Source of the DNA: Picochlorum sp. SENEW3
Lineage: Eukaryota
Reading direction: 5' to 3'
Assembly (NCBI GenBank): GCA_034226945.1
Contig: CP120454.1
Coordinates: forward strand, 1,488,001-1,552,000
Length of the DNA stretch: 64,000 nucleotides
Made by a program: the position numbers and the translations under genes
Notes under the pieces: model-generated
The model's input: the letters and a program-made list of their open reading frames with translations, nothing else
Told to the model about the DNA's origin: nothing
The model's database searches: none
Shown here: positions 1 through 64,000 of the stretch, piece by piece
Layout of the letters: each line of letters opens with the position of its first letter
How positions within the stretch are numbered: position 1 is the stretch's first letter

Positions 1-487
1 TCTCCATGTCCAGCACACTCATAGCAGTCCCAGGCCTCGCCCTTTTCGCACTGAAATCTTCACTCTGACCTTTTTTAGCCCTTTTAGACGATCCTTTACC
101 ATTTTTAATCGCTTCTGGCTTGGTCTGCTGCACCCTATCGCCCATATTCCCAGCCATATTACCCCACAAGCTTTGAGCACTTCCGTCTGGTTCCTTTCCT
201 CCTCGAGTTCGTTGCTCTGCGGTGAGGACTAAATTCGAGTTCTGCAAACATTAAAAAAAACAAATAGTATCAACAGTGAAGCTTCAACCTGCAATGACGC
301 CTCGGATGCGACCCAATGCTGACAAACATCAGACTTGGCCAACCCAAACGCAACAGGGGACGAACAGACACACACTCATGTCAATACATAAGTCATACAA
401 CAGTATAAAACGTACCGCCATGTAGTCATACTGCTTATACCTCGCGAAATCCTCCGCTCGGGAGGATTTCTTATCAGCCCCGACCAT
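1..487 (-). CDS. BRR2: U5 snRNP 200 kDa helicase Brr2, 5' part (exon 416-487, intron 242-415, exon 1-241; runs off the window)
   Basis: Manual splice and translation gives MVGADKKSSRAEDFARYKQYDYMA|NSNLVLTAEQRTRGGKEPDGSAQSLWGNMAGNMGDR, the characteristic Brr2/SNRNP200 N-terminus (ARxxQYxYxANSNLVL...EPxG...MGDR). GT..AG intron. Not in the ORF track. Confidence 0.9.
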
Positions 488-559
488 GCGGCCTTTCCTC
501 GTGTACTATAAAGCCTCAAGAGGTTGGACTGTAGTATTTACGACACTTGTATACTATTT

Positions 560-1145
560 TTAAAATTTTAACAGCCTGCATGGACAGACTATCGAGGTGT
601 ATGGCTTACATGCAGAATGCATACATACATCACAGCAGTATGGAGAGAGAAGAGCATGGAGCCTTTCCTGAAAGGCCTCGATCAAGGCATACATGTATGC
701 CAAACATGCATCCAAGCTTGTTCTTGTCGAAAAGTCTTCACACTCCAAGCTCTGCCTTGGACTTTTCCAGCTCTGCTTTAGACTTTTCCAGCTCTGCCTT
801 TGATGATTCCATCTTTTCTGAATCGATTCCGCAAGTGGAGCAACCTTTTTGACGCAATCCTTGGTAACTCCATCGCAATCACAGCTGCATTTGAAGTCAT
901 CCCTAGTGATGTTTGCATCGCAGTCCTTGGAAGGACAGACAAAGCAATATCCATCCTTGAACAATGGGCATGCGGAATCCCCGGTTATGGAGGTATCACC
1001 AATAATTACCTCCCCAGCTGCACATAAAGTAGACGAAATAGTCGTTCTAAATGTTCATCATTACGTCAGCGCTTCGTTCATACAACGCACCAGCCAAGAC
1101 GACAGCCATAAGCATGGCCATCAGCATGAACCCAGTGTATTTCAT
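560..1145 (-). CDS. Small secreted Cys-rich protein with a heptad repeat; probably frameshifted (possible pseudogene or assembly indel)
   Basis: Signal peptide MKYTGFMLMAMLMAVVLA (exon 1091-1145), 73-nt GT-AG intron 1018-1090, then Cys-rich CPLFKDGYCFVCPSKDC...CSCDC. The 3' frame is uncertain. Confidence 0.55.
748..800. repeat. 21-bp tandem repeat, ~2.5 copies
   Basis: AGCTCTGCCTTGGACTTTTCC / AGCTCTGCTTTAGACTTTTCC / AGCTCTGCCTT; encodes (SKAELEK)n in one minus-strand frame. Confidence 0.9.
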
Positions 1146-1504
1146 GGTTCCTGTTCAATTTTTTGGCAAATATTTCAAAACCATATGCAAGAAAATGTAT
1201 TTGTGATTTATTCTCTGATTTTGTACAGAGAAAAGGATGGGATTATCAATATCAAGAGTTTCTTGTAGGAGATGATCCATCCAAGAGGACTCATGGGCTG
1301 GGCAGCCATTCCGGTCCATGCAATGCTTGCATGGACATGGGTGAGCACCTCGGTTCAATCGACAACAGGACGCGGATAAGCGCGTTGGTCGATCAACAGC
1401 CGGTTCCATCCACCGACGTTGGTCGACCACATATATTCGTAGAGCACCGTGAGGTATAGTACATTGTCAATTAAATCAATATACTCGTGAAATCAGTCCA
1501 AAAT

Positions 1505-2242
1505 ATGAGAGTATACTTGCTTGCTGTCTTATTGCTCAGTGCCACATCCTACGGAGCGGCAGAGTGCCCTCCTCCTGGCTTTGATTCCGTGTCCCCTGAT
1601 GTGTTTGATCTGGACGCGTACATCGCCAAGCCTTGGTATATTCAGGAGCAAATCCCTGTTGCGTACCAAACTGTGGATCAGTTGTATTGCGTCCGTGCTG
1701 CCTATCAGAGATTGGAGGACGACCTCGTCCAGGTCTATAATTATGCCAATCAGGTGCGCATTTTATGTTGCTATCAACCATGGACGTACAGTAGTTGATG
1801 TTTTTTGAACAATGTACGCATGCAGGGAGAAGTGAACGGGCCAAATCAAGTCACAGACGATAGCTTCAAGCTCTTGGGAGAAATTCCTGATCTGAGTGAC
1901 CCTGCCAAGCTTCAGGTGGGTATTTCAGGTCCATTCGGCAATGGGCCAATCTTTTCAGGACCATACTGGGTCGTGGCCATCGACGAGACGGATATCACGG
2001 ACCCACAGTGGGCTATTGTCACAGGTGGACCACCAACTGTGGAGTCTAATGGTGCCTGCCTGTTTGAGTCCGCAGGATTCAATGGAGACGGATTCTGGCT
2101 CTTCTCAAAGAAACCTGTTGATCCAGAGAACACTGCGCTGATGAGAGAGAAGGCCGCAGATCTTGGGCTCGACGTCTCGGCACTGTTGCCTGTTGAGCAG
2201 GAGGGCTGCAATTACGACGGGGCCTTCAACCCGTCGAATTAG
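1505..2242 (+). CDS. Secreted lipocalin-like protein (exons 1505-1753, 1826-2242)
   Basis: Signal peptide; lipocalin SCR1-like FDLDAYIAKPWY; CVRAxY; GPYWVVA; GFWLFSK. 72-nt GT-AG intron joins the two ORFs in frame. Confidence 0.8.
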
Positions 2243-2512
2243 AGCACATCGGCTCCATAAGACCATCTATTCACACGATTACCACTGTTAATATTATATA
2301 TCTTATAGAAGGCTACTTAGCCGTGTAATTAATTAGTTCGAGATGTCTCGACACGTGTTTGTCACTCAATCAGGTGCCTGTACGGGATGTCACGTCCCTA
2401 TGCCTCCGTTTCGACTTCATGCTTGTGTACAGAATGCATCATCAATCCATAGGGTATGTGAGAGATGTCCATAGCAAGGTGCATACGTGTGATCTGATCG
2501 TTGTTTCGCATC

Positions 2513-3208
2513 ATGTTGCAGCAGGAGGGGAATTCCACGGGATCAACACCGATTGGGTGTCGAGTTGGATCTCGATTCTCTCATACGATACATGGATCTG
2601 CTGTGATGACATGTGCGACGGGTGTGCTCGCATCTGCTGAGTTCACGCCTTCAGAGCAAGACAAGCTTCAGCTGGGAACAGCGTTGCGGAACATTGGGTG
2701 GCTGTCGTTCTGGAGTCAGCTCATACTGTCTACAGTATCTGGTGTGGTTCTATTGTTTTCGATGGGAATCGCAGCGGGTGGATCTTTTTCTGCGACTCCG
2801 ACGGACATTTGTACTCTTGTTGGGGTTGGGTGTGGTCTCGTGACATCCATGTTATCTTGGACGTGGATCCGTTCTGGCCGGAAGCTGGAGGAGATGAAGA
2901 GCATCAAGCTCCAACAGTGTATGGGGACGGTGCTGGCGAGCACCAATTTGAATCTGTTGGGTATGGGTGCCACCATTTTGGGCCTCCAGGCAAATGTTGG
3001 GACCCTGGTGGCAAAGACTCTGACCTCTGCGGCCGGGGGAATGTACTATAATCCCCGAGCCGCTCCACCACCTGTTGCGTTCGACGTTTTTAGTGTACAA
3101 TCGTGCACCAACACGATTATGGCACATTTTGTAGGGCTTGTTCTGGCACAGTGGCTGTTGCGAATCCTTCGAAGATTCATTCAAAAGGAAGAAGAACAAA
3201 TGAGTTGA
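2513..3208 (+). CDS. DUF3611 / TIC21-PIC1-like plastid membrane protein
   Basis: GWLSFWSQLILSTVSGVVLLFS, LNLLGMGATILGLQANVGTLVAK, FDVFSVQSCTNTIMAHFVGL match the DUF3611 pattern. Start uncertain. Confidence 0.8.
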   Translation: MLQQEGNSTGSTPIGCRVGSRFSHTIHGSAVMTCATGVLASAEFTPSEQDKLQLGTALRNIGWLSFWSQLILSTVSGVVLLFSMGIAAGGSFSATPTDICTLVGVGCGLVTSMLSWTWIRSGRKLEEMKSIKLQQCMGTVLASTNLNLLGMGATILGLQANVGTLVAKTLTSAAGGMYYNPRAAPPPVAFDVFSVQSCTNTIMAHFVGLVLAQWLLRILRRFIQKEEEQMS

Positions 3209-3234
3209 CTAGACGGCTCTTGTTGTTGTTACTA

Positions 3235-5018
3235 TTACTTTTTATTGAGTTTGACCCAATTTGACTGTTTAAAAAATTCTAACAAGCGCAGTGACCTCTC
3301 TTCATCAACTGCAAAAGGAAGGGCCAGGATATCCTTCTTGGTGACAAATCCTTCTTCTTCCTGTTTCTTCATCATGGATGCTTTTACCGCAAGGTACTGA
3401 GCTGGCAAATATCTTTCTGTGGCGCAGAGACGCCTCTCTTCCTGTGTCAAAGGCTCTGAGTCTGGCAGAGAAGTCACGTCGAGCAGGATGCCTCTCTTTG
3501 CCCTCCACACCTGAACACCATTTACTCCTTTCCCCTCTGGAATCATACAGTTCTTATCATGTACCAATCTAGTTGCGTGTGGTGTATCCATTTTCTGTAT
3601 TTCAGTCTCTAGAGCAAAGTTATCTATCAGAATCCTCTGAAGCTTGGACCTTCCGGGTTGATTATTAATCGAAGGCTCCTTCTTGCCTGGGCCAGCGCTC
3701 TCCACGTACGCATCTACTTCTTCAAATGTCCTCATGCCCATAGATCTGTATTCTTTCAGCTCTTGTATTCGTGCTCGAAGCCTGCCTTCTATCGTTAAGC
3801 CATCACTCAGTGCCTCCCACTGGGGGTGGGGCATATACCTGGCAAAAACTCTCAGTTTTCCTAGCAAATCTTTTTCTGAATTGGTGCGTCTTCTATCAAT
3901 CAACTGCTGTCGTTTTACTTTAACTAACCCTCTGGACAAGACGAAAGCCTTTCTCCTCTCCCTTTCATCCAGTCGTTTATTATAAATTTCAATTAATTTC
4001 AGCTTTTCCGCCTGCTCTTCCTCGGTGTCATCGTCTGCAAAGTCTAGCTCTGCGATAAGGTTCTCAGCCTCGTGATCATACTCAATCTCAAATTCGTTCC
4101 TCTTTGCGTGGTACCCACTGTGCTGAGATTCTGCCAATGCCACTACTGGTGTTCCATCTGCTGGGGAGCCTACAGTATTTGAATGAGGCGTTTTGGTTCC
4201 AGTTGTCGCAGTCGGATGCTCTTTCACCTCTACAGTTTTGTCTTGAAGATTCGAGTCAGAATCCTTCTCAGCGTCGGCACCTTGTTCTCCAGGGGCCAAC
4301 ACATCCTCATCTTCTAATTTCACACCACTCTTCATGGCAGCAATTTTTCTAGCCCCAGCACGCCTCTTTTCTTCAATCAGATTTTTGATATCCTCCACTG
4401 CATGGGGTGATCGCAATTCTTCCGACTTTTGTGGCTGGGGGAAACAGTCTGTCTCTATGTATACGCGAAAATAATGCTCCTTGCAGTCCTCTGCAGAGCG
4501 ACCAACATGGCTTGCAATTTGTGGCCAATTTCCCAGACCAAAGTGTTCAACACCTTCCAGTAAGAGCGTCTCTTCATCTGCTCCCCACCCCATCGTGTAC
4601 ACGGGAAAAGAGAGGCTGTCCACCACCCTGTATGCATGGGTGTTTTTGTGTGGAGTTACCTGAGCACCGACAGAAAAACACTCCAAACACAAGTCGAAAT
4701 CATCACACTCGTTGCACTTGATCCTCAGTGATGTACTCAAATCTTTCTGACAGTAATCACAGTGATATTTGTGAATTCCGCCCCGTTTTACCACTGCTCC
4801 CCCTTTTTTCTTCTTCCCTCCACTTGCCCCTGCTTTTCCCTGCTTCGCATCCTTCTTCCGCTTGGCATTCCTGTAATTGATATAAAACATTTATATAACT
4901 TTTTTTGTATGAAATCAGACCATACGATAGCCTCGCTGGGAGAAGAACAGCGTAATTGGTAACAATTTACTCTCCCGCTAAAAATGAGACAGACACACCT
5001 TGCGGACCATTGGGACAT
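3235..5018 (-). CDS. ADA2: Transcriptional adaptor ADA2 (ZZ zinc finger, SANT, SWIRM); short 5' exon 4999-5018
   Basis: YHCDYCQKD...CNECDDFDLCLECFSVG; WGADEETLLLEGVEHFGLGNW; RNEFEIEYDHEAE; C-terminal SWIRM-like segment. Confidence 0.95.
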
Positions 5019-5260
5019 GATGCTATACTTGTTAATCTAATTTTTTAGATAATATTCAGGTGGTTACTGAGCATCCGCAAAACGCTTCGGAGCGTGACTT
5101 GCATTGCATTAGTATACACTTTGACCCTATCAAATGAACCTTTCGATGGGAGCAAGAGTGTCGTTATCAGGTGATCTGGATGAGGCAGAGTCCTCTTGCA
5201 CACGGTAGAGCCATGGGCAATGTGCTCTGATGGACACTCTTATTAACAATTCAAACAAAA

Positions 5261-6706
5261 ATGAACTGCACTGCCGCCGTACAAACCAGATCTGCTGCTG
5301 CTTCAGCAGTGAAGACTGTCTCTGGTCGCGTGGCTGCTCAGCCAAGTCGTGTCCAGGTGTGTCATCTCTCGTGTCGGTGCTATTTTGATGCAAGGAAAGG
5401 ACAATGCCGAGATATGTGAGGGCGATCAGCACCGATGGGTGTCTCTGCCTGGTATCGGTCTTATCTGGTTCAGTCTCTAGCCCTCTGCCAGGTGGTCCAA
5501 TTGGTGCTGTCGATTGATGGGCGTCGACGCCATCTGGGGGGCTCTCCTTTCCTTGCAGAATGTTGGCATAAGGTGCCCACACGTTGGCGCACCCCTCGGT
5601 CAAATTTGATAGTACCCTTACCCCTATGTGAATGATATGATGTGCAGAGAAATGCCAGAGTCAGCTTGAACAAGTCCTTCTTTGGAACTGTTGAGCAGGT
5701 CCGTGCCACAAGGGCTTCTCAGAGCAAGGCAGTCAGAGGCGCCGTCCGCGTGAACGCCAAAGTTGGGGACACTCTTGAAGAGTTCCTCATGGAGGCCACT
5801 AGTGATGCCAAGTTGAGACAGCTCATGATGTCCATGTCTGAGGCCATTAGAACCATTGCATTCAAGGTTCGCACAGCCTCATGCAGTGCCACCGCATGCG
5901 TCAACTCCTTTGGAGATGAGCAGTTAGCCGTGGATTTGTTGGCTGACAAGCTCTTGTTCGAGGCCCTTCGTTACTCTGGCTGCTGCAAGCTCGCCTGCTC
6001 TGAGGAGGTTCCAGAGCCATTGGACATGGGAGGAAGTGGGTTCTCCGTTGCCTTTGACCCATTGGATGGATCTTCCATTGTCGACACCAACTTCTCTGTT
6101 GGAACCATCTTTGGTGTCTGGCCAGGGGATAAATTGACCGGAATCACCGGACGTGATCAAGCAGCTGCTGGAATGGGAATCTACGGACCACGCACTGTGT
6201 TCTGCATTGCCCTCAAGGATGCTCCAGGATGCCACGAGTTCTTGCTCCAGGATGATGGAAAGTGGTTGCACGTCAAGGAGACCACAACTATCGGCGAGGG
6301 AAAGCTCTTCTCCCCAGGAAACTTGAGAGCCACATTCGACAACCCCAACTACGAGCGCCTCATCTCCCACTACATCGGAGAGAAGTACACCTTGAGATAC
6401 ACCGGAGGAATGGTCCCAGATGTGTTCCAGATCATTGTCAAAGAGAAGGGAGTCTTCACCAACGTGACCTCTCCATCCACCAAGGCCAAGCTCAGATTGT
6501 TGTTCGAGGTTGCCCCTCTTGCTCTCCTTGTGGAGAAGGCCGGAGGTGCATCTTCCTGCGACGGCAAGTGCGTGTCTGGACTCGACGTTGAGATCACCGC
6601 CCACGACCAGAGAACCCAGATTTGCTACGGATCCGTGGGTGAGGTCCAGAGATTCGAAGAGTACTTGTACGGATCTTCCCCAAGATTTGAGAACGTCAAT
6701 GCCTAA
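5261..6706 (+). CDS. SBP: Sedoheptulose-1,7-bisphosphatase, plastid (exon 5261-5356, intron 5357-5647, exon 5648-6706)
   Basis: Transit-peptide-like exon 1 [38 protein letters not shown]...[41 protein letters not shown]. Confidence 0.96.
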
Positions 6707-6767
6707 ATCGTGCGTTCTTCCATAACATGTATGATTGGTGCCATGTAATAATTACATAAATCTATAT

Positions 6768-7188
6768 ATGAGATTGAATCCCTTCTTGACAGCCGTAGGT
6801 GTCGGCGTGGGAACCATGGTAACCATGGGAGGAACTACAATCGTCGTCAGTGGGATGGGTATGGCCGTTGCGAAGCGAATTAATCGAGCACGAATGGTAT
6901 GGATAGTAAAATATGGATGGTATGGCTGCGGAGAATGAGGTTTGATTGCATGTGCAGTTGAAGAGTGCCAGTGTTTGTTCTCAGTGTGACGGAGAGGGGT
7001 ATATATCTTGTCAGATTTGTCATGGGAGTTGCATAGTACGTACTAGAAAGCCACAAAGAATGTCACAGATTATGAAGGGTCCTGAAAAGAGTGAAGATGA
7101 GCCAGCAGTGTATTGTTCTTGCCCAGCTTGTGGAACGAGTAGGTATCAGAGATGTCTTAATTGTCTGGGATTGGGAAAAGTGCTGTAG
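6768..7188 (+). CDS. Small membrane-anchored DnaJ-like zinc-finger (CxxCxGxG) protein, 2 exons
   Basis: Hydrophobic N-terminus; intron of about 6897-6957; CSQCDGEG, CQICHG, CPACG, CLNCLGLG motifs. Confidence 0.75.
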
Positions 7189-7227
7189 AAAAAGGCTAGT
7201 TGTATAGAATAGTGAGATTCATATAGA

Positions 7228-8193
7228 ATGTGGTTCAAAGATCTCTTTGGGTTCCATGAAGAGAGTCCTGAGCAGGTTAGAGAAAATATACAGGTTAGAG
7301 AGGGGCAATCCATGGTGTCTCTGGTGACGAATGCTACATATCAGTGTGGTATGCTAGAGGTACTGTCGCTTTCTCAGCTAAGACAGGGTTTGAGGCCCTC
7401 TGATGGACAGCACCGCCTTGTCATGAAGGAGATTGTGGCTGATATTAGGGACATTCACTGCAATCCTCAATATAATGGCTGTGTCATTCAGGTTGCCTCG
7501 CAATTTAACGTTTTAGAAATGATTGGCCCCAGCATCACTCCAGAAGAAGGCGTAGATATATATGAGAATGATCGCACACAAGGGCCTATATGTGCCATTG
7601 CATGTGGGGCAGGTACCGTCTATCGCAACTACTTTTACCGTTTTGAAGATGGCCATGTCGGCCAAACACGTGATAGACAGATAGATTGCTTGGAAGATGT
7701 TGGTTTTATGTTGAGAAATGACAGAGAAAAACTTTGGGAAATGATCAATGGTTACATGATTGCGGATGAGAATGGATTGCGCCGAGTTAACGCAAAATTA
7801 GCAGGCTTCTCCGAAGAACTAAGAGATGATCTTCGGCGTCGGCTCAAGGTTGGAGTTCAACGAGATACAGAAGTCACATTGAATTCGTGCGGGAATATGG
7901 TGACGCAAGTGTACTGCTCAGCATTGCCAATTGCATATTGCAGAGTTGCCCTGGAGGAATGGGAGCCATTTGCACAGCTTGTGTTGGAGGGAGCATATGA
8001 AGCCACGTTTGCTGTTGCCGCCAAAAAGGTGGATTATTCGACGAGAGGGGAGGAGCGCCCGAAGCTATTTCTGACATTGCTGGGGTGTGGTGCATTTGGA
8101 AATCGTGAAGAGTGGGCAGTGTCTGCAATCCACAGGGCAGCAGAGATGCACAAACACTATCCGTTAGATGTGTTTGTGGTTAGATATGGTTGA
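7228..8193 (+). CDS. Intronless uncharacterised protein with PARG/macrodomain-like C-terminal motif
   Basis: 321-aa ORF; QVASQFNVLEM, YENDRTQGP, FLTLLGCGAFGN (GxGxFG loop as in macro/PARG folds). Confidence 0.75.
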   Translation: MWFKDLFGFHEESPEQVRENIQVREGQSMVSLVTNATYQCGMLEVLSLSQLRQGLRPSDGQHRLVMKEIVADIRDIHCNPQYNGCVIQVASQFNVLEMIGPSITPEEGVDIYENDRTQGPICAIACGAGTVYRNYFYRFEDGHVGQTRDRQIDCLEDVGFMLRNDREKLWEMINGYMIADENGLRRVNAKLAGFSEELRDDLRRRLKVGVQRDTEVTLNSCGNMVTQVYCSALPIAYCRVALEEWEPFAQLVLEGAYEATFAVAAKKVDYSTRGEERPKLFLTLLGCGAFGNREEWAVSAIHRAAEMHKHYPLDVFVVRYG

Positions 8194-8225
8194 TACATCT
8201 TACATATTGCTCAAAAATATAGCCA

Positions 8226-8228
<3 letters not shown>

Positions 8229-8264
<36 letters not shown>
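8229..8264. repeat. (TA)18 microsatellite
   Basis: Direct read, between convergent 3' ends. Confidence 0.95.
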
Positions 8265-8267
<3 letters not shown>

Positions 8268-8310
8268 AGTGCTTGTGTGTCAAAATGTGTTTCCATCCCT
8301 GTGCCATCAA

Positions 8311-9033
8311 TCAATAGTCATCATCAGTTTCCCGACAGCATGAACAACAGCACCCTGTCGTGCTCAACAGAAATTGGGCTAAGAACAATCCTGCCGTGCA
8401 GAAAGAAGCTATATAGAGCGCTTCCCTGCATGTTTTTTTCTCCAAACCTTGATCAGAAGCATTGTCAGATGTTATCACCGATACAACTCCAGCAGCAATC
8501 CACCAAATAACCCCACAGCAAGCCAAAATTGCCTCAACACTTAGACAACACATCCCTCTTTTCCCCGCACATGCTAAATTGAAGAGCATGAGGACAATAC
8601 TCAATGCAATGGATGCCCCTCCTGCCCAGTATGCATAGGTACAGGTATTCACAGAGGAGTTCAACAAGTAGCAATACTCCTTTGATGTTGTTCCATCAGC
8701 TGACGTTACATTCGTGTCCAAGCATCCAGCTGTGACACCAATGACCGCTGCTGCTCCACACATTTGCAACACACACAACAGAATAAATGTAACTCTCCCT
8801 GGAGTGCACACCCTGCGACGTTTCGGCCTCGATCTGGGTGACATTTTTGCGTTTGCTTCAATATCTGCTTGCAATGCTGCACTGGATGCGACCTTGTCGC
8901 CATATTTGGAGGCCGTGTTGAGAACCGCGTCTGAAGGTGCCTGAGTTTCCAAGTATTGCTTGTAGTTGTACTTCTTTATAGGGGGTGGCGTGGTCGCTGC
9001 CTTGTTGGAATCTTTTCTTGTTAAGAAACTCAT
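8311..9033 (-). CDS. Four-TM MARVEL-like membrane protein
   Basis: Four hydrophobic helices, loop cysteines (CYL...CTYA) and a Cys-rich cytosolic tail. Confidence 0.65.
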   Translation of the reverse strand: MSFLTRKDSNKAATTPPPIKKYNYKQYLETQAPSDAVLNTASKYGDKVASSAALQADIEANAKMSPRSRPKRRRVCTPGRVTFILLCVLQMCGAAAVIGVTAGCLDTNVTSADGTTSKEYCYLLNSSVNTCTYAYWAGGASIALSIVLMLFNLACAGKRGMCCLSVEAILACCGVIWWIAAGVVSVITSDNASDQGLEKKTCREALYIASFCTAGLFLAQFLLSTTGCCCSCCRETDDDY

Positions 9034-9395
9034 TATTTACTGGTGCCCTGGTTGTGATGCGCAAGAGTTGCTTCAACCCTCGGGGGGTCAACAGCCAGTT
9101 CAGTTCCCAAGACCTCGGTGTTTGTATTACCTTCAGAGTGCCCTACAACACCTCGAAAGAGCGTTTCGTAGATCAATATCTAAATATTTCCACAAAATGG
9201 TGCCGCTGGAATCAAAATATACACATTTTACTTTCGCATGAGTCCATGACATTTCATGACACAACAATAGCATGCCTGGTTGCAATCTCAGCGAGAAAAC
9301 GATATCGTCCAACAAGAGCCACAGATCTCTATGCCAGCATGCAAATTCATAGATTTTCGTATCTTGGAGGCCAGACTCCTCGTCGCTGTCTTCTT

Positions 9396-9428
9396 CTTCA
9401 TCTGAGGTGCTTCATCTGAGGTGCTTCA
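9396..9428. repeat. 14-bp tandem duplication
   Basis: CTTCATCTGAGGTG x2 plus CTTCA. Confidence 0.9.
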
Positions 9429-9582
9429 ATCTACCATTATGTTGTTCAGTGCTATAATGTAACGATTCCACCCTCCCCAATCGAAGTTTTGCGTGTTTCA
9501 AGGAAGAACCCTTGCCTAGTTTGAGGGAGTTCCGCCTCTTTTCCTCTGAGATGAGACTCAAAAGCTGCAATTCTTTCTGCCT

Positions 9583-12500
9583 CTAGTTCAAGGGTGTGTT
9601 CTTTGGCACGAAGACCTCCTTTTCCCTGGATAAAAGTTGATCTTCTTTTTCTTTTAAACTGTTGGTTGCATGTTCGAGCTCCTTTTGTCGCTCTTGCAGA
9701 ACCAAATGTTCCTTTTGGATCAATCTGTCTTGCTCCTCCAATTGTTCTGCATACTTGATCATTGATACTTTCTCGTCTTCAAATTCCACAAACGCTTCAT
9801 CTATATGAAGAGACACTTCCTCTAGCTCCATGGACCGCTCCTCGATCTCCGCTAGTCTTGCTTGGGCTTGAGCTGATGCTTGAGAAGCAACCTCCATTTC
9901 TTTCTGTGCTGCCAGCAACAAGGCATCCGCATCAGCTTCCCTCTCTTTTAGGTTTGATTCTTTCGCTGAAAGAGATTCTTCGAGGGTACGTAATGCTGAT
10001 CTCTTGGATGACAAAGCTAATGTTTCGTCGCGAATCCTATCTTCATTTTCCATCGTTCGGACCTCCCTATCCTCAAGGGCCTCTCTTTGGTTTGACAAGC
10101 GCCTCTGTAAACCTGACACAGCCTTTTCGCGATCTCGGAGTTCTGACATTCGGTCTTTCCATGACGATTCTAGAGATTTGAGGCTCTTGGTGCGAGCATG
10201 CAGGTCCTGTTTGGATGCTTCAAGAGCTTCTTGCTCTTTCTGCAACTCCTCCATCATGTCATCCATCCTCTTCTTGTCGTGCGACAGCTTGCGCTGAGAC
10301 ACCTCGAGGCTTGCCATAGCACCATTCACCTCCTCCTCTTTTTCATGCAATTCCTTCATCAACTGCTGGGCTTTGTCCTTGTTTTCTCTGGCCTCACATT
10401 TCTGGCTTTCGAAATCCGCCCAGCTATTTGATATTTTCTCTGCACTTAATTTCAGTCTTTTAGATTCTGCTGCAAGGGAAATTGCCCATCGCTGAAGAGA
10501 TGTCTCCCGCTTAGTGGCCTCTGCCCACAATTTATATCGATTCAAGGCTGACAATGACTCTGATGCTCCACCTCCAACACTGTCAACTGCAATCTTCTCT
10601 TGGTACACATCGTGATATTTGCTCGTTCCTGCTGCATCTTGGCCGCATAACTCCGATCCAAGAAGGCTATACAGGGCACAGGGTGGATCGTGTTCAACGG
10701 GTGCAACCAATTTGGATGCTTCTTGTTTGACCACATTCCAACTATCGTGTAATTTCCATTCTCGCTGTTGCAGTTCCGATTCGTATTCTCTTAATGCTAT
10801 CCGACTTTCTTTCAGTATGACCTCCTCCTGCTTCAGATTTTCCACAGCCGCTAAAGCCTTTGACTCTCTTTCTTTTGCAAGTTTCACCTCCTCTTGCCAA
10901 CGAAGGATGAGCTCCTGAGCATTCTTTTGTTTGCTGTCAGCCTCCTGCATTTGCATCTCAGCCTGCGACTCTTTCATCGCAGCGGCTAACTCGCGCTGTC
11001 GAGAAGACTCTAAAAGTTTGCTTAGTTCCAAATTCTGATTTGTGAGGTTGGATTGCAGCTCTTCAGCATCCTTCTCCATTTGCAAGATCCTCTTCTCCCT
11101 GGTTTCCAGAAGTTTCCTATCTCTTTCAAGCTCAGATTTCATTGCATCCACGGAATTCAAGGAATAAATAGACTTTCTGTGCAAATTTTCAACATCCACC
11201 TTGTTTTCCTCAAAGAGCCTTTGATCGTCCTCAAGAGAAGCATACTTCTCAGCCAAGGCCTTTTCCCTCTTCTCAATCTCTCGGAGAGAATTCGAGATTT
11301 GCTCGCTTTTCTGTTCAAGTTCGGCCCTTGCCTTCGAAATATCCGATTGGCTCTGCTCCAATGCCTTAATCTTGTGGCTCAAAGAACGTTCTTGAGATTC
11401 CAATCTCGTTTGGTCTTCGCCCACCTTTTCCAGCAACGCTGTTTCTTTCTTCGAGAGGTCATTTACCATCTGCTCCAAGTCTTTCTCCTTTTTATCCAGG
11501 GGTTTTTCTTTTTCTTCCAGCAGAGCCTCTTTAATTCGAAAGTCCCTCTCCCAGGAATGCTTCCTTTGCTCAAATTCATCTTCCTTCTCTTGAAGGATCT
11601 CAAATCGCCTCTCTAAGTCATTCGCTTCGTTCTCAATCTCAACCATAATTTCGTTCAATCCGTCTATATCAGCTTTCAACTCTGTTTTCTTTTCGGACAG
11701 TTCAGACATCTGAGGATGAAAGGTTTCCTCAGCCTCTTGCAATTGAGTTTCTCTGAGATGTAAATCCTGTATTTTTCAGAAAGGCTCATGCTTTATGATC
11801 ACGATTCCAACATTCAAAATTTTACCACACGATCCATACCTTGATATTTCTTTCTACGTCTTCTCTGCTCGCCTCGACTGCCTCAGTCTCCTTTACAAGC
11901 AAGTCACGATCTTTTGAGATCTGCTCCTCGAGCAGCATGAGATGCTCTCTCTGCCCCTCAAGGGACATCTCCTTTGCTCGTAAATCCTCCAACGTTTGAG
12001 ATTTAGTTTTCAGAATGGAGGAATATGCCTTTTCGTCTTCCGAAATTTTTTCCCGTAATGCTTGCAAGTCTTGTTTTGATATCTCAATTTGGGCCAACAG
12101 CTGTGCTGCTTCTCTCTCTGCGTCAGAATGACAAGCTGCGATACCATTCAACCTTTCTTCTTCAGATGAAAGTTCCATCTTCCCTTGTGCGATTAATTCT
12201 TTCTCACGCTGTATCGACAGTTTCTCTCGCTCCATCTGTTCAGTGAAGAGGGCTCTCCTTGCCTCTAAATCCCTCCGTTGAGATTCAAAATCCCTACTAC
12301 TTTCTCTCAGAATCCTCCTGTCTTGGTCAACATCTTTTGCAAGCTTTTCAACCTCCTGTTCCTTATTCTGAAGTTCCACTCTTGTATGGTGAATCATGTC
12401 TTCCTTCTCAGCAACACACTTCTCCCGCAAGAGAATATCATTTGCCTGTCTCCACAAGTCATCACATTCGGCCTCTCTTTGAACGAGCGAGTTCTCCCGT

Positions 12501-13598
12501 GCTTGCATCTTGGAGTCGAAAGATTCTTTTCTATCTTCCAACTCACCCAACCGCACGTTCAATCGACGCTCCCTCTCCTCAAGGTCTCTCAAAGACTTGT
12601 CCATACCAAGGGACTTCTTCTCCAATCTAATCCTGAGCAATTCCATTTCTTTCTCCTTCTCTTCAAGCGCCTTTCTCTCTTGATAAATCTCCTTCATGCA
12701 CTCAGCCTTCTTCTCCTCTGCGTCATCGCGAAGATGTGATAGTGCCAGCTGACGACGTGACGCCATCTTCTCCTCCTCCTTCTCCAAATCTAGCTGCAGA
12801 TATTCCAGTGTCTCTCTCGCTGACTCCATCTCTGACATAAGTTCCGTCAGCTCGCCTTTAGTTTCCGACTTTTGACCCAACAAAATCTCGAGTTCCTGCC
12901 TCACAAACATTGTCTCCCTCTCCAACGACTCTTTCCTATTCAAAAGGATGTCGACTTCCCGCTTCAACTGCTCTGCGTGATCTTCACGTTTGATGACAAC
13001 AAGATCTCTACCGTGATCGTGGCTATCAGCTTGTGAATGGGACCGGGGAGATTCCACCGTCATTGTGACATCTTGTGGGCTCTGATCAGAGGCTGACACA
13101 TCCTCATCCACTGCAGAATGCCCCTTGCCCTCCCCAGCTCGACCAATAGCCCCGAGCCTCCAAGAACTATCCCTTGATATAGAAGGAGAATCAGCACCAC
13201 CCCTATCAAGAAGCGGGGATGCCCCTCGCCTCGGCAAGAGCGACACACTAGAACGACGGTGACTTCCACCAACACGCCCATCTCTCGATGCATTCCCCTT
13301 GGTCCAATCCCTACTATTATTGGTCATAGAATCAGTATTTTCCTTCTCGGCGTCTATTCCATCCACAAATCCATTGGAATCTCGAGTCTGTCGGTTCAAA
13401 ATGTTTGAATATCGCTGCGATATTCTTTCGTCCAGTCTCCTCCACTGCACCCACAAATGGATATATGTATTATTTATATTGCATATTAAAGATACATATC
13501 ATCGAATGATGACAGTCCATGACAACATGAAATGTCGTTGTTCGACACAGAACACGTACTGTCTCCTCCAGGGCATCCAATCGGTCACGATCGCCCAT
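9583..13598 (-). CDS. Very long coiled-coil protein (>1200 aa, at least 3 exons); 3' end apparently frameshifted
   Basis: E/K/R/L-rich heptads in ORFs 11822-13456 and 9583-11742, joined by an intron near 11766-11839; 5' exon MGDRDRLDALEET from 13598. Confidence 0.8.
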
Positions 13599-13854
13599 TA
13601 TCAATACAAAGCTATGAAAACATGTGCTGAAATACCAAAGCCAAACCAAGACACCATGTAGATGACAAGACTCCGTAATACAGACTTTAAAACCAAAACT
13701 TTGGTCATGTTCTGTCTTTCCCGGGAGAGTCATTCTTCATAGAGTCCAAATCGGCGGATCTTCCCACGAGCAGTATTTAAAAAATGTGTGAATAGCCTAG
13801 GATTGTTCACGAGCGAGGAGGAGACGGAAACAGCAGTACCACGCAGGGCAGGCG

Positions 13855-14631
13855 ATGGCCAGGGATATTCGATCTGATGCTGATGCATCCACATTTTGGT
13901 TTTTTAGACGACATTCTCGTGTGCATCTGTTTGTGCCCAATCTGATTGGATATGCTCGCATCCTCTGCGCACTGGGTGCGTTCAGTTTCGGAATGACGTC
14001 GCCAGGGTACATGATTGCCCTCTATTTTTTGAGTTTCGCCTGTGATGAGCTAGATGGGAGGTTTGCGAGGATGCTTGGCCAACAGTCCACCTTGGGGGCC
14101 GTGCTGGATATGGTGACTGACAGGGTTGCCACCTGTGGTCTGGTGACGGTGCTATTTGGACGGATCACTGCCGTTCTTCCGCAGCATGGGGATGTCATGG
14201 GTATATCGGTGGATCATATTAGAGTTGTAACGACGGTGGTATTGATTGGACTGGTGTTTTTGGACGTATTTAGTCATTGGTTCCACATGTATGCCAGTCT
14301 TGCACAGAAGGGGTTGGGATCAAGCCACAAGGACACGAGTAAGAAGGATACTTGGCTGTTACGCATGTACTATAAGCATAGACTATTTATGGGGTACTGC
14401 TGTGTTTCCGTCGAGGTCATGTATTTGGCTTTGTATCTCCTCACATTTTATTTGACTGGTGGGCCTCTCTTGCACTGGCTGTATGGTATTGTTATTGCTG
14501 CTGCCCCTGGATTTTTACTGAAACAGGTGGCGAATACCGTGCAATTAAGAGATGCCTCCAAGCATTTGATAGAATTAGATGATGTGAATCAGCAGCGACG
14601 AAGGACTCGGTTATCTTCTAGACGAATGTGA
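13855..14631 (+). CDS. PIS1: CDP-diacylglycerol--inositol 3-phosphatidyltransferase (PI synthase)
   Basis: VHLFVPNLIGYAR; CDP-alcohol phosphotransferase motif DELDGRFARMLGQQSTLGAVLDMVTDR; LDVFSHW; SHKD. Confidence 0.95.
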   Translation: MARDIRSDADASTFWFFRRHSRVHLFVPNLIGYARILCALGAFSFGMTSPGYMIALYFLSFACDELDGRFARMLGQQSTLGAVLDMVTDRVATCGLVTVLFGRITAVLPQHGDVMGISVDHIRVVTTVVLIGLVFLDVFSHWFHMYASLAQKGLGSSHKDTSKKDTWLLRMYYKHRLFMGYCCVSVEVMYLALYLLTFYLTGGPLLHWLYGIVIAAAPGFLLKQVANTVQLRDASKHLIELDDVNQQRRRTRLSSRRM

Positions 14632-15933
14632 ACCAGCATAGTATGCTGACAGTATTTGTAATAGACCATCCATTGCAACATCGCGACGTTTTGATTGTAT
14701 TCTATACTGCAGAACGGCTAGAAGACGAGGATCGCTCTTGTCTGAAGCATATATATGGCCAAGCATGGACTCGTCATCCCTGAGCGAGGATGTCCATGCC
14801 CCTATCCGATTCAGCCACACACGTCTCAAATCCTCTACGTATGCTTTCTGTTCTTGTATCGGCGATGCATGTTCATCTTCCATTTCTATGGGAAGACTTT
14901 TCATACATGAGTAGGAATGTGCATCTTTCCCACTCAAAATGTCAACCATCTGCTCACCATCACCCAGTGCTCGTTGAATATGCTCCAGGCCTAGAGAACA
15001 CGATCTTTCAATCATCTCATCTACAGAATACCTATCAAATGGATTCCCAGTCTCAAATACAAATCCATACTGTGCCATCATTCTGGAATTCGTATACCCC
15101 ACTTTTCCTGTGTAGCTAATGGTAACCTCCTCCCCTTGGCGTACATCGTCTATCGCAAAAACAACCACGGTATTACCAGAAGGGTTGAATGAAAAGTCTA
15201 CGTTAGGCTCCATAGCATGATTCGCGGCGTCGAGTATGGGTACAAAACCATATGACTCATCACCCAACTTGAATGCCCTGCTTCGAACACAACCAAAGGC
15301 ATACTCCATCCATGTCGGCCCGTCTTCCTCCATCTCGACACCTAGACCTGGAAAAAGAGACTTCAGCCTCTTCTTCTGCTCCATAGCCTTCTCCATCATA
15401 TCTTCATCCTGTAATTCTACAAGCATGTGCTCTGGCAGACAGCAGGGCAGCGACATGCTCTTTGGATGTGGCAGCACATAATTTGTATACATTTGCAATG
15501 CCTCTGATCCCATTCCAGACATAGAATCTAGCACACCAAGCGCAAGCAGCACATCCCACGGTAGCGCATCGTCTTTTTCTATGGCCTTTCTCACCCTGGG
15601 CCAGTCACCACGTGGCAACAACAATCCGCCTCCCTCGTAATCCAGCGACATGCACATACCCAATGGAATCTCTGCCAGTACCTCTCCTTTCTTTATTTCC
15701 ACATCAGTGTATATCCCCCTCCCATTCTTCGACGACGAAAGCCGAAGAGGGACACCTCCACCTGCTTGTTCTAACAGGAGTTCAAACACTGACTCTGCCG
15801 TTAATTCGGATGACGATGCATTCACCGCTGATGAAGATCTACAATGTTTGATGGTGTTCAGACTGAAATTTCGGGGAATGCGTCGCCCACCTCCAAAGTG
15901 CACATGTTGACATGGGTACCCATGACGAAGCAT
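14611..15933 (-). CDS. SET-domain methyltransferase (Rubisco LSMT-like), probably plastid
   Basis: NGRGIY, VRSRAF, PILDAANH, EVTISYT...MAQYGFV. Confidence 0.9.
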   Translation of the reverse strand: MLRHGYPCQHVHFGGGRRIPRNFSLNTIKHCRSSSAVNASSSELTAESVFELLLEQAGGGVPLRLSSSKNGRGIYTDVEIKKGEVLAEIPLGMCMSLDYEGGGLLLPRGDWPRVRKAIEKDDALPWDVLLALGVLDSMSGMGSEALQMYTNYVLPHPKSMSLPCCLPEHMLVELQDEDMMEKAMEQKKRLKSLFPGLGVEMEEDGPTWMEYAFGCVRSRAFKLGDESYGFVPILDAANHAMEPNVDFSFNPSGNTVVVFAIDDVRQGEEVTISYTGKVGYTNSRMMAQYGFVFETGNPFDRYSVDEMIERSCSLGLEHIQRALGDGEQMVDILSGKDAHSYSCMKSLPIEMEDEHASPIQEQKAYVEDLRRVWLNRIGAWTSSLRDDESMLGHIYASDKSDPRLLAVLQYRIQSKRRDVAMDGLLQILSAYYAGSHSSRR

Positions 15934-16180
15934 CCTTGTCAACGTGGGTAGATTCTGTACCTATTGAGTTTCCCTGACAATCCCAATGGTATCAAATCAT
16001 CTGGCCCATGCGCATGTGGGTCACGTGACCTCATCCATGCAAGGTCACATCACAGCCTGAGGATGCCCCATGTCAAGGCCTCGTGTCCATTCAAAGGATC
16101 TCTCTGATCCAAAAAACCTTGGACATCCCTCATACACTCTGCTATTGTGTATTACATTGTATTATTTCATTTTAAAGGTG

Positions 16181-17561
16181 ATGGTGGTTCCCATGGGTAT
16201 TCATTCTGAGAATGCAGCAGGCGCTGCAACGAGCGCAGGGAATGGAGCACAGCGTAACCTGACCGGTTACAAAGGATTTACGCGATCCAATCCCATGAAT
16301 GATCGTTTCAATGTGAAGAAATTTGATCATGTGGAGTTTTGGTGCGGAGATGCGGTCAACACGTCCCGAAGGTACGGAGCTTTTGGTTGGTTGTGGGTTG
16401 AACAAGCTGAGGCTGATGTGTCACATGGTCTGTAGGTTTGGCTTTGGTTTAGGCATGACAATGGTGGCGAAGTCGGATCAAGGAACTGAGAATCATCACT
16501 TTGCGAGTTATGTGATGAAGAATAACGATATTGTGTTCAGTTTCACAGCTCCATATTCCTCCAAGACTGACAAGAGTAACAGCAAGCCTCCTCTGCCGTA
16601 CGATGTAGATTTTGCTCATGACTTTTTAAAGTCACACGGTCTTGCTGTGCGTGCTCTTGGTATTCGAGTTGACGATGCCGAGAAGGCGTACCAGCTGAGT
16701 GTGGAACATGGAGCAGTCCCTGTCCAATCTCCAGTAAAGATGACGGGAGAGGACGGATCAGCCACAGTGATTGCCGAGGTTACCTTGTATGGAAATGTGG
16801 TTCTCAGATATATATCAGGAGATTATACCGGGGCATTTTTGCCGGGGTATGAAGCGGTGACAGATGTTCCCACCGTTGATTACGGACTGGAAAGAATTGA
16901 TCATGCTGTCGGAAATGTGCCCGAACTCCTTCCCACAGTGGACTACATCATGGGGTTCACAGGATTTCACGAATTTGCTGAATTCGTGGCAGAGGATGTT
17001 GGGACAGTGGACTCTGGGCTGAATTCGATGGTATTGGCATCTAATAATGAAATGGTTCTCATTCCAGTGAATGAACCAACATTCAATACTCCCAGGAAAA
17101 GTCAGATTCAGACATTCCTGGAACAGAATGAAGGAGCAGGGTTACAGCATTTGGCCCTCAAAACAAATGATATTTTTAGAACACTGACAGAGATGAGGAA
17201 CAGGTCGCATTTTGGAGGCTTTGAATTCATGCCGAAACCCTCACAAGAGTATTACGACAATTTGCCGAAGAAGATTGGTCCATTTTTAACCCCAAAGCAG
17301 TTCAAGTTGTGCGAAGAATTGGGCCTGTTGGTTGATAAGGATGATCAGGGGGTACTCTTGCAAATTTTCACCAAACCAGTAGGAGATCGGTCCACATTCT
17401 TCTTTGAGATCATCCAACGCATTTGCATCAGTGAAAACGCAGAGAAAGAGCCAGTAGTCACTGATAAAGATATTGCTGGCTGTGGTGGCTTTGGAAAAGG
17501 AAACTTTACAGAGCTGTTCAAATCCATTGAAGTGTATGAAACCGAGCTTGGCATCAATTAA
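16181..17561 (+). CDS. HPPD: 4-hydroxyphenylpyruvate dioxygenase (intron 16372-16435)
   Basis: FDHVEFWCGDA, IDHAVGNV, SGLNSMVL, GLQHLAL, LLQIFTKP, FFEIIQR, GGFGKGNF. Confidence 0.97.
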
Positions 17562-17586
17562 ATCTTTGTTACCATCAATAAATCAA

Positions 17587-18171
17587 TTAATTCAATTTGC
17601 TTTCCAAAAGAACGGCATCCCGGGGCTTTACTTTTATGTAATAATTTCTTACCGTCTCAAGAATGACAAATCCATGCTTCAGATAAAATCGAATTGCATC
17701 CTCGTTGCTGACTTGCACATGCAACCTTGCCCGCCCCACCTCTGGAAGGCAGGTCCTGATTGTATCCAGGCATGTGTCTAATAACTTTGATCCAAGTCCT
17801 AAATTTCTATACGGAGCCAGAACTCCGAGCGTTATGATGTACAATATTGGACCCTGCATGTCAACAAAAGAATCAACCCTCCACGCACTGATACCTCTTG
17901 GCAGAACCAAGCATCAACCTACCTCTGGAGTATTTTCTAGTCTGCAAGAGATTCCACCAACAACTTTGCCTCGCAGATGAGCAATCTGAGAAATCTCCCC
18001 GCAGGCCAAAATATCATTATACACCCTTTCAGGATAGTTGATTGGAAAAATGACTTGGTTCAGGGTCTTCAATTTTTGAATATTCTCCCCACTCACCCCC
18101 TCAAAGCACACTTCATCCATACAAAACTTCGAGCTATTCATGAAATCACTACAATCCTCTGTACCGCGCAT
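17587..18171 (-). CDS. NAA50: N-alpha-acetyltransferase 50 (NatE), intron 17854-17922
   Basis: LNQVIFPINY, LYIITLGVLAPYRNLGLG, LHVQVSNEDAIRFY, NYY..DA. Confidence 0.9.
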
Positions 18172-18436
18172 CCTCGAGCCTTTCGTTGCTGGATATCCCC
18201 CTGCCGTCCATGTGGGTCCTTGTGCACCCCAATGCTGTCGTAACTACTAGTCAGCCAACTCCACCTTGGCTTTATGAATTTGTTTTCACATTAGACCAGG
18301 GCTATGCCGTCACCATCACCCTCATCGGCCGAGCATTCCCATGCATCTAGATCTCTAATATTAGAGATCTCTAATTAAAATGTTTTTCTGGGGATGCATC
18401 CGCCATGCAGTATTTAGAATAGAATTTTATGGTATA

Positions 18437-19413
18437 ATGAGTGACAAGGAGTGCTCTGGTAGTGGCCATGAGAAGCCAACGGTCCTGCTCGTGATTGGCA
18501 TGGCTGGTTCAGGCAAGACGAGCTTGATACATCGCATTCAGACACATATAGAAGAGAATGAGAAGGAAGGATACATACTTAACTTGGATCCTGCTGTTCT
18601 CAAAGTCCCATATGAACCGAATGTCGATATCCGGGACACGGTGCGTCTGGGTGCTCTGCCTTGTTCAAACTGTTCGTCTGATTGGATGTACGGCATGTCA
18701 TGTAGGTAAACTACAAGAATGTGATGAAACAGTACAATTTAGGGCCTAATGGGGGCATTCTGACCGCTCTCAACCTGTTTGCCACGCGCTTTGATCAGGT
18801 AGTTGCCCTCTGTGAGAAGCCACGAGACCCTCCGCTCCAGTATGTGATTGCAGACACACCCGGCCAGATTGAGATCTTCACATGGTCAGCATCAGGGGCC
18901 ATTATCTCTGAGGCATTCGCATCTGAATTCCCCACTGTGATTGCGTACGTCGTGGATACCCCGCGCTGCTCCTCCCCTCAGACATTCATTGCCAACATGC
19001 TCCAAGCATGCTCCATCATCTACAAGACCAGGCTGCCCATGGTCCTCGTCTTCAACAAGATTGATGTGTGCCATCATTCTTTTGCAACAGAGTGGATGAA
19101 GGACTTTGATGCCTTTGCAAGCGCATTGGATGCCGATCCGAGCTTTTCAGCCTCATTTAGCAGATCTCTCTCCCTCGTCCTCGAGAAATTCTATGAGAAC
19201 ATACCCCACGTGGGTGTCTCGGCTGCCACAGGAGAGGGCATGAGCGATCTGTTCAAAACAGTTGACCGTTGTAAAGAAGAGTATAAGAAGGAGTACCTTC
19301 CGTACCTCGAGGAGAGGAAAAAGGCAAGGCAGTATGCAGAAGATGCAAAGAAACAGTCAGACTTGGAAAAACTGCAGCATGATATCAAGAACGCCAGCAT
19401 ATTCTCAGAGTAG
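18437..19413 (+). CDS. GPN1: GPN-loop GTPase 1 (intron 18641-18705)
   Basis: GMAGSGKT, NLDPA, LGPNGGI, DTPGQIEIFTWSASG, NKID. Confidence 0.95.
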
Positions 19414-19634
19414 CTGCGTGACTTATGAATACATCATGAGCGAGAGATTGTATGTACACCGGAGAGAGACCACCTCCGTTGACCATCGATGGCAATCGAT
19501 GATGAAAGGCCTTTCGAAAGGAGATCTGCGGATGCCCAGATGGCCCATGTGCTAGCGATGATGACCTCCATCCCAATAGCCAGCACCGCACCCCATCCCA
19601 GAGCAATTCTATTAATATTTTACAATCTAAGATT

Positions 19635-19823
19635 TCAAGAGTCCCCTCTCTGGACCCATCTTGAAAGGTTGTACAGTCTAGGATAGGGTCGAAGCAACTG
19701 TGTATCTGTCACCCCTTGTGCCTTTTGGATATCGCCGTATTCCCCTGATTGGATACGGTTGTGATAGTATTTACTGTAGTGTTTAAAGTAATTCCTATCA
19801 AATCGGTCGTAACCGAGGGTCAT
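19635..19823 (-). CDS. Candidate 62-aa microprotein
   Basis: ATG-initiated ORF with a minus-strand TGTAA (19620-19624) just after the stop. No recognised family. Confidence 0.4.
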   Translation of the reverse strand: MTLGYDRFDRNYFKHYSKYYHNRIQSGEYGDIQKAQGVTDTQLLRPYPRLYNLSRWVQRGDS

Positions 19824-19852
19824 TACAGTTGAGATACGTGTGCCAATACGTC

Positions 19853-22523
19853 ATGGTCAGTTCTGCCTTGTCCAATCTCGGGCACCGAGGACTCGGACGA
19901 GTGAGACAATCCCTATCATTGGGACACAAAAGACAGCATGGGGGTCGTAAGGGTATAGCATGTACGTGATTAATGTTTTGTGATGGGGTATATCTGCCCT
20001 CGTGATTGTGTCCAACGCACTCGACTGACCCCGAGGCATTGTTCGATTTTTACAGATGCCAGCGGTGAAGACAAGCCCAGTACCCCTCTGGAGGTGTTGA
20101 AGAAGGAGAATGAGATTTTGAAGGAGTCCATAGCTGAAGCAGAGGCAGGAGTGGAAGAGTTGACCTCTGAGCTGGAGGGTGCAGGGGTGGACCTGGACAC
20201 TCCAGTGCCTGTGGTTGCCCAGGAGGAGGCAAAGACGTTGGAGGACTTTTGGTCTCCGATTCAGCAGCCGGCACCAGGGGGAGAGTTTGTGGAAGAGCAC
20301 GGGTTGATGTCTCCAGTGCCGGAGCATGATGGGACTGCGTGCTTGCAGTGGGATGATTCTCTGTGGAGCCATGCTGATCATTTCAGGTATAGATGGAACA
20401 TTTTCAAATCGATCAGACATGCCATCGACACGAACGAGGGTGGAATGGAAACATTTACCAAGGGATACAACAGGTTTGGTCTGAACAGAGGGGAGCATGA
20501 GGGCAAGACTGGTGTTTGGTACAGGGAATGGGCACCAGGGGCCAAGGCCATTGCGTTGATTGGAGAATTCAACGATTGGGAACCAAAGCCAGAGCATTGG
20601 GCTATTAAGAACGATTTTGGGACGTTTGAGCTGTTCTTGCCTGATAATGCAGATGGCACATGGGCAGTTCCTCACAGAAGCAAGGTGAAGATCAGATTGG
20701 AGACTGCATATGGGGAGTTCGTGGAGCGTATCCCGGCTTGGATCAAGTGGGCGACGCAAGAATGGAATGAGATTCAGTTCAATGGTGTGTACTGGGAGCC
20801 TCCAGAGAAGGGAGAGCCCGGAGTCTTTGAGGACGGCAAGTCTTACACGTTCAAGTATCCAAGGCCACCTCGTCCTAGAAACTTGCGAATCTATGAATGC
20901 CACGTTGGAATGTCCTCAGAGGAGCCAAAAGTGAACAGTTATATCGAATTCAGAGACGAAATGTTGCCAAGAATCAGGAAGTTGGGATACAATACCATTC
21001 AAATCATGGCAATTCAGGAACATGCATATTATGGATCTTTTGGATACCATGTGACAAACTTCTTCGGGACATCTTCTCGCTGCGGAACTCCTGATGAATT
21101 GAAGTCCATGATTGATGAGGCTCACAGGCTTGGCATTACCGTCCTCATGGATATTGTTCATTCGCATGCAAGCAAGAACACGATGGATGGCATCAATATG
21201 TTTGATGGTACTGATGGGATGTACTTCCATGGAGGAGGCAGGGGATATCACTGGATGTGGGATTCCAGATGTTTCAACTATGGAAATTGGGAAACTCTTC
21301 GATTCCTGATGTCCAACTCGCGATATTGGGTGGATGAATTCAAGTTTGACGGGTACAGATTTGATGGTGTCACTTCCATGATGTACCATCATCATGGCCT
21401 CCAAACAACCTTCACAGGCAACTATGATGAGTACTTTGGGATGTCTACAGACGTCGAGGCCGTTGTCTACCTGATGCTCATGAACAATATGCTCCATGAT
21501 TTGTTCCCAAGTATTGTCACAATCGGAGAGGATGTCTCAGGAATGCCTTCCTTCTGCCGCCCATGGCACGAGGGTGGAGTCGGTTTTGACTACAGACTTC
21601 AGATGGCAATTGCTGACAAGTGGATTGAAGTCCTCTCCAAGTGTGACGATTACTCATGGGACTTGGGAAATATCATCCACACCCTGACAAACAGGAGGTA
21701 TGCTGAAGCATGTGTGGGGTACGCTGAGAGCCATGACCAAGCCCTGGTTGGTGACAAGACCATTGCTTTCTGGCTGATGGACAAGGATATGTATGACTTC
21801 ATGGCTGCTCGAGGAGTAGGTCCGCAGAGCCCAGTTGTTGACAGGGGTATTGCTCTGCACAAGATGATCAGGTTGTTGACCATGACCCTTGGGGGGGAGA
21901 GCTACCTGAATTTCATGGGCAACGAATTCGGTCATCCAGAGTGGATCGACTTCCCAAGAGATGATACATACGATACCTCAACAGGAGCATTTGTTCCTGG
22001 AAATGGAGGCTCTTTGGATAAATGCCGCAGACGGTGGGATCTTGTTGATTCAGAAGTGCTCCGCTACAAGGAGATGAATTACTTTGACGCCGCCATGCAG
22101 CACCTGGACAAGGCATTCGGATTTGTTGGAGCTCCTCATGAATGGGTTTCGAGGAAAGACGAAGGCGACAAGATTGTTGTCGTTGAGAGAGGTGACCTTG
22201 TGATGGTGTTCAATTTCCATCCAACACAATCATACTCTGACTATAGGGTGGGTTGCAACAAACCAGGATCATACAAAGTAGTTTTATCATCAGACGAAGA
22301 GGTGTTTGGCGGATGGAACAATGTCACGAAGAACTCTGACACAGAGTTCATGGCACACGAGGGCAATTATGACAACAGACCATATTCTTTCCAGGTGTAC
22401 GCCCCAAGCAGAACAGTGGTGGTGTATGCCCCAAGTGAGTTTGTCGACAGCACCGCAGACTCGGTCCCAACCGGTGTTCCAGGATTAGCTGTGAAAGGCC
22501 GAGGTCCATATTATGCCATGTGA
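19853..22523 (+). CDS. SBE: 1,4-alpha-glucan (starch) branching enzyme, GH13, plastid (intron 19962-20055)
   Basis: Transit-peptide exon; [27 protein letters not shown]-type [27 protein letters not shown]. Confidence 0.97.
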
Positions 22524-22725
22524 TCCAGTGTTTCATGCCCCTCAGATATGTGATTTAGGATCAACGCACGCACGTCGTCAACCAGTTTTATGAATTACAT
22601 ATTCGTTTGAATGTAATACCGAAATTTTGAGATCAATAGTGTCCTCGATGATCCCTCAGCGAGAATAAAGACTTGAACGGAACTGGACAACGGGAGAATA
22701 AGAAACCCATCTTGCCACAGCAGGC

Positions 22726-25131
22726 ATGCCGACACAGGAGTATTTAATAAAGTACATTGAAGCTTCTGCGAGGTATCAGGAACTTCCCACACGTCTGAAG
22801 CTCGTTATATCTGAGGATGAATGGACGAAACGGTTCGTTGCAGTAACGCATGTGCATTATTGATTCCGATCTCGAGTAATTAACATTGTGTTCTGATTTT
22901 GAAAAGGGTCAAGGAGTATTGCGTGCATCGAGGGATGTCCTGGGAAACCTCACCAGCCAGGACGGTTTGTGACGAGAGGACGTACTATGAAACTCTCCTC
23001 TCAGAGTTTCGGATGCTGAATAGGGTGCGTGATTCATTCGACGCTGACGTACAAATCGGTTGGTAAAGATGCCATCTTTTCCATGCAGATATTTCCGTAC
23101 CATTTGGGAGAGTATATTTGCAGAGTCTTGAGAGTCAGTCCTTTCAGGTACTACAAGGACATTCTGGCAAATAGCATGAAAGAGGATAATCCGTATGACT
23201 CTATCCCTAACTTCACAGCTGCTGATGCGCTCAAGGTAGTGGGAGTGGGGAGGAATGAGTACATTGCAATCATGCAGCAGGCCAAGTCCAAAAGGCTCAT
23301 GTGGAGGGTGAACAAGGGCTTGGTACGGGATCTGCTTCCAGAGAGACCGAGATCTGTGCAGCCAGCGCCGTGGTGGCGCGTGTGTGTCGTAAATTTGGGA
23401 GAAGTGGAGTTTAGAACGATGAGTGCAGCAGAAGCAGAAGTTTGCAGACTGGCTGCAAATTATGCTGATGGGGCTCCATACAAAATGTTGGATCCACACG
23501 CTGTCTTTTCCCTGTATACGAGAGAATTGGTGTGGTTCAATATACCCATCAGCCCAGAAGACCAGGTTTCTATACCTCCATTGGAAGGTTTTGTGTCGAA
23601 CAAGACTTCCTCCGTGTCTTCTATCGATGGGATTGACCCTCTAGAGACATTGCTATATCAAATATTTGTGGCTGCCTCTGAGAGGGTACGAGTTGTTGAG
23701 CTCGCTGACATTTTGAACATTCCCATGGATAATTTGAAAGTAGGGATATCGATGGCATGTCGTTTGGGATTTTGCAACAAGCTCTCGTCGTCGCCAGAGG
23801 CATCCCTGTCAAATTCAGCCCACAGCACGGGAGACTTTTCCCCAGGGGGAGACATGCTGCAGGAGGCCATGGCTTCGCCAGCTAGCGTACAGGGAGAACT
23901 AGAATTGGGATCGCCATATAATGAACTAAAGACGAAAATAGGCAAGAGTGTGGCCTTTGTGGTGGATTCTGCAGTGACAGGATACCTCATGATGGGTGCT
24001 CTGACTCCAGAGGTGAAGAAGCACTCGGTCACCCTCTTTGAGGGAGGAAGAGTCTATGGGGCCAGTGTCATCAACGAACTTATAGATGGATTGCAGTCAA
24101 GTGTTGAAATATCAAAGGATTTCGAGGGCGAAATGCTCAATCTTGCAGCCACCGCTGCCAGCATGGCAGCAGTACTGAAATGCCTCCAATCGCAGAATCG
24201 TCCCATCGAGCTGCTACGTAAGGAATCCATGGAATCCCTTCCTCTAGCAAAGGCGGAACGAATTTTATCTCATTCGTATGACATAATAGTCCCCGCGGCA
24301 GGCTTGACAGGACCATCATTGCCGTGCTCCATATCTTCAGGTCCTGCAAACTTTGGACCACTGCCGGCATCCCTGACTCCTTGGATGAATATTGCCCTCT
24401 ACAAGCATGGTGGCCTTGGACCCAAATCACTCATCATTCCTGCTGGTCATCGGCTTCATCATCTTCCAAACTTTATATCAGACACCAATTCGGCAGTGAT
24501 GCTGTGGAGATGGGACGGAATGAAGACAGGGCTGAAGGCAGAAGATCCACTAATTATTTCTTCGAGATGCTCGTTGGCCATCATAAATTCGCTACTTACG
24601 AGCACTGCTGTACTAATACAGTCTGTTGACAGTGAAAATATAGAGAACGATGGAAACAGCCCCTCTATTGCGCACGTCCCACTTCCCCTCTCAATCCAAG
24701 AGTCCAGCGAAGAGGATATGGTGACCAGCCCCGCATTTTCAGCTCATCATGGAGAGATGACCGAGGTACACTACCACCCAAAAATACAGCGAGCTATGGA
24801 GGAGATGGGGATTTCTCAAAGCATTGGATCCGTCCAATTCATGCGGATGAAGAGAAATGGCAACTGGACATGGGTTCCCCTTGGGGTATGGCTTGGCATC
24901 CCATTGTCACCCGTGCCCTTGTGCTTGCACGTGTGCGAAACTCTAGAAAAGATGGAATTTTTGTCTCATGAGTCGTGTGAGCAACAAAGACGTGGCCAAA
25001 CAAAGTTGCAGCAGATCCTACATGATCTTATAGACTCCCACGTCCAGCCAGGGCAGCACTTGCCAATGCAGTGTGTTGGCCTTGATGAGACCGGTGTCTT
25101 TGTCCACGCTGATACGTTTTTACATTCATGA
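22726..25131 (+). CDS. FAM91A1: FAM91A1-like protein (3 exons)
   Basis: Upstream exons MPTQEYLIK...ELPTRLK...DEWTKR and VKEYC...YYETLL; IFPYHL, YDSIPNFTAAD, GVGRNEYI, VKKHSVTLFEGGR. Confidence 0.9.
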
Positions 25132-25232
25132 ATTTTTTTATCAAATGGATGACGAAATCAAATGAAAATTTTTTTGAAAGGAAAAAACAACCAAACCTTG
25201 TCTGAAGTCAATCATTTTCAGAACACAGATTG

Positions 25233-26314
25233 TCAAATCTGGATCACAGATGTTGGAGATGAGTCAACATTTTCGTCATGCGTTACGTGCTTCTTATTGT
25301 TATTCAAAGGACATTGGATTGATTTAGAATCTCCCAATCCACACAAAATTGCCGCCATTGTCGAATCAATCATATTTTGCATTGTTCCTTCAAAACTGTC
25401 GGTGGTAGTAGGGTCTTGCACGACATGAACAGGAAGAGATGGCTGTGTGAACAACCCACGATACTCCCTGATCATTAAACAGCAGGCATCCTGTATCACG
25501 CCTGTGTTTTGCAGCCCATGCTCGTCTTCGATACCAAAAATCGGGGGAGAAAACAAGGTTGCCAATTTCTCCAAGCACCCTTCCCTGTCCTGCTGGTTCA
25601 AATAAAAGTGATGCAACAATTCAAACAATGGGAACATGGCCTCCAAGATGAAAGGTTCCGTCTCCATCAACCCAGTCTTGATCACACTGAACATGGACCC
25701 CTTGTTTGTTGCAATCCCAGAACTCATCTTCCACACAGCCTCCACTGGGAGCATTGGCTCTGGCAGGGAAGACAGCCAGAGAATCAACAAATTCGCTGCA
25801 TCCTCGACTGACACCCTCTTCTGAGCATTCTTGCCTTTTAAAGGCCTCCTTCCTTCGTCATACGCGTACTTCAACTGCAAAAGCTTCTTCCTGTTCATTG
25901 GTCCCGAGAACAAGTCGTGTCCTTTCAGACCAAACTTTGACAAAAGTTTGACACAGTCAAACAACACCACCGGATACAGCCCCTGCCGTGCCAAATCCTA
26001 CATTAATCCAATAAAATCTCAGAAATAGATCAATGCGCCATTCATATCACCACTACCGTCACCAAAGCGAGGTACGAACAACCACTAGGGTAACTCCCGA
26101 TCCTACTACTCCAGCCCAAATGTGACGCATCAGCGTACCTTTAAACTACAGCCAAACGCGACTGACTGATAATGAAGTGGGAAGTCGTTCATATTGAACG
26201 CCTGTTGTGTACCCGGACTCGGATGGAATCAAAAGCCAAGTCAGCGCGTAACAATACGAGTTGTTGCTGCGACACGATTCTCTGTGTGACCTAGATCATC
26301 ATACAGGCAAACAT
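25233..26314 (-). CDS. RhoGAP-domain-like protein (5' exons inferred)
   Basis: Spliced AFGCSLK|DLARQGLYPVVLFDCV; DAANLLILWLSSLPEPML; LATLFSPPIF. Confidence 0.7.
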
Positions 26315-26520
26315 CAGATCAAATGAATTAAATAATATTTGCCACAAATGTACTGCGTACGAGGGAATGTTGGTGATGATGCTAAAGAATCCAAAGACGC
26401 ATCTGCCATGGGATATCCCACGTCGATACCCTAGTCTATCTGTCCCTTCACATCTACTCTCTGACCGATCTTATCGAAGAAGAAGAAGAAGAAAGAAGAT
26501 TCAGGGTATCTAAAATTGGA

Positions 26521-27297
26521 TCAGCAGTCGTACCAATATCCTGATCTAAAATGCTGCACGCGAGGAGTAATAGTCTTAATGCATTCTCGCCAGCTATCGA
26601 CGCTTCTGCTCGCCTGTCTCGCCAAAATGCACGTCTGTGCAGTTGGGTATTTCCAAATCTCGACAAGGTTGTTCAGCATGCCCACATCTGTGTACCCAAA
26701 GAAGACGAGCTCATGGCCCTCCAGGCCCCGATCCGAGGCGGCCTGAATCTTCTCGGGAATGGCCTTCTGGAAGGCCTCAAGGACGCTGGGGATGGTGTCA
26801 TATCCTGCCTGGAACTGGTACTCTCGAATTTCCAGCATGGCTCCTCTCGTCATTGCTCCTCCGGAAGGGGCAGATGTACTCATCATAATGTTTGATGCAG
26901 GTTTGTATATCGCATTCTTCTGCGCAGTCATCATGTCTTTTGCCCGAGGCAAGTATTCCTGGGCCCACTCGTGTGACTCTGAAGCTTTCCTACGAACGTC
27001 GTCTCTGTGATCGAAATCCTTGTATTTGTACAGATGGAGGAACGAATTCAACTCTTCAGACCCTATATCTGATTTGTACATTCCGATCACAGGCAAGAGC
27101 GATGTCCGCAGGTCCCTGGTTGAGTTGACAAGGCTCATAAACTCTCCAAACATGTTTGGCTTGATGGTGTAGTTCCTGACCTCCACCATATAGTCATTGT
27201 CCATCTCATGGATTGAAGAACTATATCTGATACAATTGGACAATCCTCCAAGCCCACCGAGACGCCCAGCCCTCCTCAGTGCCCCCGCAACGACCAT
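26521..27297 (-). CDS. NIPSNAP family protein, probably mitochondrial
   Basis: Two NIPSNAP halves: EVRNYTIKP...HLYKYKDFDHRDDVR and EIREYQF...TDVGMLNNLVEIWKY. Confidence 0.9.
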   Translation of the reverse strand: MVVAGALRRAGRLGGLGGLSNCIRYSSSIHEMDNDYMVEVRNYTIKPNMFGEFMSLVNSTRDLRTSLLPVIGMYKSDIGSEELNSFLHLYKYKDFDHRDDVRRKASESHEWAQEYLPRAKDMMTAQKNAIYKPASNIMMSTSAPSGGAMTRGAMLEIREYQFQAGYDTIPSVLEAFQKAIPEKIQAASDRGLEGHELVFFGYTDVGMLNNLVEIWKYPTAQTCILARQASRSVDSWRECIKTITPRVQHFRSGYWYDC

Positions 27298-27554
27298 GCT
27301 CTACAGCAAAATTCTGCACTTGTGACCAACAAATGCCTTTCACTCGGACACCGATGCAACTATGATGTACTATTTACCATTAATCAGGCGTGGATGCTGT
27401 CATGTGCCATGGTGGCATTTTGAGCTCAGGGCCTCATGAGGCCCTCATCATGATGAGGGTGATGAATGCGCCATAGAATGGGTGGGATACCCCGCACCCA
27501 TGCATTAATTCATTGTAAATATAAGAGGGATATGGAGAATGAGATAGCATAGCA

Positions 27555-28572
27555 ATGGTGACATCAAAGTCCACCATTAGGACTTTTTCCAGACCGTGGC
27601 AAGCACTTTACGGTGTCAGAATTCACTCGACAAAGGCAGTGGGTGCACGCGACATTGATGTTTCAGAAGAGGAAGAGGAGCGAGTTCTATCTCTAATTGA
27701 GCAGCTGCTTCCTGAGGAGTTGTTGCTGGAGTGTTTCCAATGGTTGCCATTCCAGTCCTTGGCCATGGCCAGGTGTGTATGCGCGCAATGGAATCGCGTT
27801 GGGGATGATCGAGGATTTTGGAAATCTGCGTGTAAAGAGGTTTTTTGCCTCGAGCCATGGAATACGGTGGAGGAGGAGTATGTACAGAAAATGTTTCCTC
27901 CTCTCCACTGCAGTTGGAAAAACATGTACTTGGATAGGCCCCACGTGCGATTTGATGGCATGTACGTCTCTCGAAATACGTACATTAGAACAGGGATACC
28001 GGAGTGGAAGGTGAAGAACCCGGTCCACCTTGTCTGCTACTATAGATATATCAGGTTTCTTCCTGATGGAAGGTGCGATGCATCATCATGAGCATAGATT
28101 CGTAGGGATGCATTCGGTACTCGAATAATCCTACCATATATTGCTTGGCTGCAGGATGATGTATAGAACGAGTCCAATGGTACTGAGGCAGGTTGCCAAG
28201 TCTTTCCTTGCACCAGATGCAGCTGTGGCCGAGGTCTTCCTGGGGAAATTCAAACTGGTCAAGCATACAGTATATACAGCATTTATGTATCCAAACAGCT
28301 TTTCTACTGAGGTTCGATCGAAGTTGAGGCTCCGATCGACCAGTAGGGGGGCATTCAATAGGCTTGACATTGATTCCATAGTCTCATATGACAGAGAGCG
28401 AGGGGTGTCTGTTCCAATGATGCATCCAGTGGATTCGGATGATGCCATTCTAGGGGAAAAGAGAGTATACAAAAGGGGCGTAGAACCGTATGTATTCGTC
28501 TCGTGGAGCCAAATGGACACGCATGTTATTAATAAATCGGTCCATGAGATGGACATTTTCATCGCTGGATAA
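27555..28572 (+). CDS. F-box protein, FBXO9/FBP7-like (intron 28073-28154)
   Basis: F-box LPEELLLECF...CVCAQW; RPHVRFDGMYVSRNTYIRTG; VHLVCYYRYIRFLPDG. Confidence 0.9.
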
Positions 28573-28717
28573 ACGAAGGTATGATGGTCTCTCTAGGGAC
28601 CATCATCATTCATGGGTGGTATAGCCCACAATTTATATAAATTGACAGTTGAACTGTATTCATTGTAATGTAATATCTGTTCTTGGTGGTATATTGGTCA
28701 TTGTTTGTTTTCAACCA

Positions 28718-29984
28718 TGCATGTCGCTGCACATTGCGGGACACGTGTCCGTTTGGATCTCAACCACATTGTAGCAACGGGAAGTTTCTTTAGACCTATA
28801 CGTCATCTATCTTCTTTGGAAGTATATGGAGTGGCAAGGAACCGTAGAAATGGGTCTTGTGGAAGACTGGTCTGGCGTCAGCTTGGAGCCCTTGCTCCAG
28901 TGTGTGCTGGAGGTTTGCAGGATACTCGGGATGACAAGGAGTACTGTGTCGTAAATTTCTATCATTTGGTTGATATTGTAGACCCAGATGAGGTGATCAG
29001 TCGGCACAAGGAGTATCTTGAAGACAAGGAAGTGAAAGGAAGAATTTACATTTCTGAACAGGGAATCAATGCCCAGTTTGGCGGCGTGACAGAAGATGCA
29101 GTGGGATATGCTGAGTGGCTGATTTCCAATGAGCCACATTTTGATACTCTGGAGTATTCCGTCGATCCTGTGGAGACGCACATGTTCCCAAAATTGAGGC
29201 TGCAGTACAAGGCCAACTTGATCTCTCTCTCTGGTGGAATGCAGGCAGTGCCGGTGACAAATCCCGAGGCTCGAGCCACAAAAGTGAAGCCATCTGACTG
29301 GAAAAAAATGTTGCAACAGGGTGTCGAGGGACGTACACCAGTCGTGCTGGATGTCAGAAACTCGTATGAGTGGGATGCAGGCCATTTTGAGGGGGCAGAG
29401 CGACCTTTGGAAGATAATTTTCATGAAACCCCCACAGAAGCTACAGAAGACCCCCTTCCAAAATATCTGGAAGGCCTTGAACCAGAAACGCCAGTCATGA
29501 TGTATTGCACCGGAGGTATTCGGTGTGATGTGTACTCAACATATTTGAAACAAAAAGGATTCCAGAATCTCTACACATTGGAGGGTGGAATCCAGAATTA
29601 CATGAAAAACGAAGGGTTAGATCACTGGAAAGGTTCTCTCTATGTATTTGACGGCCGAATGGCTATCCGACCGAACAAGGATGCACAAGAACCTCTCGAA
29701 CCAGTTGCAAGCTGTGCCCTGTGTGGAGGCAAAGCCATTCTGCCTCATTTAAATTGCGCGAATGTCGACTGCAATAAGTTATTCCTTACATGCCAAGAGT
29801 GCCAGGTAGGTATATTGAATGTTATTCCTATCATGACGCGTGATCGACCAGCATCTGTACTGTGTAGGACAAGCTCCAGGGGTGCTGCTGTGAGCAGTGT
29901 ACGAAAGCGCCCCGATTGGTGCGACCAATCAAACCCGAGGGTGCCTATGGGCAGTACGGTAAAATGACACAATATATGAATTAA
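28718..29984 (+). CDS. Rhodanese-domain protein, TrhO/UPF0176 (STR8-like); intron about 29806-29868
   Basis: GRIYISEQGINAQF, LDVRNSYEWDAGHF, MYCTGGIRC, LEGGI, YVFDGR, NCANVDCN. Confidence 0.9.
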
Positions 29985-30068
29985 TTTATTGTAATTGGGA
30001 AATTCATCACATCATTTGATCGAGTGTTAATCCAAATACGACCCTTCCTCAAGGCAGCTGAATTCTTC

Positions 30069-30878
30069 ATGGATGTACTACACGAGTGCATCTCCACGAG
30101 CGATATTGGCACTCTGGGAAAAAAGTTAGATGAGATGGAACTGCAGGTATGCGCATCCGTTCCACCGGAGTCCACGGTGGCAAGGGACTGGCGTGGATTC
30201 GAATCGATACTCACAGTCTGTTGATATATGCAGCATCCTGAAGCATTTGAGAGTGATACTTGGCCACATGGACTTCATTTAATGGCACATATAGCTGCAC
30301 GTGATCTGTACGCCGGTGGTCTTTGAAACTGCCCGATTATTCACATAAGTGTAACGAGATGTTTCTGACTGTTGGTGTAGGCCTAACGCTCGGTTCATGT
30401 CGAAGCGAATACCAGACAAGATTGCATCGCGCGATGCTGCTGTGAAGAAAGCCCATGCTGTCCTTCGACTGTTGTGGAACAAGGAGTATGTTCTGGTGTG
30501 GGAGGAACTCGAGTTTGACTGGCCTGAAGAGTACAAAGACGTCGTGGACTACCTAGCAGAGGACATCAAGAAACATGTTTTACAAATGATAGGAAGAGTG
30601 TACAGTCGCATTAGTCTAGCTACAGTAGCAAAGCTAACAAACTGTTCTGATGAGGATGCCATAGAGTGTACGTGTGTTTGTTTGTGTACTAAACTATTCT
30701 AATCTGTTCTGGTCTAATGAATTACGATATCGTGCATGATACTCCAGTAGCTTCTAAGGAATGCAACGCAGTCAAAGAAGGAGACTTCCTAGTCATGCCA
30801 GGAGACTCGGCAGAGAGGGAGAAACTTTCTGAGACAGATGTGCAAATGCTCCAATCAATTCTTGTTCACATCAGCTGA
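30069..30878 (+). CDS. CSN8: COP9 signalosome subunit 8 (PCI domain), about 4 exons
   Basis: Spliced LDEMELQ...HLMAHI..DL.NARFMSKRIP...LW...IGRVYSRISLATVAKL fits the CSN8/PCI pattern. Confidence 0.75.
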
Positions 30879-30888
30879 TAGTGTTTCG

Positions 30889-31503
30889 TTATTTTTTTCC
30901 ATTGATTTGCAATGCACATATCTGCAAGCATTCGGACAGGCAGTACTTTCCACTTCTGTATCCTTCCTTGAACACCACAACCTCCTTGCGAACTGCCATG
31001 GGACCCAGTCCTGGGGCACCCTGGCCTCCTCTGATGCATGTCGATGTGCACCGCCTAGTACATTGTTGAATCTCTTTACCTTTTGGACCCTGTAGATACG
31101 AGCTCAGCCTAGGGGATTTTTCTTTGCTTGAATCATCTGATGCCTCCAAGCCTTGAGGGACAGTCTGGAAATACTGCTCTTTGGCCTCCACCCCCGGTTC
31201 TATCCTGATTCCCTCCATACTATGCGCAGACAGGGAAAAAGATGATGCCTGCACAATGTGTATTGCATTCGTGGGTGCAGTCCTCAAGACGCTAGAAGAA
31301 CAGTGGAAAGAGTGCACTAAAGAGACACGCACCAAGGCTACAGCAGCCACCATCAACACCCTGGATGTTTTTTCCCTGATATGACTATGTAAACTAGTTC
31401 TATTGGTACCAGTTCGCTCGCCAACACGCACGTGTATGGCCTTTCCCTGTACATTACCCCTCTGTATGTCCCCAACAGGGAGCTTTTTCATGATACCCGT
31501 CAT
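30889..31503 (-). CDS. Conserved green-lineage Cys-rich plastid protein
   Basis: CTRRCTSTCIRGGQGAPGLGP...VVFKEGYRSGKYCLSECLQIC; probable in-frame intron 31249-31332. 5' structure uncertain. Confidence 0.65.
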   Translation of the reverse strand: MTGIMKKLPVGDIQRGNVQGKAIHVRVGERTGTNRTSLHSHIREKTSRVLMVAAVALVRVSLVHSFHCSSSVLRTAPTNAIHIVQASSFSLSAHSMEGIRIEPGVEAKEQYFQTVPQGLEASDDSSKEKSPRLSSYLQGPKGKEIQQCTRRCTSTCIRGGQGAPGLGPMAVRKEVVVFKEGYRSGKYCLSECLQICALQINGKK

Positions 31504-31746
31504 CTATACATATGGTATACGTATGTTCATGTCAAATTATCGATGGATGGAGGATATTGATGGCAATCAAGACTTCTCCTGGACAATTTGCTGATATATT
31601 CCGTAAATAGATATTGAATACATTGGTGGGTTTTAAAACCACATGGTTTCGATCCTCGTGAATAGTTGGATACAGATCTCAAATCCCGTGCGATTTAAAT
31701 ATCTACGCCGTGCTGTCTTCGTATCTTATGGTGTGAAAGGCGCAAT

Positions 31747-32517
31747 ATGCGAACACTACTGTGTAGGGCACTTGGAACGAGGATGCAGTCAGTACACGCG
31801 AAAGAATCTGCGATTGCGCAGTCCTTGACGAATGTTCTATCAAGAGCTCGCGAGGCGTCACTCAAAGCTGGGAGGGAGGTGCCACCCAGGCTTGTAGCTG
31901 TGAGCAAGACGAAACCAGTGTCTGACCTTCGAGAAGCGTATGACGCAGGACAGCGCTACTTTGGCGAAAATTATGTACAAGAAATAGTAGAGAAGAGCCC
32001 TGAGCTTCCCAATGACGTGCAGTGGCATTTTATAGGGCACTTGCAGTCGAATAAAGTGAAGACACTTTTGGAAGGAGTTCCCTCTTTGGCATGCATTGAG
32101 ACTGTAGACAGTCAAAAGCTGGCGAGTAAGCTTGACAGTGCGATCGAAAAGCTTTCGAGAGGTAGTTTAAGGGTTTTTGTTCAGGTGAACACGAGTGGAG
32201 AGGAAAGCAAGTATGGAGTGGAGCCTGGGCCAGACTGTGTCTCTCTCTGCAAACATATCGAAGAGTCTTGTCCTCACCTCACATTGGCCGGGCTGATGAC
32301 AATTGGCCAACCAGACTATTCTTCAAGGCCAGAAAATTTCGTCAATCTTAAGGAGTGCAGGAAAGAGGTATGTACGGCCCTGGGAAAGCAGGAAGGCTTG
32401 CTGGAACTCAGCATGGGGATGAGTGGGGACTTTGTCCAGGCCACAGAAATGGGGAGTACAAACATACGCGTTGGATCAACAATATTTGGTGCTAGAGACT
32501 ATTCGAATAAAAAGTAG
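31747..32517 (+). CDS. PLPBP: PLP homeostasis protein (YggS/PROSC)
   Basis: LVAVSKTKP, FGENYVQE, WHFIGHLQSNK, QVNTSGEESK, LSMGMSGDF, RVGSTIFG. Confidence 0.97.
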   Translation: MRTLLCRALGTRMQSVHAKESAIAQSLTNVLSRAREASLKAGREVPPRLVAVSKTKPVSDLREAYDAGQRYFGENYVQEIVEKSPELPNDVQWHFIGHLQSNKVKTLLEGVPSLACIETVDSQKLASKLDSAIEKLSRGSLRVFVQVNTSGEESKYGVEPGPDCVSLCKHIEESCPHLTLAGLMTIGQPDYSSRPENFVNLKECRKEVCTALGKQEGLLELSMGMSGDFVQATEMGSTNIRVGSTIFGARDYSNKK

Positions 32518-32526
32518 AAGAGTTGC

Positions 32527-33662
32527 TTACACTGGGAAGATAGAGTCAGGGAGTTGCTCATCCAAGAGGAATACTCTTTGCAAGCAAAGGCCTTTGCCTT
32601 CGGCCACTTGATACTGCGATTTTTGATTGTACAATTTCGTTTCATCGCCTTGTAAAAGGATGTCGATATCCTCCCTATCTAGCTTGTGGTATCCCACTGC
32701 AATCAGCACGCCCACCATGTTTCGGACTTGTTTGTACAGAAAACCTTTACCCATGACTGCCACCCGAATGCCCCCTGGAATATCCCCCAGCTTGCATTCA
32801 TATATCATTCGCTCTGAGCTTTCGAGAGCAAGATCAGTCTTATTCGTAAGCAACCGAAAGTCCCTCAGGCCAACAAAGGACTGGCATCCTTCCCTCATGG
32901 CATCAATATCAAGCTCAGCTGGATTTTTCGGCACATGCCTATACCTGCAGGTGAAAGGATCTCTATATTTGTCTAGATGGATATCGTACGTATAAATCTT
33001 GCCATTCGTGAACCTCACATTGAAATCATCCTCTACAGGTGACAGAGCAGATGTCACTATACTTGATGGAAGCATGCTATTCATCGCACGAACAAACGTC
33101 TCCTCATTCAGAACCCTATTTGAATAGAACTCTACGTACTGTTGTCGCGCATGTACTCCAGAGTCTGTGCGTGCAGCCCCTTGCACCACCAGATGATCCC
33201 TGTGCATCCCATGCAGAAACCTGCACAGGGACCTCTCCAGGGCTGCTTGCACCGTTGGCACAGAGGGCTGCAGCTGAAATCCACAAAAGTCCGTACCATC
33301 GTATGCAACTTCAAAGACGTACTTTTGCCTCAATCCCCCTTTGTGGGTGCAGGCTCCTGATGCACCATCAACAGACCCCCTACAATAAGAACGATGCCAA
33401 TGACCCATGGCATCGATACTGCTTCTCTGAAAAATACTGCACCTAGTATGCCACTCATAATGATGTTGGATCCTACAGACACTCCTGTGGCTCGCAGTGA
33501 CGATGTGTGGCGCATAGATGCCGAGAAGAGGAACAGCATCCCACCGTTTGTCTACAAACACAATACAAGGTTTTCTATCAGTGGCGAACCTCATCACGTC
33601 GCCTGCCATTAAATACTCGTACCAAGACCATGAGAATGTATAGAAATATTCTGAGGCCCCAT
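32527..33662 (-). CDS. truA: tRNA pseudouridine synthase TruA family; N-terminal extension overlaps the TMEM42-like gene in the -1 frame (start 33662 if spliced, or 33408)
   Basis: YVFEVAYDGTDFCGFQLQ, TVQ, AARTDSGVHA, GKGFLYKQVRNMVG, GLCL. The start is inferred. Confidence 0.9.
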
Positions 33663-33763
33663 CGATCCTCAAAATAGAGCCCAGCACACTTTCCTAGAGC
33701 AGCAGACGTTGCACCCAAACAACCAGCAGAGACACCCAAGTATAGCCACCAGGACTTCAGCAT
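33330..33763 (-). CDS. TMEM42-like small DMT/EamA-type membrane protein (exons 33623-33763, 33330-33551)
   Basis: SAGCLGATSAALGK; TNGGMLFLFSASM; SNIIMSGILGAVFFRE..WVIGIVLIVGG. 71-nt GT-AG intron. Confidence 0.85.
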
Positions 33764-33949
33764 GAATCCATCTATGTACTCAAATATCCAATTGCAAATT
33801 CCTCTTCACTGGATCGAATTTTGTCGCAGAATAACCTCCGATCGGCATCTCGGCTGACCCATGACTACATTGAATTCGAATGCATGCCGCATTCGAATTC
33901 GAATCAAAGATGGGCCGCTGACAAAGGAGACCCCTGTATCATTTACTAT

Positions 33950-34556
33950 ATGGTTCGTGAGTATTTAGAGATTCGGTCGGGCAGGGCAGGGGCCGGACTG
34001 TTCGTTGGCTGTGGAGCAGGTAGGTGCAGTTCTCGCGGACTAGTAAATACGGCCAGATGGCCATGCATGGCCTGGAGAAACGCTCTTCCTTTTGTTCGCA
34101 GGTATTGGATACCTCTCCCCCGTCAACATCTATGCGGTTCCAGTGGTTGGGCAAATGGTAGGCAGTATTCTGCAGAATATTTCAAGAGCTGACCAGGGAC
34201 TTGGTGGGATAGGTCACCGCGTTACCTCGCTACTTGGTTCGGTCCAGTTTCCAGGTGGAGTTCGCGCGGGCGTGGGCTGCGGAGTTGGAATTGGATATGG
34301 CTGGGGCATTGGAGTCATGCTCAAGCCCAGTGCATCTTCGCGGATTGTGGACACTGTAAGGTCTCTCCTGCCTGCGCAGGCACTCCACGTATCCTCCGAT
34401 CCGCATGACAGCTCAGCACCTGAGATTGCTGGGACCACCAAAGAAAATAGGACGGATGTTGTGCTGAGGGAGGAATTCGAAACTCTGAAGCACAGGGTTG
34501 AGGATTTGGAGAGAGAGATGACCCTTTTAAGGCATGACTCCAAACACACGCGATGA
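33950..34556 (+). CDS. Gly-rich conserved protein with C-terminal coiled coil (intron 34020-34101)
   Basis: GAGLFVGCGAGIG and AGVGCGVGIGYGWGIG motifs; terminal heptads. Confidence 0.7.
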
Positions 34557-34833
34557 CGACTTCCGCTCTGCCCAAGTTCGCGCAGCTAAGAATAAAAATA
34601 CATCGTAGCCCTACCTCCTCCGACTATGCGACCTGGGAGGTCATACTCGAAAGGACTGACAGCGGGAGCACTCGTGATATTTGTGGGACTCGTTGCGTCA
34701 TATCCAGTGTTGCACGCAACCAAAGGGCCAAAGGTACTATTTAATTGAATTGAAACTTTCCATGGAGCATTAAGGAAACGAATCTATGTCTATATTGTTC
34801 AGATTAGCGAAGGAACGAAGGGTCTAAATCCAG

Positions 34834-36078
34834 ATGCGCAAATTCGCGGGGCCTACACAAACACTGGATCCAAGGACATTGGGCCGGACACTAGGGTTTA
34901 CAAAAGCTAATATAAATAAAATTTGCATCCATCGGGTCAGTCACCGCGATGATGCCGAGCAGTGTAGTAGTAGTCGTGGTAGAGAGGTGCCTCTGGAACG
35001 TTGCGTTATCGTGTCTCTCGCGGCCTCGTTGATGGTGTTTTCCAATCAGCCTGACGCGGATGCGTTGCTGTCTTCACCCAAAACTCAGATTCCGAGGACA
35101 GCAGAGGCTGCTCTGAGAAGGTCCGTCCCTGCATTCAACAGCAAAGTTTATGAGCTGCAGAAGAACTTGGAGAACATTGCATACCAATTACGGATACCCC
35201 AGCGCAAGCCTTGGAAGGATATGCAAGAGTATGCATCGAGGGCACGCGACCTTGCCCAAGACGAGAATGGAGTCCTAGAGGGAGTTCTTCCTGATGATAT
35301 TGAGGAGGCTCTCGACTTGTTGTCCGGTATCCAAAGTGATCTGAACAAGCTCTTGAAATCAATAGACATAAAAGATTCTGACCGGACCTCCATAAGAGTC
35401 GCAAACGCTTTGGAGCGGGTTGGTAACCTTGAGCTTCTGCAAACACCTGGTCTCCCGTATTCAATTCCGGCAAAGTACCAGAGTATGCCCAGGCTCACCG
35501 GTCGAGCCGTTGTGGAGTTGGTGATCCAAAAGCAGAAAGGGGCAGCTCCATTTTATGTGAATGAATCAGGTGATCGAGAGAGAGCGAAGATTCAAATAAC
35601 TCTCGATGGATTTGGAGCACCGTTGTCTGCAGGCAGATTTGCTAAAAATGTTCTCGACCATATCTATGATGGGACAACCCTCAGCGTCGATGATTCATCT
35701 GTGTTTGGAAATCCAAAAGAGCCACTTGATAGTGCTCAGATTCTACCACTTGAAATTTTGGCCAGAGGAGATTTGGAACCAACCTATGGCAACAGTGGAT
35801 TGGATGTAAATAGTGGCGAGATGCCCACATTGCCCTTGTCCATCTATGGATCTGTTTCCATGACAAGATTGGATGATGGTAACTCATCTGGCAGCGACTT
35901 TTTCATCTTCAAGTATAATCGACAGCAATCTGGTTTATCAGGGCTTTCGTTTGATGAGGGTCGATTTGGCGTATTTGGGTATGTCACGTCCAATGCCAAT
36001 GTCTTGCGACAAATTGACAATGGTGACATAATTGTCAGTGCCAAACTGATATCTGGAATCGACAAATTGAGGGAATAA
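34834..36078 (+). CDS. CYP37: Thylakoid-lumen cyclophilin CYP37-like
   Basis: Bipartite transit peptide; LSSPKTQIPRTAEAALRRSVP; PRLTGRAVV; DGFGAPLSAGRF; GLSFDEGRFGVFGYV. Confidence 0.88.
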   Translation: MRKFAGPTQTLDPRTLGRTLGFTKANINKICIHRVSHRDDAEQCSSSRGREVPLERCVIVSLAASLMVFSNQPDADALLSSPKTQIPRTAEAALRRSVPAFNSKVYELQKNLENIAYQLRIPQRKPWKDMQEYASRARDLAQDENGVLEGVLPDDIEEALDLLSGIQSDLNKLLKSIDIKDSDRTSIRVANALERVGNLELLQTPGLPYSIPAKYQSMPRLTGRAVVELVIQKQKGAAPFYVNESGDRERAKIQITLDGFGAPLSAGRFAKNVLDHIYDGTTLSVDDSSVFGNPKEPLDSAQILPLEILARGDLEPTYGNSGLDVNSGEMPTLPLSIYGSVSMTRLDDGNSSGSDFFIFKYNRQQSGLSGLSFDEGRFGVFGYVTSNANVLRQIDNGDIIVSAKLISGIDKLRE

Positions 36079-36142
36079 ACGTTAAATTACTACTTCTGTT
36101 TGATGCAGTACTTATATTTCTGTAAAAAAAACACAATTATCA

Positions 36143-37651
36143 TCAAATGCTTCTCCAAACTGCCCAATCCTGTCCGCTGCAATACAATTCCCACCCAGAC
36201 TCTGGTAGGAGGTTGCCCATGTCTGGCCGGGGCCCCAATTTGACCATAACTTTTCCATCAATCCTGGCAACATACATGTCTTTCTCGGCAGCCAAAATCT
36301 CCAGTTCCGAAGTGGCCTTTATTCCAGATGATTTTCGAAGCATTGCCAGCCTGCAGAGTGACTTTCCCATCTCAGAGCTCTCCATCAAATGCTCCCAAAA
36401 AATACAGGGAATTCCTGGGTGCGTCAAAATGTACGCATATCCTTGCATCACATGCTCGGATGGGAACGGCCAATGTTGCTGACTGGACCCGGTATCGTGG
36501 TTGTCAACAAATGTCACGGCCCTTTCACCCCACCATCCAAGCAAGCCAGGAGCCTTGCCCTCAGAGTCCATCATTCTGTCATATTCACAATTCTTGACTG
36601 CCTCCTGAAGCAGAGCCTTTGTCGCAAAATCAAACGCAGCTGCATACTCGGCCTCATCGAGCCAATCACATACCCTCTGCCTCATGGCATTTTGATTGTA
36701 TTCCAGGTATCCGTCAGTCCAGGCAGCATCTGACCAGTACTCTGCCACTGCAAACTCCCCATTCTGCAATGTGGAAGACACATACAACTTGGCACTCTCA
36801 CCATCGTATCCTTTCACAAAGTCAAGCCTCCATCCTTCGAAGCCGACATGAGATCGCAGCCACCTCAGCCAGTCTATGATACCCTCCTGAACCTTTGGAT
36901 TTGAATGGTCCAGATCAGGGCTCGGACCATAGTCATCCCCAGTGTCCCTGCTGCCCTTCCCATTGAAGTCTGGATCGTTGCATGTTATTGCCCATGGACC
37001 CCAGTCAATACGCGCTCCAGGGTGAGGAATATCGTCCCTGAACGTATTCCAAACCCCGTTCTCATCCTGGGCATCTGCACACCGGTGATTGATCACAACA
37101 TCTGCAATGGGCGCCATGCCCTGATCAAGTAGAGCCCTATTCAACGATACCAGCGAATCAAAATTCCCATATCGAGAAGATAAATCATAGTATTGAGTGG
37201 GTAAATACCCTTCTTTGGACACAGAAGCTGAGGGTGGTGGCAACCACACATGAGTACACTGCACAGACTTCATGATGGACAGTTCCTTTTCCACCATGCT
37301 GTACCAATGCCCATCGTGATTGCAGCTGTCCCATCCAAATGCCTGCACCATGATCACATCTTCCCAAGGGATCACGTTAGGTCGGGGCACGTTCCCAATT
37401 GAAGGGTATGTGCTGTCCTCTTGGCTCCCAGATTCTTCCCCTCCACTCCGCAGAGCACCCTCTGTCTCCTGTGCTCTCGCCACCATCAGATGGCCCTTGT
37501 AATTAAAAACCCTTACAATTCCATTATAGTTTTTCCACACAGATCCCCTCCGGAAGAGATCAGGAACCCGTACGGCACCACGAAAGGAAGAACCCTTCAC
37601 CGGAGTCACCCTAGTACCAGTTGCATTTGACATCTCGATTGCCGTCTGCAT
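36143..37651 (-). CDS. AMY: Alpha-amylase, GH13 plant type
   Basis: QAFGWDS, WLPPPS.SVS.EGY, ADVVINHR, GWRLDFVKG, FVDNHDTGS, GYAYILTHPG. Confidence 0.95.
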   Translation of the reverse strand: MQTAIEMSNATGTRVTPVKGSSFRGAVRVPDLFRRGSVWKNYNGIVRVFNYKGHLMVARAQETEGALRSGGEESGSQEDSTYPSIGNVPRPNVIPWEDVIMVQAFGWDSCNHDGHWYSMVEKELSIMKSVQCTHVWLPPPSASVSKEGYLPTQYYDLSSRYGNFDSLVSLNRALLDQGMAPIADVVINHRCADAQDENGVWNTFRDDIPHPGARIDWGPWAITCNDPDFNGKGSRDTGDDYGPSPDLDHSNPKVQEGIIDWLRWLRSHVGFEGWRLDFVKGYDGESAKLYVSSTLQNGEFAVAEYWSDAAWTDGYLEYNQNAMRQRVCDWLDEAEYAAAFDFATKALLQEAVKNCEYDRMMDSEGKAPGLLGWWGERAVTFVDNHDTGSSQQHWPFPSEHVMQGYAYILTHPGIPCIFWEHLMESSEMGKSLCRLAMLRKSSGIKATSELEILAAEKDMYVARIDGKVMVKLGPRPDMGNLLPESGWELYCSGQDWAVWRSI

Positions 37652-38132
37652 TGCGTATATTTATTATTATTATTTTCGATTGAACCCAGTGACAGTGCTC
37701 TCCTAACAAAAATGACCTTGCTGGGGTGCCATCGATCGATGCCTCGAGAGACCCTCGATTCGAGGCAGCGAATATTCCTTGGATCTGGGTGTTCAAATCT
37801 CACATCCCTTTCGCTCGTACAGTCTGTCCAAAAAACTTTATAAATATACAGTCAAAGGTGGGCATACGTATGCTGTATCGACTCTGAACGATACTGTTGC
37901 TGCTATTTTGAACAACAACCGAGTCACAGGTCGTCAACGACTCGCAAAGCCCTACCCTCTTGATGCATTCGTGCCATGAGATATTGCTTTTAGAATTGCG
38001 TTTTTGATACTCAGGAAGGTGACGAGAGTCGAGGTACAGCGTGGTGAAGATTCAACAACAACCGGAACAAACCCTCGCGAGAGTCTTCCAGGTTCTAGAT
38101 CTCACTCCGAGCTTAGTCTTTTGCGATTAAAG

Positions 38133-38840
38133 ATGAAGTTTCTAGATATCGCAACCCTGTCGAGGCTCAATAGCTTTTTGGACCATGTAGATGTAGGAGA
38201 AGTCTACGTCCGAGGGGAAATTGAAGCCTTCTCTTGCAAGCTGGCGGGGCTCGATAAGAAACTTAGCAAAAGTTTAGAAGAAGATGTGATGGAAAGTAGT
38301 TCACCGGAGCAGCTGGGGAAGTCTCCAGTGGGTCCGTTGTCGGAGTCAGGGTCGCGGAAGACCTTGGTCTACCTGATTTTGACCCTGAATCACATGTATC
38401 CCGATTATGACTTCACCCTGCTGCGGGCCCATCATTTCAGCAAAGAGGTTGGCATGTCAGCTGTCGAGGAGACTGTGGATGCGCACCTCGTCGAGGCTGG
38501 GAAGGTTTGGGAGAACACTCCAGGGTTTGGGGAGGAGCCCTTTTTAGACACGCTGTGGACAGCCATCGACGAGGTGATCAATTTAAAAGAATGTGATGTA
38601 TATAGCTACAAAAGTGACCTGGAAACAGATCCTTTTGGAGAAAAGGGAAGCGTTTGGTCTTTCAACTACTTCTTTTACAACAAAAAAGAGAAGAGGATTC
38701 TCTACTTTTCATGCCGTGGGCTATCAAAAACTGCAGTGGAGTTGTCTGAGACAACAGATTATAAATATAATACGGATGATGAGGACGATGAAGATACAGA
38801 TGGCGTAGCCACATCCATGGCAAATCAGATGGACCTGTAG
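38133..38840 (+). CDS. MAF1: RNA polymerase III repressor Maf1
   Basis: MKFLD, IEAFSCK, LILTLNHMYPDYDF, WSFNYFFYNKKEKRILYF, acidic tail. Confidence 0.96.
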   Translation: MKFLDIATLSRLNSFLDHVDVGEVYVRGEIEAFSCKLAGLDKKLSKSLEEDVMESSSPEQLGKSPVGPLSESGSRKTLVYLILTLNHMYPDYDFTLLRAHHFSKEVGMSAVEETVDAHLVEAGKVWENTPGFGEEPFLDTLWTAIDEVINLKECDVYSYKSDLETDPFGEKGSVWSFNYFFYNKKEKRILYFSCRGLSKTAVELSETTDYKYNTDDEDDEDTDGVATSMANQMDL

Positions 38841-38904
38841 TGAGGCTTTTGATACAATTATATCAATATAATATGTATTGATTAATATATATTATTGCAT
38901 GGTT

Positions 38905-39945
38905 CTAATTAGTAGTAGGCCGAGGCTCGTCTGGGGCAAGCGGCTGTCCCGAAAGTATGGATGTGCACTTGTCTTTCAACATGGCATTGGTGCCAAGAAC
39001 TCTTCGACTCATGATATCCAGTGGGCCACCTGCTGGGTCACAGGCCACTCCACCAGCCTCTTCCAGTATCTTCGCACCTGCTGCCATATCCCATGGACCA
39101 CCCAAACCTATCTCGAAATATGCATCCGCTCTACCGCACGCCACACTGCAGAGATTCAATGCGCACGACCCACAAGACCTGAGACCTCTCGTTTCAGCTG
39201 CCATTGCCCGGATCCTGGAAAAGGCAGCGTCTAAGAAGGCTTCGTCCCTTCTCGTCCCCAACTCTGTGATGAATATAGATGACTGCATATCCGATGCATC
39301 CGAGCATGAGATTTTAGTGTTATTCAAGTAGGCTCCCTGGCCATCTACTGCATGGAAGAGCTCATCTAGGACAGGATTATACACCACACCGACCACCACC
39401 TTGGAGTTGACCGCAAGGGCAATGCTAACACAGCAAAATGGAAAGCCGTGCACAAAATTCGTTGTTCCATCCACAGGATCCACAAGCCATGTTGGGGCAT
39501 TTGTCAGCTCTGGAACATGACCTAGTGCAGCAGTTTCCTCCTCGCCAATAAAGCAATGTTCGGGGAATTCCCGCTTCAAAATATCCCCAATGAGCTTCTC
39601 ACACTCTCTGTCGGTCTCGGTCACGAGGTCAATCGCCCCTTTGTGATGCACAGTTCTGCTTTCACTCCAAGCCTTTCTGATACAGGCTCCAGCCTCAGCA
39701 GCAGCCCTGATGGCGACAATCAGGCAGTAGTTATTGTCCACGCGGTAACTCATTTCATTCAATCCGTAACAGGATACTTTTATACCGTTTCTAAGGTGCC
39801 TATCGTGAGCACGCTCTTGAATTGCCGTGCCTGGAACTCTGAGAGCACTTGACAGCGAATTAAACCTCCCCTGTGGCGTCCAACGTCGCACGCACAGCTG
39901 TTGCATGTATTCAATATGCCGATTTTGAGTACTGAAGGTGCACAT
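38905..39945 (-). CDS. Inositol monophosphatase family protein
   Basis: DLVTETD, IGEE, TWLVDPVDGTTNFVHG, RSCGSCALN, WDMAAG. Confidence 0.95.
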   Translation of the reverse strand: MCTFSTQNRHIEYMQQLCVRRWTPQGRFNSLSSALRVPGTAIQERAHDRHLRNGIKVSCYGLNEMSYRVDNNYCLIVAIRAAAEAGACIRKAWSESRTVHHKGAIDLVTETDRECEKLIGDILKREFPEHCFIGEEETAALGHVPELTNAPTWLVDPVDGTTNFVHGFPFCCVSIALAVNSKVVVGVVYNPVLDELFHAVDGQGAYLNNTKISCSDASDMQSSIFITELGTRRDEAFLDAAFSRIRAMAAETRGLRSCGSCALNLCSVACGRADAYFEIGLGGPWDMAAGAKILEEAGGVACDPAGGPLDIMSRRVLGTNAMLKDKCTSILSGQPLAPDEPRPTTN

Positions 39946-40226
39946 TGTCCTTCACCACCGCTTGCTGATCCACAACCAGGATACTCGAACATTCGGCCCA
40001 TCCGACCACTCCTTTGATGGGCGATCAATCATTGCCCAATCAAGGCCATCCATCTCAACCAAACCACCAAAGACTCCGACATGGACACGTGTTGCCTTGC
40101 TGTATTGATCAATAAAAAATCCTATCGATACGACGATTGTACCATCGTAGTACTATACCACACAATACACGGCGTGCAGTGCACAGAAAGACATACTTTG
40201 TGGTTTGACGCTTCTCGGTTGTGGTC

Positions 40227-40835
40227 ATGATGCAGGTGACCTCCTTGCAGCATCAGAATAGGGGTATGTTATAGTTGATGTATAGGGTGACATTCAATAC
40301 GTTCAATCGACCGTCGACAGCCCTTGCCTGCGATTTCTCACGTGCCCCTGACGTGCCACTCACGCGAGCTCCCACCTGCAGGCTCTTTTGCTTCGAAAAC
40401 GTATATTGCTTCAAATAGAATTCTTTCGTGTCGATCACTTCGTGGATACAGAGGGGGAAGGAGGAACCTCGTCGTCAGGTGGGTTTTCTCTTTGTACCTG
40501 GGGTTGAATGTCGTTTCACCCGCTCAGGCTTTTTCTTTGATACTTGATCATGCAGAGCAGATAGAGAAAGCGGAAGCTTCTGGTCCGGGGTTGCAATCGG
40601 GGGTGTTGTCTTCGGAGTCCTTGGTTTTGTTTTTGCTCCTCAGATTTCAGAGGCACTCCTAGGTGAAGACCAGAGGCTGAGGCTTCCTCGATTCCTGGAT
40701 GAAGAGGACGACGACCCCGAGGTGACGAAGCAAAATTTAGCGGAGAAGATTGCTCAGCTGAATTCTGCGATCGATGACGTCAGTTCACAGTTGAAGACCA
40801 GAGAGAGCATTGATGAAGAGGAAGTCACTGCATAA
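40227..40835 (+). CDS. Small plastid envelope-type protein (YtxH-like TM plus coiled coil), multi-exon
   Basis: GFAIGGVVFGVLGFVFAPQIS...TKQNLAEKIAQLNSAIDDVSSQL. 5' exons inferred. Confidence 0.7.
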
Positions 40836-41058
40836 TAATGACTCCCTCAAAAGCCTAGTGATAGTACAATGCTCTATGAAATTATGATGAATGCTTCGCA
40901 GACAACGTGGGAGGCACTTTCAATGAAAATCCATTATGTTCAACATGGAAAGTTTCCATGGCACCATGGAAAAATCTATTGTAACAACGCCCCGCATCTG
41001 CTGCGCATATCAATTGACATATACACTTGTCGAGGGAATATAACATTAGGAGAGATCG

Positions 41059-41911
41059 ATGAGACTGATTACTTTCTTTGTATTCGCTGTCTGCGCTTTT
41101 GCGCCGATTAGGTACGTCGTCGTGGATCACGGCAGTTGTAGACGAACTGATGTGATGGCTTAGTGCCAGCGATATGATTCTATTAGATGCCATCGGATCG
41201 ATGAGTTTACGCTTTGGTTCATGCGTATTGCAGAGCAGAGGAAGCAGCCGAAGCTGTGGCCGATCAGCCCGAGAGGGCTTTCATTATGGCGAGAAGGGAC
41301 CTCAGTGATCTGAAAGTTAAAGAAGGTGCCCCTTTGACAATTACTGTTGAAGTTTACAACGCTGGGAACAGGTACGTGTCGGTCGAGTCTGCGGTGGCAG
41401 TTGACTGCAGTTGCAGTGCAGTGGACGAAACTCACACTCGGTATGTCTCTGCAGGGAAGCCTCTGACGTCTCGGTTTCCGATTCTGAATGGGCAGAGCAG
41501 TTATTCAGGACTGAAGGGGAGATATCTGGTTCCTTTGACTCTATTCCTGCTGGAGCGACCAAGAGCTTCTCATACATCATCACTCCCAAAGTTCCTTTGA
41601 ACAACTTTGAACATCCGGAGCTCAGCATTTCATACACGGATGGCGACAAAAAGATTGAATCCAAAGGTCCAAAGGAGTACCTCAAGGTCCATAGCAAGGA
41701 GGACATGATGAAGACCAATTTCCTCGAGGTGGGAGGCTATGTAACTCTCGGTATGCTGAGGAGTGAAGAACAGTGGATCAGGGCCGTCGTTATATTCGCA
41801 GGGAGCTTATTTGTGTACATTTTCCTCAATGTTGTGAGAAATGTTCGTGCAATGTTGGCAAACAAGAAGAGGAAGAGTGCACTCAAAGAATTCGGTTTCA
41901 AAGAGGAATAA
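41059..41911 (+). CDS. SSR2: Translocon-associated protein subunit beta (3 exons)
   Basis: Signal peptide MRLITFFVFAVCAFA; LTITVEVYNAGN..ASDV...IPAG...YIITPK; C-terminal TM. Confidence 0.75.
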
Positions 41912-41927
41912 TCATCATGTAAATTAC

Positions 41928-43164
41928 TTACTTTTTACAGCGTTGTCCTGTAGCAGCTGAATATGCTTCCTGAATCTCTGATGGAAGGGGAACATCCTGA
42001 GCCAACGTGGCAAGCATTCGGCCCACAAAATCTGGGTTTGTCTCTGCATCCATAACAACTGGCTCTAGGATGATTCTGGGTGGGAAGGCTTCTCGTATGA
42101 ATGCATCTTTCACACAGTTGATCAACATGTCTTCCTGCTGCGTTCTCGTGTACAAATGGAGCAGAGTAGTCTGCAGGAGTCGTCCACTTATGCATGGCCT
42201 CACCAATAGTATGTCCCTGGAAGGTTTGATATCACGCTCTAATGCACAAAGTCCCAACGCTGTCGCCAGCAGAACTTCGGGAATGCTTTCTAAAGCTTCT
42301 ATATCTCGCACCATGGTCAGCGCTTTCTGACCGAAAACGTGGCTGGCAGGCGAATTGGGACAAAAATCTGCATCCTGGATGTACCCCACACGGCCATCCC
42401 TGTCACTATAGTAGATGCCATTAAACCATATCCAAGAGAGAAAATTTCTAGCCCTCCGTTGCTCATCCCCAAATAAATACAACCGAATCATCGTGAAAGC
42501 ATCGTGGGCTGAAGGTTCCACCCCATACGTCTGCATCAGCCCAAGGCTATCCATCACTCCAGGCTTGTTCCTTGCTGCAACTTGGTTCTCTAACAAGCAT
42601 GATAGCGTATCCTTCCTTGAAGAGATATCTATGTCGTCGTGCGAATCCAGATGCTGTCGAAGCAGCGTCTCAGACTTGCTAGGACCTCCCCTGACACGCT
42701 CACAGGCTTGATACAAGGCAACTACCGTCCTCGGCGCCAGCTCGACCCCTCGCCGCCTAAGAGCTGGAACTACCCCCTCGATTGCATCAACAAGCGCTGC
42801 CTCGTTCCCTTCCTGCGCCACCGAATGCAGAACCTTGTTGCAAACACTCGGTGGCGGAAGCTTCAAGTATTTGTATTCGCTCTGCGCAATCACGGGCGTC
42901 TGATCCAGAGATTTCTTCAACATTTCCAGGGCACCCTGAACCTTTCCATTCATAATGAAATACCGCATTCTATTGTCACGCCCTGCACAACATCCGGTGG
43001 CTCTTTAGAATTCAGTTGAGCCATCCCAACCCCGGGACCATCCTGATCCACGTACGTGTCTTTGACAGGGTTGAATACACCCTATTCACTAAATTACAAC
43101 CATCCATTGCATGGCAAGAGTATATCTTGAAGGCCCTCAACGCTGTCGTCAAACGTTGGGACAT
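41928..43164 (-). CDS. Organelle-targeted helical-repeat (PPR-like) protein (intron 42983-43055)
   Basis: Presequence-like exon 1; degenerate PPR-like segments (CNKVLHSVA, MQTYGVEPS). Confidence 0.55.
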
Positions 43165-43255
43165 CGTGACTGCTGTGAATTCTCTTTTACAAGACACGCG
43201 ATACCATCCAACCCAGGTGATATCGTCATTATTTCAAATCCTTACAACTCAAAAG

Positions 43256-43996
43256 TTAAGAGAGCTGTCCACAGTTGTCAATCACAATCTGTGTCGATGT
43301 TCTTCCGCTGTCACTTCCATACGACTCGATTGCCTTGACCACCTCCATGCCCTTGGTGACGGATCCGAACACAACGTGCTTTCCATCCAACCACGCAGTC
43401 ATCGTGGTGCACAAAAAGAACTGAGATCCATTCGTGTTTGGGCCGGCATTGGCCATGGAGAGGATTCCTGGTCCAGTGTGCTTCAAAACAAAGTTCTCGT
43501 CCTCAAACTTGCTCCCGTAGATGGACTCCCCACCTGTCCCGTTTCCAGCGGTGAAATCTCCTCCCTGGCACATGAAGTTTGGAATCACACGGTGGAACGA
43601 GGACCCTTTGAAGTGCAAAGGCTTGCCAGACCTCCCGGTGCCCTTCTCGCCAGTGCAGAGACACCTGAAGTTTTCGGCAGTCTTTGGAACAACATCGGCA
43701 CGAAGCTGCATAAAACACGTAGTATTCCATAGTGCGGAGTCATCTCATGAGCCAGAACAAAGATGCACACATACCGTCATCTCGATGCGCCCAAGAGGCT
43801 GTCCTCCGGCAGAGACATCAAAGAACACAACTGCAGCAGCATTACCAGTGAGTGCCATATGTAAAAAAGTGCATCTAGCTGCTTTCGAGGTCGGACCCAT
43901 GGTGGAAACGCCCTTTTGTCCTCGATCGTGATGACGCAGTCTGATCATGAGTCCAACATCGATAGCACATCGCTATGCCATACCTGGATTAGACAT
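43256..43996 (-). CDS. Cytosolic cyclophilin A-type PPIase (3 exons)
   Basis: MSNP|VVFFDV...[60 protein letters not shown]. Confidence 0.97.
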
Positions 43997-44499
43997 ATTG
44001 GTACTTTTCTGTGTGGTGTAATAATCAGTTTTTGCTGGTGGGGAGTGGGGGGTGCGTTTCCCATAGACATATTTCGCATGTATTTTGCATAATGAGAGCA
44101 TGATGACGGTACTCCGGTGAACGGATTCTTTGACAGGCCTGAGACTGTCGCTCCCGTCTGTCCCAGACGCGAGTGGATTTCTCAGATACACAGCACCACC
44201 AGCGCTGTTATGACAGCATATTAATCTTACTTTTGTCAATATTTCATTGATTGAATCAATAAGGCTGCTCTGTTTGACTGCAAGCATCTTCACTCGAGAG
44301 GACTCGGTGGTGAAGACTTCAGATTTACTTGCGTCGTGTGCTTTGCAGAAAAGCGCCGTGCAATTTTATATTTCGACGTGTTGTGTTACAGTTACAGTTT
44401 TTTAGAACACCCTACTCCAAGCCCTGCGGCGTGGGAGAATTTAGAGTTGTACGGGAAAACGCACGATAGTGTCTGCAGCGCAGAAGGCATTTATATGTC

Positions 44500-45489
44500 A
44501 TGGGTGTGGACTCTTTGAAAATGAATAAAGACGAAAAATGTTCTGGGGGCTTTTCGATGGCTTCGCCGAGCAAAGACATGTCGAAGAAGGGGCGCACGAA
44601 GGCTACCCTGCAAGAGCTGCAGGCCAGAGACGCGCAGATATTGTTGGAGGGCGTGCGAGGTCTCCGGGGTGAGGGCAAAGGTCTTGATATCGGTATGCAT
44701 GGGGCATCTCGGGACGAAGGATGCAGCAAAGGGGACCAAAGCACCGCGTCTGGCCTGGAGAATGATCAGACACCAAGAGCGTCCATGTCATTTGCTGGTG
44801 ATGCTCACCTGGAACATGCTTTTGTGATATGGACGGCCCAAAACTGCCAGGGATTTAGCATCAGGCTGCACACCATGATTGTACTAGTATTCCTGATCGG
44901 TTTCGTAAAGTCTTGCATCATGCTTTGCTATGGAGAAGGATTATCAACAAATGTGGCATTGCTCGGAGCCATCCAGCTTTCAGTCGTTGTACATGAAATA
45001 TCTCAATTACGGAAATTAGTATCTGAGGATCTAAAGTCTCAGATGCAGCATGAAACTGTGAAGGCAAAGATGCATGCGTTCCTGCATTTTGGATCCATGG
45101 CTGCCCTGTTATTATCGTCAGAGAATATGACAGCTAGCCCCCTGCATATATATGCGACGATGGTCCTAGTGTGCCTCTCGATTGGAGACATGGTGCCAAT
45201 GCGGCATTTAATAAGACTTCAGATGGTGAAGAGTGCATGTATGTTGGCCACACTAGTCATTGGCCTGGCATTAGGCAACTTGGGGTTGGGCTCCATGTTT
45301 AAGCATACCCTGCTTGCGGCGGTCTTTGGTACAATAGTACCACTTGGTTTTGCATGCTGCTTTGAGTGCCGGCAGCGCCTGTGTTTCCTTCATGTGTGTG
45401 AAAGACCGGTCAGTCACCTGGGTCCAGCATGGAGCTATGTCGCAAAGCTTTGCATGAACATGTCAAATTCCACACAGAATTTGTACTGA
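44500..45489 (+). CDS. Uncharacterised multi-pass membrane protein
   Basis: 329-aa ORF with about 6 hydrophobic segments after a polar N-terminus. Confidence 0.65.
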   Translation: MGVDSLKMNKDEKCSGGFSMASPSKDMSKKGRTKATLQELQARDAQILLEGVRGLRGEGKGLDIGMHGASRDEGCSKGDQSTASGLENDQTPRASMSFAGDAHLEHAFVIWTAQNCQGFSIRLHTMIVLVFLIGFVKSCIMLCYGEGLSTNVALLGAIQLSVVVHEISQLRKLVSEDLKSQMQHETVKAKMHAFLHFGSMAALLLSSENMTASPLHIYATMVLVCLSIGDMVPMRHLIRLQMVKSACMLATLVIGLALGNLGLGSMFKHTLLAAVFGTIVPLGFACCFECRQRLCFLHVCERPVSHLGPAWSYVAKLCMNMSNSTQNLY

Positions 45490-45569
45490 AAGAGACCTAT
45501 TATTATTTACTTTTAGCTACTGCTATTATTTTCTCATTACAAATTCTCTAAGAAAAGATTGTAACCGTA

Positions 45570-47036
45570 TTATCGCAAACTGTCCTGGCGCAAACTGGGG
45601 CTGTTGACAATGCCATAGCCTCCGACGGGAGGTTCCTCTTCAAAGTTTGGCTGCCCAATGCTGCTTCTCAGCCTATTCCATAATTCTCCTGTCGGATCAA
45701 CCCTCCTTGTCATTTGAATGACTGCTGGTATAGGTAAATAGACGAAATGTGTGTTTACCAGTCCCACGGTGATGCCTGTGTACCCAGCAAAAGCGGCATG
45801 CACAGCACCATTTGCGAGCATTCTACAATAAATTCGATCAGTTGAAGTTGATACAACCGATCGAATCAAGTACGAAGGATCAATGTATTTCACATCCACA
45901 TCTTCCAAATTCGCTTTTATTTCGGATTTGAGCCATGCTCCCACATCTACAGTCCTCTCCACATCTGTGACCCTCATGCCATCCAAGGAGCCCCTGGTCT
46001 GGAGCCGCATGCCGCAATCAGCCCCTGACAAGCCCTCTCCTGCCCCTTCTGCAATGCAGATAACTGCGTGTCCTTTGCGCTCCAATATAGATTCCAGATA
46101 CATCAGCACACTGTCCAGTCGGTACTCGACCTCAGGAATGAGACAAATGTCTACAACTCCAGATGCCAGTGAGGCACTCACTGCAATAAAGCCAGACCGC
46201 CTGCCCATCAATTTGACCAGACCAACTCCCCTATACCCACTCGCGGCTTCAACTTTTGCAGCCATCAGAGGCTTTTGAGCCTCCTCTACTGCACTTTCAA
46301 ACCCAAACGTCTTATCCACGAGGAGGATGTCATTGTCTATGGATTTTGGAACAGCAATGATTGAACAGGGAACCCTGCTTTCCTCGCAGGCTTCCTGCAA
46401 TTTTAACGCAGCGCCATGGGATCCAGGACCTCCAATCACAAAAAGAAAATCGATAGACCACAAGTCGAGCCGCTTCACAATCTGCTTCACATCCGCTGGC
46501 TCGCTGGACGTCCCCAACATGGTCCCCCCTTCCAACTGAATCGAGTCCACCAGCTTCCTCGTCAATATGATGGGCTTCCTCTTCTTGTCATAGAACCCTT
46601 TAAACCCATGCCTGATACCCAAGATGTGTGACTCGGGGACTCCATAGTCGATCAGTTTGAGAACGAGCCCACGAATAACGTCGTTCAGACCCGGGCATAT
46701 ACTGCCACAGGTCACGATCGCCGCATGCGTCACTGCAGGGGTGAAATATATTTGGTCCCGAGGTCCAGCTCTCAGAACCGCCTTTGGAAGATCCGCCTGG
46801 CCCTGTACGTATCCTAGGGCTGCTACCAGTTCTGACAATTTCCCTTGGCTCCGCATGCCCGCAGAATGAGAGCTCCCAAAATGCAGCGATTGGATATCGA
46901 CCCTATCGTCATCTGACACAAAGCCACCCCCATGGTAATTGTTCGACAAGAACGGAGAGGGCCTTCCCTCGAGGCCATCCCTGGTTGCCCTGTTTGGGCA
47001 ACCCAGCACGTGTTCTTTATCGATCGATTCCAACAT
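45570..47036 (-). CDS. PFK: ATP-dependent 6-phosphofructokinase, plant PFK4/5-like, with divergent motifs
   Basis: RAGPR, AAIVTCGSICPGLNDVIR, PKSIDNDI, KTFGFESAVEEA, VKLMGRRSGFIA, KYIDPSYLIR. Confidence 0.92.
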   Translation of the reverse strand: MLESIDKEHVLGCPNRATRDGLEGRPSPFLSNNYHGGGFVSDDDRVDIQSLHFGSSHSAGMRSQGKLSELVAALGYVQGQADLPKAVLRAGPRDQIYFTPAVTHAAIVTCGSICPGLNDVIRGLVLKLIDYGVPESHILGIRHGFKGFYDKKRKPIILTRKLVDSIQLEGGTMLGTSSEPADVKQIVKRLDLWSIDFLFVIGGPGSHGAALKLQEACEESRVPCSIIAVPKSIDNDILLVDKTFGFESAVEEAQKPLMAAKVEAASGYRGVGLVKLMGRRSGFIAVSASLASGVVDICLIPEVEYRLDSVLMYLESILERKGHAVICIAEGAGEGLSGADCGMRLQTRGSLDGMRVTDVERTVDVGAWLKSEIKANLEDVDVKYIDPSYLIRSVVSTSTDRIYCRMLANGAVHAAFAGYTGITVGLVNTHFVYLPIPAVIQMTRRVDPTGELWNRLRSSIGQPNFEEEPPVGGYGIVNSPSLRQDSLR

Positions 47037-47351
47037 TGTGTACTTGGATGCAGAAAATCCTCGCTATTCTTCGCAATAGTAGTTGTCTCCTCTATTGGTG
47101 TCGGGTTTGTTTGTCCTTCCTCCCATCCATCCATCCATCACGACGGGCCCAACTTGGCAAGGCCCCGGCGAATCGATGGACGACTGTGCCTATCCACATG
47201 ATGGGGAATGCATAGTCATCGACAAAGATATAGTAGATAATTATCTAATGCACCTAGGTACATGTACTGTGCTGCAGATGAATGAAAACGCCTTCGCATT
47301 GGCTCATGGTTGAAACAGCCAACTTTCGGCTAGGCAAACTCTCTGTGTGAC

Positions 47352-50300
47352 ATGGGAAAGGAAAGGAAAGGAAAGGCTGCCTCGGCAGCAGAGGCAGCTG
47401 ATCTTCTGTCAAAATCTAGGCAGGGCACCGGGTACGTGGAGGCATGTCCTCCTTTGAAGAATTCAAACACATTGCATTACCAACCTCCTCTGGTTCTCTG
47501 CAGCGCTGTGCCATCAATCGGGAAGTTTTCATTTGGTTCTAGATTTGTGGAGCAGATGTCGAAGAGTGCTGACCCTTCTGGGATGAAAGATTCGGATGGA
47601 TCGACTGAAGCGCACGTGGCAAGCTCCCCAGTGTCACCTTGTATCCAGCACCTCTCCAAGAGTGACGCAAGAACGAGGCAGAAAGCTCTGATTACGCTGA
47701 TCGATTTGGTGGAATCTGAACCGAGTAATGGGGTCTTCTTGTTGGACTATTGGTCCAAGCAGTTTCCCAAGTTGGCTCAGGATGCCTCCAAGCATGTTCG
47801 AGCAGCATCCTGTCGGTTGACTGCGGCCCTGTCCAAGCAAGTGGGAAGGCAAATGGGCAGTATCATTAAGTCGGTTTTCTCTCCGCTGTATTTTGCTCAG
47901 TTTGACGAGTCTGATGATGTTTGTCGGTCAGCAGCTGCTGCGCTCCAGGAAATGCTACCTGGTGAGAAGTTGAGTGCAGCATTCCACATATGTATGGATG
48001 AGGTACGTTGCTGTCTAGATTCATTGGCGATGAAGACACTTTATATTGCGCAAGGGCTCTGACGAGTGCTGTCTGCACTCAGTGAACGAACTCCAGAGCG
48101 TGACTGATGCCTTTGAACATTGGTGCTTTTGTGCAATGACAACACGTGACAGGTGAGTGTGCGCGTGCGTGTAGATGCTACATGATTTTAGGTCAGTCAT
48201 GGATCTAAGTCCACCCCAAAATTTGAAGGATTCCTCGAATGACGAGTATCACATGAGATTGTTGTGTCAATACCTTCGGGGTGCCAGACAATGTTTTTCT
48301 TTGAGAAAGAAAAAGCTTTCGACATCGCTTTTAGCTGTGATTCAAACACCCTCTTTTCGTAAGATTGCGTTGCAAGCATCTGATTCAGGGGTGAGGGGTG
48401 AGGCCTACACCTTGATCACTGAATTGGCCTTGTCTTGGGACAGCCAGGAGGAATCTTTGATCTACGACGGGGATTTCGTGCGTTCTGTATTCAAGTCCCT
48501 GAGAGACAAAGAAGCTAGTAATTACGCAGAAATATTGGGTATGATTCTCGCTGTTGGTCGGCAATTTTCAAGCGTGTGGGATTTCTTGGACGTCAGGAAG
48601 GACTTTTATCAGCCTGTTTCAGAAATTGCCTTTTCCTCCAACAAGGCTAATGCCACTGTGGAGGTGAACAGAACTTTTCTGCCCTTAATTTCAATAATCC
48701 CAGAGAACGTTTTTGACATGAAGGAGATAGCTCACATTATTGCAGCCATTTGGAGGGGGCACGGCAGAACGGGACATCTCCCAAAGTCATGCTCAGCAGT
48801 GCAGGACACTATTGTAGTACGTGCATGATTTGCTTTTGTTTTTTCGTGTGGGTAGTACATGAGAAAGTTATCTTTCTGATGCAGGAATGCGTATATTTCG
48901 TTGCCTCTCGAAATAACGACGTGACCATGCCAGAGCTGTGCAATATGCTGTTAAACATGGTTATAGCAGATGGATCCTTGACTTTTGTGTCCTGTGCTCA
49001 GTCTATTGTGGCCCTTATCGTCGAAAAGCTGGAAGGAAATACTAATTTCGAGGTCCAGTTCCTTGAAGTATTGAGCCAGAAAGTAGATGGAACTTTTGGA
49101 GAGGACACGTTGGCAAGAATGGAGCCCTTGATAGCATCCCTCGGCCCTGCATACATGCCATGGCAGGTTTCTCTGCTGACACGCGCGATGGAATTTTCGG
49201 ACGCATTCTGGCTGGAGAAGGATGTGACTCTGATTGAGAGGATTTTGAATAACCTGAGGATTAGAATGGAAAAAAAGAGAGGGAATGGCCACCAGGATAT
49301 AATGAGCATCATGAAGTTGGATTTGCGCAGTATTCTCCACCAGATTCACCCCAAACTCTTGAAGAGGGTGGAATCTACCGTGGACTCTTCTGGAATAAAA
49401 CTAATTGCTCTAGTTATATTCTTGTGCGATGATAGAGCGACTGCTTTATGTGACATGCTTGCGAGGCTTGTTGATCATGGTGGAGCTGAGGCAGCATCAG
49501 ACATGCTTGGCCAATTGATGCATCTTCTTCCAGCTGACGATGAGGACTCGATTACTTCATTGAGGTCGTCAGGCATGGATAGTATAACCCTTGATTTAAT
49601 TTATGAAGCGTGCCATAGAGTAGATGATGCAAAGCATGAATTATGCAGACGGATTTTGCATGGAGATGGCCACGTTTGCCTGATCTCAGACTTGTGTGGC
49701 TGTCAAGCACTAGAATTGCTCCTGACTTCAGCGAGACAGGAGGTATCAATAGACTCTAAAGCTATTATTGTGGATATATTGAGATATTTGTTTCAAAGTG
49801 GCCTTTGTCTTTCGGATGTGTTGGGCCACAAAACCTTTTATAGACAATGTCTCGCATTTGCACTGAAGACAGCTTGGGAGGAAATCCTGCTCGATTGCCT
49901 TGGGGAGCCACTGGTTGCCCTCGAGAAAGCCATTGAAGACATCCTTGCGGCGAACTCGACTTTGAGATATATCAAAGCCATACTCCTTTCAGAAAGCTTT
50001 CAACAGCTGAGCGAGGAGGATTGGAAGTATGTGATTGTAAATGATCTAGCAGAGGAGATGCAGATTGTTGGAGCGACAGATGCAGTCACACTGGGTACCA
50101 TGGAGCACACAGGTGCATTCTATCGAATGTTGGAATTTTATATCCCATATATTTCAGATGGAAACAAGGCTGATGCAATCGAGGCCCTGTTACCATTATT
50201 GGTGAATTTTCCAGAGGCTGCGGTGCTTGTATTTTGCAACCTCTTGGAGGATGATACATTGCTCGGATTATTCCAGTCAGAAGGCGCCATGTGCAATTTG

Positions 50301-52965
50301 CTTTCCATATTGCAGTCATGCCAAGCAGTTAACTGTGATTTAGAGGGCCTGTTGGAAGTTATGATGAAAGACCCTGCTGCATACAGCAACATCCTGAATC
50401 GTGTTTATGCCGCAGCTTCAAGCACGAGGCATGAGTCTATGCAGCAAGTCTGGCTGCGGCTCCTCACCAAGGGCCTTTTGTGTGGTCTAGACTCTGATTT
50501 CAGGCATGTAGCGTGTACATTTTGTCAGAGGCACCTTTGTAGCGACGCTGATGCCTTGAATACGTCAACAATGGAAATGTGGGGAAAAGCTGTTGCAGTC
50601 ATCAGGCAAGACAGAACGCTATCAGTCGATTCGGGGCTTTCACAGTTCGTAAAAGATATCATAGACTTCTCTGAGATAACAGAACACATTGTTAATATTT
50701 TGGGAGTGTGTCACCCCGCTATTGCTGCAGCAGCAGCTCTTTCTGATCAGAGAGTAGTATTTTCTCCAAAAACAGCTGTCTGGTACCATGATGCGTCACG
50801 AGGAGAGTGGGTACCAGGAGAAATTATATCAAGGGATGACTCCATAGATCCACCATCATTTATAGTTCAGGTGGGACAGGCTGTGAGGGAAACAGAGTCC
50901 TCGAGGCTGCACCTGGCTCAAGCAGGCGTCTTCAAGCTGCCTTCCCCTGGCAAGAAGTCACCAGACACGGTGTCCATCTTTGATGATATTCATTATGACG
51001 AGGACGAGATACAGCAGCTCGTTCCTGTACTTGAAAAAGTATTTCTGCATACTGACAGAGATGATAGTCTAACGTATGGACGCAGGAAGCTGTTGATATT
51101 CGGCATAGTCCATGCGTGGGAAGCAGTAGGGGCAGCGACCAGGAGCAACTTGGTAGAATCTATGGTCATCACGCAAGAACGAACCTCGAAAACCTTAAGA
51201 AACCTTTGCCAAACGTTTTTCGACAAATTATTGCTCTGGGCGCAAGAAATATCCGGGACAGACTTCAACGATGCCTCTCAGGCAATTGCTTTTGTGAGAA
51301 AGATTCAAATGAATGCTGCACTGCAGCAAGCACCAAAGGTGAGTGCAGCGATACTCGCACTGGTATATTTTTTCGCACCGATTACGTATATATGTGTGTG
51401 TGTCATATTGATTGTAGGTTCAACATTTCTATGCGATCTTATTGGATGAGTTGGAGACTTTATTGACTGCACTTCCTGAGGCTGATGTTGAGATGGTTGT
51501 CAATGCCTACACTTCCATAGCACAGAAAGAATCTTTCCATCGAAATCTCACCCCACGTTGGAGGGACCAATCCCGACGTTGTGTGATAGACTTTTTTTCC
51601 GCATTCCATGCGCTGGGAGCTTTGTTGGGAGCTACAGATGCTGTATTTGGGCTTGCTGAGCACTCCAGAGCACGTAGCATGTGGATGGATAGTGCAAGCT
51701 TCTTGGAGTTTTTGTCGGAAGCTGTTGAAACAACTCAAATGACCGATCCTGAGTTCTGCTCTAATCTGATTGCCTCTACACAGAGCACTGAGGAACATGT
51801 GATGACATGTGGAGGTCTAGAATCCCTGTGTCTCAACACTGGAATATCCACCCAAACATCAAGGGTGGCGTTCTGTGCCATGCTCCAATGCAGCGACTAT
51901 TTGAAAGGGATATGGGGCTCTGATGCTGACCACTTATTTGCCATGATGGAAACTCTTGTTTCGGAGAGGGGCGAATCTCATCCACATGGAATGGCAGACC
52001 TATTACAGCAATGTGGCTTGCAACGTGAAATTGCATCCAGAATCTCTGATCCTGGAAGCTGCGATTTTCACACGGCCTGGGGACTGATATTGGCGTACTT
52101 ACTACATCCAGAAATTGAAGCTTCTCAGAAAGAGCTATTGGTCTCCCTAATGAAGGAGATGGGTGATTTGATGTGCACTATATTGGAAGATGTTGTGGGA
52201 GGGCTCGAAGACACACACCAACATGGTGGTGGCACCCTGGACTTGGACACTTCGAAGTCTGTGTCACAACTGCACTCAAACATGCTACAGATGTTGGTTC
52301 TCAGCAACTCGCGGTGGCAAATTCGTGGAGGACCACGCATTCCACTCGATGCATTGCTCCTTGCTCTTCTGCTTGCCCTCCCTGTTGCATGCAGATCATG
52401 GTATACAAATATATCGACACGGCGGCAACAATTATTCCTCCAAAACTTCATTAAATCGACTGTAGGCAGAGTACTGATCGAAAATGAATTCAGCACGCTC
52501 GAATCGGAGACTGAATCTGGTCTGACAGACAATTTCCATGTTAGCCTCATCAAAGCCAGGAATCAAATCATAGCCTCACTTGAGGTCGAAGATGCGCACT
52601 CTGTGGATCTGATGGTCTCGTTTCCAAGCGAATACCCCCTGAAACCTGCAAATGCGGCTTTGACCAAGTACGTGGGAATCAATGAGGCAAAGGCACGGAA
52701 GTGGAATTTGTCCATCACAGCTTTTCTCATGAATCGGAATGGCACCGTGGGTGAAGTGATACAAACATGGAAAAGAAATGTCACGAAAGAATTTGAGGGA
52801 CATGAGGACTGTCTCATATGCTATTCTGTGATACAACCGGCGACTGGACAGCTCCCTAAGCTGGCCTGCAAAACGTGCAGTCAGAAATTCCATGGCACAT
52901 GTCTGTACAAGTGGTTCAAATCCAGCTCAAAATCCAACTGCCCTCATTGTCAGTCTCCATGGTGA
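47352..52965 (+). CDS. LTN1: E3 ubiquitin ligase Listerin (multi-exon)
   Basis: N-terminal MGK..KGKAASA.EAA, LSKSDARTRQKAL; C-terminal RWD (FPSEYPL) and RING CLICYSV...CKTC..KFHGTCLYKWF.SS.KSNCPHC. Confidence 0.95.
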
Positions 52966-53018
52966 TCACAAATGTCGTATACACTCAATTACATTGGGCT
53001 TCGACCATGATATATGTC

Positions 53019-54155
53019 TCAATAATAATTGTATTTATTCATTACCATTTTGACAATATTGTCACTCAAAATTCTGTCCTGGAGTCTCTCTTCAAATGGT
53101 TTGTGGTCATTCTTTTTAAAAGCCCCAAGGAGCCCCAAATATTTATCAACTTCACTTCTATAGCCCTGAAATGGCTCTAACTTCAGTGCACGGTACACCT
53201 TGCAAACAGTCTCGTGGGGCAGCCTCTCCAGTTCCTCAAAGGAGACTTCACAGAGAGTGTCAATCGAGTCTCTGTTTGCAAAATAGACTGTGTAAAGCAA
53301 GCGGTGCTGCTCCAGAATGTACTCGGTCATTTGCTGCCGTGTCGTCGTGCATAGAAAACAATACGTGAAGTACTCCTGTACGAGATGACATGATGACTGG
53401 AGAACTGACACTGGGCTGCGGTGTATGAACACAAATTTTGCTCTGGGGAAGAGGGTTTGGATCAATTGAATTCTTCCCATGTGGACTGGACTCTTAATAA
53501 CCAATGGTTTATTTCCACAAGCATAAGAAACCTTTTTTAGGAACCAGAGGAATTGCTCAGTCCATGCTTTCACTTCCTCCTCACTGCAGTGTTCAAATGT
53601 GACAAACCGCAAATAATGCTGATATCTCGGCATGAAACTGAGGGCAGCATACGGCGAGATTCCACCGGTCATCATATTGACAGCTATTTCATCTTCGGCT
53701 GGCACGGAAAAGTTGAGGGGGAGCCCGTCCATGGGCCTCGTATCATCAATCAGAAACCTTTCAATGGCAGCCACAACAAAGGAAGGGACAAACTTCCTGA
53801 GCGTGAGAAAACTATTCGGAAAAGCCACTTGGAATGTATCCACATATCCAAATTCAGAATCTAAACTGAGGAGATTGTGCAAGTGCGTTGTTCCCGTCCG
53901 TGGATGCCCCACAATGAACACTGGTTCATCGTGCACCTTTGAACTCCTGATCTTGCGTGAGAACAAGACAGTCTCAGCAAGGCTTGCGACAAGGTTCACG
54001 AGAGACAGTACTGAGATGAACACTACCCTGTGTATATATCTCAGATCGAGCAGATGGAGATTTCCGCGGAGGTAACGTACCCACTGCACCAAGGTTATTC
54101 CTGTGCACAGAGACAAGCAGTAATACCAACGTGCCGTTGATGCCTCGCATAGCAT
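53019..54155 (-). CDS. P-loop sulfotransferase (Sulfotransfer_3-like)
   Basis: PVFIVGHPRTGTTHLHNLLS, RPMD, PAEDE, KSPVHMGRI..FPRAKFVFIHRSP. Confidence 0.9.
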   Translation of the reverse strand: MLCEASTARWYYCLSLCTGITLVQWVRYLRGNLHLLDLRYIHRVVFISVLSLVNLVASLAETVLFSRKIRSSKVHDEPVFIVGHPRTGTTHLHNLLSLDSEFGYVDTFQVAFPNSFLTLRKFVPSFVVAAIERFLIDDTRPMDGLPLNFSVPAEDEIAVNMMTGGISPYAALSFMPRYQHYLRFVTFEHCSEEEVKAWTEQFLWFLKKVSYACGNKPLVIKSPVHMGRIQLIQTLFPRAKFVFIHRSPVSVLQSSCHLVQEYFTYCFLCTTTRQQMTEYILEQHRLLYTVYFANRDSIDTLCEVSFEELERLPHETVCKVYRALKLEPFQGYRSEVDKYLGLLGAFKKNDHKPFEERLQDRILSDNIVKMVMNKYNYY

Positions 54156-54344
54156 GGGACATTCGTACCCGACACCAAATTATATCGAATCTCAAAAGCA
54201 TGTTTATGTTCCTGGAATGGAAAACACGCTGCAGTGCCCATTTCAAAGGTGACAGTCTTTTGTGCTTTTGGGCGGAATCAATTTATCTTGACACTGTGGA
54301 TTACATACTTTTACACGGATGCACAATGATATTCATTTATTATT

Positions 54345-57300
54345 CTATTGATTGAAGCCATATAATTGTGCTTTCGTTTTGCGCAGCAAGACTGCGAATG
54401 AGTCGGCATCTCCAGGGAGCTGCTCCTTGTCAATGAGTTGTTCCAGATTGGCTATTGCCGGGCCACACAGTCTCCTGAGTTTGTCAAGGTCTCCACTCGA
54501 TATGGAGGATGACGAAGAACCGCTCATGGCCACGTACATGGAAGCAAGCACGTGCTCCATCAACCTGATCAGCACAGACAATTGCTTCTTCAGAAGAGTT
54601 GCACTCTTGGATCCATGTAGTTGGTCCAGCACGCGTGGCAAATCATACATGGCCGACTGATACAATGCATCTTTCAGAGAGAAGAGCATTGACGTGACTT
54701 CAACACTGCCTTTGCTTGTCCAAGGTGGAGAAGACGGCGTCTCCTGGACTTGGGCCAGCCAGATGCGAGTATACATGGCCAAGGAGCTCCTCAGGTCCAT
54801 CAACCTGCAATCACAGAAAACTCTCAGCATGAGCGACATGTTCATGAAGTAATCCAATGGAAGACGTACGCTTTGTGCGCCCTCTCTGCGCCAACATCGC
54901 CCTTGTCTGATGATATGTAGTCTTGAATTCCAGAAATCATGGGACTATGGCTCTGAGAGTTGAGGAGGAACATTCTGGATGACAGATCCAATACACTTTC
55001 ATGCAAGGCAAAATGAAGCATAAGATGTGGATATTTGGCACCAGCGATAGCCAGGATGGTGCAAATCTGGACAACCAAGTTGGCTTCCTCCAATTCTTTG
55101 GTTCCAACCTCCCATCCAATCGCAGCGCTGCTGGATCCACACTCTTTAAGTATCCTATCAATTAGTTGGGGATGTGATCTCATGAATTCGTGAGCCTGCG
55201 TCAGTACGCCCTCGCTTTCTCCGAGCGTGCTGATGATTGACAAGATGACCCTCAAACTTGGGCTGATGAATTGGTGTAAATACTGCCTTGTCACACCCAC
55301 TCCCTGAACTAAAGAGGCAGCCACTCCTGATTTTTCTGGAAGCAAATCAAACAGTCTGCAAGCAATAAATACCTTGATCGTCTGATGCGAGAGCATTTTT
55401 TGTACTGAAGCGCAGCGAGCTTGGCCCTGTCCTGCAAGCGTCAAGTTCAAGAGAAAATCCACACGCGCTTGGTGGAACAAGGCTGTGGCTCTGCTCGATG
55501 GTAAGGAGCTGGCCAACTGCTTGGGGTCTGCTATTTTTAGATCATGAAGGACCTTAGACGGCAAAGGAGAAGCATGGATTGCGGCTGCAACACCTGTTGT
55601 TGGATCATAGGAGAGGAGTGCAGACAGGGCCATCAAGCCATTGGTAGCTACTGACGCCGAGGATGATATCGAATCGCCAATGATTGGCTGTAGGCTCCTC
55701 ATATGTTGGTACAATGTATTTATCGATGCCTCTCTCATGTCGGGACTCAGAGCCTTGCTGTTCCTGCTCAAATCCAAGTAAATAGCTAACGTGTTGTACA
55801 TCGACATCCTCAAACTCTCATGCTGCCTTGATTTCCAAATGATTTCCATCAGTTTCCCCAGGAGTGTCGTCGATACCAAGTTCAAAACCTGTGTGCTCGA
55901 GAAACTGACGTCGTGCAGTCTCGAGACCATTGCCTCCAGAGAAATTCCTAAACTGTGGGCTGCTCGAGGGCAGGCACATTCCAAAGCACCCATGATAACA
56001 TTGGTGCAATCTTGAATGGCCATTGCTATATATTGTGCAATTATATGGCTGCTGCCACATGCCTCCACAACAGTCTCATACTTCTTTGATACTACTGCCA
56101 GGATGACAGCCTGGCAGCCACTCATGAGGGAGCAGAGGCCTCCCGTGTATTCTGTAAAATGGTTGAGATCTGCTGCCTGATTCAGCGCATGCCTCCCAGC
56201 CTCCTTCAGGCTTTCGACAAGATCTCCATGACTACTGATTGCTACAAAATATCTCTGCAAAAGTTGATCCTTCAGAGCAGCCATGTCGATGACAATATCT
56301 CCTCTCCATGTGTTCACAAATGCTGCACCTTCGCCTTGCTCCAGCACTTTTGGATGAAGTAAAGACTCCACATCCAACAAGTCGAGCATTTTCCTCGCAG
56401 AGGCAGACAGGCTATCTCCCAGCCAGGGCTCACGAGGCACGCTTGCCAAGATGTCCCAAATCATGTGTGCTAAACTGCTAAACATTTGGTTCTTTGCAGC
56501 TACCATCTCTATATCACCCCTCACGCGGAAGAGTGATTTTATAAGGTCTATTATGCTCCGTTTCGTCGACAAAGATTCGATGTCTGCAACGAAAATCTCT
56601 GTTGCCAGGATTTGGAGTAACCATGCCCTATGATACATGGATGATACCTGACTTGCCCTCTGAGGTGGCAAGGGAGTGAACAGAATATTTGGAATCAAAG
56701 ATACCAGGCCATTATGAGACGAGAACAGATAATGCACAAAGTACTGACCTGCAAGGAAAATGAACAAGTTTGTCATGCAGAAAAGGGCGGCATATAGTTT
56801 TGGCAATGCAAACACGCACTTGTCTCGGGCGTTTCTGATAGATAATACACGACTTGTAGACATTTTTCGTACAGCTGAGGCCTGGAAGAGGAAGCAGTCG
56901 AACATGTAATGATGTCGAGAATGTCCTTCAGTGGGGAACTAGAAAAACTTGGATTTTCCAGTGACATATAGTCCATTCCGGCACACACTTCAAAGCCACA
57001 GATGTACTGCCCGAAATTAGACGGTATTTCAGATTTGAGTGAGTCTAGAATAATATCTAGCGCCAGCTGGGCACAATCGTCCTCCGCACCATGATGGCTG
57101 GCCTCTGGGGTAGAATTTGCACTTCTCAAAATGGTGCTGTAGCCACTTTGGAGATTGCTCTTTATCGATGTGCCTTCGGGAGGACGAATGGATTCAAGTT
57201 TGCTGACAATATTTGGGATTCGTTGAATGAGGCTCTGGGAGACAAGCAGCGCTTCCTTTCTCAGCTTACTGTCCCATGAGAACCTGCAGTAGTCTAGAAT

Positions 57301-60080
57301 TCTGGGGATCCTTTCCCTATCGTGAAGCAGCACTGTTTCCAGCGGACTGTAGGATTTGCCCAAAAATCTGCTTTGCTTGATTTCGATGAACTCCTGATCC
57401 ACCTCCATGGCATAGGATACCAATCTCAAAGCCTCTGTGACTGTGTCAGCCTTGTAGGCTGCCAGTGACCCCTCCCTGAACTGCTCTGACAGCCAATCAG
57501 TCCCCAGCGATAATGTGAAATTCACAACGCGAAACAGGTTCCTATTCTCTAGGAGATCCGTTAACACGTACTCCCCTGGAGTCATGGTCCCTTCCTCCAG
57601 GGAAATAGCTGCTGGCAACGATTCCAAACAGAGGCGACAATGCAACAAACACTGACTCATCAACTGCCAGCGCTCTCTCTCGAACTTGAAAGAGCGTTGA
57701 TAAATACTAGATACAATCTCTTCCAATACAAACCTCGTGAAGTGTCCGTATTTTGCTCCTCCATCTACAAACGTCTTTGAATTCTCCCACAGGGCATTCA
57801 GCAGCTCAACAAATGCAATCGCTTCCTCGTATTCCTCTGCGCGTGCCTCTATCTCATTCAGCTGATATGTCAAGTCGTATTTTACTGGAACAGGCTTGCG
57901 TCCCTCGCGTTGCAGTGAATCTTTCCTCACCACAACGGCTCCAAGGAGCCTCTCCCACAGGGGCACCACGAGCACCTGGTGCCTAGCCAGGGAGGCAATG
58001 GCCTTATCTAACATAGCCTTTAACTTTTGTGGAACAGGGCAGCACATCGCTTCAAATAAAATGTCCCAGCTTGGCGACACACCAGCTTCCTCTTCCAAAG
58101 CCTGCAGCCAGGATAACACTTCCTCTGGAGGACCATGTGCCATGACTTGCCTGCAGAGACGCGTTGGTATCAAGTTTAACGAGCATTTATATCACTCTTT
58201 GATAAAAAGAACCATGACATACCTAAAGACATTAACAAACGCACAAAGCCCATTGGTTTCGTCCTCTGGCAAGACAAGCGAGCTCACTGGCTGCTGAACT
58301 TCAGACCTAGCTGCGTTCCCGTATATCTGAATCATAGACTTCAGGGTCGAGAAGAGCTTATGCCACGCCACAAAGGGCGAGGTATTCTTATCATGTAAAC
58401 TATGGAAGACTGTACAAGCCCCTTGTTGTGTGCTTGCCAATGCTGAAAGAATTGCCATGTGCCCAATGAAGACAGGAGGAATTAACATGAGATGTTCGTC
58501 AGTCCCCACAGCACGTAGAAACTTTGCAATGTACTCTTGCGATGCTTCAACTAGGCTAAAGCGGCCATCTAGGCATGATGCCCACAGATGCAATAGACTT
58601 GCCAAATCATCAGCCGGGAAATTCTCATCCCTTTCACCATTGTCAGCCTTGGCCCGGCTTGCTACGGCATTGTGTTTGCTGGATTTCACCAGCCACGACA
58701 CAGGACTTTTTGACTCCTCGCTGATTCCCTCTGACACATCTATTGATAATAGAACAAACTGATAGACTGTCGAGGCAACAGTGAACTCCATCACCTCGTC
58801 AAGCTGACCTTCATAAAAAAATAACTGCTTCATGTGCCCAAACACTCCTCTAGAGAGGGCCTGGATAGCCCTGTTTGATGCTTCTTGGTCATTTTGCTCG
58901 AAGAAAAGACCAATCACTGCCTGCACCATTTGAATGATTGCCACAAAAGGAGAGTTTGATTTGTCGTACGACGTCACAAACTGATTCAACTTGGTCTTCA
59001 GCCCATGGTCCTTTAGAGTTGACTGGAGTCTGGCACAGTCATCCTCCTTCATCTCATCGTTCTCAACCTCCTGAGGCAGCAATGTCAACATTATAGCTAT
59101 GACTATAAAACTAGCATGCATATTCATGGATACTATGCTGTGAGCTGCATCATGCTGCATCAGATCATTGAGAAGATCAAGCAAGTCTCCAATGTCCAAG
59201 GGCGCCATCCGCTGATTGATACAGCATGCATACACCAAACATTCACACAACTGCAAGGACTCCTTATACATGCATTCTGCCCGTGTCTCATACATGGAGT
59301 TTTCTATGTACATCAATTTGCTGTGCAAAACATCCTTCATGGCAGATGTGGATTCCTTGATCTGTCTGCAGATGTTCTTGACCAAAAGCCCACTTCCATC
59401 CTCCCTTTCCTTCAGCATGCCCACGTTGAAATCCTCGACAATCCCAAACATCTCATCATCGATAGATCCATACCCGCTCACCTGTGTGATCAGAAGGGTC
59501 GCTAGGCAATTGACTGCGGCAGCTCTCTTTCCATAAAACTCTCCAGCAGCTGCAGCTGCAGACACTTTTCCTGTCTTCCTGAGGGCTTCCTCTATCAGAT
59601 CGACGCATTCGATTTCATTTAAATTTAATTCATCAGACAAAAGGATGATTTGCTGAATGTCGGGCTCCGGGTCGAGCGTCCTTACGCCAGTCTTTGTCGC
59701 AATTTTGCCACTCTCGACTGCCTGTCGCGCCTGAGTATCCCTCGCCTGCACGCAAGATACCAGTACTTGCATGTCATTTACATTCACCGATTCATAGTGT
59801 ACACAGACGTGGCCATACCTTGTGTTTCAAAGGGTCAAGCAGAGCAGTCTTGATCTCCGCGAGATACTCCCTCAACTCGCCAGCATCGACATTCCCCGCC
59901 AAAGCAGTCTCTATAAATTGCAATGATGAAATATCCAGGGGAAATGAGTCCATCTGGTCGCCCTCTGAAATCAGCCTTGCGATGCCTGCAACAGACACAA
60001 GTTGCTCACGCTCGTTTCCACAACGCCCCCGAGAAGAAATGTCGCCGCTCTGTACAAATGCGTGAGGAATTGTATACCAT
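54345..60080 (-). CDS. NUP205: Nuclear pore protein Nup205/Nup192 (multi-exon)
   Basis: LSDELNLNEIECV; LFEAMCCPVPQKLKA; DLTYQLNEIEARAEEY; RAWLLQILATE; large alpha-solenoid split by short introns. Confidence 0.88.
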
Positions 60081-60388
60081 TATGTAAATTATTGCTCAAT
60101 CGATGGCTGCTTCAGTCGTACAGCAGTGTTTCCACGATTCCCAACAGACGAACTGAAGGCATCTCTGCTGTCCAACGTTGCCTTTCCAGAGACACCCGCC
60201 ATGGGAAACACCACATTTCCCATAGGCAGCAGGGACATAGCAATCCTGGCAGTCTTGGCGGGAGAGCCCTTGATATATCGTCCTATATTTCATGTGAACC
60301 CTCTTTCTCGGGTATAGGCAGTAGTTCATCTGCAACCTTTCATGGTTGAGGGCATTTCGAAGACTGCTAGTCACGCGTAGTTTCCCGC

Positions 60389-61414
60389 ATGACGCCTATG
60401 AACACCAGCACCCCTCGTGGAGCTACTTATGTCGATCCAACGGCCAATATAGTTCCACGAGATCACATCGGGAGTCATAGGCGGAGGCAGGAGCACACAG
60501 TGGGTAGGAGAACCGCAATCGCCCTGGGCCCCGTCATGGTTGCGAATCTCGCATTATGTGGTACCTCTAAAGCACAAGAGACTGGTCCATTCTTGGAGGT
60601 GAAGAGAGATTTGCCATTTCTCAGCAGGCCCCCCGAACCGGTACAGATACCGAGGAGAGCTCTTCAGGCTGATTTCGCAGTGGCACTGCTGCGGAGTGGA
60701 TACGAGACGGCCGATTCGATGGATTTCGTTCCAATGGATAAGTTTCAGCAAGAATTTTGGTTGACGAGGAGGGCAGAATGGGAGCCATACAAAATGCTGT
60801 ATGATCCCATTGTCGTTGAACAGGGAAAAATTTCAGACCCTCTCTACTTTGACTTCATCAGTGCGATGCAGTTTTCCACGTTGTCGAACGAGATGAGGAA
60901 TGGAAATCAAGTATTCAAGGAATACTGTGAGGAATGTGAAGACTCGTATCGATTGATTACTCGAGATCCATCACTCATGGATAATGCAAAGTTACCATTT
61001 GCATTTTACAATCGTCTTGGTGCCCGATTGCTCCTCAAACTGATGGATATGGAAGATTTTCGAGACATATTATTGACGAGTATTGAACGCTTGAAACAAA
61101 GTGGGGGAGCTTCGTCGGATGTGCTCGAGTGCTCAAGGAATATTTTGGAGTATTTTGTGTCCAAAGGATATGCCATCAGTTCTCAGATTGGCTCCATCGA
61201 TGAAGCACAGGATGGATCACTAAATTTCACAGTCAAGTCCAATGGACCGGCTGACTTGTGGGCGCTTCAATACTGCAGCAGCCACGGATCGGATATCCTT
61301 CCTCTGTATGATGTGATGGTCTTGTCGCATGTCATACAACTATGCGGCAAGAAGCCTTCGTGTTCCGTGCAGTGGACGACAACGACGCTAACGCAGGGGT
61401 GGAAGGTTGTATAG
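60389..61414 (+). CDS. Conserved algal plastid protein with Tat-type (RR) lumen signal
   Basis: GRRTAIALG...SKAQ signal; FAVALLRSGYE..DFVPMDKFQ..FW; QGKISDPLYFDFIS. Confidence 0.7.
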   Translation: MTPMNTSTPRGATYVDPTANIVPRDHIGSHRRRQEHTVGRRTAIALGPVMVANLALCGTSKAQETGPFLEVKRDLPFLSRPPEPVQIPRRALQADFAVALLRSGYETADSMDFVPMDKFQQEFWLTRRAEWEPYKMLYDPIVVEQGKISDPLYFDFISAMQFSTLSNEMRNGNQVFKEYCEECEDSYRLITRDPSLMDNAKLPFAFYNRLGARLLLKLMDMEDFRDILLTSIERLKQSGGASSDVLECSRNILEYFVSKGYAISSQIGSIDEAQDGSLNFTVKSNGPADLWALQYCSSHGSDILPLYDVMVLSHVIQLCGKKPSCSVQWTTTTLTQGWKVV

Positions 61415-61540
61415 GAGGACCGTAATAATTTGTTAAACGAATCGTGTAACTCTATCTATCACTAATACCTTTAGTGCTATCCGAGAGAGGTTGCTTCTAT
61501 GAGATCACAAGTGTAATTTGGTCAGAGCTGCATTAACTCA

Positions 61541-62194
61541 CTATGCAATCACGAGGCCGGCAGCAGATACCATCAGGGCAGTCACGATTCCAGCAATCAT
61601 GCTGCCTGATCCAGCAGTGGCTTCTGGCTCAGTTGAGGGTGCTGCGTCTTCTGGTGCAGCAGGGGCCATGGCAGCTGGCGTAACCTCCGTGGTAGCTGCA
61701 GGCGTCACTGCAGCAACGTCCTCCATTGTCAGAGACGGTGGAACTGGAAGAGGATTCTCTTCCAACTCGGCGGCAAGTTTTTCAGCCTCGGCATCCTTTG
61801 CATCTGCATAGTCAGAGTCCTCCTCAGATACGTCATCCCCAAGTCCCTCAATACCATCATCCTTGGCACATGTGCAGACTGGTTTGTCATTCTTGCAGTC
61901 AAAGCCTTCAATCTGGGACACTGCTCCACACTCTTCGGCACAAGCCTCGGAGAGATCCTCCCCACCGCACAGAGTTGGGGCATCGATGTTTGTATTCTCA
62001 ATGTCTCCGGCTGCATTCAGACAGAAGCAACTGGGACCAGTAGCAGAGCATTCAACATCCTTAAGAGTGCTATCGCCGCATTCAGTTTCGCAAAACGCCA
62101 TGAGGTCAGGCACGTCATTGCACGACAGTGTTTCCTGGCTTCGAGCGCCAACGGAAAGGGCGAGCAATGCAATGCAGGTGGCCTTGAGATACAT
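61541..62194 (-). CDS. Secreted, predicted GPI-anchored protein with two 6-Cys modules and an acidic Ala/Pro/Thr stalk
   Basis: Signal peptide MYLKATCIALLALSVGA; two C..CxxxC..C..CxC repeats; GSGS then a terminal hydrophobic tail. Confidence 0.8.
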   Translation of the reverse strand: MYLKATCIALLALSVGARSQETLSCNDVPDLMAFCETECGDSTLKDVECSATGPSCFCLNAAGDIENTNIDAPTLCGGEDLSEACAEECGAVSQIEGFDCKNDKPVCTCAKDDGIEGLGDDVSEEDSDYADAKDAEAEKLAAELEENPLPVPPSLTMEDVAAVTPAATTEVTPAAMAPAAPEDAAPSTEPEATAGSGSMIAGIVTALMVSAAGLVIA

Positions 62195-62299
62195 GGTGGG
62201 TATAATAAGTCTGCATATAAATTTTTTTGCAGTGAAAACGACGTAGAAGACCATTCCGCCTCAGCAGAGACGCCAACTGACCAAGAGCCATGTGAGGAT

Positions 62300-64000
62300 C
62301 TGGATAACAACCTGCAGGTCCTCCTTCCATTAGGAGGAGATGGACCAAGATTGGCACTTTATAACACATACCTGAATATTTTGGAGAATTCTGTAAAGAA
62401 AAGTTTGAGTTTAATCGTGAGAATATGATAACGCGTCTGGTCGGGTAACCGCCTGCTGTGAAGGAGCGAGATGCGATGTATGCTCCCATCAAAGGCGACG
62501 TTGAGTAGTCTGGAGTGGAGGCCCGACGATTTCGTCGCCATACTGAACTCATCGGTCCAACAGAACGTTGGACCGGAGCCCTTTTGTAACCGAGTACTTC
62601 TGTAGCCGAACACACACAATTAAAGGTCCTGAGGATGGTCTTTAAGCAATACTGTAACAGCATGTCGCCAGTGTGGTTCTGGACTTCCTTCCAGAGTGAC
62701 ACGGCATGCTGCCATCATGCGCTCGCCAGCCGTTGCCGACAGAGAGCGTTCAACCTTCACACGCAGTGAGGTTCGACTACAGTGTGGATTGCATAGCAAT
62801 TAATCATACAGTGGGTATCTCTCATATTCACTAAAAGTACTCGAATTAGAAGTTACATGAGAGGTAATAATGACCCTCATTATATGAAATGACAGCGATT
62901 GTGACGAGGATGATAGATCTCTTCCAGGATCTCATCATCCTAGATTTTTCCTAGAAATCCACTCCTGCAAGGACGCAGCTCTCTGCTACAATTCCTGCCG
63001 GCCAAGAACAAACCAAATGTCCTCATTTGGAATATATCTCTCGATGACATAATGCAACACTCCTTGTTAAAAGAGCAGACTATTCAGCATCAAGTTGGTG
63101 GCATGCATCCAATCATCACTCGCTGTGCAAATTTATTTTCTTCTTGCTCTGCCCACATTTGCAAAACATGAAGATCCCTTTTCAGAATGTTCAACGAATA
63201 GAACACTTTGGACACAATCGGGTGGCTGTTCACGTCGAGCACTCACATGAACCATACATATGTCTTCCACGCCCAAGGCAGTTTGGCATATCTGCATCAA
63301 TTCTTAGCAGACAGCAGCAATTCATCTCCCTGGCATGCAGATCTCTCTCGATTGGTCCCTTCGATAATACAGACATGATTGCATAACACAAACTGGCACC
63401 TCGTGTTTTCAATCAATGCTGGCCTAAACTCAATGTTGTTCCAGGGTGCCACTCGGAGTGATACATTTCTCACACTCCAGAGTTCCATTTTGCACAATCC
63501 TCAAAGAACAATTTAGGACTTGATCAATACTCCTTCCAGATGACCTCTCTGGAAGCTTGAGAACTAGTGGTCGACCGGTCGTCACATTCAATCCACTAGT
63601 ACTGGTGAGGAAATTCTCAGCCACGAAGTTTTCCTCGGCGCCCGAATCCATCAAAATCTGCACTCTATATTCTTTGATGTAGTCGAAGAAAGAGAATATC
63701 AACCCTTTATCAGCTTTCTTCGACTCCTGGAGATAACATAAATCTCGATCCTTAGAAACACAGTCCCCAAAATGAACACCAGCTTTGGTCAGAGCGGCCG
63801 TACTGTGCGATTCCTCAACAATCTTCCTTGTTACTATTGGATTCCAGGGGTGGTCCAGGCGTTTGTTGAATACAATCCCCTGTTCCTGATCGATCTCCAG
63901 ATCCATTTGTTGTGAGTTCCCCCATGGCACGAAAGTGGGTACTCCAACCAAACAAGTGAGAAATTAATGTCTCAAGTCTTCTTGCGGAGCAGCAGCTGGA
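62300..64000 (-). mobile_element. Degenerate LTR-retrotransposon (Ty3/Gypsy-like) pol remnant
   Basis: Retropepsin motif VQILMDSGAEENFV in ORF 63430-63951, followed by frameshifted, stop-interrupted sequence with a faint RT-like segment. Left boundary approximate. Confidence 0.65.

Follow-up and report, generated by a model that had tools for sequence, protein, structure and literature searches.

How does an enzyme obtain its N-terminus when its conserved domain begins where an upstream gene ends? This question is raised by a locus on the minus strand of a 64,000-nucleotide stretch (the window) of contig CP120454.1 from Picochlorum sp. SENEW3, where the catalytic domain of a TruA-type tRNA pseudouridine synthase starts three codons past the stop codon of a TMEM42/EamA-like gene. 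We favour, with moderate confidence, a compact nuclear locus that encodes two unrelated proteins in overlapping reading frames of a single transcription unit, with the second protein reached by leaky scanning, by downstream 5' ends, or by both.

The TMEM42/EamA-like ORF comprises 120 codons, from an AUG at 33763 to a TGA stop at 33332-33330, in two exons (33623..33763 and 33330..33551) separated by a 71-nt GT..AG intron (33552..33622) that is common to both reading frames and is spliced in RNA contigs. Its AUG is overlapped by a uORF of four codons (33757..33771, AUG at 33771, stop TGA), and the N-terminal part encoded by exon 1 has homologous counterparts in three related loci, L001, L002 and L003. 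Once the intron is removed, the next AUG after 33763 lies 101 nt downstream at 33662. This proposed TruA start codon (33660..33662) is made up of the A of an Arg CGA codon and the TG of a conserved TMEM42 Trp codon, and from it an ORF of 354 codons reads in the +2 (equivalently -1) frame relative to TMEM42 to a TAA stop at 32529-32527. The two ORFs share the stretch 33330..33662, which amounts to 262 nt without the intron and is open in both the TMEM42 frame and the +2 frame of the TruA extension, so that the first ~88 residues of TruA overlie TMEM42 coding sequence. The TruA-only part (32527..33329) encodes the last residues of the extension and the pseudouridine synthase domain. A second in-frame AUG (33406..33408, context gccATGg) would give a product of 293 aa, and the first Met beyond the domain start comes after the conserved YDGT strand. 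Two further AUGs, at 33609 and 33594, lie within the intron and would be in frame with TruA if it were retained, the unspliced TruA frame being open from 33693 to 32527. An earlier note on this DNA had set out much of this arrangement. Its coordinates, uORF, weak TMEM42 start context (ttcATGc), intron, stops and 354-aa ORF all hold on the minus strand, and the overlap that it put at about 260 nt does join two different frames. It was also right that 33662 is the first AUG after splicing, but it had missed the in-frame AUG at 33408 and the intronic pair at 33609 and 33594.

By homology, the downstream ORF is a bacterial-type tRNA pseudouridine(38-40) synthase, TruA. It scores 156.5 bits against the equivalog model TIGR00071 (cut-off 142.85; match about 33321-32625) and matches Pfam PF01416 with E = 7.7e-26, while the E. 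coli TruA structure (PDB 2nqp) aligns with residues 91-318 (E = 1.7e-17). Residues R141, T142, D143, G145, V146, H147 and A148, which make up the R-T-D-x-G-V-H-A motif, are invariant in 17 sequences; we take the motif Asp to be the catalytic residue. For the upstream protein, Pfam EamA matches exon 2 with E = 3.7e-5, under the gathering score. The window exon 2 (24.5 bits) and the proteins from L002 (22.9) and L003 (24.4) all lie below the cut-off of 28.2, and the three TMEM42-like proteins match one and the same part of the EamA profile. The top Atlas protein-cluster match is 'transmembrane protein 42' (0.95, with 217 of 256 features shared), which is a lead rather than an alignment. A word-based protein search with exon 2 returned two proteins only, neither of them from the transcriptome.

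Evidence that both frames of the overlap are used comes from relatives. A tblastn search with four TMEM42 proteins against 80 fetched loci gave matches in L001, L002 and L003 alone; TruA has no TMEM42 neighbour in the remaining 77 loci, most of which, judging by low identity, look bacterial. In each of the three relatives, as read in the DNA, an ATG sits on the homologous TMEM42 Trp codon (xxA TGG) in the same frame, bearing out the choice of 33662 as the TruA-frame start. Its offset from the TMEM42 start is +101 in the window and L001, +107 in L002 and +110 in L003, always in frame +2. The codon before the Trp differs in all four DNA lineages (CGA, CAA, TTA and CCA, for R, Q, L and P) and ends in A every time; in long ORFs the fraction of Arg codons that are CGA is 0.126, and that of Leu codons that are TTA is 0.095. 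The earlier note had regarded -1-frame stops in relatives as evidence that would count against dual coding. None was found in the overlap in any of the four DNA lineages, against five to seven stops in the +1 frame (six in the window), and upstream of the TruA ATG each lineage carries one +2 stop. A fifth lineage is represented by proteins only, and there the TMEM42-like P0123 and the TruA P0004 are codon-compatible at 86/86 positions, as are P0121 and P0005, the positive control (86/86). The first residue of P0004 falls on an R-W codon pair of P0123, although its initial M was assigned by automatic ORF calling, and the codon may instead be GTG or TTG. Among relatives that keep the overlap, identity of TruA to the query goes down to 38-51%.

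If the two proteins are produced as we propose, the spliced RNA would carry two coding sequences: from AUG 33763 that of a TMEM42/EamA-like membrane protein of 120 aa, and from AUG 33662, in frame +2, that of the 354-aa TruA. The two ORFs would share one transcription unit, with a common promoter and a common TGTAA at the TruA stop, and ribosomes would reach AUG 33662 by leaky scanning past the weak-context TMEM42 AUG. Transcripts with 5' ends just downstream of that AUG may serve instead or as well. The geometry excludes reinitiation after TMEM42 translation: a ribosome terminating at the TMEM42 stop would already be 262 nt past the TruA AUG.

Several features of the start region bear on scanning. 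The TMEM42 AUG has T at -3 and C at +4, and a pyrimidine occupies -3 in three of the four lineages. Between the two starts there is no ATG in the window or in L001 and a single one in each of L002 and L003, and these two open ORFs of nine and two codons. The TMEM42 protein has no Met from residue 2 to residue 34, 36 or 37, depending on the lineage, and four to six Met residues afterwards; in the window, the depletion of out-of-frame ATGs between the starts is not significant (P(0) = 0.31). The uORF is not conserved, L001 having GTG at the place of its AUG. AUG 33662, for its part, is preceded at -3 by a weak base, T, in both the window and L001.

The single poly(A) signal is in keeping with the earlier note, which had seen no TGTAA between the TMEM42 and TruA stops. 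There is none between them in the window, L002 or L003, and over the interval from 34902 to 31000 the minus strand has just one. This putative poly(A) signal (32527..32531, first base 32531) overlaps the TruA stop and is the sole TGTAA downstream of either ORF. In general, TGTAA occurs within 150 nt past 17 of 43 long-ORF ends, versus 9% of random positions. At the genome's density, a TGTAA-free stretch of 800 nt nevertheless has a better than even chance of arising at random, and the absence of the signal here is not significant.

We examined transcription through four runs, as contigs only and with the RNA status of the runs a guess. Contigs of three of them (X3, X7 and X8, from three studies) contain the joint 33550->33622, which skips 71 nt; the joint is absent from X1, which behaves as DNA. 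One X3 contig (record 14) reaches from 33190 past the TMEM42 stop and over the splice junction, although as a contig it does not by itself prove a single molecule. None of the run contigs holds a joint that would give TruA another 5' exon. A further X3 joint, 33027->33140, has AT..AC ends, five extra letters and a depth of 30.8, and we took it for an artefact of the assembly. Separately, a 354-aa ORF (P0126) occurs on a 2049-nt MMETSP transcript, with the N-terminus of the predicted spliced form.

An alternative that we consider rather unlikely is that the locus produces two overlapping but separate transcripts. TMEM42 would then have its own mRNA and the TruA mRNA would start inside the TMEM42 gene, so that only the DNA would be dual-coding. 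The first TruA AUG would be 33662 if transcription began just past 33763, or 33408, giving the 293-aa form, if it began further down. The X7 and X8 contigs, from two studies, agree with this in both ending at 33740, 23 nt downstream of the TMEM42 AUG, with no loose end, at a point where the DNA run continues. Ends past the TMEM42 AUG leave room for an explanation based on start sites, but they rest on data of depth 3.7-7, and X3 extends further upstream. AUG 33408 has a better context than 33662, and automatic ORF callers give 293-aa forms (P0128-P0130 and P0134). Because the TMEM42 frame has five AUGs between 33662 and 33408, the latter would be reachable only from an internal 5' end. Against the use of 33408, the Met that stands at its column in P0001, P0006, P0008 and P0012 is replaced by Leu in P0002, P0004 and P0005, and the overlap of L002 contains no in-frame AUG beyond the first. 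Moreover, what is conserved is the ATG on the Trp codon together with the open frame behind it, which a start downstream of 33662 does not explain, and TMEM42 has no TGTAA of its own.

Much less probable is that the open +2 frame is an untranslated by-product of the hydrophobic codons of TMEM42, with TruA made from a later or non-AUG codon, or without the extension. We assessed this against a null of synonymous-codon resampling only, with the TMEM42 protein held fixed. The earlier note had cautioned that hydrophobic codons deplete stops in this frame, and they do lower the number, to an expected 2.2-3.7 +2 stops over the overlap. An open frame still has a probability of 0.075 in the window, 0.080 in L001, 0.011 in L002 and 0.051 in L003; multiplying the null probabilities of the three lineages presumes that these are independent. 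In favour of a by-product, the ORF calls P0010 and P0139 begin right at the domain, and the extension is poorly kept, with 30% identity between the window and L002 against 48% for TMEM42. Nor was synonymous change found to be reduced in the overlap, as would have completed the orthologue pattern outlined in the earlier note: between the window and L001, 21/88 third positions differ there, and 26/127 in the TruA-only part. The conserved AUG and the open frame stood, and constraint is visible in the start and in the absence of stops only, not in the extension sequence. A by-product would nonetheless have to account for a frame open in 4/4 DNA lineages with stops just upstream of the ATG, for an ATG kept behind four different codons with the rare CGA and TTA among them, and for the extensions of ~100 aa that other algal TruA homologues carry; an enzyme begun at the first Met after the domain start would lack the conserved YDGT strand. 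The comparison thus points to a second frame that is open, with a conserved start, across diverged lineages beyond what codon bias predicts. Because it is kept in all the relatives examined, the ~260-base dual-coding stretch is very probably real and used.

It is highly improbable that TruA is instead translated from RNA that keeps the intron, with AUG 33609 or 33594 as its start. Without splicing, the frame does run open through the intron in the window and in three ORF calls (P0001, P0002 and P0133), but L002 and L003 are intronless, and the intron of L001, 68 nt long and at the same place, contains no ATG. X1 carries a 2-nt deletion inside the intron and P0127 reads through the intron in another frame, which indicates drift of the kind seen in non-coding DNA. 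No contig of X3 retains the intron, and the X3 depth there is just what the spliced contig gives by itself. A likeness of the unspliced-frame 'LRIDG' to the N-termini of P0004 and P0005 proved coincidental once the L002 DNA was read.

Finally, a single fused TMEM42-TruA frame, whether produced by an indel of the assembly in the G5 run or by programmed -1 frameshifting at A_AAG_GGG, can be given hardly any credence: both the window and L001 do have an X_XXY_YYZ heptamer at the TMEM42 stop, and the annotated models P0009 and P0021 join both genes, but these models achieve a continuous frame only by leaving out pieces of each protein, the extra base that the earlier note had thought might lie at 33335-33339 is not among the indels listed in the covering runs X1, X3 and X8, and the two-frame layout is also found in L002 and L003, which have neither the G5 run nor the heptamer.

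What the extension does can be suggested from its composition. It has a net charge of +5 to +7, and the predicted structural model has pLDDT <50 for residues 1-85 and a confident domain; the enzyme that it precedes is, moreover, of bacterial type. A poorly conserved, net-positive and low-confidence extension of this kind is most likely an organelle-targeting presequence. A more specific proposal, in which an organelle leader of ~88 residues lies wholly in the alternate frame of TMEM42 and a single spliced mRNA yields both proteins through leaky scanning, is tentative and somewhat less likely than not.

Two kinds of known system invite comparison. Overprinted dual-coding genes expressed by leaky scanning occur in many RNA viruses and at a few mammalian loci. 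As in those, the N-terminal part of the second protein here would lie in another frame and be reached from a downstream AUG, and one frame is more conserved than the other (TMEM42, in the comparison of the window with L002 given above). Unlike in those, the overlapped part is the leader of an old, conserved enzyme rather than a new protein, the catalytic domain lies outside the overlap, and the locus is nuclear and cellular with an intron inside the overlap. To our knowledge, few nuclear loci of eukaryotes show a long and conserved overlap in two frames between cellular genes that are both old and unrelated.

Closer in lineage are the bicistronic and polycistronic nuclear loci of green algae, which Gallaher et al. 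2021 (PMC7896298) and Duenas et al. 2025 (PMC11892635) attribute to leaky scanning. The Picochlorum locus resembles them in several respects: its two ORFs are unrelated and run on one strand, the first is short (120 codons) and begins in a weak context, start codons are few ahead of ORF 2, and a single poly(A) signal follows ORF 2; the host is a trebouxiophyte, as is Auxenochlorella. It differs in its geometry. In both papers a spacer between the ORFs is part of the definition; the supplement of Duenas et al. (PMC11892635) mentions overlaps in which the stop of ORF 1 overlaps the start codon of ORF 2, and that of Gallaher et al. (PMC7896298) states that overlapping pairs were 'ignored' in the IRES analysis. 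Here there is no spacer, ORF 2 starts 262 nt before the end of ORF 1, and ~87 codons are read in two frames. Green-algal bicistronic loci in the sense of these papers have both ORFs on one mature mRNA and lack monocistronic forms; for the present pair such an mRNA is proposed. Neither 'pseudouridine' nor 'TMEM42' occurs in the available text of either paper, supplements included. We found no literature linking TMEM42 with a pseudouridine synthase and, judged by title and abstract, no work on polycistronic expression in Picochlorum that concerns the TMEM42-TruA locus.

The locus would extend the green-algal bicistron phenomenon from spacer-separated to deeply overlapping ORFs, in a geometry that rules out reinitiation as the route to ORF 2. 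If the leader and single-mRNA proposal is true, such loci would provide natural proof that translation of ORF 2 in algal bicistrons cannot rely on reinitiation. The overlap also explains why automatic annotation fails here, the annotated models P0009 and P0021 being chimeras of TMEM42 and TruA, a matter of some relevance to the Picochlorum strains used in biotechnology. More broadly, our analysis suggests that genome compaction can reuse coding sequence for targeting leaders that are under low constraint. Targeting peptides tolerate almost any sequence, and it is therefore conceivable, should the same proposal hold, that compact picoalgal genomes could repeatedly 'park' presequences atop small upstream genes.

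The stretch of overlap is very probably truly dual-coding, with TruA, a tRNA pseudouridine(38-40) synthase, starting at AUG 33662 inside a gene for a small TMEM42/EamA-like membrane protein. The TMEM42 ORF runs on the minus strand from AUG 33763 (context ttcATGc) to a TGA at 33332-33330, comprises 120 codons and is split by a 71-nt GT..AG intron (33552-33622). Its second exon gives a sub-threshold Pfam match to EamA (E = 3.7e-5; 24.5 bits, cut-off 28.2), and the nearest Atlas cluster of an intronless homologue, from the metagenomic algal locus L002, is ‘transmembrane protein 42’ (0.95). The TruA frame, on the same strand, is open from 33693 to a TAA at 32527 and contains the synthase (Pfam PF01416, 7.7e-26; TIGR00071, 156.5 bits against a cut-off of 142.85). 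Alignment with E. coli TruA (2nqp) begins at residue 91 of the 354-aa form. The domain begins three codons past the TMEM42 stop, so that all upstream AUGs in its frame lie inside TMEM42, as an earlier note on this DNA had maintained.

In the spliced RNA the AUGs follow the order 33771 (minus strand, opening a four-codon uORF), 33763 (TMEM42), 33662 (frame +2, equivalent to -1; 354 aa), five in the TMEM42 frame, and 33408. The earlier note was thus right that 33662 is the first AUG after the TMEM42 start, that the TMEM42 context is weak and that a short uORF opens at 33771; its estimate of about 260 nt of overlap agrees with the 262 nt separating the TruA AUG from the TMEM42 stop. Its inventory of AUGs was correct for 33662 and left off 33408 (minus strand, frame +2, context gccATGg, 293-aa product) and the intron AUGs 33609 and 33594, which read into TruA under intron retention.

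Contigs from four sequencing runs (X1, X3, X7, X8) were aligned over 31600-34700. None of X1, X3 and X8 lists an indel in the G5 run; no extra base that could have fused the frames was found, and the two-frame layout is not an assembly artefact. Contigs from X3, X7 and X8, representing three studies, pass from 33550 directly to 33622, leaving out exactly 71 nt, which upholds the proposed intron, while X1 reads straight through it with a 2-nt deletion at 33558 and so behaves as DNA. One X3 contig (record 14) joins 33190-33550 to 33622 onward, and the spliced contig, an assembly and so no proof of a single molecule, therefore extends beyond the TMEM42 stop into TruA. Since X3 depth in the intron bins equals that expected from the spliced contig alone, X3 holds no intron-retaining contig, and the joints over 31600-34700 include no alternative 5’ exon joined to TruA. 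A further X3 contig (depth 30.8) omits 112 nt within TruA (33027-33140); the skip is bounded by AT..AC and carries 5 additional letters, and is probably an assembly artefact or variant allele. Close strains differ in the length of this intron, which measures 71 nt in the window, 69 in X1 and 68 in the algal locus L001 (at L001:1700-1767), and unspliced DNA of one strain yields a 410-aa read-through ORF from the TMEM42 start into TruA (P0127).

The closest named proteins come from Picochlorum. The closest homologue shares its cluster with P0126, an ORF of 354 aa called from an MMETSP transcript of 2049 nt; the N-terminus of P0126 is what the spliced +2 frame encodes, beginning at the AUG that corresponds to 33662. 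This confirms, at the level of the ORF and translation aside, that the spliced TruA ORF is present in poly(A)-type transcriptome data. Two deposited models, P0009 (Picochlorum sp. BPE23 M9435_003842) and P0021 (Picre1 27059), attach fragments of TruA to the N-terminus of TMEM42; these chimeras are misannotations of this locus via invented frame changes, and show that automatic annotation fails here.

A scan of metagenome contigs placed TMEM42 beside TruA in only three of the 80 loci fetched, all algal: L001 (82% identity), L002 (51%) and L003 (38%). L001 has its 68-nt intron in the same position as the window; L002 and L003 have none. The orthologous loci, which the earlier note had named as a check, all keep both the start and the open frame: in 4/4 lineages (the window and these three) an ATG falls on the same conserved TMEM42 Trp codon (+101, +101, +107 and +110 from the TMEM42 AUG), always in frame +2 and stop-free into TruA. 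The TruA ORFs span 354, 366 and 379 aa, that of L001 being truncated by the contig end; a stop in its TruA frame some 20 nt from that end (L001:2370-2393), where the window and the homologous protein P0002 have Tyr, is probably a contig-end error. Immediately ahead of the Trp stands CGA, CAA, TTA or CCA, codons for four different amino acids with the third base always A; in long ORFs, CGA accounts for 0.126 of Arg codons and TTA for 0.095 of those for Leu. In frame +2, each lineage shows a single stop before the ATG and none after it; frame +1 has 5-7. When synonymous codons were redrawn according to local usage under an unchanged TMEM42 protein, the probability of an open +2 frame was 0.075 for the window, 0.080 for L001, 0.011 for L002 and 0.051 for L003; the product for the window, L002 and L003 is ~4e-5 if these lineages are assumed independent. 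At the protein level, a fifth lineage (the TMEM42-like/TruA pair P0123 and P0004) is codon-compatible as frames 0/+2 of one DNA at 86/86 positions, as is the L002 pair used as positive control (86/86). The first residue of P0004 falls on an R-W pair of P0123, its initial M being an automatic call that may not be ATG. As judged from these alignments, AUG 33408 is not the conserved TruA start, since its Met is Leu in P0002, P0004 and P0005 and no in-frame AUG after the first was found in the L002 overlap.

Within the overlap, TMEM42 is the better-conserved frame (48% identity between window and L002, against 30% for the TruA frame and 59% for the TruA domain). The reduced synonymous variation anticipated by the earlier note was not seen: TMEM42 third-position divergence between window and L001 (21/88) does not fall below that of sequence coding for TruA alone (26/127), so that the only signs of selection are the start codon and the lack of stops. 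The TruA extension is 89-100 residues long with a net charge of +5 to +7, and in the predicted model residues 1-85 have pLDDT <50 while the TruA domain is confident. Length, charge, low pLDDT and the bacterial-type enzyme fit a putative organelle presequence.

A divergent plus-strand gene (33884-34556; 82-nt GT..AG intron at 34016-34097, supported by X3) lies head-to-head with TMEM42, and one X3 contig covers both; its exon 2 has no Pfam match. The two start codons are only ~120 nt apart, so the TMEM42 5’ leader must be short. Beyond it on the plus strand, an ORF with CYP38 PsbQ-like and cyclophilin domains (34828-36078) is an ordinary neighbour; plant CYP38 is a thylakoid-lumen protein. On the other side, a convergent Ala_racemase_N/YggS-type gene (31699-32517, plus strand) has its stop 10 nt away from that of TruA. 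The plus-strand TGTAA closest to it (32651) falls within the TruA CDS, and the TruA TGTAA (32531) is adjacent to the stop of the YggS-type gene, so the 3’ ends of the two genes must overlap in antisense.

In the window, TGTAA occurs more often after ORF ends (17/43) than at random (9%), and in both the window and L003 it overlaps the TruA stop. None lies between the TMEM42 and TruA stops in the window, as the earlier note had observed, or in L002 and L003; given the TGTAA density of this genome, this absence alone is weak evidence. Contigs of both X7 and X8 terminate at 33740, showing no loose end, which weakly suggests a 5’ end at this point, 23 nt past the TMEM42 AUG.

In the portions available of Gallaher et al. 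2021 (PMC7896298) and Duenas et al. 2025 (PMC11892635), algal bicistrons carry a spacer between ORFs, whereas here the ORF 2 start lies 262 nt before the ORF 1 stop. The overlap type in that part of Duenas et al. has the ORF 1 stop on the ORF 2 start codon, and Gallaher et al. excluded overlapping pairs from one analysis; neither ‘pseudouridine’ nor ‘TMEM42’ occurs in the portions available of either text or supplements. Our literature search returned no paper naming both ‘TMEM42’ and ‘pseudouridine synthase’. Because the TruA AUG precedes the TMEM42 stop, TruA cannot be reached by reinitiation after TMEM42. The part of Duenas et al. 2025 available links leaky scanning in algal bicistrons to a weak start context of ORF 1 and a scarcity of AUGs ahead of ORF 2. 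These features are partly present: the -3 base of the TMEM42 AUG is a pyrimidine in 3/4 lineages, the interval between the two starts holds either no ATG or one opening a tiny ORF in the four lineages, and TMEM42 contains 4-6 Met downstream of the TruA start and none upstream of it. Depletion of out-of-frame ATGs between the starts was not significant. We favour, with moderate confidence, a full explanation in which one transcription unit would carry both TMEM42 and TruA, and the choice of AUG would be made via leaky scanning, via 5’ ends straddling AUG 33763, or both.
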